Shown here: piece by piece, positions 1-64,000 of the stretch
Layout: every line of letters begins with the position of its first letter
How positions within the stretch are numbered: the stretch's first letter is position 1
Origin: Harriotta raleighana
Lineage: Eukaryota
Reading direction: 5' to 3'
Length of the DNA stretch: 64,000 nucleotides
NCBI GenBank assembly: GCA_050575255.1
Contig: JBNZDD010013683.1
Span: forward strand, 1,462,191-1,526,190
Translations under genes and position numbers: made by a program
Notes under the pieces: generated by a model
Database searches by the model: none
What the model was told of the DNA's origin: nothing
The model's input: the letters and a program-made list of their open reading frames with translations, nothing else

Positions 1-107
1 TCTCTCAGTTTTGACATAAGGTCATCGACCTGAAACGTTAACTCACTTTTCTCTCTCCAAAGCTGCTGCCTGACTGCTGAGTATTCCCAGCAACTTCTGT
101 TTTTATT
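1..107 (+). mobile_element. Terminal-repeat fragment of a Penelope-like element carrying a degenerate minimal hammerhead ribozyme
   Basis: Layout is agtt(7-10), ttgacat (canonical CTGANGA), stem aggtc/gacct (19-23/27-31), gaaa, cgtt, aact(40-43). It is followed by gctgcctgactgctgagtattcccagca, a motif I recall from shark repeats. The window edge truncates it. Confidence 0.55.
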
Positions 108-811
108 AAACATAAATAGATATGTTTGTGGTTCGATGATTATTGATTTTCACAATCCATTTCCTCAAACTACTTTCTTATGCTCTACTCCATCCCTGTC
201 TTTGTCAAATATAGATCAACAATAGTCTAGGAGCTAGTTGAAATTTGCAACTCATTGACTTATTGGGCCTGTATAATAATACTATATATCCTAACAAATA
301 TTCACAGTGACATGTAATTTGAAAGGACATTTCAACATCCATTTGACAAAGTATTCAATTTTATTGCTTTAATATTACCATCACATTTTCAGATTATTCT
401 TGCCAAACCCTTACTGCTATATTGACCATGCAGAAATGATAGTAGCCCAAACATTCAACTTCACTGCAGAATTCACAGGAATAAGCTTGTTATAATTCAA
501 CAGAGCATTTTGATAATTGTATTGACACAAACCCAATAAAAGGACCAATCTCACAAAACAACTGCTGGAGAGACATTATGGCATAACGTTTCATGTAATA
601 TTATGGAAAAGCAGGCTATAAAATTATTGGAGGAGAAAAAATCTTTTAATCTGGATGGATCAAAGAGGTTTGCAATTTCCTCAAATGCCTGAAAGCTGCA
701 ATATTTCTTTTGAAGTGATGTTCCACCTCTTGAGACTTGTCTGCAGGGATTTTCATGTGTGTGTTATTATTTGCTTCCTTTTAATCCCGTGTAAATCCAA
801 TGATCTTTCAG

Positions 812-836
812 GGTGAGGCTTGTGGAGGAAAGGAAC
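812..836 (+). CDS. Candidate 25-nt microexon (GEACGGKE+1), unidentified
   Basis: Acceptor atctttcag with an upstream pyrimidine run, donor AAC|gtgagt. No homology recognised. Confidence 0.15.
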
Positions 837-1289
837 GTGAGTTTGCTGTGTTGAGTCACACGAGTATTTGGACAGCATACTACCCAATTGCACTTGTGTG
901 AATGGAGAGGCTCAAAATACAGGCAAAGAAATATGAAGGCCTCTTAAAACTGATGTTGAATGTCTGAAAGGGGTCTTGCTAAGATGTTGCAATGGAAAAT
1001 TAAAACCTTGTGTGTTAAGTCCTGGATGCTAAACCTTTTTTGAGCTACAGTGTGACAATGGCAAATTGAAACACCTTCAGCGAATGTATTCCAAAAACAC
1101 AAAATATAATTCTGTTCCCCCTTCAGGATTATATCACAATTTGGCCAACAAAAGCATTTCAAATTTCCTTCACCAAGTGCACGTAGGTAGGCAATCAGAA
1201 TTTTTAACGTTGTATACATATCGGGAAAAAATATGTTCTCTGCTGATTGCAAATTGCCTCAATCCAAGGATACTCTGATAATAATGCCC

Positions 1290-1550
1290 TTGACACTCGA
1301 ATAAGTAAAGACACTTGAGAAAAGGATGTTTCTCCCAGCGTCCTGAACACCAATTCTTCAGATAAAATTGATGGTTCATTAAACAGCTGTTTGTGGAATA
1401 TTGCTGCGCCACAAATTGGCTGCCACATTTGCCTACCACAACAACAAATTGCCTTCATATAACAACAGAAGGTCACTGTATTTACCAGTAAATCATATGA
1501 AGCACTTTGAAATGTCTTAACAGCACTGTAAGGCAAATGTATGGATTATT
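1290..1550 (+). mobile_element. Old, diverged Deu-domain SINE fragment
   Basis: Deu-like core gctgtttgtggaatattgctgcgccacaaattggctgccacattt plus a degraded tail gaagcactttga...ggattatt. Confidence 0.65.
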
Positions 1551-2141
1551 GCAATGCTGAAAGGACCTTTTAACTGAGAGGAAATACTGTATATATATTT
1601 TTAAGTATAGGTGATATTTTCTGAAGCAAATACTGTAACTAGACTATGACATATGACTTGTGGTGAACTGACAAACAAATGTAATTCTTAAGGTTTTTTT
1701 CTTCAGACCATATAATTTTTGTGTGTACTTCTTATCAGGTCCTCCATAGAGTTACGATATTTAATCTCTCTGTGAACTCATTCCATTTTGGAATTATATT
1801 GGTGTCTTTCGCTCTGCATCTGTTTCTGCAAATAATTTGTCAATGTTTCATTGAGAAGGGAACTATAATTCTATTCCTGAAAAAAACTATTAAAAAAATT
1901 GTTTATTGGTAGTCGTTGCTTCCTATGATTGTTTGTAAACAATTTATTGCAATTGCATCTTTAATATTTGTTATTTTCTGGCCACTACAGTTTAACCATT
2001 TGCTGTACTATAGAGAAATAAATCGTTTGAAATATGCTTTTCGACTCATTCTCATTTTGTGAATAAAAACGCAAGTTTAGTTCCTTCTGCATTGGAGTAG
2101 AACATCTCTGTATTCCAACCAGTGAAATGACCTGATGTTAT

Positions 2142-2450
2142 AATGATAATAATTCTTGCATTTGCTTTTCACGTCTTCTAGACATCTCAAAGCACTTCAC
2201 AGAATATAGTGTAAAGTGAATTGACTATATTTGTAGACAAAAAGCGGCAGCCAATTGCACACTGCAATATCCTACAAGTAGTCATGGATTGAAATGACTA
2301 ATTTATTATAGTTTTTCTTGGGACAACTTATTATTGGGCATGTGTGTGAAGTAAGGAAACAGGGTTTCGCTCTGACCTGCCTGGATTCGAAACACAGGTC
2401 TCACGCTTGAAATGCGAGTTCTCTTTTCACCACTGAGCTATAAGACTCCA
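2142..2450 (-). mobile_element. tRNA-derived Deu-domain SINE (main young family), near full length
   Basis: Reverse complement shows A-box tagctcagtgg, B-box ttcgaatcc, caattggctgcc core and the tgcaagaattattatc tail. Matches the copies at 13226 and 49211. Confidence 0.9.
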
Positions 2451-4379
2451 TTCCATGATACAATATTCTACTCCGTAACAGAGTGAAAGTACCTTTGTTG
2501 AAAGAATTGCACGCAAGATTTTTAAAAAATCATTCATTTTGCCGAGGTGTACAGAAACTATTTCAGTCTTGCGTCTCATTGTATTTCTGAAATGATGAGG
2601 AGCAAGAAAATTATAAAACTTCACCGTACTAGCAAGAGTCATTGTCAAATCCCAAAAGGCTTAATTACCGAATACAGTTATTCAGAATTGATATGTAAAG
2701 ATTAACTTCATTTGTGTTATCGTGTGTTTTTGTAGTAAAAACAATTAATTCTAGCAAAAAAAAATGCTTACTGGACAAAAGCAAAAATAAACAATGTACT
2801 TAAGGATTTTTTTGCTTCCCTAGCTTTTCCAATATATTCTGCACATAAATCATTTGCTTTAACTAATGAGAGCAAGAACTTCACATTGACTTACTTGACA
2901 CCCCTTTTTAGGTAAACACAAATTACAAACATGTATTTATGTTTGCCCTTTGAGAAGACATTCATTAGTTGATCTGCAATTAAGTTATTTTTACTGAGGG
3001 AAATGACTTAATGTGAAAACGCCGATCTGTGTGTCATTGTGTGTAAAACTGAGAGTGTTAAGTATTCAGATACCTCACTGGTGTAGATAATAAATGTTTC
3101 CATAAATAGATATAACAATCATGGTGCAGTTCAATTAATTCCAATTGTGGTCAAGTTCACAGTTGCTTTGTGAGATCTTGCAACTATTCGCTTGTGATTA
3201 CACTAATAATATAAAAAGATTGACCAACCACCCCCCACCCTCCTACCCCGCCCCCATCCCCATATCAACCAGTTTGGCAGGTTCTAGAGTTAAAAACTAC
3301 ACACAGCTGCTCCTAGAGTAATAGATGTATAATAACATTGCTGTAATATTCATAATCTTCCTATCCAAGTTTCTATCCAAACACAATTAAAATGCCGAAA
3401 TTATACCAATTATAAAATCACATTATTGCAATTTGAATTAAAGAATGAGTCACAATCAATTTAGCCATCAGCCCATCACATTGTTTCTGAGGTAACAGCA
3501 AATATGTTTGAGAAACGATTTGCGAGGAATTAAGCAATAAATGAAGACAGCTGGGGAGGAACGGATTAAGGGATCTATCCTCATCATAAGGAATGGATTC
3601 TGTTCTCCAACGGATCTATAATACATCTTATCAGCAATTTTTTTTCCATCAAATTGTTTCATTGTATGACGGGTACAAACTCAGGCAAGACTAAATGAGA
3701 AAATGGGTGTTTATGATTGGTCTCAACCACCATTTTTTTTATTGATTGTGTGATCCCGTGCTAAACCTGACTTTGGTTGTCATAAGGTATGTAGAAATAC
3801 AAACGTGAGGTTCACTGACGTTATTAGTTTCGAACCTGTTTCTCATTTGGCACAGCTAAAATTTCAAGATGTAATTCCATTTTGCATCCGACCATTCAGA
3901 ACTTGCCTTCAAGTCATCCAAGACCTCGGTTTAATTCAAACGTACTGTGAACAATCCATTTTACTGATTACCTTTTAGGCAATGCATCATAGTTGGATGT
4001 GAATCTCAGAACTTGACTTGGGTAACCGCCACGTGATTGAGAAAAGTTTTGCAATGTTGTTTATCCATGTGTTCCACATGGCATGACTGCCAGTTTGAAT
4101 TAAACTACTGTTGATGTTAATCCATTGTTGCTTTTTAATGCGTTATGCCATTGCACTGTAGTTTGAATTTGATCCATTTATCCAGCAAAATGCACATACC
4201 TGATGTTGTTGCTTATTTTAAGTGATGAGTTTTTAAACTCTGCTTTGAACTGTCATTAATTCTTCATTGCTGCTCATATACCCAGTTTCTGCTTTGCTGC
4301 AGTGTCAGAATAATGCAAAATGCTTTTTACTCGTGAAAATAATATCTAGGAATCCCGGAAAACATCCTTTATGAATTAG

Positions 4380-4632
4380 AGAGGATAGGAGAGAGGCCGA
4401 AGGCACAGTAAAAGAGTAGGGTCTCGAGGCATGCCTTCAAGGAGGTAAGAGAGGTAGCAGAATTTTGAACTTGTTTCTCTGAGGGCTGGGGAGCCAGTGG
4501 AGCCAAGCGAGGGTGGATGTAATGGCGTCATGGAGCCTCGGGTGAGAGATGACATGAGCTGTAGAGTTCTGGATGTTCTGCAGCTTGTGGAGGGAAGATT
4601 TGGGAAGGCCGACAAGCTGGGCATTGGCTTAG
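4380..4632 (-). mobile_element. L2-clade LINE ORF2 C-terminal fragment
   Basis: Minus strand translates ANAQLVGLPKSSLHKLQNIQNSTAHVISHPRLHDAITSTLAWLHWLPSPQRNKFKILL, matching the L2 pattern LQxIQNxAA...LHWLP...FKIL. Confidence 0.85.
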
Positions 4633-5984
4633 TAGAACATTTTATATCAATGTCTATTCTGTCGGACTCTATTTTTTTGATCTTCCTCAGACCTTCGTTA
4701 ATGGAGACCACCAGTGACTTCAGCATCTTAGCTCATGAGCAATATATTTCAATGCAGCATTAATGAAGGCACCAAAGTAAAGTTATCAATTGTTTCTCAG
4801 TTTTTTTTAATGAAAATGTTCCAAATAATAAACTTCAAAAGCAAAGGATCCATCTTGTGTGGAACCGCAAGAATGATGTGAGTTCCCTCCACAAGATCCA
4901 CATTGCCTTTGCAGGTTATATCTACTGACACTGCTGCTCCGCTATTTCTGGTAGGGGATGCAGTTCTCTCGGGCCAATCTATGTCTGGTCTTTATTCTCC
5001 TGGTTCACGTTCTGCTTGAAGCAAGAGAAAACATCCCCACCTACCATTCCAGCGCATAACTGATAAGGAACAAAGATGGTCAAGTCAAATAGCTTTAAAA
5101 CTTAAAATTTAAATTGTGATCCATTTTGCTGCGAAATCCAAGCTTTGTTTGGTCTAATTCTACACCAAATAAATCTCAGAAAGAATTAGAAAAGAAAATC
5201 ACAGCAATTTTTTACAGTCAGAACCCTGTTAAAAGTTTCCTCTGGAAGTGACTCTAATTTTCAATTTCAGCTGGTGAATAAAGTTACCCTATGGCATAGG
5301 AAAGGTTAATTAGAATTTAAACACGACAAAAGCAACGTTACATTTCATAACATAATGAAATCTTCTATGAGTAAATTAAAGTCGACAGTAACTGCTTTTT
5401 CAACCAACTTACAACAGCGAAGGAAAAATGATCAGGGGTTGCTATAAAGTTGTATTGCAGCTCCTAATTCCTTAAACACTGTGAACATGATGGAATTAGG
5501 ATGGAGCGAAAAACCCAAACCTTAGACAAGGATTAACAAAAGAGTAAATTAGAAATGGAAATCGCATACAGTGCACAGGGCTACAGAAGATTAAAGTATG
5601 TGGTGCCAGATGATGGTGTCCTTGAAGAAAAATTACTGCAAAGCAAATGATCTGAGAATTTTAATGAGACATTATGCAGGCAGTTTTGCAAGAGTGGCTC
5701 TTTGTAAAAGTTTCTGCCTGTAACAAATGTTTTATAAAATTGCGGTTCACAGCTTGTGCAAGAAAGCATTTGGAAAACATTTTTTTAAACATTTTTGGCC
5801 GGTCATCTGGATTGGGTTACCAGAAAGGGTGTTTGAGGTCAGGATATCAGAGTGATTATCTTACTATAATGGGAAGACAATTGGGTCAGTAATCTGGAAG
5901 AATGATATCAAACAGGCTAAAGGGTCTTTGGCATCCAATCTCTGTGAGTGAAATCCATTCTCTGATAGAACCTGATGCCTGCCT

Positions 5985-6172
5985 GGCCCCAAATCCCTCC
6001 AATATAAATTAGAGATTCATTCCACAGCTGTTTGTGGGATATTGCTATGCACAAATTGGTTACCACATTCGTCTCCAAATTACAGTGTCATTGTACTTTG
6101 CAGTAAACTATGCAAAGTGCTTTGAGACATCGTCCTTACGTTAAAGGTGCTGTATCAGTTACAAGGATTGTT
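5985..6172 (+). mobile_element. Old Deu-domain SINE fragment
   Basis: cagctgtttgtgggatattgctatgcacaaattggttacc core and aagtgctttgagac...aaggtgctgtatc tail. Confidence 0.65.
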
Positions 6173-8082
6173 TTAATTACAATCAATAAGCCCCGAAGAG
6201 ACATTCCAGACAATTAAGTAATTTAGTGTTTGCTTCAATTTATTTGTTTCCTTTATTTTAATGAAATTCTTTAAATAACATAATATAATTTTTGTTTGTG
6301 AATGTGGTGCTCATCAACATGAATGCTGTCTTGAATGCTGAAGACAGTACAATTATGTCACCTGTTTCACCAAGCGTAACAAACATCTGGATCAGGTTAC
6401 CTCACACACATTATTCACCCCTTCTCCAGGTCAGATTCAACAAGTCATGGAGAGGGAAAGGCACCTTGCACCAGAAAATACAGCAACAGAGAATACAGTA
6501 GTGATTCTTCTCAATGTGAGCAGGAAAGCTTTACATGTCGTCAGTAAGTTACTTGGTCACATGTGTACCAATGCTATCCTCACCACTGTCTGAACCTCTG
6601 TGCACCTCCCACAGGAATAACAATAAGGAAAAGGAATCCTAGCCATGTTTGCCCTCAATGGGGATATGAAGGATAATTGTGCTGTCTAAATGCTCAGAAG
6701 TGAGTGAAAGTAGCACAGAAAAGGGAGGAACCTCCTCTCTAATCAACACATCAAGACGTCACAATCAACGCACATATCAATTTGATATTTTCTGTACTTT
6801 TCTATGGATTCTCTCTTTATATTTTTTTATAAAACTGTACACTGGGAGGCTGTGTGCCATATACTGTACTCACATTGTCGGAGGTCATAATGTTGTGATT
6901 CTCAGTCATAATGTTGAAACTTATTTCACTTAGGACTATTAAGAATATGACCAATAGATTAAAGGAATTTTTATTGCATCTGCCTGGCCTGATTTAAACT
7001 CAGATATCAGAAGTGAAAGGATAGAGTCCTGACCTATTATTATATGTGGCTCCCTAAACATGCCTATAGATTGATTAAAAAATAAAATAGATTCTTGCTT
7101 GGTCTCCTGAGGAGAATTAATAATGTGGAAGTAGGCCAATTACTGCTGCAGAACAAATGTGCAGAATTATTATTCAATGGCCTTGTGTATACTAGGGACA
7201 ACTGAACATAACATTAAAAACATTCAAGTCCCTTAACTCATATAATTATTCAGCAATCTTTCATAAATTTTAAAGCAAAATGTACGTTTGTAAGTGCAAC
7301 AGAAGCAACAACCACTTTTAAGAATAATTTCTTTGGGTTTTAGGCAAAAAAAATTTGAATTCCTTTGAGATTATTATTAGATTTTGATGTTAGTCAAATG
7401 CAGTATAATTCTCAGAGTTTGGCTTTTGACTGCCTCTATTACCTTCATAGAAAAATCAGCAGTGTGCATTCAAAGCAAGTGCAGTGGTGAATATAAACAT
7501 GTCTTTCAGAGAAACCTTTGGTACCAAAGGTGTGGAATATACTTTCAGAATTTATTTACCAGAATATTAAAATAATAAGGTTACATTGGGCTAGTGCTTT
7601 TTTCATCAGGAGGGCTCTCTCTTTTTCAAGTATTTCAATATGAGAATCAACACAAGATTTTGATCATTTCAGACAGCAAAGGATTGACAGTTGAGACCAA
7701 CTTCTTCCCTTTACTGGGCAATGACCTCATTTTACTTAATTACCCAAACTTGATCATTTCCTTCTATTCACGCTAATCATATTCTGAATGTGTTTTGCAG
7801 CTGGTAGTGGGTTTTGTTGTAAAAACTAGGGAGAGAAATTCCATGTGCGTCCAGATTTATTCTAGTCATCCAGCATTGCAGAGCATCCAGAATTTAGCAA
7901 ATCACTGAATTCAGTCTTAACTTTGAAATCCATTTACTGTATGTTTCTTTTTTTAAATTACAGTATAATGCCTTAAAAATGAAAGTTATTTTCAAAAACA
8001 TTTGTGCCAAATTTAGGATGTTCTACAATTTGTATACATGTCCAGGAAGAGTCATTGATGTCAAGTCATATATGTTCCTTTG

Positions 8083-8401
8083 TGGAGTCCCACAGCTCAG
8101 TGGTTAGAGCATTCACCTAATAAGACTGAGACCTATGTTCGAATCCAGGCAGGTCAGGGCGAAACCTTGGGCAAGCTTCCTTACTCCACATGCCTGATAA
8201 TAACCTCCAAAAAAACACAGTCATAAAAAATTAGTCATTTCAATCCACGATTGTTATGGGGACACTGTTGTGCTCAATTGGCTGCCACGTTTCGCCCACA
8301 AATACACAGTCAACTCACTTTACAATATATTCTGTGAAGCACTTTGAGACGTCTAGAAGATGTGAAAAGCGCTATATCAAATGCAAGGATTATTATTATT
8401 A
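8083..8401 (+). mobile_element. tRNA-derived Deu-domain SINE, full length
   Basis: agctcagtggttagagc A-box, gttcgaatcc B-box, caattggctgcc core, aaagcgctatatcaaatgcaaggat(tat)n tail. Confidence 0.92.
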
Positions 8402-9511
8402 CGCATGTGCCCCATTCCTAAGTACAGGAACTGATGCAGCATCAAACTGACAACCCAAGATGAGCCCATATTTTCAGATTTCATTCACGAAGCGGGTTCC
8501 CAATTATTGGTTCAGAGTCGACTACCTTCGGCGATTTGGAATTCTCTTACACATTCAAGTAATTTGCAATGACACGCAGAATGATACAGTGAATTGTAAA
8601 AGGGGTAAATGAATGAGACGGATAATTTCATTTCGATTTTGCTTGCTTTAATTATTCATCCAGCTACATTTTTTATATGGGATGTTTAGGAGATCATTCC
8701 CTGATGTGTCGAAAGATGACAGGGAAATTCGATTTCTCTTACCTGTTCGCAAAATAGCTCACCGCAAAACTAACCTTTGTTTATTAATAAGGTTTGCGTG
8801 TGTGTTAATCAAGTGATTTATTGTGTAGCAGATTCGGCTGATTACCATACTTCTTCTAAAGCCCGCACCAGTTTCTTTCAGGTTTCAAGTTTATCTGTTA
8901 CTTCAGTGTCACTAGACACATTTCTTATGCCCTAATTGTGAATCAAATTCTAAAAGTAATAATTGACCTCTGTAGATTCCAGCAGTGAAAGTCAAATCTG
9001 ACTTAATATTGGTTGCTTTACTTCTGTATTAGCAGTGCTGATGCCACAGTGCCTCACAGTGCCTCTCTCTCTAAAAAAAAATATACAGGACACTGGTTTT
9101 CTTGTGCTTAGAGATAGGAGATTTGGTGGTTTATGAACCACAGCTATAAATACAGAGCAAATGGTATAACTGGAGCATTGGCGGCAGAGAGATGACTCAC
9201 ATTGCAATTTCCACAGAAACTTAATTTGTAACATAATTCATACAATCATCCCTTCCTTGTGGGAATTAAAAAGATACTACACATGGATACACTGAGCAGT
9301 CTGCCTATAAGAGATTCTGGCCCAGTGTTTGCCCAGTGAAGGAAACAGCTTCAAGTCCCTGAACAACATTAACCTTTTCTGAGACGGAGGTAGAGTCAAT
9401 GCTGTAGGATTCCTGACTCCCAAAGAGAAGATTTAAACACTTGTGTGAAGCCAATATACATTACTGCAGAATAAGCATTGCAGCACATAAAGCAGACTTT
9501 AACTTTACCCA

Positions 9512-9592
9512 TTAAAGCGCTTTGGGACGTCGATAAGATGTGGAAAGCGCTATATAAATCTAAGGATTATTATTATTATTATATTTATTATT
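9512..9592 (+). mobile_element. Isolated SINE/L2 3' tail
   Basis: aagcgctttgggacgtcgataagatgtggaaagcgctatataaat followed by (tat)n. Confidence 0.8.
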
Positions 9593-9693
9593 GAGCCAGT
9601 CTCTCAGCAAGTTCATTTTATCACATACAGGATTACCCAATTCAACCAATATGTTCACGTGTAAAAAGTAACAATGCCTTGGAGCAGACAATA

Positions 9694-10000
9694 TACTACT
9701 ACTAATCCATGCATTTGATATAGTGTTTTTCGAGATGTCTCAAAACGCTCCACAGAATATACTGTGAAGTGAATTGACTGTATATTTGTGGGCAAAATGC
9801 GGTAGCCAATTGTCACAGCAGAGACCCACAAACAGTCGTGGATTGAAGTGACCAATTTATTATTGATTTTTTTTTCTTGAGGAATTATTATCAGACATGC
9901 GGAGTAAAGAAACATGTCCAAGGTTTCTCTCTGCTGGGAATCAAACCCAGGTTTCTCTCTTGCAAAGCAGGTGCTCTAACCACTGAGCGACCGGACTCTA
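9694..10000 (-). mobile_element. tRNA-derived Deu-domain SINE
   Basis: Reverse complement of the family, with head gctcagtggttagagcac, core and tail. Confidence 0.9.
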
Positions 10001-11270
10001 CAAATAAATAACTACTACTGTTCTACTTTTTAAAACAGATCTTTCCAAGTTCCGTCTGACAAGCCACAGTTATGATAATAAGCAACAGAACAACTATAAA
10101 ATTATATTTGTATAGTCCCATTCACATTGCGGTGACAAGCGGAACCAACATCATGTGGCTTGGTCTATTGCTCCCCTTAAAAACATTTATTTTAAATTGG
10201 ATTGGATTGTCCCCTATTCTTTATGTGTCGTTCACAATGATGTGTGCAGCTAGGCTCTTGTACTTCTCTGTCTTCAAGGAACAAACTTAAACTTAAAATA
10301 AATATCCTTTCCCTTTCAAATACTCCCTATCAGTGTTCCCAAGACCACCTTCAGGGACCTGATAATAACACTGAAATCCCAGTGCATTCAGCAATATCTT
10401 TATCATTCAATCAGCATGGAAACATTTTTAGTTTTACACTTCAGAAGGCACAGGAGTGTTAGAATATGAACGTAAAAATATTTGCATAAAAATAAGGAGG
10501 CCAGGGGATATGGGAATGAATGCAGAAATTTATCTCTGTTATTATTCACTTACAGTTCACAATCTCAAACAATAACAGTGACTTCTCCATCCTCAAATTC
10601 TGAAGAATATTAATTACTAGGTTTTGGACCAAATCAACAATTGTTCTTTCACTCCTGAATCGTTCGATCGCTGCTGATGAATACTGAGCAGACCGTTTTG
10701 AAAATAATTTTAAATGATTCTAAGAATGTTTCACACAAGTGGAAAGACAAAGAGAACATTTGCGAAGAGTAAGCTTGTGATCACTACAAAGAACAAGGCT
10801 TTCATGAAGGCAATGTCAGACTTAGTTACTTATCTTAAAGTTATTTATCCCAGGTGGATTGCTTCATTAAATGAGCTAGTCTTGTAAAGTTCAAAAAAGA
10901 AGTAAATGGAACAAACGTAGCACATCAATGGGCTGGATAGAATGGGAATTAATCATCCTTATTTCATATGATCAGACTCTTCTTATGGATAGTACTGTAT
11001 ACAAAAATAAAAACAAATTACACATGTATACCACCTTTCAAGTCGGGAAGACTTCCCAAGGAGCTGATCATTATAATCATGATAATCCTGACCTGAGGAA
11101 AACTCTCCAACTCCTTATTCACAGCATTTCATGATGAAACTGCAATGGAGTGCTCTTGAGTTAAGAGAGTTGATTTCTGATTACGTGCACAACGCTTTGA
11201 ACTGGAACGCTGGGTTTGCTTCAGAATTTCTCCAAATTATCTCTTAAAACAATTACCTAGTTATATGTTG

Positions 11271-11508
11271 TGGAGACCTGCTGCTCACAAGCAAGAGATC
11301 TGAGTTCAATTCCGAATAATAATACCTAAAAAAAATTGGACATTTTCAACCCACAACTGTTTGTGGGACACTGCCTGTGCCCAATTGGCTTCCACATTTC
11401 GTCCACATATTCAGTGAATTCACTTTACAATATATTCTGTGAAGCTCTTTGAGACGTCTAAAAGACGTGAAAAGCGCTATATCAAATGCAAAGATTATTA
11501 TTATTATT
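11271..11508 (+). mobile_element. Internally deleted Deu-domain SINE
   Basis: Degraded head, ctgtttgtgggacactg...caattggct core, intact tail. Confidence 0.85.
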
Positions 11509-13225
11509 TGCACCTAACCTCAATGAATCATTCATATTCCAACTGAATCCGAATGAAAAATGTTACCATTTAGAATTGTGAAATGTAGGTGAGATGTATT
11601 AGATGGACAATGTTTAGTCACTGAGTTATGAAAGCATGGTATGTGTTGAGCAAGATTTATCTATTTCTGTCACACCTAGTTCAAAAATTCTGGATGAGGA
11701 GTGATTCCAAGTCAAATATTTAATTTGAGTCAAATATATTTCCGAAATCTTTGGGATTATAAGGTTTCTTTTCAATATTAAAGTAATTGTGCTGAAAAAT
11801 AAGGCAACGAAAATTGTTCCCGTTCAGGAAAAGCATCACTTTTACCCAGTGAATACTGAGAAGGAATCAAAGGTAATAACTTCTTTGTGACAATAAGCTA
11901 AGAAATACTGTACATGGAATGATGTTCAAACTGATGGCACGCATTGTAACCACGGTCATTTCTTCAATTACATTAAAAATGATCCTTTGAAAACTCATGG
12001 GCCATGTATTCTATCACTTCAGATCATTGAACAGACCACATGAGTACAGCGCAGGGAGCAATCAATTCACACTGATGTAATGAAAATATAGTCTTGAGAA
12101 ACTCAATGTTCCACAATCCAACTTCTAAAGGTCTAAGGAACGGAGCACCAGGATTATCAATGATTAACAATGACGCAAGCCCAATTTATTCTGTGTGTTT
12201 CACTGCAACTAATGCAGTATTAACTCAGTATAAAGGTTTGGTGTGCATCAACATGCTAAGTTAACAACAATAACAAAATAATTACTTCAATGTGCCTTTT
12301 GGTGACCACCATAAACTCAATTTGTATTTTATTGTTACATTGCAGCAGGAAACTCAGGGAAATTATAGGTTAATTTGCTTTTGTTATGTGGTTGTTTTTA
12401 TTTTAAGAAATGTCATGTTCTTTATGAAACAAAAGCTTGTATGTAAAGTATAACAGGTAGATAGGAATGAGTTAAAGGCAACATTTTGCCAAGGGCATTC
12501 AAACGGCTGTCACAAACTATGAATTAAAGGCAACATTATAATGAGGAATTTGATCATGTCACAAACTTTATTAAATACATAATGAAAATGAGCCGTTTGG
12601 TTAATGATCTGCATTTTATTTAATGGAATCAAGGCTTCTAAGTACAAATAGAGGTGATCGAGATGTTGTATGGAACATAATGGTTAGTGGGCTCCTGGGA
12701 CCGATGGACATGTCATGCTGAGAAAGACAACTGGTCAAAGACATGCAAATGGGGATGTAAGAGTGGATAATTGCTTGATGAAATTTCAGAAAACCGGGAG
12801 CAACTTTGCAGAACTTTCACTCAGCAGATCAGGTACAAAGAGTCCACAGCACGTTTGGTTGTAAAAGTTCCGTCTTATATCTTTTCATATCTTTCGATAT
12901 ATTCCCAGTTTGCAGTCCATATTTCAAGCCTCGATTGCATAAACTGAAAATGCATGTTTGTAATGCACATGTTCAGCATTAGAACCGAGACCTTGAGCCT
13001 ACTGAACAGGAGCTGCCATATTAGGACTGTTTAATGCACTGAAGGAAATAAATCTCTAGCTGGTAAATTCACCAATCCTGTTGGCACGTGTTTTTAATGG
13101 GGGAAAATCCCATGTGAAGTATAGATTGCCAAGGTTAGTTACGTTACTGACAGGAGGAAATGTGTGTCCTAGGAAGCATCTGCATATTTTGATAATTCCC
13201 TCAGAATCCATGCATAATCCATCCA

Positions 13226-13568
13226 GGAGCTCCTGTGGCTCAGTGGTTAGAGCACTCGCCTTACATGCCTTACAAGCATAAGACCTGTGTTCGAATCCAG
13301 GCAGATCAGGGCGAAACCTTGGGCAAGTTTCCTTACTCCACATGCCTAATAATAATCCCTCCAAAAAAAACCACAATAATAAAATTGGTCATTTCAATCC
13401 ACGACTGTTTGTGGGGGACACTGCTGTGCGCAATTGGCTGCCGCGTTCCGCCCACAAAAAATATATTCAGTCAATTCACTTTACAGTATATTCTGTGAAG
13501 GGCTTGGGGACGTTGATAAGATGTGAAAAGCGCTATATCAAATGCAAGGATTATTATTATTATTATTA
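13226..13568 (+). mobile_element. tRNA-derived Deu-domain SINE, young full-length copy
   Basis: ggagctcctgtggctcagtggttagagc...gttcgaatccaggc...gcgcaattggctgccgcg...(tat)n. CpGs are retained and there is a small gccttaca duplication in the head. Confidence 0.93.
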
Positions 13569-16511
13569 TAAGACACTTCAAGTATTGCTGTATTGCTTAA
13601 GAAGTTTCAACATTTGATGTCTGAGCCCCAAATTGACTGTTGCCTTCATCTTCTTACAATATTAACATTAATCTAAATTTGTCCTAATTGCAGTCCTTTA
13701 AAACTGACCAACTTTACATTTTTATACAAAATGTGTATTACAATAATTCAAACAGTATTTTTTTCAAAACTCCATGCTACAAATCAAAAAGATAAATCCA
13801 AGGAAGCCAACATAGCTTTTGAGATATTGTAAGTATTATTTTGTAATATTGCATTGCTAATTCTTATTTACTTGAATTGTGTTTAGAGCATTTGAGGTGC
13901 TAGGTGTATTGAATCTAATTCTGAAGTTGCAAAGAAAATCTGCCCAATGGTCCATTTCATTATTTGGTTCTTAATTGAACTGATTCTACAATTGAGGTTG
14001 GAGGCTTCACTGAACTTCACCCCTGGTATTATAACTAAGAAGGACCATAAAGTGGGAAAAATGTGTAATTCCAGCTAAAGCTCCTTAACTTAACGCTTCC
14101 AAATTTCGATGTAGCCTTACCTTTTTTTCCCTCTGTGTCCATCACCATCATCATCACCTTCACCATGGTTCATATTTGCAAAATTTTATCTCGATTCGAT
14201 TTCAGATTGTAGAGGATTAGTAGGTCATTTTTTTTCCTACTTGAGGTATCCCAGCTCTTCACAAGCATAAAGAAACTAATCAAAAGAGTTTCACTTGACT
14301 AGCTCTCCCTGGATGTGGGTCATTCTGGACTTGCCACTGATAATGTCAGTTGGCCTACAAACTGCTCATGGTGTAATAGGGTGTGGAGAGTCTTGTAAGT
14401 GGTGCAGGAGTCAGAAGGGAGGGCAAGCTTGTAATTAGTTTTGTGAAAGGTATAATATAATTTTGTTTCCCGTCAATGTCAGCAGTTATTTCATCCAGTA
14501 AAGTGTTCAGTGTCAAGCTAAAAATGGAGTATCAGTATTGTGCAGGGTGAGTGTTTGACGGTGGTATGGTAAATAGTGAAGAATACAATAGGCCTGCTGA
14601 AGAATAGTACAGTATTACCTATTGAGTCCTGTTACTGGAACGATTTTTGGTTCACTTTCTACGTTAGTGGAATGTGAGTAAAATAAATCTCTGTTATCTC
14701 AAACTGGTGTGATTTACCTCTCCACTTGTCCTGAGTTTCCTTACGATTTCCCCTGAATGATTATTGATATGATTTTAAATGAGTCTAATAAATCATGATC
14801 TTCGAATTCAAGCAATTTGTTCTTTTGAATATTTATTAGGTTTATTGTGGAATCTTTTCCAAAAATATAAAAATCGCCTGCTGAACTCTGGTTATTATTG
14901 CACCATTCTTCAACCTGATTCTATTTACCATAATCAGTCACATTGACTGATTATGTAAGCTTGAATGTTTGGTGTAACCAATATGTATGGGGTTTCTATC
15001 AGTCTGAGCAGACGTAAATCAGTCACTTCCAACTGCAGTGATGATATTGGCCTCACAGTCTGACCTGAGATCCTTTCAGTGCTTACCCTATGCAATGAGC
15101 AACACAACAGTTAATCCCAAAGCTGCCTATATAGAAAACATTTTGCGTCATGGCCGAACATATTTCTGAGGTTCAAATTGACCGTGTTGATACTGAGTGG
15201 TTACGGGAAAGAGAAAGATTCTGAATCTAAATGGAAAATTTGATGGAATTGAATTTTTTTTATTATCGCTGTCATGCTTATGCACAGATTCTATCTAGTC
15301 ACTGAGAAGCGGATGAATCAATGTGTTTTTTCAAATATTTATCTTGGTTCTTATAGCCAACTTCAAGCTTAGCATATTCAAGGAAAAAAACATCAAATCA
15401 CTCTTTTAAGGAGGCTAGTGTAGCATAGATTGGGACCAGTCATGTTAGACTATTTGTTGGATTGGTTGGTTGTGTTCATGAATAAGCTATTGAAGTCTCA
15501 CTTTGCAAGGTGCAATGCACATCACCACACAACACATTGAGCTAGTAGAGCTAATGTCTTTAATTTTGAAGTGAGTGCAAGCCTCAATTTCCTCTGGCAA
15601 CACACCAGCCAAGCACAAGTAGCCAAGTACTTTGGCTTTGGAATAGAATAATGTTAGGCTGCATTCTTACACACACGTCCCTGTTTATTGGCTTGAAAAT
15701 GCAAGTTGCACTTTTGGCTAAATTGATTTACACTTCAATTTTGAAACAGTGATTTCCTCAAGATTATTGATATGATTTTATTGTTAGTATTATGAGATGA
15801 TTTAGCATTACAAAAAAACCAGAAGTGATGGTTTGAATTGGTTTTCTGTTAGAATTGGTCTAACATGACAGCCAGGGTATCAAATTCAAAATTAAATCCA
15901 CATTCATATTAAACCCATGATTCTCAGCCTGCTTCAAATTTGCATGGCAAATCCGTGTTCAATTCCGAATTTTCAAAATCAGTTGGGATACCAGAAAAAT
16001 ATTCCGTTCAAGGCTTCTATTCTGTTGTGGGCTGAACACTACACTCTATTCCATTTCTTTCAGCACATTTAGCAAAACTATACTTGCATTTGTATAAATA
16101 AATGTGGTGCAACTTAATTTTATATTTATAATGCCACGTTATTTATAATTTATAATTATGGTTGCATTTATTTATAAGCACACAGGAATAAACAGAGCAG
16201 AACAGTGCGGAGCTAATATCAACAAATGTGTTACATGGAGCACATGGAGCAGAATGACCCCTGTTGTGCTGAGATGATGGAAGAGAGGAGAAGTTGTTAT
16301 GGAAGTCTATCTCAGGTTGCACTTCAACAATTGCTACCAGCTTGCTACACAGTGATATATTGGCAGAGTCCTAGAAATGTTATTGCTGCTTTTTTTTTAG
16401 AAGATACTCTTCTTGGCATTTTAAAATACAATGTCTGCTGCAAAATTGTAAATCAGTTAAGCACCAGATTATAATAAAAGCAAATTTAGAAAGGAAACAA
16501 TCTGGGTATAA

Positions 16512-16850
16512 AATAATAATCCTTGCATTTGATATAGAGCTTGATCACGTCTTCCAGACATTTCAAAGCGCTTCACAGATTATACTGTGAATTGATTAAG
16601 TTTTGTGAGAAAAACACCCACAAAGGGTCACACAAATAGTTGTGGATTGAGTGAACAAATTATTATTATTATTTATTTTAATTTATTTTTGGAGATTATG
16701 ACCTCCAGAAAAGTGACCCACTAATCGACTATCAACGGGATTCAGTTTACTGCTAGGTAAACAGGGCATGAGCAGTAAGGAAACTTGCCCAACAGTTCGC
16801 TCTGCCTGGAATCAAACCCAGGTCCTCTTGCTTGCTGTAAGGAGAGTTTA
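16512..16850 (-). mobile_element. Deu-domain SINE, longer variant
   Basis: Same head and tail as the main family, with an extra internal block (cagtttactgctaggtaaacaggg on +) absent from the young copies. Confidence 0.75.
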
Positions 16851-17542
16851 GCATATTATCTGCATTTGGATAATGTACAGATCCATTTTACAAAGTCTAG
16901 GATACACATTATTACTGGTTACTTCCATGGCCTTACAATTTGAATTTCATGGTCATTTTCTTTGTTGTCTGTGCTTCCCAATGTCTCGTATATGCCATGT
17001 TCTATGACAATGTTAACAAGGTGGGTAGCACAGTGTTCTCTAATGGACTCTCATCTGCACTTTGAACAATTCTAACATGTTTCGTAGATTTTTACAGTTG
17101 CCTTTGTTGGCTTGTATGTTGTCTTGGGCTTTCTGAGTGTTTTTTCAGCTACTTCTACCAGCTAGTGTTCCAACAACTACTAGGATAAAGATCAGTTCTG
17201 GTCTGTTAAGTGCCAAATATAAGTCTATCTAGTCAGGCTAGTCCTATTGCAATAGCAAAAAAGTGGAACATGTGTGCTATCGTAAAAAAGCCAGAGGATC
17301 TGTTTCCATTAAGCAAGAAGTCCTAACCAATAGCATAATACTAGCACTAGTGACAAATGCAGAGATTATTACCAGTTTGCATTAAAATCATTTCACATTA
17401 AGTATAGGAACGGAGTACTCAACCACTTTACAATTTTATTGACTTGCATTGCATTCATGCAATCAGTTAAAAGCTGTAATTTCGATTTATGTCATCATGT
17501 GTGTGTGTAAAAAAAAAACTGCAATGCAGTTTTTTTGGACAA

Positions 17543-17762
17543 AGATATCCATGCTGAGTGCTTTTCAGGGGTAATAATTTATCCCCTCAAAAATAATAAT
17601 AATTTGGTTACTCAATCCACAACATTTTGTGAGAGTCTGCTGTTGGCTGATGTGTTTTGCCACAAAATACAATCGATCCACATTACAATATATTCTGTGA
17701 AATAGTTTGAGATGCTGCAATAATGTGATAAGCTACTACTTCAAATACATGGATTATTATTA
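17543..17762 (+). mobile_element. Diverged 5'-truncated Deu-domain SINE
   Basis: caatccacaac...ctgctgttggctg...tattctgtgaa...ggattattatt. Confidence 0.7.
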
Positions 17763-19599
17763 CGCATTGTAAGGATGTAACAGAAATGTTTAGCAATTAA
17801 TCCACAGTGGATCTCTTTGTGATACATAACTGGATAAGGAATTAACCAACACAAAAATATTTCACCTTGAGTCCCAAAATACACAAAATTCTCCAAAAAG
17901 TGTTTAGTACAATTTCATCACATCGCTGCGTAAATTAACAAAATCTTCACATAACATCATCCATTGTAAATTTCTTGCAAGAGCTTTCAAATGACTGATG
18001 TTTTCTCTGGATAGAGTTGTTTTTTAAAAAAAAGAATCATATTGGTAGTTAGCTAAGTAGTTCAAACCTTTTTAAAATTCCCATTTCAAACCCCTTTTTA
18101 TCCTTCAGTTTCTTTCATCTTTCGTTACTGGTATTTTGTGAGAGACCTTAATCTTGTCCGTTTCTATTCCCTCTTGATTCTGAATGTATGCTATTTAACA
18201 TAATTATAAAGCACCTTGTGTTCAGAGTGCCAAGAGTCCAATGCAGTGAGCACAACTAATTCATAATGAGAACCCATTCTGTCCATTATAGTGAAGTGCT
18301 GCAGAGCAAAATGAAGAAATATAACAATTAACTTGCTTAAAAATAAACCCAGGCATTGCAAACCAAAATCACAGTTTGTGTGGTCTTCTCTATAGGTTTA
18401 TTGATGTGAAGCAAGCCTTCACTTCATATTAATTTGGGCCTTATTTTTCATTTCTCAGTTCTGATATTTCGGGAAAAAAGTCAGTAGTTTTATAGTTCCG
18501 ATAACCTTTAATGCTTGCGTTTCAGATAATGCCTTTTGAAAAAGGAAGTCTCAAAGAGCTTCACAGGATTGCAATGTATAGCCATTGTGTATCTCGTAAG
18601 CAAACACAGCTACCAACTTGCCATTGAAAGTCCTACCTGTCAAGCTTTCCCGCTGCTTAACGGACTGAGCGGATAAATGAATCATCTGCCCTTCCAGGTC
18701 TTATCACTGGCTTGTCTATTGTCGGTGGTGCCCTGGCGTGCTGCAGATCTGCCTGGCTTGGGAGCAAGACCACCAAGACTGCCGCAGAGGGCGAGCTCAG
18801 TTCTGACATTCCTTTGCCAAACATGTTACTTCAGCTTCGAGGAGACCCCACTTACTTCCTACCCCCACCCCACTCCCCCCGAAGCATAAAAAATAGTTTG
18901 TGGTAAAACTGCAAGCAGCCTAAGGATTGCTTATCTATGTAGTGATAAATACTGGTGACAATCAAGTTGTTTAACACCCAGGATAACAATTTGAAACCGT
19001 TATGATTGTCTCATTTTAACTGCCAAGATCATCCATGGCTATATGTGTAATTTGCCTCTAGTTTGGTCAGTAATTGCAAGTAAAGATCTGTGACCTGAAT
19101 GAGGTTAACACAAAATCTATTATTGGAGCCATATTTCATAAAGTTTGGAGAAATTGCTTGAGACCTAGCAGCTGTATAACTCTGTATTCTTATAGTGAAT
19201 CCTATTGTGATTTATCCTCAACCAGAGCGCAGATCGTTCAATCCTAATCACAAGTAGAGAACATCTTAATGAGGTTGACAAAGTCATCATGACTGAATGT
19301 GGCTGAATTTCTTTTGTAAGCGTGTACTGCAGTGTCATTCAGTTTATTGTCCTCTATAGAAAATAAAATTAGAAGTTTAAATGATATATTTCGTAGACAC
19401 AAATTGACTGGCATTAAAGCCATCCATCATTTGACGAGCCTGAGCTGCTTTTTATCTAAAAGCAAGTTTGTTTCATCGCTAGACAAAATTCTATATGGTG
19501 TTTACATGACAATATCTCATCGTGTTATAAGAGTGACAAGAGAAATATGGATGAAGTAAGCTCTTCAACTCATTTGTTCTCATCATTCTAGAAATACCC

Positions 19600-19770
19600 A
19601 ACTTACAAAGTCAAGCTATTTTTTAAATGAATCTTGACATGGATTTCACTACCCATTCATGCCACCTATTCTAACTGTTGGTTACCATTTGTACAAAGAA
19701 AACTTTCCTGCAGTTTGTCTTAAAACTTCCCTTCACAGCCCTGAACCTTTGACTCCTTGTCCTGGTAATA
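19600..19770 (-). mobile_element. CR1-clade LINE ORF2 3' fragment
   Basis: Minus strand reads RTRSQRFRAVKGSFKTNCRKVFFVQMVTNS*NRWHEWVV, resembling the CR1 pattern TRGH...RKxFFxQRVVxxWNxLPxxVV. Confidence 0.55.
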
Positions 19771-20653
19771 GATTGCTTACACAGCATTGTATTACAAACT
19801 TTCCTTGGGTTTCTTCTCTTCCTGTGATGGAAGAAATAATAACCTCAAAATGAACGGAAGGAAACGTAGTTAAAATGTCACATTTTTCCTTTTCTGACCT
19901 TTTCTCAAAGTTTCATTTAAGTATACCAGAGACAAAACTGCGTGAGATATTGTTATCGATAACTGATCGGAAACAAAACAACTTTATATATTTATATAGA
20001 GCCTTTCATGTCAAAAGAACATCTCAAAAGTAAAAGCACTGATTGAGCACATTCACCAAAAATTAACATTTCCTAATCCTTACGGTTAGTGGAAATCAAA
20101 CTCATTATGCTGAAAATAATGTTCGCCTCTTTTTCCTGATTGGAAGAAAATAAACAGTCCTCAGTATATCTGTGAAGCTTACAGTCCACTTAAGGCATTG
20201 TTACATTATAGGGACCAAGTGGATGAAAGAGAATTAGTTTTCAGTGGATACAATCAAACGGTATTCGCAAGCCATTTATATATGTGATTGAAAATGAAAT
20301 AGGTTTTGTTCGCTGTGTACTAGTGTGGTATTTGAGAAGGTGAGGTTGATTGCTGGCTTCCCTAAATGTCATGGCTTTACAGGATACTGATGAGGTCATT
20401 GCAAGTGAGCTTTGGTATTAAGGTGACAGAGAAAGAAGGGTTCGGGACTGATTTTATGAAACCTTTCAGTGGAAAGGAAGCTTGGTAAATAACAGAAGAA
20501 GAATATAAACATAAAGTCTTTTTTGGCCAAAGTGTAAAGAAATTAAGTAATAAATCCAGTCTGAATGACTGTTTTTTAGAAAAAAAAACTTTGTTTCTTG
20601 TCCATATATCAATTAAACAAAGTTTTTTTTAAAATTTGCATGACTAATATATG

Positions 20654-20790
20654 AAATAATAATAATAATCGTTACATTTATATAGCGCTTTCCACATCTT
20701 ATGGACANTAAATTTGCATGACTAATATATGAAATAATAATAATCGTTACATTTATATAGCGCTTTCCACATCTTATGGACATCTCAAAA
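20654..20790 (-). mobile_element. SINE/L2 3' tail, artefactually duplicated around N at 20708
   Basis: (aat)n cgttacatttatatagcgctttccacatc is the reverse complement of the family tail. Confidence 0.7.
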
Positions 20791-21244
20791 GTAGTAGCTG
20801 GTTATTAAAAGTATTAAATTAGGCTTGGAACTTAAATCAATAATTTACACTGACTTATTTAATTTTGCTTTTACTCTATTTTCAATATACCTTTTTCTTC
20901 TTATTCAAAATGAATTAAAAACACATTGCTTACCTTTTATTCAATGTTGTACTTTCCATGTACATTTTGGAGATGAGAGTTTAAGTGGAAACAAATGGCC
21001 TTCGAATGATCAAATAAAAAGCAATGCAAGGCCAATTTTTCAACTAATTGAAACCTAAAAGATTGTCATGCTTGCTCGATGAGTTATCGCGTTTGCAGCA
21101 ATAGTAACCATCAAGCATTGAATAATAATCCTAATAATCTTTGCGTTTGATACAAGCTGAGTTGTGTTGCCAACCAGGAGGCTTGCCTGCCATCCACCTA
21201 CTGAGGGCTCAAACCTGCGCTTGTCATGTCAATGACAAAATGCA

Positions 21245-21256
21245 CAAAATGGCGGC
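21245..21256 (+). promoter_or_regulatory. YY1 consensus motif overlapping the putative ATG in a CpG-rich patch
   Basis: caaaatggcggc is an exact YY1-type consensus. Function is not shown. Confidence 0.3.
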
Positions 21257-21660
21257 AGCAGCGGCGGCGGAAGAGGGTTGGGCGCCACCGTCGCCACTAG
21301 AGCAGCCGAAACAACCATCCCAACGGCGGTCGCGACCGAAACCGCTGCCACGACCAGAACCGATACCGCTACCGAGGACTCGGGCGAAGATGCGGGTCTA
21401 TACCCCGTGCCTCTGCGTCTGCGGGGAACTGGGACAGGTACACCTGAGCACGGCGTCGTCTTCGGCGGCCATGGTGCGTGCTGCGTTTGCTGGTCGGCAA
21501 CATCTTCCAGTGCTGCAGGCGGCGGACCACCTCGTCGTGGGGGACCATCGCGTCACGGGAGATCCCGACGGCGGTTGAGCTGCTGCTACCGGGCGAACTG
21601 GCCAGCCACACCGTGTCTGAGGTACCAAGGCCTTCAGCGAATCACCTGGTCACCAGCTGA
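21249..21660 (+). pseudogene. Histone H2B-derived pseudogene (frameshifted, diverged)
   Basis: From 21544, [26 protein letters not shown] aligns to canonical H2B [26 protein letters not shown] at 21/26 identity. A 1-nt deletion then gives gag g-t acc aag gcc (EGTKA). In another frame upstream, CVCGELGQVHLSTASSSAAM parallels [20 protein letters not shown], and LVGNIFQ parallels FVNDIFE. No canonical histone 3' stem-loop seen. The start coordinate is the putative ATG and is uncertain. Confidence 0.88.
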
Positions 21661-21770
21661 GGAGCCGGTCGGTTTTGGGGCCTTTCACTACACTGGGCCT
21701 GGTTCCCGCCTTTTTGAATATCGCCCAGGTGGGCGGTGAGGACAAGGAGCGCTTGCTGGACTGTTCTTAA

Positions 21771-21903
21771 TTGTTGTTGCCATTGCTTTTTTTTGTTTAT
21801 TGTTGTTGATGTTGTTGTTTGTTGCTGTTGTTTGGTGCCCCCCCGCCCCCTGACCTTTCCCCCTCCTTTTCTTCTTCTTCCCTCCCTCCCTCTTCCCTCT
21901 CTA
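21771..21903 (+). repeat. Imperfect (GTT)n followed by a C/T-rich tract
   Basis: Directly visible low-complexity sequence. Confidence 0.85.
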
Positions 21904-21904
21904 C

Positions 21905-22327
21905 CCTGTGGCTCAGTGGTTAGACCATTCGCCTTACAAGCATGAGACCTGTGTTCGAATCCAGGCAGATCAAGGAGAAACCTTGGGCAAGTTTCCTTAC
22001 TCCACATGCCTAATAATAATCCCTCCAAAAAAACCACAATAATAAAATTGGTCCTTTCAATCCATGACTGTTTGTGGGGGACGCTGCTGTGCGCAATTGG
22101 CTGCCACATTCCGCCCTCAAATATACAGTCAATTCACTTTACAGTATATTCTGTGAAGCGGTTTGGGACGTCGATAAGATGTGAAAAGTGCTACATCAAA
22201 TGCAAGGATTATTATTATATTATTATTATTATATATTATGTTATTATTACATTATTATATATTATATTATTATATAGTATTATTATATTATTATATATTA
22301 TTATACTGTATTATTATTATATTATTA
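21905..22327 (+). mobile_element. Young Deu-domain SINE with an expanded cryptic (TAT/TA)n tail of about 120 bp
   Basis: Head cctgtggctcagtgg to the tail at about 22208, then AT-only repeat to 22327. Confidence 0.92.
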
Positions 22328-22496
22328 CCCCCCTCTTCCCTCTTATCCCCCTTTCTCCCTATTTCTACCTGATTTTGTACCCCACCCATCTTTCCCTCCA
22401 TCTTCCCCCTTGCCCCCCTTTTCCTCCCTGATTTGACCCCACCCTGCCTTTCCCTCCATCTCCCCCCTTACTCTCTTTTCCCACTTTCTCCCCCGG

Positions 22497-22718
22497 CCCC
22501 ACTTCCACGACTGTTTGTGGGACATTGCTGTGAGCAATTTGGCTGCCGTGTTTCGCCCACAAATATACAGTAGGTTTTTCCTGCTCTCCTTTGCCCTACC
22601 CCGACCCTTCCCCATCTTTTCCCCCTTTCTCCCCTAACCCCACTTCCATGACTGTTTGTAGGACACTGCTGTGTGCAATTTGGCTGCCATGTTTCGCCCA
22701 CAAATGTACAGTCAATTT
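22497..22718 (+). repeat. Two tandem partial Deu-core copies separated by pyrimidine tracts
   Basis: ccccacttcca(c/t)gactgtttgt(g/a)ggaca...caatttggctgcc...tttcgcccacaaat(a/g)tacagt at about 22497-22571 and 22638-22712. Confidence 0.85.
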
Positions 22719-22771
22719 GTTCTTACTTTCCTTCCCCCCACCCCTCCCCGCGATCTAATCGCTACTTGACT

Positions 22772-22840
22772 TTACAGCGCCTTGGGACGTCCTCCCAACG
22801 TGAAAGGCGCTATATAAATGTAATTTTGATTGATTGATTG
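22772..22840 (+). mobile_element. L2 LINE-type 3' tail ending in (GATT)n
   Basis: cagcgccttgggacgtcctcccaacgtgaaaggcgctatataaatgtaattttg, the same tail that ends the L2 RT fragment at 39371-39434. Confidence 0.85.
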
Positions 22841-23159
22841 AATGTGAATACTGTATAAGTGAAAGAGCAGGTCTTATATGTCAAAGGCATTTTCTCTCAC
22901 CCATGCCTTCACTTGATCTTCAGGAAAATAAACAGTTTGACAAGTTAGATCTGTTGACGACCGACATCGGATCCAACTTGCATTGATAGCTAAAAATGGT
23001 GATCTATTCAAAGGTGAAGCAGAAAAGATGAATGTTAAGTGTAGAGCCTGTTGATTCAGACACGACTAAAGCTAGAGAACATGCATTGCGTGATTGTAAG
23101 TTAATGGCACATCGATTCCACAACAGGATTTCCTGGTTTGATTTGCTTTGTTCCTGCAG

Positions 23160-23256
23160 CAATATTTTCACTTTGCCTTTCTGTACAAGAGCTCTACCAC
23201 AGATTACATCAGCTCCACCGTGTGGAAATCAAGAAAATGTTTCTCCACTCATCATG
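23160..23256 (+). CDS. Candidate 97-nt internal exon, unidentified
   Basis: Strong acceptor ttgctttgttcctgcag and donor ATG|gtaaga. All three frames are open; one reads IFSLCLSVQELYHRLHQLHRVEIKKMFLHSS(W). Confidence 0.3.
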
Positions 23257-23427
23257 GTAAGAATATACAGGTACAACCAGATTTGTCTCCACAATTTGAA
23301 TGACCTCATTCAAAGATATAGCAACCTAGTTAAAACAAAAGATAGAGTCATGTGTGTCTTAGGCAGAGACATGCAAACCTGCCTGCAGTTGAAAATTCAA
23401 TGCATTTGTAATCTAAAGTACTGTTTT

Positions 23428-23622
23428 TAAAAAGGCAAACAGGATCCTCAGCTTTGTAAATAAAGACAGAGAGTACAGGCAGTTCTGTCGAATTTTTGCT
23501 AAATGCTGATTAGGCATCAGCTGGAGTATTAGATCCAATTCTGGGCAACCCACTACAAGAAGGATGTCAGGGCCTTGGAGAGGTTGCGGAGGAGACTTAC
23601 AAGAATGTTACCAGGGATGATG
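23428..23622 (+). mobile_element. CR1-clade LINE ORF2 fragment
   Basis: KKANRILSFV...LIRHQLEY*IQFWATHYKKDVRALERLRRRLTRMLPGM matches the CR1 pattern LEYCVQFWxPxYKKDxxxLERVQRR. Confidence 0.88.
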
Positions 23623-24087
23623 AACAGGGGTGGATCTCAATATATAAATCAGGAATTACAAATATACTTTAGAATAAACAGAACAAAGCTTGGGCCGGTC
23701 TTCAATGTCATCTGCAATATAAGTACGCCACAACAGTAAATTCAACACGAATAAACAGTTCAGTTACAAAGTCAAAACATGTAACATTGCAACATTCTGA
23801 ATCTAAATTGCAGTTTAATTTTTCACTTTTGTTTTGAAAAAGAATGAACTATAAGGAATGAATCGTGAATTTTAAGCGGTACAAAATTCTTTTTTTATTG
23901 GGGTATGAGAGGCAAACAACTCACTTGTTCATAAAATAAATTGTAGGCTCAGTTGCTCTGATTTCCTTAATGGACAGAGAAATAATTAGCCCATTATTTA
24001 AAAGCTGTATTTAAACAACCAAAGTTTTTTTAAAAATTCTATACCAAATATCAATATAATTTAACATTTGCACATATCTTGCACATA

Positions 24088-24228
24088 CTCCTGTGCACAA
24101 ATGGCTGCTGCTTTTCTCCCACAAAATTTACAGTCAATTCAGTTTACAGTATATTCTGTGCAGGACTTTGAGACATCTAGAAGACATGATCAGGCACCAT
24201 ATCAAATGCAAGTTTTTTTATTATTATG
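24088..24228 (+). mobile_element. 3' half of a Deu-domain SINE
   Basis: gtgcacaaatggctgc...cagtcaattcagtttacagtatattctgtg...atatcaaatgcaag. Confidence 0.8.
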
Positions 24229-24935
24229 TGTACTTCACTTACTATTGAATTATATTCTCTTCAGCAAATCAGCTGGACGCAAACCTTCTTTTAATTGCTG
24301 ATGATTCATGGTTGGTCAGACGACTGAATTGTGTACATACTGCAGTCCTTGGTATAAGGGATTCACTTTAGCCTTTCAAATCTCTGCAATTTTATGGTCC
24401 AATAAACTGGGAACGCTTGGGGTCACTGCATTCGGGCTCCGTATCAGCAATTGAGTAATAATTACTGTTCTCAAGCTTCCCTTTGACTTTACAGACAATT
24501 GTATCTGTCTTTTAAATGGTTTCCCAACAGCACCTGCATGATTCATGCGCTTGTTGCCATCTGCCACATCCGGCTCAGAGAAGTGTCAGACACAATGGGG
24601 AGCCGGGGGGCTAGATGTAAATCTACAGCCTAAATCGAAATTAAGACATTCTAAACTGAATGGGAATTTAGAATAAATCACAGGTTCCCCCCATGGCCCC
24701 AACCCCCCGCCAAAAAAAAATCCATCCCAGATCTGTAACCTTTCATGCGTATCAACTGCAGAGTATCTAGGAATATCCTGTGAATGAGTACATCGCTCGT
24801 CAGCATTATTCCTCAAATTGTGGAGGAAGACTGTGACCACATGTACCAAAATGGCACTTCAACCCACAACCTCCTCAATCTGCAAGAGGTCTATGGACTG
24901 TGTCGGTTGAGTATATATGTTCATCCATATGTTTG

Positions 24936-25264
24936 TGAAGTCCTGTAGCTCAGTGGTTTATGTTTAGCCGTTAGCCATTGCTCTAACGAGCAATCACTTT
25001 ACAAGCGTGAGACCTGTGTTCGAATCCAGGTAGGTCAGGGCAAAACCTTGGACAAGTTTCCTTACTCCACATGCCAAATAGTAATCCCTCCAAAGAAAAA
25101 CCACAACTGGTTGTGGGCAATTGGCTGTCCGCAATTGGCTGCCTTGTTTCGCCCATAAGTATACAGTCAATTCACTTTACAGTATATTCTGCAAAGCACT
25201 TTGAGATGTGTAGAAGACGTGAAAAGCGCTATATAAAATGTAAGGAACATTATTATTATTATTA
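24936..25264 (+). mobile_element. tRNA-derived Deu-domain SINE
   Basis: Head with a short insertion, B-box gttcgaatcc, core and tail. Confidence 0.9.
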
Positions 25265-26176
25265 ATATCCATACAAGTACTATATGGCAAAAATATCTTT
25301 GACTGCAGTGTCCAAGTTTACTCATGTTAACAATGGGGATTGTAAGTAAGTATCGTAAATACAAAGCCCATCCAAAAGTACTCATTGAAATGGCTAAACA
25401 TAAATTTTTTTGAGTGAAAGCTACAAAGCTACGAAAATGGCAATACTCCTTTAGGAAATACAATGGATACTGTATATTTTAACTGACTGATAAAATAATA
25501 GGAATATAGTAGTTACATTTCTACCTGTCACATAGCCAGAACCATCATTAATCAAAGAGATGTACTTAGGAATGTTTTAACGTTATTGTCGTGTTTAGCA
25601 TCATCTGTATTCAAATTTCATAACAGTATTTTAAAGAATAATTACTAGATCTAATTAGACACATTTAAGTACATTTGTATGAAACAGCTGGGGTGGTATT
25701 AGTGGTTGCCAGGGGGAAACCAGCAAGGAATGAGCTTTCAGTAATTGTAGAACTTTGATGGATTCTTAACTTAATTTGTATAACAGCATTTATTACTGCA
25801 TATATAAAAAAATTAATAGTGCCTAAAAAGACTCTGAGAAAAATAATGGTTATTATCTGATATAACAACAACTTTGATTTATGCAACGCCCTCTACGCTG
25901 GATGGCATCTCAGAGTGCTTCAATATTTAATGTTATAATGAATGCAAGGATTATTATTTAAGAATAGAAATGCTTGTTTATCCATTGATATAGATTTCAG
26001 TGTTGTCAGTGTTGGTAAAGCTCCCAATTTAGGTTATGTTCTCTGTCTGCAATTAACATTTAGTCAGTCTGTTTACTAGTGATAATCCAGAATTTTTTAA
26101 TGTTTCAATATGCATTGTGCTTACTGACAAAGTGACTAATCTTACAAATAGTTCATTAGTTTTAACATTGCATATC

Positions 26177-26525
26177 AGCCTGGCTCAGCCAGTAGCCAGC
26201 TTACCTCTGAGAAAGAGGATTGGGTACCCAAATCCCATATCAGGACTGAGCGCATATTCTTGTCTGACTCTTCAATGCACTGCTTGGGGAGTGCTGCATT
26301 GTTGGAGTCACTATTTTGGAACAGATTTTAAATCAAGATCGAATCTGCCTGTTTACCTGGATGTTAAAGAACCCATGGCAATACATGAAACAAAATAAGG
26401 AGTTTTTCCCAAAGTCCTGCTACAAATTGGCAGTCACAGTCTGCAACTATGCAGGCACTTTATAGAAAACTTTGTGAGGCACTTTTCAGGCATTATATCA
26501 AATGCAATTATCGTTATCATTATTG
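26177..26525 (+). mobile_element. Ancient DeuSINE (SacSINE1/AmnSINE1-like), diverged
   Basis: tRNA-like head tggctcagcc, then gtgctgcattgttggag and ggatgttaaagaacccatggca motifs recalled from the Deu domain, then the tatatcaaatgcaa tail. Confidence 0.6.
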
Positions 26526-28522
26526 TTTATAATCCATTTTGATTTATGTTACAGTTTTGAGATGTTGAATGTAGTTTGATGCAAGTGAGAGTTCTAAATA
26601 ATGGTAATTTACATGAAAGTGACATTGTGGGGTGTGGGGGGGATGAGAGAAAGTTTAATCATGTCTTTGTCGCCATTTGCTTCTAAGAATAATTTGGATT
26701 TTGGCAGAGCAGAGTGTTAAGAAAGGAACAGAAACACTTATGTAACACAGCAAGTAAAGGATATGCTTTTTATTAATACTGTATTCCGTGCCAAGATGTC
26801 TGGAACATCATTGAAATGCTTTTGCGGAGGATACTGCTCCCTGTCTACCACCTTTGTCAATTGTCTCACAATCAGCATTGCCAAATAATGCTTGGAACAA
26901 GTCTGCAACTGCAATTTTCAGTGCAGGTAATTGAGAAGCATAGTTCATGAACACTGCACTATTTAAACTCTTGCAACTCACATTGTTATGTTTAAGTGGT
27001 AAATAGATCACAAGTCTTGGATGGATCCAATCAACACTTTAGATCAATGTAACTCATTAGGTGTTTCTAAATAGTGCTATAATAACTTATCTCTCCACTC
27101 TCTGGTGCAATAACAAGTTTCCCCCTAAATAAATGGGCCTTTTGTGTGCAACTTGTTAATGATACACTCAGAGAAAATGAACATCAGATCAGAGTTTTTA
27201 AAGTATACTCCCAGTCGCTCTTTAAAATAATCACTGGGAATAGGCTCGTAGTGGAAAAATATATTTTCCACAGTAGATGGTGAGATGCATTAAGTGAAAT
27301 AAAGTCTCATTATTGCACTCCAGAGTGTTACAAACCCTATCATTCACAACTGAAATTACTTGTGCCTCTCTGATCACTGCCTTATAACAGTTAAATACAT
27401 GTATTTTACTGCAGTTGTAAAACATTTATAGTCTGTGTGCTGAATTCAAGTGGCACGATTGGCATCTCCTTGTGTAAAATGTCTCGGCAGTAAATTTGAT
27501 AATACATTCACGTCTTCTGATAGAGTTCAATGCTAGCTCAGCCTACAAATTAAATCCTTTGTCATACAAGGAGATTATTTTTGAGATGTTGCTCTGTTGC
27601 ATCTTGCGAAAGATGTCAAAGACGGGAATAAAGCAAAAGCCATCAACAATGAAGACAATTAAGTGCCTGAAAAGCAAGAAAAACAACTTGCAGCAAATTA
27701 TCCTATCTGTTGTGCCATGTGTCCCATGGTTACGCATGAGGAAGACATCAAGAACTCAATAACCCACAAGTAACCTGTGAAATAATCTGGGCATAATACC
27801 TTTTATTTTGATTTATTCCCTGGTTTGAGTAAGATTTTGCTTAATATATTCAGTATAGTTCAATCAAAAATGTGGTAGATTAAGGTGGGCTTCACCACAA
27901 AAAATGAAAACCACAAACAAATGAATCAGTCTATCCATCATGATATTTGTCTATGTAACTATATATAACGGGAACTAGCAGACCAAAGCAATTTCACATT
28001 TATACCCTATATATTTTTAACATTTCCAGACACTTGGAATCTGGTTTGTAGTAATATCAAGGTAAATTTCCCACATTGTATGGTATGTTACCATTGGCAG
28101 CAATTCAACATTCATTTTAAGAAACAAAACAGGCCAACCGCTGTTTCCTTTAACTATAAAACTCAGTGTCACTCGTTACGAAAACACCAATTGACTCGAA
28201 TACCACTCTAAGAGTGTATTTCTGAATAAAGTAAGATAGAATGGTAGCTCCACATTCTTGTGGATTCATAACTCTGGGAACTGTGACTATTGTGACCAAG
28301 GTATATTGTACTTGGATTAACTTTAAATCTATAGAATGCAAAATGTCCCGGTGCAGGATAGTCAAATCTTACTGCACAGGTCTAATCATTTAGATGTACA
28401 ATAGTACAGTGTTAGTTCAGCATGATACGCATTCAATCTCTTCTTTTTTTTGGCACTAAGTCTCTTAAGATGTATAAACTTGCAGTGATTAATAAATAGA
28501 TTTTGTTGAATTTTATCTGATG

Positions 28523-28833
28523 TGGAGTCCTGTAGCTCAATGGTTAGAGCACTCTTCTTACAAGAGTGAGACGTGTGTTTCGAATCCAGGCAAGGCAAAA
28601 CCTTGGGCAAATTTTTTTATACCTAATAATAATCCATTCCCCCCCCAAAAAAATTATAAATTTGTTATTTCAATCCACAACTGTTTGTGGGACACTTCTA
28701 TGCATAATTGGCTCTGGCGTTTCAACCACAAATATGCAATCAATTCACTTTACAGTATATTTTGTGAAGCACTTTGAGACGTCTAGAAGACGTGAAATGC
28801 TCTATATCAAATGCAAGGGTTATTTTTTATTAT
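28523..28833 (+). mobile_element. tRNA-derived Deu-domain SINE, full length
   Basis: tggagtcctgtagctcaatggttagagc...ttcgaatccaggc...tatatcaaatgcaagg. Confidence 0.9.
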
Positions 28834-29794
28834 AATTGATTTCATTGGTGTGTGTCCAGATCATAGTAAGATCAGCCTCTTTCAAAATAGCACTCTCTTC
28901 AATTGGCATTTTAAGATTCATTCATGTTTAAGTCCATTGTGTTTACAGACACCTTGATTGATTCCTTGTCATTTCAAATCCATTCATATAATGTTACTTT
29001 TGATATAGCTGTCCCCATAATGGTATTTGTATTTGCCAGTTCAATTGATTATTCCATTCAGAGATCTTCAGTTACTGTTTAAATGGGTCAGAGCAGCCAT
29101 TAGAAATTTCCAAAATTTCCTTTTTGTTTTCTAGTCCAGGATTAATGTGGTTAGAAGTAAAAACTTGACAAAGGAAGGCTTCTCTCTCCAGACACAAATC
29201 ATTGTAAAATCCATCATACAATCATTTTAATACAATAGTACACCATAAACTGCTGTTACGTAATACTCCAATGATAACTCTACCAGTTAGAAACATTCAA
29301 TACAATTGCATCAATCTGCAAAACATAATGTGAGATTTATTCTAATTAAACACTTAATTGTTTGATCTCAAGAAGCCATTCGCATTCTGCTGGTTATTTG
29401 TTAACAATGTCAGGTGTGTGTCCCCTGAGGAAGAATCTCTTGCTGATCAGAATTGTGTGTAACACAGCAAGTCAGGAACTGAAAGCTGCTATTTAATCTG
29501 TTATTTGTAACAACAGCTGGGATCCACTTAATGTATAGTTCAGCCATCCAATTGGCTTGGGTGTTGACGCATCAGTACAGCAGCAACAGCCTCATACCAT
29601 GTTGGAAGGGAGAACAACGTGAGGAAGGATCAAGGTGGGGGGTGGATAGGGAGAGAGAGACACACACACTCATACACACAAGAACAATAATAAGTGTACT
29701 TAATCTGAATGCTTTCAGCACTGTTATTTTAACTAGCAGTTGCAGGTAGTTTGCTAAACATTTGGAACTACATTTCCCTAACAAGCAGCAGTGG

Positions 29795-29979
29795 ATGGAC
29801 CTCTCAAAGACTGAGAATGGTCCTCTATCAGGACACTCCAGAGGGATTGCTATCAATCAGAAATCCGCACATCAGATTCTCAGTCAGTCGAGTGAGCAGC
29901 TGGAACGGAGAGAAAACTGTGAAACGCTGTGTGAATTACTTCAGCTTTCCACAATTCATGAGATTCCAGATCAAAGTTG
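29795..29979 (+). CDS. Candidate coding first exon (MDLSKTENG...STIHEIPDQS+TG), unidentified
   Basis: 61 codons open from ATG to TG|gtaaat with hydrophilic, protein-like composition. Upstream are ccaattgg (about 29548) and tgacgca (about 29565) motifs. Confidence 0.3.
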
Positions 29980-31559
29980 GTAAATCTCAACTGAAATCTT
30001 ACAATATTGAATGCTAACTGCCGAGTTATTCTGGGGAGAAACTATCCGAAGCTAAGAGTTTTACAATCCACAGAATAAAAAACGCTCTTTATTTGATGTC
30101 AAACAACCTAAATCATCTTATTTTCCCCATGTAATAAACAAGACCTAAAAATGTAATGGCGTGGAGGCTGCTACACAAGTGTAAGTTGTTGTTGCCAATA
30201 GACTCAGTTTGGAATGCTACCAATTAACCTTTGAAANGTAATGGCGTGGAGGCTGCTACACAAGTGTAAGTTGCTGTTGTTGCCAATAGACTCAGTTTGG
30301 AATGCTACCAATTAACCTTTGAAAATAAAATATCTTTACCTGGACTTAAATATATCATTAAATCATTTTATTCCAAAATTAAATGTATAATGAATGTAGG
30401 TCTCAATCTATTTTTAATTCAAATACTCAGTACAGATTGCAGTTCTCATGCAGTTCTCATTATTTAAGATACATAAAGAAGATGTCACTGCTCTATTTGT
30501 CAATACGTGGAATGCAGATTTTGTCCCCAGTTAAATTGCATAGNACATGCAGTTCTCATGCAGTTCTCATTATTTAAGATACATAAAGAAGATGTCACTG
30601 CTCTATTTGTCAATACGTGGAATGCAGATTTTGTCCCCAGTTAAATTGCATAGAAAGACACCTAGACTACGCAATCATAGCAGTAGCTTGTGTTTCACAA
30701 CACTTACAAGTTAATTAAGGTTGTGTTGAACTTTGACATTCTGTATACCGTAGTTAAAAGGAGAGATTTCCCACAATATTTCATTGATGGGATTTTAAAT
30801 TCCAGCCAGGTGCAACGTTAATTGCATTTTAACAGCTGTTTTTTGCTAACAGCCACTCTCATTTTAGACGAAAGTTTTAACAATCTGTGGGGAAAAACAT
30901 TTGTAATTTGCGCCTTTCACGTTCTCCAGATGTGAAAGGCGCAAAACCTGTGTAATTTTGTTGCTGTAATTCTTATGACTTTAAAAAGGAACTCACTGGA
31001 TGGCTTTTATACATCTGTCCGTTATAAGGTGTTTTTGGATAGATAAGTGTGGAAAAGTGGCCAAGCTAAGTCTACTTGTGATTCATTATCATTGCTTTTA
31101 TTGTGTTTTGTGATTCAAATGTCATACAGTCTCCAGGCAGAGAAGGCGAATAATGAACATAACTCAAAAGGGGCCCTAAATGCACAATGATTGGGTGGAT
31201 ATTGTACAGCAATGTTGTCTCCTGACGTTCCCCAATGCAGAATGTCAGCATAATATGTTGGTCATATCTGAGGTTCTGTACAAAAAGATATTGCAGCAAC
31301 AATCATACCTTGAATTATGCTTTGGCTTACAATATATAGATCCAATTGGCTTCTGTGGAAGTGACATGGCAGTCAATGAATATGCATAAAAGGGAAGATT
31401 AACTCATTCTTGGAGTCAATTAAAACTGGTAATTGCCAAATAGTGTATGCAAATAATCCATGATGACTGTAGAGTATCAATACTAATATAGGTTTGGCCT
31501 AAAGCCTATACTCATCCCTGAGGTTTAGTAAACAGATGTGTGCTGAACAACAATATGTT

Positions 31560-31920
31560 CAAACAAAAATCTCGGCATATCACAGTCCACTTTTTGTGGA
31601 GGTGTGGTATTTTCATTTCCATGATACACCAAGAGTGAGCACAACTGTTCAGCCTGATGCATATTCTCTGCATCATTTCAAGAGCAGTAGCAATTGATTT
31701 ATTTTTACTAAAATTATCTAAGAAGTTTCTTATGAAGTATAATTGCCAATATTTTGTTAAAGGATTTCCTTCAACTCCCCCACATATGTGCAAAATCAAA
31801 AGAATCATCGCACTGGCAACTGTACCTGTTTTTGTTCTGCACATATTATTGGCTTCCTTCCAATCAACTTCAGTGCTGAGCTCCTTGTAGAATGCAATAT
31901 AAATATCCACAAGCCCTCAA
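31560..31920 (-). mobile_element. Highly degraded CR1-like RT fragment
   Basis: VDIYIAFYKEL resembles VDVIYLDFxKAF, and GVEGNPL resembles GIxGNxL. Weak. Confidence 0.35.
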
Positions 31921-32613
31921 AACAAAACACCATCTATCAGTTTCTGCAGTGTGGCTCGCCTCTTCCCAGTTCTATCCATTCTTATGACCCTACTTAGCAA
32001 GGTTGCCTAAGTAGAGCTAATTGTTTTGACAATTCAAGTGAACTACAAAGCAGTTATTAAGACTCCCAAGTTAATAATGCTTGGTAATTTCTTCAACAAC
32101 ATGGAGTTCAGAAGGCAGACAAGTGAAGTTCCATCTTATTTTGAAGCCAGAAACTCTTTCATTATTTAAATTTGAAGGTAATACTGTATTGCCTTAAATC
32201 TAATCTGATGGTGTTTTCTGAATGCTTGTCAGTCTCGATGCACCCATGTGGTAATTCATTCAATATGCACATAGAATATGTCAGGTTTATTCAGATATGT
32301 CAGAAGTGCCTAACTTTGTTCCGCTCATTAGCAATGGATGGCTGAATCTTTTTAAATCCACACGAATCGTTTCTAGATTTCTTTCGTCTTCTATTGGCAT
32401 CCAATATGGTATTGTCAATCACCATGAAGAGGAAAGGCGACCAATATTCTGGAAGTTCAGCCTCCTGTTGTATGACTCGACTGAAACTGTCCCGTGTCAG
32501 GAAATTACATTTTAATTTGCAAACTTTCAACTAAAATAATAGTTTTAGAATACAAAGATATTGCAAACTTTAAACAGTCTCCAGAAGGAATAATAATAAT
32601 ATTCCATCCATTT

Positions 32614-32673
32614 AAGCGCTCTGAGATGCCGTCCGGCATGGACAGCGCTATATAAATCGAAGTTGTTGTTGTT
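32614..32673 (+). mobile_element. 3' tail of a third L2-type family ending in (GTT)n
   Basis: aagcgctctgagatgccgtccggcatggacagcgctatataaatcgaagttgttg, with minus-strand relatives at about 25864-25920 and 60627-60685. Confidence 0.7.
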
Positions 32674-32683
32674 CAGTTGTTGT

Positions 32684-32951
32684 TTTGATGCTTTTCACGA
32701 CTTTTAGACATCTCAAAGCACTTCACAGAATATACTGTAAAGTGAATTGACTGGATATTTCTGGGTGGAACAAAGAGTCTGGGTAAAGCACAGCAGCCAA
32801 TTGCACACAGCAGTGTTCCAAAAACAGTCGTGGTTCGAAATGACCAATTATTGTTGGATTCTTTTTCTTCAAGGATTAGTATCAGGTGTGTGGAATAAGG
32901 AAACTTGCCCAAGGTTTCGCCCTGCCTGGAATTGAACCTAGGTCTCTCACA
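32684..32951 (-). mobile_element. Deu-domain SINE
   Basis: Reverse complement of the family (aaggaaacttgcccaaggtttcgccctgcctgg; cagccaattgcacacagcag). Confidence 0.88.
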
Positions 32952-33715
32952 GATCACATGCACGATACACAATGGAATCCAGCTTTCTGAAACTATCACT
33001 TGTTTTTGAATCAGTTACACCCCATATATTTGGGGTCATGATACGTTTCACCACCCATAGGTGATTGATATTACGTAATATGGCCAAACTGCCTCATACC
33101 TCCACATGGGCCATTGCCTTGTGGGATGACTCATACCTCCCTCTCCATCTTATCATCGCTCTCCATGGGAATGAGAGGCAGAGTGGGAGGTATGATTCAT
33201 AAATAAATACAAAATGTGCTATGAATATAAACATAAATAAAGGTGCTATATCAATCCAAAATGAATGTAAACTGGTCTCCGTATCTTTCTAAATAGACCA
33301 CAGTAGTGTTATCTTGTGTTTAAATTGTGAAAAACAAAGTGCAAATTTGATTTATTTTTGTTTTTTGCTTGAATTATCTTTTCTGTACCTCATTCCCTGG
33401 GGTGTAATCAATAACAAGGAGATATAAACTCAGGCTTGTCATGCAAGGAGATAACATGGAATGCTTTGTGTTCAAGTGACTAGTTAAGCTAAAATCAGAA
33501 TAATATTACAGAGAAAAACTGCAAGTTTTTAAAGTGGAGCAATATAAAAGATAGAGGGAACTTGGATTTGGACATACAGTTCCAATGGAGTTAGTATCAG
33601 CATAAACTCAATATGTTTAATGGCCTCTTTATTTGCTATAACTTTTAAAATTCTGGACAAATAAATCTTCAAACCAATATATAGTATCTCACAAAGCCTA
33701 GACTATCCCTTATGC

Positions 33716-33752
33716 TCTCCCTTTCACTCTCTCTCTCTCTCTCTCTTTCTCT
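33716..33752. repeat. (CT)n microsatellite
   Basis: Directly visible. Confidence 0.9.
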
Positions 33753-36232
33753 GCCTTTTCCTTTTGACACAGCTCAGTTCTTTAAAATAATTGTAAATGA
33801 CTGCACAATTCTAATGGTCGGGTGTCAAATTTTAATCAAGTTACGTCCAACGCTCAGCAAAATGTGCCATGTTTCATTCTTTATTGTCCACTCTTTGACC
33901 ATACAACCCATGTTTGCGAAAGAAAATTAACTTTCTTTTCATATTAACTCCGATTAGTGGAATTATGACAGCGACACTGGTTTTAATCCTGCTCACAATT
34001 ATGCATTAATTCTAAAGAATGATGTCTCCCAAGTCATAGTTGAAACACAATAGTTGGGTTACTATTTATTGTTACGCAAAAGTAATGCAATGTTGCATCT
34101 ATCAGAACACAGGTTACTATCAACCTCTCTATTCAAATGTTTCCAAAGTATTTTGGAAATTGGGGATTACTTCTCAATTATGGGTTTGTAAAAGAGGCTG
34201 GAAGGAAAATCATCATTCCTTTCAATGAGGAAACCGTTTTCTCTCTTATTCAACATGTAAACAAATGCTGCAAGAATTAGACATCTGTGAATGTAAACAT
34301 AATCACTATTTTAGTCTTTTTTTAAGATTGTCAGATCCTTTCTTTCCTGATTGCATTCGCAACATTTCAAAGTGCTTCAATCACAAGCTTGGTTTGGATG
34401 AAGAAAGCCTTTTAACCTACCTGATCTCATCTCTCCAGAGTACCCACCTTATGGATTTTAATTGAACTCCCGAAGGAGGCTTGTAGCTATCTATAAGAAA
34501 TAGATTAACATAGAAAATGATTAATATGAACTTTCTGCAAGCCATCAAACACTTATCAAATCTTGAGTCTTGGGGAAGGCCAATGGAATGTTAAATGAAC
34601 ATTAGTAATTTGGCACAAGATGAAAATAAATAAGGATGGTTAATATTGAAAAGCTTTATTCTAATTTTACCCTTATTATTTGTATCAATTCTAAAAGTGC
34701 TTGATAGTGACAGGGGGTGGGAATGTTTCAATCCCTTGACATTTGCATCCATCATATTGTTAAGCGAAAGCAAAGCAAAGTCGCTCATTTAAGAAACTCT
34801 CTGATCACCTCAATGGTCTAAAGCAAACTAATAAACAACCCGGTTGACAGGCACCAAGAAGCTATAATTTATTGTTCAATGTGAGTAACATATAGTGCAA
34901 AATGAAACTTTAGAAGAGTTGATGCAGTTTGCATGTAGTGAAAGAAAATTGTTTCTTATTGCTTTCTTGAAAGGCAAACAAAACATTTGATCATTTACGA
35001 GATTCATGTTCATAAGAGCAATTGGACATAAGGTAAAATAACAAAAATGTCAGTGAATTATGACTATGAGTCCACATTTAAGTTTTGTGTGTGCCTATCC
35101 TTGAATAGTATGCCCCTTGCTTACCTTGACTTACCATTCAAATTACAATGTATTGAATTTCTATTTGTAGTAATGAAAATTTTCCCCTGATCTCCACAGG
35201 CTGAAGGGTAAAATAAATTACACTCACTAATAAAAAATAGACATCAAATACATTATTGATCCTTTGAAATATGAATATTTAATATTCAGAGTAGGAAATT
35301 TAACAATGTTTTCCATAAAAATGAAGACACAAGCAAATCACAGAATATCACAGTTGAATTTTGATATTTATTTGGCAGGTCAATATCACAGAACATATAA
35401 TTGAACACAGAACTTTACTATAATAAATGCCAGGAGTATTGTAATTGTTTGAATTTTAGTCTTCAGTTTACCCCCGATAGTCTACCAGGGAATACAAAAC
35501 GATGCCCTAAAATCTATAGCATCGAAACATGTGATTTTAATCATATCAATACAACCAGTTTGTCTGAAAGCTTACATGTTCCATTCATCTTTCTGTCAAT
35601 GACCTATTATCTTCAGGAAACACAGTAACTACTTTCTCCTACACATTTTTGGTTACAATTTGGAAAGAGACTCATCATCTGTTTGGAAACTTATAAAACA
35701 TCGATATTCTCAATGGTACATCAATGACTATATTGTTTGACATTATATAATACTAAATGTGGTATAAAATCAAATCTTGATATTGATGGTAAGTTCATTT
35801 AGAAGTTTGTAATGAAGAACATCCTAAGGTCAATGTAAAATCAATGTGGTTTAGTATATTAAAGAAAATAATAATCCATGGTCAATTTCACACATAAAGA
35901 TTTATTGGCAATATTTCTACTCGCCAGACCGACAATACAGCGCATCTATCACTGCATATGATGGGTTTCATCAGCTCTTAGATGGAGCAAAGGAGAAAAG
36001 CAAAGCTTTTACCAATGATGTGAAACACCAGAGCTTGGGTATCATCACTACAAAGTTTGAAATTTACTGAGCTATTCTATTCTTCACCTTGCAACAGATT
36101 GGCAAGGATGAATGAATGAACATTGGTAGTGATTGCATTTTACATTATTTTGAATTGGAATGAACTGAATTATGAATTGTACTTCTTTTTAGTCAGTGTT
36201 TAGTTATCAGACAAGATACATATTGCACCCAT

Positions 36233-36328
36233 ATTGGAACTATACTCGGTGACAGAACCCTGTTTTGCTTCAAACATTAGGGTAGATGGTGATGTTGTCA
36301 CTGCCAATTTAAGTGGTAACAGTCACGA
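36233..36328. repeat. 96-bp dispersed direct repeat, copy 1
   Basis: Aligns ungapped to 37509-37604 with 7 mismatches. Confidence 0.95.
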
Positions 36329-37508
36329 GTCTTACTCTTTTTTTTTAAAGCACCCGATTCATTTGAACGTTGTATTCCTTCTTGTGTTGCTAAACAATAT
36401 GGTAAAAAAAAGTTGAAATGATAACAGCATAGATGACTCCCGAGACAGTTGAAGGCAAAACGCCATGTGAATAAATGCAATAAAGAACCCCATTGCGTCA
36501 TTTATGTCAATTGTTGATGTATTCCTTGAGTTCTTGCAGCTCACTGACACTGTAGTTCAATTAGACTCGAGAACAAAGAAATAGTTAACCAATGAAATAA
36601 TGAGAAGAGGTAGGCAACTCATTGCAAACCAATGACAATCAAAACATGTCAAATTGGAGAGTTTTTCATACATCTGCTATATTATAAGAATTCCCAGGGA
36701 AAGTTTTCTCATTATTTTTGTTCAAAAACTCAAGAGGATGCACGTTGTTTTTCAAATTTAAAAAAAATTCTCTTTGGATTCGAGATGTTTTGTGAAGCAT
36801 TGGCTTGAATGCAGTTCTCTTTTTCCTGTATGATTGATGTGTTGAGTTTCCTACTTTAAAAAAAAATTGGGAAAATAGCTAAGTGCTAAAAAAAAAGTTC
36901 TAATTAAGCCATGGTGTTTTCTGTTTGGTTCGGATGATTTTCGGTGGGGAGCAAAAAGAACACTTTTGAAAATGTGTCACAGGAAATGCATGAAAATAAG
37001 TCAGGCCAACAAAAATTGCAGCCTTGGGAATTTGATTGTTTTTGTTCTCTTTGCCTTGCTGCTCAGGGTGTGAAGCAGTAATCTGTAACAATGGATTAAT
37101 GTCCAAATATTGCAAAGGAGACAAACCATTTTCACTGCAGTTACTTATACCAATAATATCACTGTACATGGTTATGCAAAGAGACAGTTGGCTTTAATTC
37201 CAATTTGTGGAGGGAAATAAAAAGGAACTTGAACAGTCAGAGCAATACTTCATAAGTGCAGATGATGTGTGCTCTGGCATGAGATACTGACAGTGACCTG
37301 TGGTGAATAAATTGATAACTTAAAGTGTTTGTTATGCCAGGCTGCATTTTTTTTCACATTCGAGTAAAATTGACGCATCCGAAGCCCTACATTTTAAATT
37401 CTGTCAGCAGAATTTCCTGGAACCTCACAAAGAATCATTCTTACACTTCCTAATATAAATGGGTCTCAGACTTAATAGCACAGTAGATGGATCTGCATCC
37501 TCCTCTGA

Positions 37509-37604
37509 ATTGGAACCATACTCGGTGACTGAACCTTGTTTTACTTCAAACATTAGGGTAGATGGTGATGTTGTCATTGCCAATTTAAGTGATAACAGTC
37601 ATGA
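37509..37604. repeat. 96-bp dispersed direct repeat, copy 2
   Basis: Aligns ungapped to 36233-36328 with 7 mismatches. Confidence 0.95.
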
Positions 37605-37704
37605 TAATGTCAAAAACTGCTATACAATTCAACCCAAATTTCAATCCTAGTTTGTTTCATGAATCCTGCAGGAGTGAAAGATACCCTCCTTAAATATATA
37701 CCTT

Positions 37705-37774
37705 GTCCAGCGCCTTGGGACATCGTCCCAACGTGAAAGGCACTATATAAATGTCATTTTTATGTTGTTATTGT
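37705..37774 (+). mobile_element. Isolated L2 3' tail
   Basis: gtccagcgccttgggacatcgtcccaacgtgaaaggcactatataaatgt...(gtt)n. Confidence 0.8.
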
Positions 37775-37869
37775 TCACGAATTTGAAGAGATTGACCATT
37801 TTATCTTCTAAAAGTTGTTGATAATGATGCAGTTTGGAGAAAATCTTGGACTGGCTAACAATACCCAGA

Positions 37870-37950
37870 TATCATAGAATCGTAGAACTATACAGCACAG
37901 AAGATTTGGCCCATCGTGTCTGTGCCGGCTGTTTGAAAAGAGCTGTCCAA
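37870..37950 (-). mobile_element. CR1-type 3' end with octamer tail
   Basis: Minus strand ends ttctgtgctgtatagttctacgattctatgat, the (ATTCTATG)n-type terminus of CR1. Confidence 0.75.
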
Positions 37951-38784
37951 ATCAAAGTAATTGATATCTTGTTATATTTGAAGCTGGTATAGATGTGGAT
38001 GCCCAATTCACATCTGTGGTTCCCTGATCGTTCCATTTGCTAAACCATTTCACTCTTTTCTTATTCTACAATGCATCTATAATTACAGGAGAGTGAACAA
38101 ATGCTAGTGTTTATATGCTTGGATGGAATATAACATTTCTTGGAAGTGAATATGATTCATTTGGTCTGATCCCAGATGAAGTCTGCAAAATCTGACAAGT
38201 CAACGGGATGCCAGTCCGAGGTACCAATTTGCTATTTGAGATCATTCTAATTGGACTTCCCACACACAGCCAAACCTTGTGTTGGGTATTTATTTCAAGA
38301 TGTTAATGAAGATCCTCTTGGTTGTACACCACAAACATTAGTTTGTAAGAACACTCGCCAGCCAAATCGGAGGCCAGCTCTCAAATCGTACAGCATCAAT
38401 TACTCTGTGGGAAATTGCTAGGGAGATTAAGAAAAAAAAGGACAATCTGCAAAGCTTTTAGGAAGAATGCCAAGGTCGACCTTTGGATCACGCAAATGTT
38501 ACACAGACGTGGGGATTAGATGTGCCAAGAGAAAGCAGGGAAGGGACATAGCATCAGATGCAAAGCATAATGCCAACAGTTTCTGCCAATGTAATAACAG
38601 CAAGACAAGATGTTTTTTTTTAAAAAGCATGAGAGACTGAGCCCTGAAGGATTGAATGAATGTTGAAACAAAGTGGAAATATTCAATACATTAAATTACT
38701 ATTTCATGAGATATATATAACCAAGGGGGGCAGTATCTACATGCCTTCTAACATGTGCTGTATGAGTTCTGTAACCTTGACAGT

Positions 38785-39434
38785 CACTGGCAGCATCAGC
38801 CTCCATGGTTGCACACTCAACCTTCCCAAGCTAGTCTGGAATCTAGGTGTCTTGTTCGATCCTCCCCACATCCAAGTCATGACCCGCTCTGCCTTCCCTC
38901 ACCTCCACAATATTGCCCAATTCCACCACTACCTCACCCCTCAGGTCACTGAAACCCTCGTTCATGCCTTCATCACATCAAGGTTTGCCTACCCCACTGC
39001 CCTGTTTGTCGGCCTTCCCAATTCCTTCCTCCATAGATAATCCAGAACTCTGCAGCCCGTGTCCTCTTACCCATCCTTGCCCAACTCCATTGGCTCCCCT
39101 TCGCCCACAGGATTTAATTCAAGATCCTGGTCCTCACATTCAAAGCCCTCCATGGCTTCCCCGCCACCCTACTTCAGTGGCCTCCTAAATCCCTGCCAAC
39201 CTGACCGCCCCCTCCGCCATAGTCCTTCCACCTTGCCCCCGTTCTTACCCTCCCTTCAAGTCCCGCTTCAAGACTCTCCTCTTTGACAGTCCCATCTGTC
39301 ACTCCAAATCCCCCCTTTTTCTTCCACCTTCCCCATCCCCACCCCAGCTCGGGTCTGAAACAATGACTGTCCAGTGCCTTGGGATGTCCTCCTGACGTGA
39401 AAGGCGCTATACAAGTGGTGTTATGTTGTTGTTG
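38785..39434 (+). mobile_element. 5'-truncated L2 LINE (RT C-terminus, 3' UTR and tail)
   Basis: NLGVLFD...AFPHLHNIAQFHHYLTPQVTETLVHAFITSRFAY...GLP, then IQNSAARVL and FKALHG, ending ccagtgccttgggatgtcctcctgacgtgaaaggcgctatac...(gtt)n. Confidence 0.92.
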
Positions 39435-40829
39435 ACATTATCCTGTGATGGATCCTCTCTTGTTCCTAAAAGATCTGAATTGGAGCAGAAGGCAGGACTG
39501 ACAAGATATAATAACCACAAATTACACTTGTCTAGCACCCTTCACATTAGAACTTGGGATGCCCTTCCAATGTGAAAGGTGCTCTATAAAAGCAGATGTA
39601 CATCACAAGGCTAGAAATGAGATTCTTTTAAAACTAACTGTATTCCAATGCTTGGAAACTCTGTAGGAGAGAGAATCTACTGCAAGATCACAATGAGCTA
39701 TGTTTCAAACGAACCATGTGACTCTTTACTAGTCGCCATTCTATTTTGAGGAACGGTATGAGGTTGAACATTAAAATAAGCCATCCACCCACGAAAACGC
39801 ACACACACACAAACAGTAGAATCCATTGCAAGATTATACAAGGTCTCATGAACAATATGAAGTAGCCTGAAGTGCTCTTGAGGAGAACCCAGCAGGGTAA
39901 TATTTTTCCTCATCAGCCCCAGCATTTTCGATCTGTAACCATGAAAACAGCACAGTGCCCCTGAATCAAGTTACCCCACCCTCTCCCCAAATGCATTCCA
40001 GTGAGCTGCACTATATCTGGTTTTCTCCCAGCAATCTCATGAGGTAGGCCTTTCACAGAGCATCGTATTGAAGAGTATACATGTTCCTGGCTTTGAATAC
40101 TTGTTCAATGCTGGGGATTACAGTTGCCAGTTTGCATTTAAGCACGCTGTAATTCACAGCAGAAGGATTCAGCTTGCATCAGTAGACTGTATAAATGAGG
40201 TATGAATGGCTGATTAAGCTGTCAGTCCAGCTGTGCAGGTTTTTAAAAGGCTGCAGTATTTGTAATTTTTCTTTCCAAGGCCATTTTAACCATGGGGTTG
40301 TTACTAATTTGTTCAGAGTAAAGACTCCCAGCAATTGAAATTAATGTTTTCTTTGATTTGTACTCTCACAGGAGAGGAGACTGTTACGGATAGACACAGT
40401 TATCAAATATGCCATGAGGAGAGTGACTTTATCGTGATTAACCTTGTAATTTTCAGAACCTTTTTGCATGAGACGAATATGGAATGCTAAAAGGCTAAAA
40501 AGTGCAGAAAAAAGGAAGCAAAGGGTGCAGGATTTTGATACATTATATAGCAAGAAATGATGACAATCCAATTTCACGCAACATTAATACAAATAGTTTG
40601 CAATACTGTCTAGGAATAAAGTCCTTATATATACTAATGATCTACCATAAAAAAATCAGCATCAGACCTTTTGAATAAAACAGCTCTTCTCTTGTTTTCT
40701 GCATAGCTTTAGGCAGATTGGGTTAGTAAAGCTTGTATTGATGTTCAGATCTGGTGGATTCATTTGTGGAAGAAAGTATCTGATGCAAAAGGCTTCCTGA
40801 GACCCTGAAGGACATACTTCCAAAGAAAT

Positions 40830-41010
40830 CTTGCCTCCTTCAAGACCGTCTTCTATGACTGTGCCTTCAGTCTCCCTCCTATCTCTACCCTCCCCGGGTC
40901 CGCACCACTCCTGATCCCAACTACCAGCTCGGATACGGATCCCTGATTGTCCAGTACCTTGGGATATGAAAGGCACTATACAAATGTAATTTGATGTTGT
41001 AGTCATTGTT
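40830..41010 (+). mobile_element. L2 3' end fragment
   Basis: ccttcaagaccgtcttctatgactgtgcc...ccagctcgg...gtccagtaccttggga...gaaaggcactatacaaatgtaattt is homologous to 39250-39434. Confidence 0.8.
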
Positions 41011-43832
41011 AGTCTTATCATTGTCGGCAAGTACATTTTCTAGCAAACCTCAACAGATTTTTCGAACACTAAGGTGACTGTGTTGTACTTTCCGCAAAGT
41101 TGAGGTATAGAAAATAGAATGTGATGAAGTTAGCTGCTTTCTGAAGTGAATTGTCTTCAAGCCTATCTGTCTCAACAGATTACAATACAACCTTCAAAAG
41201 GTTTCTGTCTAGAGAAAAGGTTAACCTCTCTCAGGATCAACAAACAGTTTGCATTTGGTTTGAGCCTTTGAGCATAATAGCTAATTTTGTATTTATTGGA
41301 CTGTCACTCGGACAAGAGTCTTATGATTTGAAGTGCTTTTCCAATATCATTGCAGCCATCATTGAACTCCTACAATTCAGGTGCAGATGTTTTCCATCAT
41401 TGATTTAATGCTGACTACTTACAATTGATTGCTTTTTGTTTTATCTTCCTCAGAAACAATTATACTGAAATTTCTAATCCTACTTTCTTTAGGGGTTGTA
41501 TCACCCAAGAACATTTCCAATACCAGCAAATTCCAAACGTAAAGGTAATCCCAGTCTTAACTGGTAATCAGATGGGTTACCACCTCCCCCACCCCACCTC
41601 TTATATGATGCACTCAAAACAAACATGTTTAATCCCTTCATAAATAGTTTCCAACGTGAATGAGTTCACAAAAATTAATTCCACTTGGAATAAATATCAT
41701 ATCAAACTCGACAGAATTTGTTACTGATGTTTTAATTGTTCTGAAACACACAAGATCAAACTTGTAATCCTTCAGATATTCATGAAAATCCTTTCATAGA
41801 TTGGGTGTGGTATTTACTTAGTGTATAGATGTAATATTATCTGAGCAACTCTTTTTTCTCCATTCCTATATCATTCTCATCTCTGGCGATGTTACCTACT
41901 CATTTTTTTTAATTCTAGAACCATGTGTGGTGCCAGTCCCAGCAAGGTCAGGATTAGAAATTCCATCATGTTGGTTTCTTATTTACAGATCAACAAGGAT
42001 AAAACAAAAAGATCAATATGATTTTCAAGTAATCAGCATCCGTTCAAACGTTTAATGAAAACCATAATGACCTTGCCTCAAAGATGATGATAAAATAGGA
42101 TGAAGGCTTAGGGATCAATAATGATTCAGTAAGTGCGTACACTGGCAGTAGAAGGCAGACATGACTGCAAGGCAGCATTGTGAGCAGATTAGAAAGGATA
42201 GCTGTTTGGGAGGTCAATGGTGTTTCTTCCGGAAAAGAGAAAATGGGATGAAATATTTGGTTGGATATTTGGACATTGTTTTAGAAAACCTAAAACAATG
42301 GGGATTTGGTGGCATTACTTAGATGAGTATATCACATAATAATAATCCTTGCATTTGATATAGAACCTGATCACATCTTCTAAACGTCTCAGGGCACATC
42401 ACAGAATATACTATCAAGTGAACCGACTGTATGTTTGCCATCTCACTTATAATGAGATGACTCATTCGTGTTCACCTGCATATCAATGCAAGGATTATTA
42501 TTTTTAACATTTCCTGAAACCTCAAAGCTATCATTTGTATTAAATGCCTGTGCCACAATAGTCCTGGAAAATTCAAAGGAGGGTCAAGAGTTAAATGTAT
42601 GCATAATGGGGTATATCATACAATGATTGCTAAAAATAGTGATTATATTCTTATAATGGGATTTCCACTGTGGTGACTGATAAGCCTTCATTACTCATTA
42701 ACTTCAGTTCTACCACAGAAATTGCTTACTCTTGAAACACAGGCTTTTTTTAAAAAAAAACTGCAGAGGCACTGTGATTTATTGGACAAAGCCAAAATGA
42801 AATTGTTTATATCAGAAAAGTGTGACTTTCGAAGCACAGTACCATTGGAGAAATTCCTTGTTGCTAACACAGCACAGGCTGGTTTGAGACACAAGAATCC
42901 AGAGAGCACCGTGACTAGTTGAAACTGGTGGAATTAGATTTTGTTATAATGTCAAATTACAGATCGGGAATTTTAATTATGAGTATCCCATTACAGCGAT
43001 GCTGCTTGTAATGCTGTGAGCAAAGCCATTTTGCTCCAACTAGGAGAGCCATGCACAGCGGGACACCTGATTTACACTCTCTGCTCCACAACCTGTCTGA
43101 GCTGTAAAGCATCAAGCGCCTAAGTTCAGTTCAGTCTCTATTGCAGTTACCCATTTGGAGGCGAATAGACTCCAACATCACAATGGTTCACTCCCAGATG
43201 TGAAGTATAAACACAGCCACATTGCCCCTGATACTGCAGTTTAAAGGGAAAATATAGTTTGCACCGCATGAAAGCTAAGCATAGTACACATCTCACTCTA
43301 TACCAAACAGCATAGAAGCAACCACAGGTATAGCTGATCTATCAGTCCAAGAAGCTAGATAATTAATATTGACATTTATGTTACTTGTATAACTTAACGC
43401 TTTCACTCAGGTGGCACTTTCTTTGATGAGCCCAAAACACGCAGTGCACAGATTTATAGCACATGTGTATAGGAACTGACACTTCGACACTTGCCAATCA
43501 CTTTTGCTAGTAATGTATTGCAGCTGATCATTCTCTGTTCTAAGCGTATTCTTCCTTCATATCATTCGTATTGGAATCCAACTGCCCAGGTAGCTTACGA
43601 CAAGAAATAAAAAAAATGCTGTTTGTTCACTTGGCGGTCAATTTGTGAAACTCACTGTTTGGTGAGCCAGCAGTGAATGGGAGAAATGTGGGCTTCTGCA
43701 GTAATATTTTTAGATTGCTGGCAGGCTAACTGTAAAATAGGATTTGTTTTTTTTTTCCCCCCTTACAAGACATCAAGGTTTATAGTGTTATATTCCCACG
43801 ACTTCGACATTTCATCCATTCATAATGCCACA

Positions 43833-43849
43833 ATGCTTTGCTGTCTCAG
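43833..43849 (+). CDS. Candidate short coding start (MLCCL+AG), unidentified
   Basis: gccacaATG Kozak-like context and donor CAG|gtaatg, with a possible acceptor ccccccttacaag at 43769. Confidence 0.2.
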
Positions 43850-44724
43850 GTAATGCATAAAACATGATAAAGACGATGACTGCGATTAGAATATTTGACA
43901 TTGGTGCAACTAGTTGGCATAAGGATTTTGTATGTAATAAATTACAGATCCAGTCGATGTAAAGGCACTGAAGTTATTCCAGGTCATTTTGGATATTAAT
44001 GCTAGCCAAATTGACTGAAAATGTTTTTTGGCTGAGGCTACTAGTCTTCTCTGTGTCTGTCACAGAAGGTACGAGCAATTCACAATGTGATTGATTCTTT
44101 ACTTTTTTTTCTAACTCTTGTCCTCCCCAATACATTCTGTTATAGACACATATTAAGAAAAGTCAGGGGGAATAGAAACCAAGCAGTGGAGGGAGGCATA
44201 ATTTTTCTCCTGGATTCAAAACCATGCAAACCAGGTTGTCATCCTCCTCACATCAAAGGCACTATACAAATGTAATTTGCTGTTGTTGTGGATAAATGAT
44301 AATGGTCTGTTCCATGGCAGAATCCATCCTCTCCAACATCACGCGTTGATGCGCAGGATGTCAGCTTGTACAATAATATGACTGGAGCCAGATCTCCACG
44401 TTTAGAAGCTGCCTCTGCATTGCAACCTATCAGTCCAAAGGATCAACATAAAATAACACAGGTAAAGCTTTGCACAGGCTAGCCTTTGTGCACATTTTTC
44501 TGGCTGTAAATATATCCCACATTGAGTTGCCACCTGAAAATGTGTCCCTTGTGACACAAAAACTAAAGCATAGAATCAACAAGCACACGTTTAGGTGGTG
44601 AGAAATCTACACATGGCTAACTGCTCCGAAATTATTTTGTTTTTCCAACTTGGTAAAATGCATGAGCTGCTTTATTAAGTCAGTTTACTGCAGTTTCAGT
44701 CTGATACAACAAAACAAATTCACT

Positions 44725-44830
44725 GCAAACAGATAAACAGAGGGGTGTGGAGTAAGGAAAGTTGCCAAAGGGTACATCCTGCCCGAAAATCAAACCTAGG
44801 ACCTCTTGCTTATGATGCAAGAGTTCTAAC
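44725..44830 (-). mobile_element. 5' part of the longer SINE variant
   Basis: taaacagaggggtgtggagtaaggaaagttgcc...aatcaaacctaggacctcttgc parallels 16758-16832. Confidence 0.6.
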
Positions 44831-46224
44831 TAATAATCTACAGAACTTAATGTACAGTTGATTTCCTGGAAATAGTGTAGTTCATTTTTTTTGGATAATC
44901 TCCTAAACCAAATCTTATAACCAGAGCATATTGTTTTGGTTTCCTTGCATTCAAATCCTGTATGCTTTAAACAATCTTGTAAACAAGTTTTAAAAGCAAA
45001 TTGTATTATACCCAAACCATCCTACACCTCCTAATTTGTCTTTTTCAGATCAACACAGTGGAAAGGTAAATAAACAAGATAAATGAGAATTAATTATTTG
45101 GAGAGAAAGAAACACAAATAATCCAACGTTGTATTTGTTTATTATTAACAAGAAGTTGTTGCACATCTCAAGAAAAATTATACTGCATACACTGACCAAT
45201 CTATTCAGTCCGTGTAATGGTAATTGGTTCTGAAGCTTTCTTATTGTTTCATTATTCTTGTCTTGGCAATATCTCTTCACAATTCTGAGGGAAAAAAAAA
45301 AATCGCTGTCCTCAAATGAAATTGTTCTGCTCATTGGGATACAATATGACAGCATTAAATTCTTCATGGTCATAACTTCAGGACAAATGTAATAAGTAGA
45401 AGATTATTAAATTTGAATCTCTTTACCTTTTGTAAATCTCTATTACTGATCAAATAACTTGGACGTATGTTTAACAACAAAGAAAATATTTAATATCAGA
45501 ATCCTGCCGCGTTGAACCTTTCTGGCTTCGTATTTTGATGCATTGTGATAACATGGGACACCTGTAGCGTTAGTGAAATGAAACAATTTTTATTTAGTTA
45601 TTGTAATCATATGAAACCTTAACTGTTGAATACGATTGCCTTTATACTCACTAAACAAGTAAATCTATCGTCATTTTCAATGTTTGATGTGCACTGCTAT
45701 CAATACAGCTCAGCTCTTAAGCAAAATATTAATGGTGCTCTTTTCTAACCTTGGATCTGCCATCTGGTTATGAGGAAAGCATTGCTGAATTCCAAAGCTG
45801 AAGATGACATACTGGTATTTGAATTTGTTTTCATTATGTTAACCCTCAGAAGACAACCAAAGCATTACATCAAAGTCAATTAAGTGACAAGGTTAGCATT
45901 CTACCATTTTTTAATTGAAATATTAAAATAGAAAACTTCTGCGCGTGTGTGGATGCAAGTTCTCTGCCCATATTTAAGGTGAAATGTAATTATCAATAAA
46001 CTAATGAATTATTATTAGTGTGTAAGAATGAGTAACAAGGCTAAAACAAAATGTTAATCCGTCAGACTTTGAGCCTGCCCTTGATTTATATTGAGCTGAA
46101 AGAAATTCATGCAAACAATCCACTGAGTCCGGTTGACTGAGATCCCGATTCGGTAGTTTGCGCTGATGCCAAAGACTTAACCCTGATAAGCAATTAAAAA
46201 AAAGGAAGCTGTGATATCTGTATC

Positions 46225-46338
46225 TCTCAGTGAAACACAAAGCTGTACAGACTAGAATATTATAGGTTTGATTCCTGGTTTGCACTGATTCAGTTGATCA
46301 CAACAGTTGGAATATTACAATTGGCTTCATTACCCGAC
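46225..46338 (+). mobile_element. Degraded AmnSINE2-like tRNA-derived SINE fragment
   Basis: gtacagactag...ggtttgattcctggtttgcactg...gttgatc...tacaattggcttca parallels 57117-57325. Family name recalled. Confidence 0.4.
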
Positions 46339-46694
46339 ACTCGTCAATGCCATTTTTCTTCAGCTGCATTATGAGTTTAAGTGCTACTGGTCATTTCTCA
46401 CCAGTCCATTTGGGTTGAATGCTGATTCACTTATCCACTTGGATGGTTGACCTGTCTCCTTGTCTGGCTTCACGTTTTTTGTTGCTAAACGACTCGATTC
46501 CTGCTTTTTGTCATCCATAAATTGCCAATTCCCCCGGAAAGACGAGGAAATCACAATTGTGCTTGGTACATTTTCTTCAACAATGTGCAATGAAGATTCC
46601 ATCAATTGATGTAGTTTTCATGGTTTGTTCTGGAAGTTTGCAGGGTTGAGAGTTCGTCTTCTTTGGAAACTCAGAATCAACACCCACACGTATA

Positions 46695-46790
46695 TAATAA
46701 TAAGAAGAATAAGAATCCTTGCATTTGATACAGCACTTTTCAGACGTCTTATCGACGTCTCAAAGCGCTTCACAGAATACAGTTTACTGT
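46695..46790 (-). mobile_element. SINE 3' tail
   Basis: aatccttgcatttgataca...cgacgtctcaaagcgcttcacagaata. Confidence 0.85.
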
Positions 46791-47346
46791 AAATATATAC
46801 ATTTTCTTAACACCAGAATGCAGTTAAAGCCTAGGATTGTAAAGCCAGAGCACACATGAGCTTTTTGGCAACTTAACCAGTGGTTTCAGACAGACAAAGG
46901 AGCAATGACAACGGCTGATAATGATATTGTAACTGGCACAGGTTAGAGGTAGGAGAGATCTATCTGGTATCAGGATGAATTGGCCCTTTACTGGAGACAA
47001 GAGAGTTGGATGCAGTGAGGCGACAATCGGTAGGCCCGAGACTACTCTATCTGCTGGAGTGGAAAATGAGTATTGCTCCATGGATCCAGAACACAATCAA
47101 TCAGACACTCGGATTCAGCCATGGGCTCAGCTGTGAAGAATAGAATAAAGCGAGATCAACAACAAGTGGTGAAGGAGCTCCGCTGTCAACAGAGGGAAGG
47201 TTAGATCTCCTTGGTAATATAAAGAGCGAAGGCAAAAATAGCACCCAGAAAGAAGAATTCTTCATTTCCTAGGTAACGCTGCCTGCCTGATCATGCAGGA
47301 CGTACTTAGAACCACCAATCGGAAAGAAAAATGACAAACAAAACTC

Positions 47347-47412
47347 ACAACAACAACAAAATTACATTTGTATCACACCTTTCACGTCGGGAACATGACC
47401 CAAGGCACTGGG
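47347..47412 (-). mobile_element. L2 3' tail
   Basis: (aac)n aaaattacatttgtatcacacctttcacgtcggg...cccaaggcactgg. Confidence 0.8.
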
Positions 47413-48740
47413 ACGTCCTCCTGACTTTACTCAGCTGCTCTGGAAAAATTCTCTAGCACAATGTTTTGGAGGAGGATGTGATTGACACTGGTACGATTGC
47501 TATAATTGTGTGCAGTTTGTGTGCCCAAGGTTAATTACTTTTGGTTTCCATTTAGCACACCATATATAATTCATAATGTCTTCAATAACTTTGCTTTATA
47601 TTTGCACATAATCCCCACATAAATTCCTGAACCTGCAGTTATTTTAGTGCACTTCGACTAATATTTGTGCACTAAATTTTTTTCACGTCTCAGCGTCTTC
47701 GGTGTTGTAACCTACCCTCTTTGTGATGGGTTCACAGGCAATAAAAAGAGGGGGCATTTATGGTGATCAGTTAAGGGTTCAGCTCAGTAACAGTTCCACA
47801 CTGGCTCGCGATTGTTTGCCCCTGCTCATGCCCCAAACAAGAACTGAGTCTGTTCGTTTTTAATCGATTCTGGCCCAATCGGTACTTCAAATAATGGCAG
47901 CATAAAAGATTTGCTGCTAAAATAGGCTCCGATTTATGATTTGCCTTCCCCACTGACTCTCTGATCACAATTCAATTTTGCTAGCAAATGTAATGCATGT
48001 ACTCATCACCTTCAGTAAAGAGAATGACACTTTTTGGGATTTAATTTGTCCTGTGTGGTCTACATTTAGGGGAAATGTGCTAATCTCATACGCTGTGTAA
48101 AATAGGAGGTCAGGAATAATAAAACATAATAAAGGCAGTCCATCTATCATGTCTGAAACTTCCAAGATTGCCTTTGGAAACCAATTATGTCTGCTATTCA
48201 TACTAAAGTGCTGGTGAGCATGCCCCAAATGTGACTTCTGTTTCCAACTGAGATGAGTCATGTGCTGTGTGCTCTCATGTGCCACTATGTGAAAGTCCAA
48301 ACCAAATCCTGTGTAGATAAAAAATAACGGAAGTTTATATGGAGCATGCATGGTCACAAATTATTCCTGTGTGGATTCAAAGTCAAGATCAAGGCATTTA
48401 ATCAAACATACGGGAGACATAAATTGTACAGGACAGTCTAAACCAAGATGGTGCACTTATTTATTTTAAATTGGTAAAGTAAAATTAATATCATTTTTCA
48501 GTCACAATTTGATGTTCTGTAGCCTCAAAACTATTTAGCTGCCATAAATAAATTGTACTAAAATTTAAGATGAATATTTTTGCTGCACTTTTTAATCGAC
48601 GATTCATCACAACTTCTACATCTAATCGACGCTAAATTTACAATATAAATCCAGTGATAGGGGCATTGACCTGACTGAGAGCTCCATTCCTAAAACCAGG
48701 AGGTAATCTGCACTTCAAGCTTGATCTTTATTTAGCAATA

Positions 48741-48843
48741 TTTCACCCACAAAATATACAGTCAATTCATTTTACAGTATATTCTGTGAAATGAGACGAC
48801 TAGAAGACATGAAAAGCGCTACATCAAATGCGAATATTATTAT
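48741..48843 (+). mobile_element. SINE 3' fragment
   Basis: tttcacccacaaaatatacagtcaattca...gaaaagcgctacatcaaatgc. Confidence 0.85.
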
Positions 48844-48991
48844 CTTTGGATATGGATTCAACAAAGTTCAATTTGTAGGTTGATTTGAACCATTGAAATT
48901 CTAAATGGTTATCCCTTTTATTCAGAATCTTGCAATGTAATAAGACTCCCTCCCTGTAGCTGAAGAAAGATCCTTTGTGGAGAGTTGCAAG

Positions 48992-49064
48992 AACAACAAC
49001 AACAACAACAAAACAATTGTTTAGCGCCTTTCACTTCGACAGGACGTCCCAAGGATCTGGACAG
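48992..49064 (-). mobile_element. L2 3' tail
   Basis: (aac)n...agcgcctttcac...ggacgtcccaagg. Confidence 0.8.
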
Positions 49065-49210
49065 ACAGTATTTCAGAATGGGGGGATTTAAAGTGAAAAA
49101 CAGCGCAAATATTTTTGATTCTTGACAAACAGGAAAATTCTCAAGGATATGCTTAGTCACTGTTTATCCTTTTCAGGTTTGCTTCATTGGTGAAGTACCC
49201 TGTGGTGAAG

Positions 49211-49531
49211 TGGAGCTCCTGTAGCTTAGTGGTTAGAGCACTCGTCTTACAAGCATGAGACCTGTGTTCGAATCCAGGCAGATCAGGGCGAAACCTTGGG
49301 GAAGTTTCCTTACTCCACATGCCTAATAATAATCCCTCCAAAAAAACCACAATAATAAAATTGGTCATTTCAATCCATGACTGTTTGTGGGACGCTGCTG
49401 TGCGCAATTGGCTGCCGCGTTTCGCCCACAAATATACAGTCAATTCACTTTACAGTATATTCTGTGAAGCAGTTTGGGATGTCGATAAGATGTGAAAAGT
49501 GCTATATCAAATGCAAGGATTATTATTATTA
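49211..49531 (+). mobile_element. tRNA-derived Deu-domain SINE, young full-length copy
   Basis: Nearly identical to 13226-13568 and 21905-22210. Confidence 0.93.
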
Positions 49532-50595
49532 CTATACTCTAAAGCAGCTTGCAACTGACCAGTAGCATTCCACCAGTATTGATCTTCCTGTGAGTAAGAT
49601 TGTGGAGTAAATATGTAAAACTGCTATCTTTCTGGTCTTCCAGGGCTTCAGATAACATCACCGCATGATTTCATTTGGCTGTGCTTCGCAATTTACTAGA
49701 TCCCATCATTATTAGGTTTATGTTTTTACTGTAGGGTAGTGCTACAAGGGAACTCACAGAATTGCCAATCAATACAGCACTCAACAAAATAAATTACTCG
49801 TCCTCTGCTTTCCCTTATCAGCTGCTTAATCAATTGATGGAATTTATATTCCTTAGGCAAGAACCTCAGAAAATAAAATACTCACTCTGGGAGCTGCTGC
49901 AACTTGCCCAAGCAAATCCAAAAGCCTATACATTATCAGTTACTTGTTGATCTTTGAGGCATAACAAGTTTAATGTGTGGTTCTAGGCCCAGTGTAATGA
50001 GCTGACAGATGCACAACACTACCCGAGAGGAAAGAGATGAACACACTTACTCTTCGTGCTCTGTTCAATAGCAAAGCCAAGAAGGGATGCAGACAACAGC
50101 TGTTTTGTGTATTGTTTTCAATGGGTTCACAATATAGAGATGATAGTAGCTGTCTTGTTGAGAATCCTCTTAACGTTGGGTAAGATTACAAGTGAATGCT
50201 CTGAACAAGTGAATGAATTGATTCTCTTGAATGCTGTTTTGCTGCACCTGTTCTCCAGATAAGAGGTAATATAACATAGATACTGAAGACAACTTGTGTT
50301 GTCCTTAGAACTGTTCCATATCTTAAATAGGAAATGCCTGGAAATGTTGTTTATGCAAAAAAAGTAACCTGTTTTTCCTTCCCGCCGTGCACCCCACGCC
50401 TCGCGCTCTCTCTCTACAAGTGAATGCTCTTCCAGATTGAGAATAACTAGCACAGCTAACGATGGAAAATTGGGGATTTGTAAGAACACATTCAAATTTT
50501 ATTCTGTTCTTCTAATCCGCTGCTGTGACAGTTTATGAGGCAGCAACTTTGCCACCAAAGAAAAGAGCTCGGCAGAAAAAAAAAAGAGAGGTTAA

Positions 50596-50712
50596 TCACA
50601 ATCGTTGCATTTGATATACAGTGGTGCCTTTTCACGTCTTTGAGACGTCTCAAAGTGCTTCACAGAATATACTGTAAAGTGAATTGATACTGTATTTTGA
50701 GGGTGAAACGTG
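50596..50712 (-). mobile_element. SINE 3' fragment
   Basis: ttgcatttgatata...ttttcacgtctt...tctcaaagtgcttcacagaatatactgtaaagtgaattga. Confidence 0.85.
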
Positions 50713-53191
50713 AATGCACTAATCTGAATCCGCAGGTTCAAAATGCTAAGCAGATGAAAGCCTAAGAATTTATTTTAACTGAAATTGCTCTTCACAACAG
50801 ACGATTCTCATCAATCAAAATAATTAGGTGGAAAACCATTTCAATCAATACATGTGCATGAAATTAATAATACATAATATTTAAGCAACGATACAATTCT
50901 TAATTACACAGTGGTCTTTGTATAGTAAAAATCATCAAAGGTAATCGTACTGAATATGCTATGAGGGATGGCGCCGATCAAATTCATTTCATTGCCAAGG
51001 TATGAATACACTTAATCATTCCATTATTCTAATAATGTAACTATAGTGGGATTGAATTCATCTTTCTATGATTTGCATTAACTGAAAGGAGACACACAGT
51101 TAGCGTTTGGAAAGTCAGCTAATCTATTTTCAATGTAACTACTTTTGTGTATAGATGTACCACTGGAAAAGAGTTTCTACTGGTGTCCTGTCTAACAGCC
51201 CCACAAATTAAATTAGCTTCCCAATTATGGCTCACTATGGGACACTACTGGCCGCAAATTGCATGCCACAGAATCCTGTGAAATATACTCTGATGTTTTG
51301 ATGAGGTTTTCACAGTCCTTTCCGCTACTCGCTCAGTACACTACAATACAAAATTATAGTTGTGTAGCACCTTTCACATTGGGAGGATTTCCAGTACTGT
51401 ACTGACCAGGGCTGTGTTCAAACAATACAAACACGTTAAAAGAAATTTGGGACCCTCCAGTTTCATTTGCAATCTTTTGTATTATTGATGGCAACTTACC
51501 TCACCATGAACAACCCTCCCCCCATGAGGGAAGAAACCTATCTCAATGAAACCCCAAGTTCACGTAGGATTTGTGCGGATGAAAAGGGCCTCAAGGTATT
51601 TCGATAACACTGTTCAAACATAAGGGTGATTGTATATTTGTAGTATTGAATCCCACATGTAATTCACATCATGGAAGTTAGGCAATAAAATACTTGAGCA
51701 TTAACAAAGCACAGCAAGATTTGACATCAAGGTACAGTAGTAGCTTTGCATTTGGTACATTATGTGTTAACACCCTACCCCCAAATTAAATACTAGTCAA
51801 CCTGGCAATTGTTTGACATGTTCCTATGAGAGCTGGATGCTGAATGAATTTCAAATGTTAATTAATGATAATTTATGCAAAAATTAATAGATTGTTTAAA
51901 GATAGTGCAATGTACTTTGATTTATAATAGCCTTTAGCATTGTGCTATTAAGCGCAACAATATTTCAGCTGTTCTAGCGGGATTTCATCCATATATTCAA
52001 CAGTGAAACTATGATAGTGCAAAATTGCTGCCCCCAAAAAACCTGCAGCATTTGGAACAAATGTACAAAAATTCTGGAGTTTTCATTTGAGGAAATCCAG
52101 GCTAAAATCCACTTAATACAAAGAAGGTTATGTAGTTTATTTGTTTCTAATTCTAAGTGGTAGGTTTCCAGTAATTCCAGTGGAATTTCTTCATAGTGAA
52201 CCCAAGTGGCACAAATGACAAATAATGTTCACCTATGGTAACTGCACTCTAGACCAGTCAATCTATAGAAAGGTATTTGAGTGGGTCGCAGGAATCTTTT
52301 AGGAGTGTTGGGAAGCTCAGTGTGTTAAGTTGGCTGTTTGATCAATGAACAGCACAGTCCCTCAAACTTCTGACACAAAATGGAAGTGATATAAAACCCA
52401 TTCCTCAGCAAAGCCAATATGAACCATCTGACAGACTTCATAATGTCACAATACTGCCATTCAAACCCAACACAGTGGTTGATATAACTGAGGAACCGCA
52501 TCAGTTTTTTCCCTTCCAGTTATTAAGCATAATGGTCATCCAGCGAGAGTAACAGCACTGAAATATGCTTAAGATTTGCTTCCAAATGGCAGTAATAACA
52601 TTTTTAGTGTCTCGAAGCCCATTTGGTAAAAGAATGCTCCTTAAAATATTACATATATTGCATATAATGTTTAATTTTAATCATGTTCCAGGTATAATTT
52701 GGCACTGTTCCTTTTTTTTTCAAAATAAGAAGCATTTGTAAGGCATAATTATAGTCCAAATGTTTTTTTTATACAGAAATAACCTTTGACAAGAAAGCAG
52801 TAATTTTACATCTGTTACACTTTAATAGTTATCTCCTTACCAACTACCTTGGGCCCAATTTTAATTCCCACAAACTTTAGAACGGTAGCCTGGGTAAACT
52901 GATATTCTCTCTTTGTTTGAACAATATTTATCAAATTGTTAATTAATATTTTGCAATGATTTCAAGATGGAAACCTCACGGAGTCATCAGTGGCCCATGT
53001 ATCAGTTTTAGAAGGACAATAGCATGGCTTAATTAGTAGCATTCTCAACTCTGCAAAAAATTTAAAAATGTAACTTGAATATTTGGCTCACACATACATA
53101 TATTAATTTCTGAGTCTTCTTCACACGTGAATATAATGGTCATCTCACCATCATAACCATTAATACCTCCAAATCCATCGCCACTCCCTAC

Positions 53192-53566
53192 TAATAATAA
53201 TACCTGCATTTGATATAGCGCTTTTCACGTATTCCAGACGTCTCAAAGAGTTTCACAGAATATACTGTAAAGTGAATTGACTGTATATTTGTGGGCGAAA
53301 CCTGGCTGCCAATTACACACAGCAGTGACCCACAAATAGTCATGGATTGAAATGACCAATTTATTCTAGGTTTTTTTTTACAGATTATTATTAGGCAGGT
53401 GGAGTAAGGAAACTTGCCCAATGTTTCGCCCTNGGTTGTTTTTTTTTACAGATTATTATTAGGCATGTGGAGTAAGGAAACTTGCCCAATGTTTCGCCCT
53501 GCATAGATTTGAACACAGGTCTCACACTTGTAGGGCGAGTGCTCTAATCACTGAGTTACAGGACTC
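53192..53566 (-). mobile_element. tRNA-derived Deu-domain SINE (contains N-flanked artefactual duplication)
   Basis: Full reverse-complement copy with head, core and tail. Confidence 0.9.
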
Positions 53567-53939
53567 AACTTGTCAACAACAAGAACGTTAGATATACTTA
53601 TAGACCCCTCACACAGGGTAGCAACCTAAAGTGTTTGAGTGCCAAATATAATAGAATTATTATTGGATGAAGAAAAAGCTTTTCAGTCCATCAAACTTTA
53701 TACGCCAAACATGAAATCTATTCAACTCTCTCCAACTTCTACAAGAGGTGATTGATAAATCTCCAAGATAAAGCTCCGTATTGTTTGTCTGAGCACAAAT
53801 GTAACTTAGAGAAAGTCAGTTCAACCTTACAATCTATATTATTTCGGCCCTGAGTCGTGGCATATTTCCATAGCCCCAAAGAAGGGAACGATTGTAACCT
53901 GAATGTTTTTAATTATCTCTCACCTCCCTTAAAACCTTC

Positions 53940-54286
53940 AATCCTCATCATAAAAAGGCGTTTATCCAACTCCTTTTCAACGGATTTACTTCACATACCA
54001 TTAACTGTTTTTGCTGCAAGTCTATTCCATGTTCCCATTACTCTGAAGAAGAAAGAAAGAAACCCTTCTAATCTCTATATTCACTTGAGGCTTGTTAATT
54101 TGTACTGTATCCTCCAATTCTGCACTTTACTGAAAGAAAAAAATTACTTGTTACATCTACAATCCATGCCCTTCATAATTTAAAACGCAGGATCAAGTCT
54201 CTTCTCAATTATCTTTTCTCCAACAGAAACAAATCCAGTCATGTGAGTCTCTCTTTATAATGTAAAGTCGCCAGACCTGGAATTAC
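53940..54286 (-). mobile_element. CR1-clade LINE ORF2 3' fragment
   Basis: Minus strand reads IPGLATLHYKERLT*LDLFLLEKR*LRRDLI...IMKGMD, matching the CR1 pattern PGLxxLSYEERLxxLGLFSLEKRRLRGDLI. Confidence 0.8.
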
Positions 54287-54736
54287 TTTAATACTGTACT
54301 TGAAGACTCAACACAGAGCAATCGTACATTGCATGCGTGCACCTAGTGGCACGTGTGCAATTAGCAACAATACCTTAATGAACTCTGAAAGTGGGTCAGT
54401 CAAGAGGAGCAGTGAAAGCATTTTCCCTGGAATTCGCACTATACGTTTGCAGAAGGGGTGATACAACCACTTTTAAAGAAGTACTTTAACATCAAAGGCA
54501 ATTTTTTATAAGCATTGACAGCTGTTGAAATCGTTAGACAATACATACAAGATTAATTTCTCCACAAGTGATTGTGAATTATGCGACTGTGAACAGAGAT
54601 ACATGATAAGGTCAGGCCTTCAATTCTATATACAGTATACATTTCCATACAAATGTTTGGATGAGATGTTTGGATGAGATGATTTTGGGGGATGCCCATT
54701 GGAATTAATACTATAATCACCCCAAAAAAACTTTAA

Positions 54737-54756
54737 ATGGAAGCAAGAAAATACAG
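54737..54756 (+). CDS. Candidate short coding start (MEARKY+AG), unidentified
   Basis: aaATGG context and a perfect donor CAG|gtaagt. Confidence 0.22.
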
Positions 54757-56132
54757 GTAAGTGGTTTGTTGTGCCCAAAAAGGAATTTGCAATATCTATA
54801 CCCCAATGGAATGTAGGTACAGTATTTACCGTAATGTTATTGTATTTGATCTTGTTAATTGCTTAGTACTGTACTGTACATCCATTTCTGCCATTTTTGT
54901 GTATCATTGTTGCCACTTGGCAAGTAGGCTGTAATATCAAGCAGTGTTGTCACATCGAGTAGAATACAATAGACAACGCAATAATCACAGATCCTTAAAG
55001 GGCTATAATGCATTCCTGTGAAGTCTAAATTTCTAAACCTTGGTGTTAAGGTGCCATATGTTCACTGCCTGTCTTTGTCTTTGTGTAATGTATATCACAT
55101 TATACAGTGCCTTTTTCGTGGTTGATCTTGGGGATTTGGCACCATTAAGACGCAAGAGGCAGTTTCAGAGTATGCCCTCTGTCAACTGGGCAACAAGATT
55201 AGCATTAATTAAAAAGAACACAGAGAGAAACAGATCTGAAACTCAATGCCTTATCTAGCAGCCAACTGCGAGTCAATTCCCCTTTCATACACTTCCTGCC
55301 TAATCCACATTTGGCAAGGGAAATGAACCCTGGATGCTGCCAGGACAATTGGCAAACATATCTGTGATGAGATTCTTGGCAGCGCAGACCACCTGGACAT
55401 TCATCGTGGAAGGCTTTTCTAATTCAGTAGGTGTGTGTATTTTCGAAACCGATGCATGGATGGATGCATTGGTACAATCAATTAAACACAAGACACTCGA
55501 GCAGTCACAATTTCATTGAGTGCCTCTTTGGTTCTCTGTTGCTGCTTTAGGAACATTGGAAAACATGTTGGAAAGCTTACGTTGTGGTGTATTCAGCAAA
55601 GCAGCAGTGACATGAGTAATGATTTTAGATACTGTTTACTGACTGATGCCCATAGTTGTTCCAGTGACATTAACGTTTCAGTTCTAACCTTTTACTCTCA
55701 AAAACACAGTGAACGACTTCACTCATCCGGTTGTGATTGCTCAGCGAACATCAGCAATCAATATACATTTTGCAATGTCTACTTCCTGATGAGGACACGA
55801 GACTCACACTACAACTCGTGCCAGCTACGCCAAAAATGCAGGCATCATAATCTTCAATATTGATCATTTTCATGTATTTTAATGGCTGCTTGACCAACTT
55901 TCAGAGCAGAGTGTTGCAGCCAATTTAAAAACAGCTTTGTTTTGGTGGGACAACGAACAAATTGCTGCGAGGGAGGGAAGCAATAAGGGAAAGCAATGTC
56001 GTGCAATCTAATTAGAACTGGAGAAACACTTGGAATGGAAATGTGTACCGCCCTGATCAACTTGCTTTTCTGTGTTAATTTTGATTACAAGAGGTTGTAA
56101 AAACGCGTGTGTATTCAAAAAATGTTTTGGGG

Positions 56133-56289
56133 AATTGGTCATTTCATTTCACGATTGCTGTGTGCAATTGGCTGCCATGTTTCGCCCACAAATACAAAGG
56201 CAATTCACTTTACAGTATATTTCTGTGAAGCGCATTGATACGTCCAGGAGATGTGAAAAGCCCTACATCAAATGCAAGGATTATTATTA
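56133..56289 (+). mobile_element. 3' half of a Deu-domain SINE
   Basis: aattggtcatttca...gtgcaattggctgcc...atcaaatgcaaggattattatt. Confidence 0.88.
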
Positions 56290-56822
56290 CGGAATTAAGT
56301 TAAAGAGTACTGGAAAGTGGTAAAAAAAAAAAAACTTTTTACTCTGTTGCTAAAGCCAATCTAGCATAGTGTCAATCATGTTCTACAGAGGAACACCATT
56401 ATAATGCAGTCCTTTCTCTTTTTGATATAACATTTCTGTCTCGCTTNATCATGTTCTACAGAGGAACAGCATTATAATGCAGTCCTTTCTCTTTTTGATA
56501 TAACATTTCTGTCTCGCTTATCACTTTGGTATCGGGCAGGTCTGCGATTAAGTTTCAGCCCTATGGAGCTCACAGACTATCCACTCGTTGAAATTTGAGG
56601 CTCAACCCATGCTTACAACCATTTTAACAGGACCTGCTCAGTCCTACATTAAGAACGAATTACACTGATTAGGAATATTTTAAGAAAAAAATGACCCTGA
56701 GCCAAGCCTCTACTAACTCATGGGGTTTAATTATAGTATTTGGCTCGGCTTATTGCCCACCCAACTGCATAGGAATTTAGACAGGTATCAGGCAACATGC
56801 TGTTGCCAGCTGTTTATTACAG

Positions 56823-56950
56823 GCAGCTGGACTGGGACTCTGAGACTGATGATCAGTACAGTGCAGCAGGGAACGTATGGGCCATCAGTGAGTCAACACA
56901 TGATGCTGCACGGGATTTAAATAAAACAGACGTGATATTGTCAAACGGAG
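56823..56950 (+). CDS. Candidate 128-nt internal coding exon (phase 2 to 1): QLDWDSETDDQYSAAGNVWAISESTHDAARDLNKTDVILSNG; gene unidentified
   Basis: Acceptor tgtttattacag and perfect donor GAG|gtaagt. Only one frame is open across it, composition is protein-like and GC is higher than the flanks. Confidence 0.45.
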
Positions 56951-57116
56951 GTAAGTACAACACACTATGTTTTATTGGGGATTTTTTCAGTGGAGAAGCT
57001 GTATTCAGAGATTAAGCCTTGATATTTGTAAATCGGTTTAAAGGTTTACTGTCCTTGTGTGATTCCCCCTTTTCTGGAGAAACTCACTCCTGGACCCATC
57101 TTAAAGTTTCTCCACA

Positions 57117-57328
57117 ATGGCTCAGTTGATAAGTTCTGCCTCCTGGTAAAACTAAGTCACACAGACCAAGGAAATCTGAAGTTTGATCCCAAGTGATCTG
57201 TGCTGTTTTAGCTAGGTGCAATTGGGGCAGTCGTTGAAAAAAGACACAACAATTGACCTCAATACTGCAAGAGCAAGGAAGGGAGAAAAGGTACAACTAG
57301 ATTTCCCAGGTGTGATCACTGTGGAGCA
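57117..57328 (+). mobile_element. AmnSINE2-like tRNA-derived SINE, diverged
   Basis: tggctcagttg A-box, cagaccaagg...gtttgatccc B-box, tctgtgctg...agct...acaattgacctca...gggagaaaa...tgatcact. Motif order matches the recalled consensus. Confidence 0.55.
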
Positions 57329-59035
57329 AGGAACAGCGCTAAAGCTTGATAACACTAAACATCTGGGCTCACACATTCATCTCAACACCTTTGTCAAATT
57401 GGTGAAACAACCGCCAGTGTAAAGCCATCTGGTTGTTGCAGTCAAGATCCTCTTAAAAGATGTACAGCATTTAACTATGCTTAAAATGATTTTTTTGGAA
57501 GCTGTTTCATTTTAGTTGCTGCTCTGAGATAAAGTATTTTAAGAGCTATCATCTAAAAATGTTCTATCATCTTGTGTCATCCACACTGTGGCAGTACAGT
57601 ATAATTAACTTAAGCAGGATTTCACACACTTGTCATTATTAATTAAATTGAAAATGTTAAGGTTATTAACAGCCTGAACCTGGGATGTGATTCGGATTGC
57701 TGAAGTTAATCTGTCATGGGAAATTAGTTACGTGTGGGTTAATTACAGCCATGTTTATTCGTTTGAATGCATAAATTATAACTAAAGGTTGCCTGAGTGG
57801 ATGAGAGAAACCAATCTTCCTAATTTAAAATTAAGTTTCCGATGAGATAAACAGATAATGTATTAATCCTCTAATAAAACATACTGGTTATATGCAGTGA
57901 AATTATTTCTCATTTTCCTGATAATGCATTCACACCCTTTAAAGATCATCTTCATAAATTCCAAATGTGAGATGTTCGAGGAAGGTTAAAGCTCATGGAA
58001 TTAATGGCAAATGAAGTAGTTTGATTGAAAACTGGCTGAGCTATTTGAAGGAAAAGGTGAGGACACATGAACAAGCTCAAGCTAACAGGCTGGTGGAATT
58101 CCTTGAGAGTCTGTCTAGATCTTGCTGATCAATAACTTGGTGCTTCTAATTCTAGAGAAACAGCACAGGGAAGGGAGAGGAACGGACTCCAACTGAATTG
58201 TTTGACTTTTGAAGTAAAGTATAGTTGGAAGAGACAAAGTGTTAATATAGTGTGCAGGTTGATTGGCTTGCAAGAGTTTTGCCAAGTTGTCAACCCTGAA
58301 ATGTGCAAGAGATAATGGAAAGGTTTGCAAAATCCAGTAATAGACAAGTTTCCATCTGGATTTTTGACATCAGAAACTGGTCACAGCAGGCACAAAGGCA
58401 ACAATGAATCAATTTCACGAAACGTGATTCGACTTCAAAATAGCTCGATTTCCAGTGATCAAATGCATGTTACCTTTGTCTGGACTTCCACAGATCACTG
58501 CCTGCTGACNATTTCAGTGGCCAGATAGAAATTGTCCAGCTATCTCACGCTCGTTCCAGACCTTGAGGCTCCGATACAGCTGCAAAAAGACCTTCTCCTT
58601 TATNGATAGAAATTGTCCAGCTATCTCACGCTCATTCCAGACCTTGAGGCTCCGATACAGCTGCAAAAAGACCTTCTCCTTTATGAAGCAGATCTAACAT
58701 TATATTACAATTCAAGCATTCAACCCACGTGCAGGATGTAATTTCTGCTCCTTTAAGAGTTACCATTTCTAACGTGATTTGCAACCGAAAACAGGCCCAG
58801 TGTTCACACTTGAGAATTGTTGAGTGAGGCTCTATGATTAATCAGAAACTGAAACCGGTAATGGTTTAATGTTGCCAGTTTTAGGGACAAAACCAGGCTT
58901 CAATAAAATAAATAAAGTATTCCATGAACTTTTATATTTGTGATGTTTATATGGCCTATGGGCTGCTTGGAAAGTAATTAGTTGCCTTGAAACAAATCTT
59001 CCAGGTGTGTAGACACTTCTGAAGTAACAGCACAT

Positions 59036-59389
59036 AAAATAATCTTTGCATTTGATGTGGCACCTTATCAAGTTGTCGAGCGCTTCACGGGATTCCTGGA
59101 GAGTGCAGCGATTGTAATTTCTGTAAACAAACATGGCAGCCAATTCGCACACGGCAATGTTACCACAAACAGCCATGAAGTGAATGATCAATTATATCTG
59201 GTGGATTGTTGGCCAGGATATCAGGAGAAAGTCACTTCGCTATCAAGTGCCACAGAACCTCCGACAATGCAGAACACTCTCAACACTGTATTGGAGCAAC
59301 AACATAAACTATGAGCTAAAAGGCACCACGGGTAGTTTGAACTCACAACCTTCAGCCGCACAGGTGAGCATGCTCCCAACTGAGCCATA
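59036..59389 (-). mobile_element. Ancient DeuSINE (SacSINE1-like), near full length
   Basis: Minus head tggctcagttgggagca...gagttcaaac, Deu core gaattggctgccatgttt, tail gtgaagcgct...atcaaatgcaaagattat. Confidence 0.75.
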
Positions 59390-61539
59390 TGGGCAGCAAT
59401 ATTTTGAATCGCTCATGCATAAAGCATTTGCAAATAGCTTGCTTCGCTTTCCATCTGAATAGGCAACTCAAGTTAATAACCAACTTGTGTCCTTCAATGG
59501 AACATGATAACTTTTCAAGCTAATTCCCTCACTCAGCAGTTCTGGTATTTATGGACTCCTTGGGTGCAGATGCACAATAGGCAATGATAATACGGTAATG
59601 TGATTGATAAAATAGGGTGTGTTTAATTCACTCTATGATCTATCATTTGAAACAGCTTTGCATTTTGAAAGCAAAGAAGAATGTTTGCTTCCAGATGTTC
59701 TATTGACAAAGTTGCACTTTTTCCACCCAATTTTATCACTGTGCATTTCAATGTGACTGCATCAGCATGAGTGAAGGGTGAACTGCTCACACAATTGCTG
59801 CTTTTATTCACCAAAACAGTTTGCCACTCTCTGTAAATTTGACCATCGTCAACATTTTTGCGACGCAACATCAATGACTTTTTTTTGTAACTGAAAAACT
59901 ATTAGCAGCAAATTTAAAATGGGCAGATTTTCATGGAAATGAGTGCAGCAACTTGCTTGAAAATACATTCAACAGATGTAAATCTCCAGTGTCCTGTTAT
60001 TTATCTCCTGAATGTAGAACACCCTCGATTGAAAGTGATTAAGCACTATTTCCAATAAATAAACTTTAATCTCTTAATTCTTTAATCAGCCATATAACCT
60101 GGAATCCTTGAAAATAGAACGTGAAAGAAAATAGGCTTATGCTACCATAGATCACTTGGGTATGTTTAATTGCTATCGTCTCACTGCAAACTCCTATTGT
60201 GATGTGCAAATGTATTTCAAATGAGATTGTAGCATTTTTGTATCTAATGTTAGTGTGGATCAAAAGCACTTTTTCAGTTCATACTGAGGATAACAGAGCA
60301 TAGACTGAGGTACATTATTGTGACTGGACAACAAAATATTGTCTTGATTCATAGTTGCTCCGTGAAATTGTACCCAATTGAAAAAAAAACGCCAGGTCAC
60401 AATAAATGTAGTGAGCACAGTTCTTCATAAGACCTGAGACCTGAAATGCTCTAGTATGATGACAACATTTACTGATTGAGTTGGGATTCCTCACTCTTTT
60501 GGAGAAAAATATACTGTATTGACGATGTAGCTTTCTGCAATGTTTAACCTCATTATATCTGGTTGCTGACTTACGGGTGCTGATATGACAGCCGTTATTA
60601 CTTTTGCAATGCAAAATTGCAATGTAACAACAACAACTTGCATTCGTATTGCGCCCTTCACAGCGGAGGGCATCTCAGAGGGCGGCAACGAGACTGCATT
60701 CTCGTTGCTTCATTCATTATCTGCTTGAAAAGACCAAAAAGACTCTTTTTTTTACGCTTTGAAACACCGCCTCTATTTTTTCCACTCAAATGTTTTCTAA
60801 TTTTAACAAAGAAGGGAGATTAAAAGTACAATTAAGGGGGGTGGGGGAGTGCATGAACTGCAGAAAGAAATCTACCATAGCATTCATGAAATAAAGTACA
60901 GTATTATAATAATTTTATACCTTTAGGTGGAAAATCCATTCATCGTCTTTCACTTCAGTGGAGACTTTGAATCAGATGTCATCTCTGCTGATCAAAAATG
61001 TTCAATCAGCAAAGCAAGTGATGTGACAGAGGACATTTTTCAGGGGGTGATGGGCAGAAATGATGTTGGTACACAGTGGCAACATGTTTTATTCATGAAG
61101 CACATCTCCAAGCATTTGGAAACATTTACAAGGTTATATTTATTTCTGTTTTGTCAAGACAGCCTTTGTTACATAGAAGATGTTGATATATCTGCTGTGG
61201 TGGCCATCGTTATACATATGTCCAATTATTTCAATTTTCCAATTGATATTTTCCGTCATCATAACATCTGCTTTTAGGTTTATCAGTGGTTCTAGTGGTC
61301 AACATAAGGAACAAAAGCGGAAGAAGTGAACTCAGGGGCAAACTTGCATTTCATTGCTTGTGTTTGACCAACTGATACCATTATAGCGATTTACATCAAT
61401 TCTATTCCTTAGACTGGTTTAATACAATGTTCTTTCAGTCCAGTCCACACTACCAGGGTAAAATCTGAATCCAGGAATCAGAGACAGAAGGACACATTTC
61501 CAGCCTATTTCAACCTGAAGAATTTCAGGAAGCAGGCCA

Positions 61540-61646
61540 GAGTCTGCTGAGCAGAGGGAGCGGGCAGGTTCGTAGGGGGACAGGAGGTCACAGAGGTAGG
61601 TGGGGGAACAAGGCCATAGAGGGCTTTGAAGGTGAAAGACAGGGTC
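61540..61646 (-). mobile_element. L2 ORF2 fragment
   Basis: Minus strand reads FTFKALYGLVP/YLCDLLSPYEPARSLCSADS, matching L2 FKALHGLAPxYLxDLLxPYxPxRxLRS. Confidence 0.85.
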
Positions 61647-64000
61647 ACAATCGCTAAATAAGCACTCAACAATAGTTATTGATAGTCAGCTATAGTCAAA
61701 CTGTAAAGCTTTGTTGTTTTCATGGCTGAGCCTTCCCTTTATAATGCCTTTATTTAGACTGTAACAATGCTTATTACACTGAGCATTGAAAGAAATTAGT
61801 ACAGGTATTGCAATAAAAGATGAGTTACAAGTCAATCACATTTATTGTGCAGCATGTGATTTCAAAACTAAATCTTTACCTCACACCCTGAGACGTCTCA
61901 AAGCACCTTACAGGATGTACAGTAAAGTATATTGTATATTATAGTCAGACTTGACAGTCACTTCACGGACAGCACTGTCCTGCAAAACAATCATTATCCA
62001 AGATCGGGGAAAGAACACAGAGATGGAAGCAGTTTGGGGATATTTTTCCAAAGAGACCAGTGACACTGCCAAGCAAACTTTGGAGGAATAACATATAACT
62101 TGTTGGTTTGCATTAATCTTAGTCATCCTAATTCAACAAACTGCTCATAATGAATTGTACTGAAACTCATTTGGAGCACCAAACTTTATTACATCTAGAG
62201 AACACTTAAGTGCAGGCAGCTGACTAATAGCATGCAAAATTGAGTACATCTCTATGGAGTTGGTGTGGGTCAGTGAGCTATGGAGAGAGTAATATCCAGT
62301 TTTATTGGTGAAGAAATTGCTCCCAGATTAATTGACAGAAATTCAGAGGTTGCAGCTGCATTCATTGAAACCAATTAACCATCAATATGTTAAATACCCA
62401 AACACTTTATAGCCAATTATCCTCTTGTCAGCAAATGAAGTATTGTAATAGGTAGTCTGCATCTCCATGAATGTCCCATTGCTACTCTAAAGATACATTG
62501 AAAGCCCAAATTGCTTTGGAATGAAGGGAACTTTAACTCATTTGAGCAAGTTCCTCTGCACTTTTCTGAATGTCAGCGAGATGAGCTAAGCGAATGTATT
62601 GCCAGGATGCTGAAGGACATTTCTCCATTGAGGAAAGCATTGTTACATGTTAGGTGACATTTATTGTTAGCAGGGGGTAAAAGTCAAGAATGCCCTGTTT
62701 AAATGGCAGTCGTAAGCACAACTGCCAGTGGAGCAGAGAATGTGTTTCAATGTATGCAACCAAGGGCAGAAAGAAAATGAGGTCTCTCTGTGTCGACACA
62801 GCATCTCAGACGACAGCTGGGAAATGTTTTCACTTGTAACCAGTGACTGGAAACTAGATCGAGACCACCCAAACCTATTTTATCGACGCCTAAGGCAGGC
62901 GAATATGCCGAACGATTGCCCTGGATTTGAGCCCAGAACTTAAATCCCAGATCTTAACCCTTTGAGGACGACATTAATGATTCAACTTAGCCAAGCGTAT
63001 ATCCATTTTTCAAGAGGAGGGTTATTCTCACAAGGCTTTGAATTACATTTGTTTCACAGTTTGGGGTAGGTTTGCCTAATTGACTTTATTTTACACATTG
63101 AAAAAAATGTCAGGTCAGATTATGAATGTATAATAGAAAGGATGCGCTGAGATTCATAGCTGAAAATGCCTCAGTATCCAAAAAGAAATGAACTACTTCA
63201 CTTATGTTGAGGACTAAAAGCTAAATTGAGAAAGTGAAGTGTAATTATGAGGAACTGCATAAGACTGCAATGCCGCTGCCAGGTAAAGCACTTGTACTGG
63301 TTTCTATAATTCTATAGTTACCTATGATCCATTTTGGATACAAGCCATTTTAGAATAATTCACATTTGAGAACATTATTGTTCTGCTTTAATCAAAGAAC
63401 CAAATAACTAATGAAAAGCATTAAGACCAAGAATTGTTTAGATATATATTTATGAGGAACTGGACCCCAGTGAATGGAATGAGCACTGAGAGTGACTGGG
63501 AAAATGATCAAAGAGGAATTCTAAGCCTACTTTGTACAGTCTGGTATTCAAACGCATTGCTGGCAAGTACGTCTTACACTATTGGTCACTAATTATGTGT
63601 TACAATAGCTTTTGAACAATGATTTTACAGATCCAGTGACTGGCCTATAATAGGATGTAATGAGGTATAGCAGGGGTCTGATCAAATGTGTTTTAATTCT
63701 GTCTAACAAATCCCTTTCCAAAGTATGGAGTGGCCGCAGATGAAAAAAATAACATGAAGATCATTTGCCTTGAAGTAAGACCCTTTCTGCAATACCTGGT
63801 TGAAGCATGTTTGAGATCATCTGTAAATTGCCTTTAAGCACACTCTCACATGTGATACTGGATTATTGAGGTGGTCTGGAAATGAGAATGGATAGCAGAG
63901 GTGGAACTGAATAGAGCACCTGACTGCAATCCCCCAGATGCCATATCATTTAAGAGTTTTACAATCCACCAGTGCAAAGCAGGCTTTTTTTAAAATAACT

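Follow-up and report, generated by a model that had tools for sequence, protein, structure and literature searches.

A dispersed LINE-tailed repeat family headed by histone H2B and RUNDC1 exon 1 sequence

Locus and Module Layout

The window, i.e., the whole stretch of 64,000 nucleotides that was analyzed, carried a composite insert (Table 1) that was studied in a 1.10-Gb gapped assembly, with the whole genome serving as the search space for copies. A GC- and CpG-rich block at 21160-21770 contrasted with the 37% GC of the window, and the CpG observed/expected ratio was 0.97 at 21160-21460 compared to 0.38 for the whole window. An initial annotation had listed an inverted SINE tail at the left edge, a CpG-rich leader with a YY1 motif, a frameshifted histone H2B sequence, (GTT)n and C/T tracts, a SINE with an expanded AT tail, two partial SINE-derived cores, and a LINE tail. 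All of these modules were found in the sequence in that order, including the AAAATGGCGG motif at 21246 (21246-21255), which resembles a YY1 site, and the (GTT)n was delimited to 21764-21838. A component absent from that list was a piece of RUNDC1 exon 1. Farther upstream in the window (20632-20783), an exact 75-nt tandem duplication surrounded a single N at 20708; similar N-centered duplications occurred in several other loci, and the one in the window is likely a gap-filling artifact of the assembly.

Table 1. Modules of the composite insert and its left flank, in window coordinates.
Feature	Positions	Strand
Left flank, not in the element: fragments of an inverted SINE tail (21121-21153) and of an older unrelated repeat (21145-21242)	21121-21242	
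5' leader, YY1-like motif then CpG-rich short tandem units; family 5' end	21243-21398	+
Segment derived from histone H2B, from the histone-fold part through the C-terminus; of the youngest grade; private +1 insertion at ~21475	21399-21659	+
RUNDC1 exon 1 remnant, two pieces joined by a family-shared deletion	21660-21763	+
(GTT)n tract and initial part of C/T tract, common to other copies	21764-21904	+
Nested later insert outside the mobile unit: tRNA-type SINE, slightly 5'-truncated, expanded AT tail	21905-22328	+
C/T tract and tandemly duplicated ~140-nt unit; partial SINE cores at 22504-22571 and 22645-22717	22329-22744	+
LINE (presumed L2-type) 3' tail with stem-loop and (GATT)n end	22767-22840	+

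Copies in the Genome

A search of the genome with 21170-21770 returned 1609 first-look candidates, and among the best 40 of these, which were scored, non-self matches to the head were 77-91% identical and none started upstream of 21249. Sequence of the downstream modules (22325-22843) was present on the same strand in 27 of the 29 other top copies in the form of the C/T tract, a SINE-derived core, or the LINE tail, with at least one SINE-derived core in 24 of them. A 19-mer across the head-internal junction had 207 exact genome matches compared to 0 for the reversed control. As this 19-mer was exactly kept in 8/30 and 13/43 examined copies, the exact matches correspond to roughly 700-800 junction-bearing copies, and the family is estimated from these matches at no fewer than two hundred copies and likely several hundred. 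The H2B part had been predicted to belong to a multi-copy family with shared frameshifts and downstream modules, and this was borne out by the genome search, including a 1-nt shift near the H2B C-terminus that is common to three of the four grades described below (G2-G4).

A junction-picked sample was drawn as 60 loci from the first 100 listed junction matches, of which 59 were usable (L205 was left out as the pattern was not at the expected position). All 59 matched a grade majority; 31 contained two or more cores, 23 contained one, and none was detected in 5, while the tails were of the GATT (32), ATT (6), GTT (3), or other (5) type, with none found in 13. Host-gene loci, duplicates, and two separate degraded H2B pseudogenes lacking the family body (L077 and L081) were left out of the copy sets.

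Family-like sequence was also abundant in four public DNA runs, and one public-run contig crossed the flank-head junction (20891-21346) with 5 differences (99% identity), such that the same insertion is present there and an empty orthologous site was not seen; as this contig possibly derives from the same species or sample, it lends no independent support for the age of the insertion. In run X7, the depth over the RUNDC1 remnant (21681-21746) was several times that over the H2B part and loose ends at 21696-21698 showed different upstream sequence. The depth excess may reflect another family with the RUNDC1 piece or many truncated copies.

Origin of the Head

The family majority was ~66% identical to the genome's own H2B genes (E 4e-25), with alignment scores of 234-267 compared to a shuffled maximum of no more than 148, in agreement with the frameshifted H2B sequence recognized initially. 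The old copy L074 was 71% identical to host H2B L045 over 83 aa and matched Pfam Histone (E 1.5e-12). H2B.K as the donor received no support, as L074 was similarly close (71-72% identity) to every host H2B type listed. In three host H2B variants, L045 and L047 (G000:C13217) and L042 (G000:C13274), the N-terminal tails were divergent and the 150 nt that follow the stop contained no histone stem-loop; L047 also had an internal deletion.

In old copies, RUNDC1 exon 1 directly followed the H2B C-terminus. The old-grade majority matched RUNDC1 residues 11-104 (E 3e-36), and the old copy L124 gave ten database matches, each to a cartilaginous-fish RUNDC1 (up to 76% identity over 50 aa), the best RUNDC1 match of the captured piece being Callorhinchus milii. 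Together with a SINE/LINE make-up like the one reported for chimaeras (PMC5499810), this match makes a holocephalan host likely. Younger grades, including the window copy, retained just both ends of this piece, with a weak 13-aa match left in the window copy. The notion of captured histone sequence held for the presence of H2B but was incomplete, and the head as a whole is a two-gene chimera of H2B and RUNDC1 exon 1. RUNDC1-only copies with the same GTT junction were few, making up three of five matches: two in L148 that reached the gene N-terminus and had a similar start, AATGGC, followed by the same GTT tract, and a 5'-truncated copy in L176 that continued to the core and tail. The host RUNDC1 on contig C13201 was represented by exons further 3' with N gaps upstream, and its exon 1 was not found in the gapped assembly.

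The 5' leader was short in the old copies L074, L119, and L125 and longer in the younger grades. Immediately ahead of its RUNDC1 end and GTT tract, L074 (G000:C13676, minus strand, ~1740-1660) also contained another AAAAATGGCGG-headed piece, with the same short upstream letters as the first start, and the copy ended in a SINE-type (ATT)n tail.

A small-RNA head was not detected by Rfam (20500-26000) or ARAGORN, with 0 matches each. Both also missed the head of the nested SINE, and the decisive evidence is therefore the positive assignment of the head to H2B and RUNDC1, by which a classical SINE (SINE1/2/3) with a small-RNA head and Pol III A/B boxes was rejected.

Element Boundaries and the Nested SINE

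Thirty-one copies shared a start at an ATGGCGG motif within unrelated flanks, often preceded by a few A or AAG, and upstream of the motif the copies had no sequence in common. The unit start is accordingly placed at ~21243-21249 in the window, and the mobile unit as delimited by these comparisons is ~21243-22840 without the tRNA-type SINE. The motif was seen in 18 of the 59 junction-picked copies. The left edge earlier set at 21117 was abandoned, since full-length members start at ATGGCGG. ATTGAAT, which had been proposed as a target site duplication (TSD), was indeed found at both 21117-21123 and 22837-22843, but the left occurrence lies at least 126 nt off the true 5' end and the match likely arose by chance. 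Four of the seven letters in the right-hand occurrence belong to the tail microsatellite, and a chance 7-mer match within 150 nt was obtained in 2% of trials, or 10% with 8 registers allowed. Regular TSDs were not found in the 19 copies with both ends, where the best flanking direct repeat was just 0-6 nt.

The flanking segment 21145-21242 was assigned to an older repeat that is dispersed in the genome, of which it is a fragment (49 candidates with 75-95% identity; L062-L070). It was rejected as a part of the element or a shared 5' transduction, as 0/40 scored matches continued into the H2B head. A continuation of that repeat before 21121 or past 22843 was rejected as well, since 17 of 18 comparisons did not exceed shuffles, the sole exception being L068 downstream (1/200 shuffles).

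The nested SINE (21905-22218) was 94% identical to a free SINE at 49218-49529, and its expanded AT tail spanned 22208-22327. The family majority ran unbroken across the SINE site, the C/T tract was interrupted in the window copy, a short match existed between the SINE tail and its target, and the SINE head was absent inside the element in 57 of 59 sampled copies. The "young SINE" of the initial annotation is hence a real tRNA-type SINE with an expanded AT tail, and its role as a module of the unit was not upheld. SINE as a fixed module was likewise rejected among the 29 top copies, of which one (L016) had a SINE after the C/T tract with a different junction; this SINE had been inserted independently close to the site of the one in the window copy, and the downstream modules were missing. 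A different association with a tRNA-SINE was observed in L010:885-2140 (G000:C13723), where two inverted chimera copies formed a ~1.2-kb imperfect palindrome and a tRNA-SINE head (~125 nt) was fused directly to the family 5' motif. L010 illustrates the addition of a Pol III head and is a possible source of dsRNA.

3' Body and LINE Tail

The two partial cores, initially labeled Deu, were found to lie in a duplicated ~140-nt unit (22465-22602 and 22605-22744, 83.6% identity), and the duplicated core was a piece of the SINE starting ~157 nt before the SINE 3' end. The last ~55 nt of the element, ending at 22840 in (GATT)n as the initial annotation had described for a LINE-type tail, were identical at 47-50 of 54 positions to the ends of all six LINE loci compared. 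In the two tail-matching LINE loci that were scanned, Pfam Exo_endo_phos was found in L193 and RVT_1 in L198. Partner LINE copies were 93-96% alike and ended in (GTT)n, like most of the oldest family members. The tail and its partner LINE are presumably of the L2 class, judging by the look of the tail and the ORF2 end and by the L2 tails described for chimaera SINEs (PMC5499810). A further partner-type LINE, 5'-truncated with an ORF2 C-terminus and a (GTT)n tail, was observed in the window at 38660-39430 (7054 first-look candidates). Among 14 gapped LINE loci, none yielded a full-length 5' end.

In the published description, SINEs of a chimaera use an L2 tail, the CORE-type CmiSINE and Deu-type SacSINE1-CM have a ~160-bp 3' part in common, and Deu matches are placed at SacSINE1 positions 124-258 (PMC5499810). 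Stringent 3'-end recognition is also described for LINEs of such type (PMC3747384). Within the present family, the 3' end was fixed and 5' truncation was variable across copies, a modest tail hairpin was predicted (z -1.94), and a reverse transcriptase reading frame was not found inside the element. As the 3' end matches a resident LINE, the element is likely a non-autonomous LINE-dependent retroposon that was spread by the reverse transcriptase of that LINE. Of the earlier proposal that a chimeric non-autonomous retroposon had moved as a unit, the LINE-tailed and multi-copy character stood and the young SINE, left edge, and TSD fell.

Grades and Proposed Assembly History

The copies formed a ladder of RUNDC1-only copies, old H2B and RUNDC1 copies, and three younger grades. 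In G1, the H2B frame was intact to its end and followed by a long RUNDC1 piece, G2 combined the 1-nt shift with the RUNDC1 deletion, G3 had additional substitutions and a longer leader, and G4, which includes the window copy, had a helix-2 deletion with a short duplication. A tree of 95 rows covering the H2B core (L100 and L229 were left out as duplicates), for which the bootstrap had not settled, separated the host genes and G1 from the rest (100/99) and grouped G3 with G4 (100/100). The mean non-CpG divergence from the grade majority was 14.7, 10.1, 12.3, and 8.2% for G1-G4, respectively, which is not monotonic, and these values point to an old main expansion. Tail type, core number, deletions, and leader length changed stepwise between grades, and side branches were represented by L015/L016, L123/L125/L132, and L119/L121.

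The order of assembly suggested by these stages would begin with RUNDC1 exon 1 joined to a (GTT)n, C/T, SINE-core, and LINE-tail body, after which a piece of H2B bearing a short YY1-like leader would have taken the place of the front portion of RUNDC1. In successive masters, most of RUNDC1 would then have been lost, the CpG-rich leader would have grown, the core would have been duplicated, and the tail would have changed from (GTT)n to (GATT)n. A Pol II transcript starting at the YY1-like 5' motif would have been reverse-transcribed by the resident LINE. Pol II transcription from this motif is likely given that full-length copies start there, and the motif could otherwise be a frequent truncation point or a start point of other cause.

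Comparison With Known Retroposons

Similar elements include CmiSINE (SINE2-1_CM and SINE2-1B_CM) and SacSINE1-CM with the partner L2-2_CM, which are described as non-autonomous with a LINE-type 3' tail and a SINE-derived 3' body piece, likely from the same group of fishes (PMC5499810). Unlike these, the present family has no tRNA head or A/B boxes, carries a two-gene head, measures ~1.0-1.3 kb, and numbers hundreds of copies compared to the hundreds of thousands given for CmiSINE/SacSINE1-CM (PMC5499810).

The initial description as "loosely SVA-like" was apt for the composite non-autonomous structure and failed for the poly(A), L1-type TSD, VNTR, and Alu-like part, given the microsatellite tail and 0-6 nt repeats found here. 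SVA and LAVA are composite retrotransposons, and SVA_F1 has captured the MAST2 first exon. The family resembles them in being composite, non-autonomous, and likely Pol II-transcribed, with host first-exon sequence and a repeat-expanded leader. It differs by a sequence-specific LINE tail instead of poly(A), the lack of regular TSDs, VNTR, and SINE-R, and a head that is gene-derived throughout. Chimeras of mRNA first exons and LINE-1, reported as 17 individual insertions and proposed as a route to new promoters (10.1101/2025.02.02.635956), similarly fuse a host first exon in sense to retroelement sequence, whereas the present family was amplified into subfamilies and gained a second gene piece.

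Non-canonical SINE heads are described as snRNA, rRNA, or GC-rich with an obscure origin, and bipartite non-autonomous LINEs are thought to be Pol II-transcribed, with RTE, Ingi, Vingi, and R2 given as their only makers (PMC5786205). Like SINEU, SINE28, the GC-rich-head SINEs, and the bipartite LINEs, the family combines a high copy number with a LINE tail and a mode of transcription that is yet to be proven, but unlike SINEU, SINE28, and GC-rich heads as described there, its head was traced to H2B and RUNDC1 coding sequence. Spread of histone H2B by retroposition is shared with H2B.K and H2B.N, which are reported as plain retrogenes (PMC8857922), while only an H2B fragment inside a composite unit occurs here. 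A description of an H2B- or RUNDC1-headed family was not found in the literature searched, and Repbase, Dfam, or the supplements of PMC5499810 may hold it under another name.

The family is a real new form of non-autonomous LINE-tailed retroposon that works in the manner of a SINE or SVA and belongs to neither. SINE heads are normally small-RNA genes, and, to our knowledge, dispersal of mRNA fragments would not be expected of LINEs that recognize their own tail. The present copies indicate that coding fragments, once joined to such a LINE tail, can amplify to hundreds of copies, and that intermediate stages of assembly survive within one genome. In genome annotation, the copies will show up as false H2B or RUNDC1 genes.

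Strand-Biased A>G Changes

Knowledge of the donor genes, which are conserved, allowed changes on the master line to be polarized, a rare possibility for SINEs, and this exposed a strand-specific A>G bias. The analysis covered the H2B/head region at those H2B sites that have the same base in three host genes, with changes defined as shared when present in at least 25% of 92 copies. Of the 51 A sites, 21 had shared A>G changes, compared to shared T>C at 3 of the 34 T sites (p 0.001). Among the A sites, 11 of the 13 that follow U or A were changed, compared to 10 of the 38 that follow C or G (p 0.0006). Rare changes were symmetric (0.030 versus 0.032), and a count from grade majorities, with sites counted once per step, agreed with the bias (25 versus 3). 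Other shared changes included C>G (10) and G>A (9); the ten C>G, of which many affected the third base of a codon, may stem from another paralogue having been the donor.

If the RNA intermediate underwent A-to-I editing and reverse transcription then fixed the edits, the master line would gain A>G, and we regard such editing with modest confidence as the most likely cause of the drift. A preference of ADARs for 5' U or A with depletion for 5' G is described (PMC5663115). A cause other than editing has a considerable chance, if one somewhat below even, and could be LINE reverse transcriptase misincorporation, mutation coupled to the transcription of a master that is expressed in the germline, or selection that favors an RNA poor in A and rich in CpG. 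The head folded no better than shuffles (z +1.43), such that editing by ADAR would require pairing with another strand, and this speaks for a non-editing cause, yet inverted head-to-head copies able to form dsRNA exist in L010. The 5' U/A preference of the shared changes is strong and ADAR-like (PMC5663115), but a weaker trend of the same kind was also seen in private A>G changes (0.038-0.044 versus 0.022-0.028). A 3'-G enrichment was not seen in a rough substitution count that included misaligned flanks (the main A>G figures are from later counts), and this, along with the other shared changes, favors the non-editing side; the strand asymmetry, with so few T>C, excludes ordinary GC-biased conversion.

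Taken with the preceding sections, a dispersed LINE-tailed family with an H2B and RUNDC1 head, likely transcribed by Pol II and spread by a LINE, with a master line that accumulated A>G changes, is strongly favored. A more far-reaching and tentative reading is that of a self-promoting Pol II "SINE" built wholly from protein-coding pieces, first RUNDC1 exon 1 and later H2B, on a stringent L2 tail, with a ladder that recorded both its stepwise assembly and ADAR editing across repeated RNA passages. If true, RNA editing would be a main driver of the sequence evolution of a retroposon lineage. The contributions of RNA editing and reverse transcription error to retroposon evolution become directly testable in this family.

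Source of the Copies and Coding Capacity

The copies might instead be processed-pseudogene-like output of one or a few fixed sources, with a chimeric H2B-RUNDC1 transcript that ends in a LINE tail being driven by an outside promoter, as opposed to elements that propagate themselves from an internal promoter. The narrow ladder would be expected from a single master line, and a source for the leader was not found in an assembly that lacks RUNDC1 exon 1 and yielded no full-length LINE 5' end. The stepwise structural changes and side branches, however, fit repeated RNA passages, no upstream sequence beyond the motif is common to the copies, and a ~5-fold per-site sense A>G excess with a 5' U/A preference would be unexpected at a fixed DNA locus; this source is therefore considered unlikely.

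Selection on an H2B-like frame for a histone-fold protein that helps the element or its host is highly improbable. The majority of the youngest grade (G4) did contain a single 134-codon open frame from the leader ATG, of which L002 retained 132 codons, but a frame of such length occurred in 6% of shuffles in the given frame and 18% in any frame, and it is thus likely a by-product of GC content. Changes shared by the copies affected conserved residues, helix 2 was deleted in G4, and the C-terminus was shifted. Stops or shifts were present in most of 30 copies, and the L002 product had 0 Pfam matches and no database homologue. A functional H2B variant gene was also rejected, as an intact histone fold under purifying selection was not found. 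Judged from these frames, the element likely encodes no working protein.

Lastly, separate insertions of a SINE and an L2 into one H2B pseudogene can be dismissed as the explanation. The tRNA-type SINE of the window copy is truly an independent nested insertion, but the 207 exact junction matches, shared modules, and shared indels mark a family.
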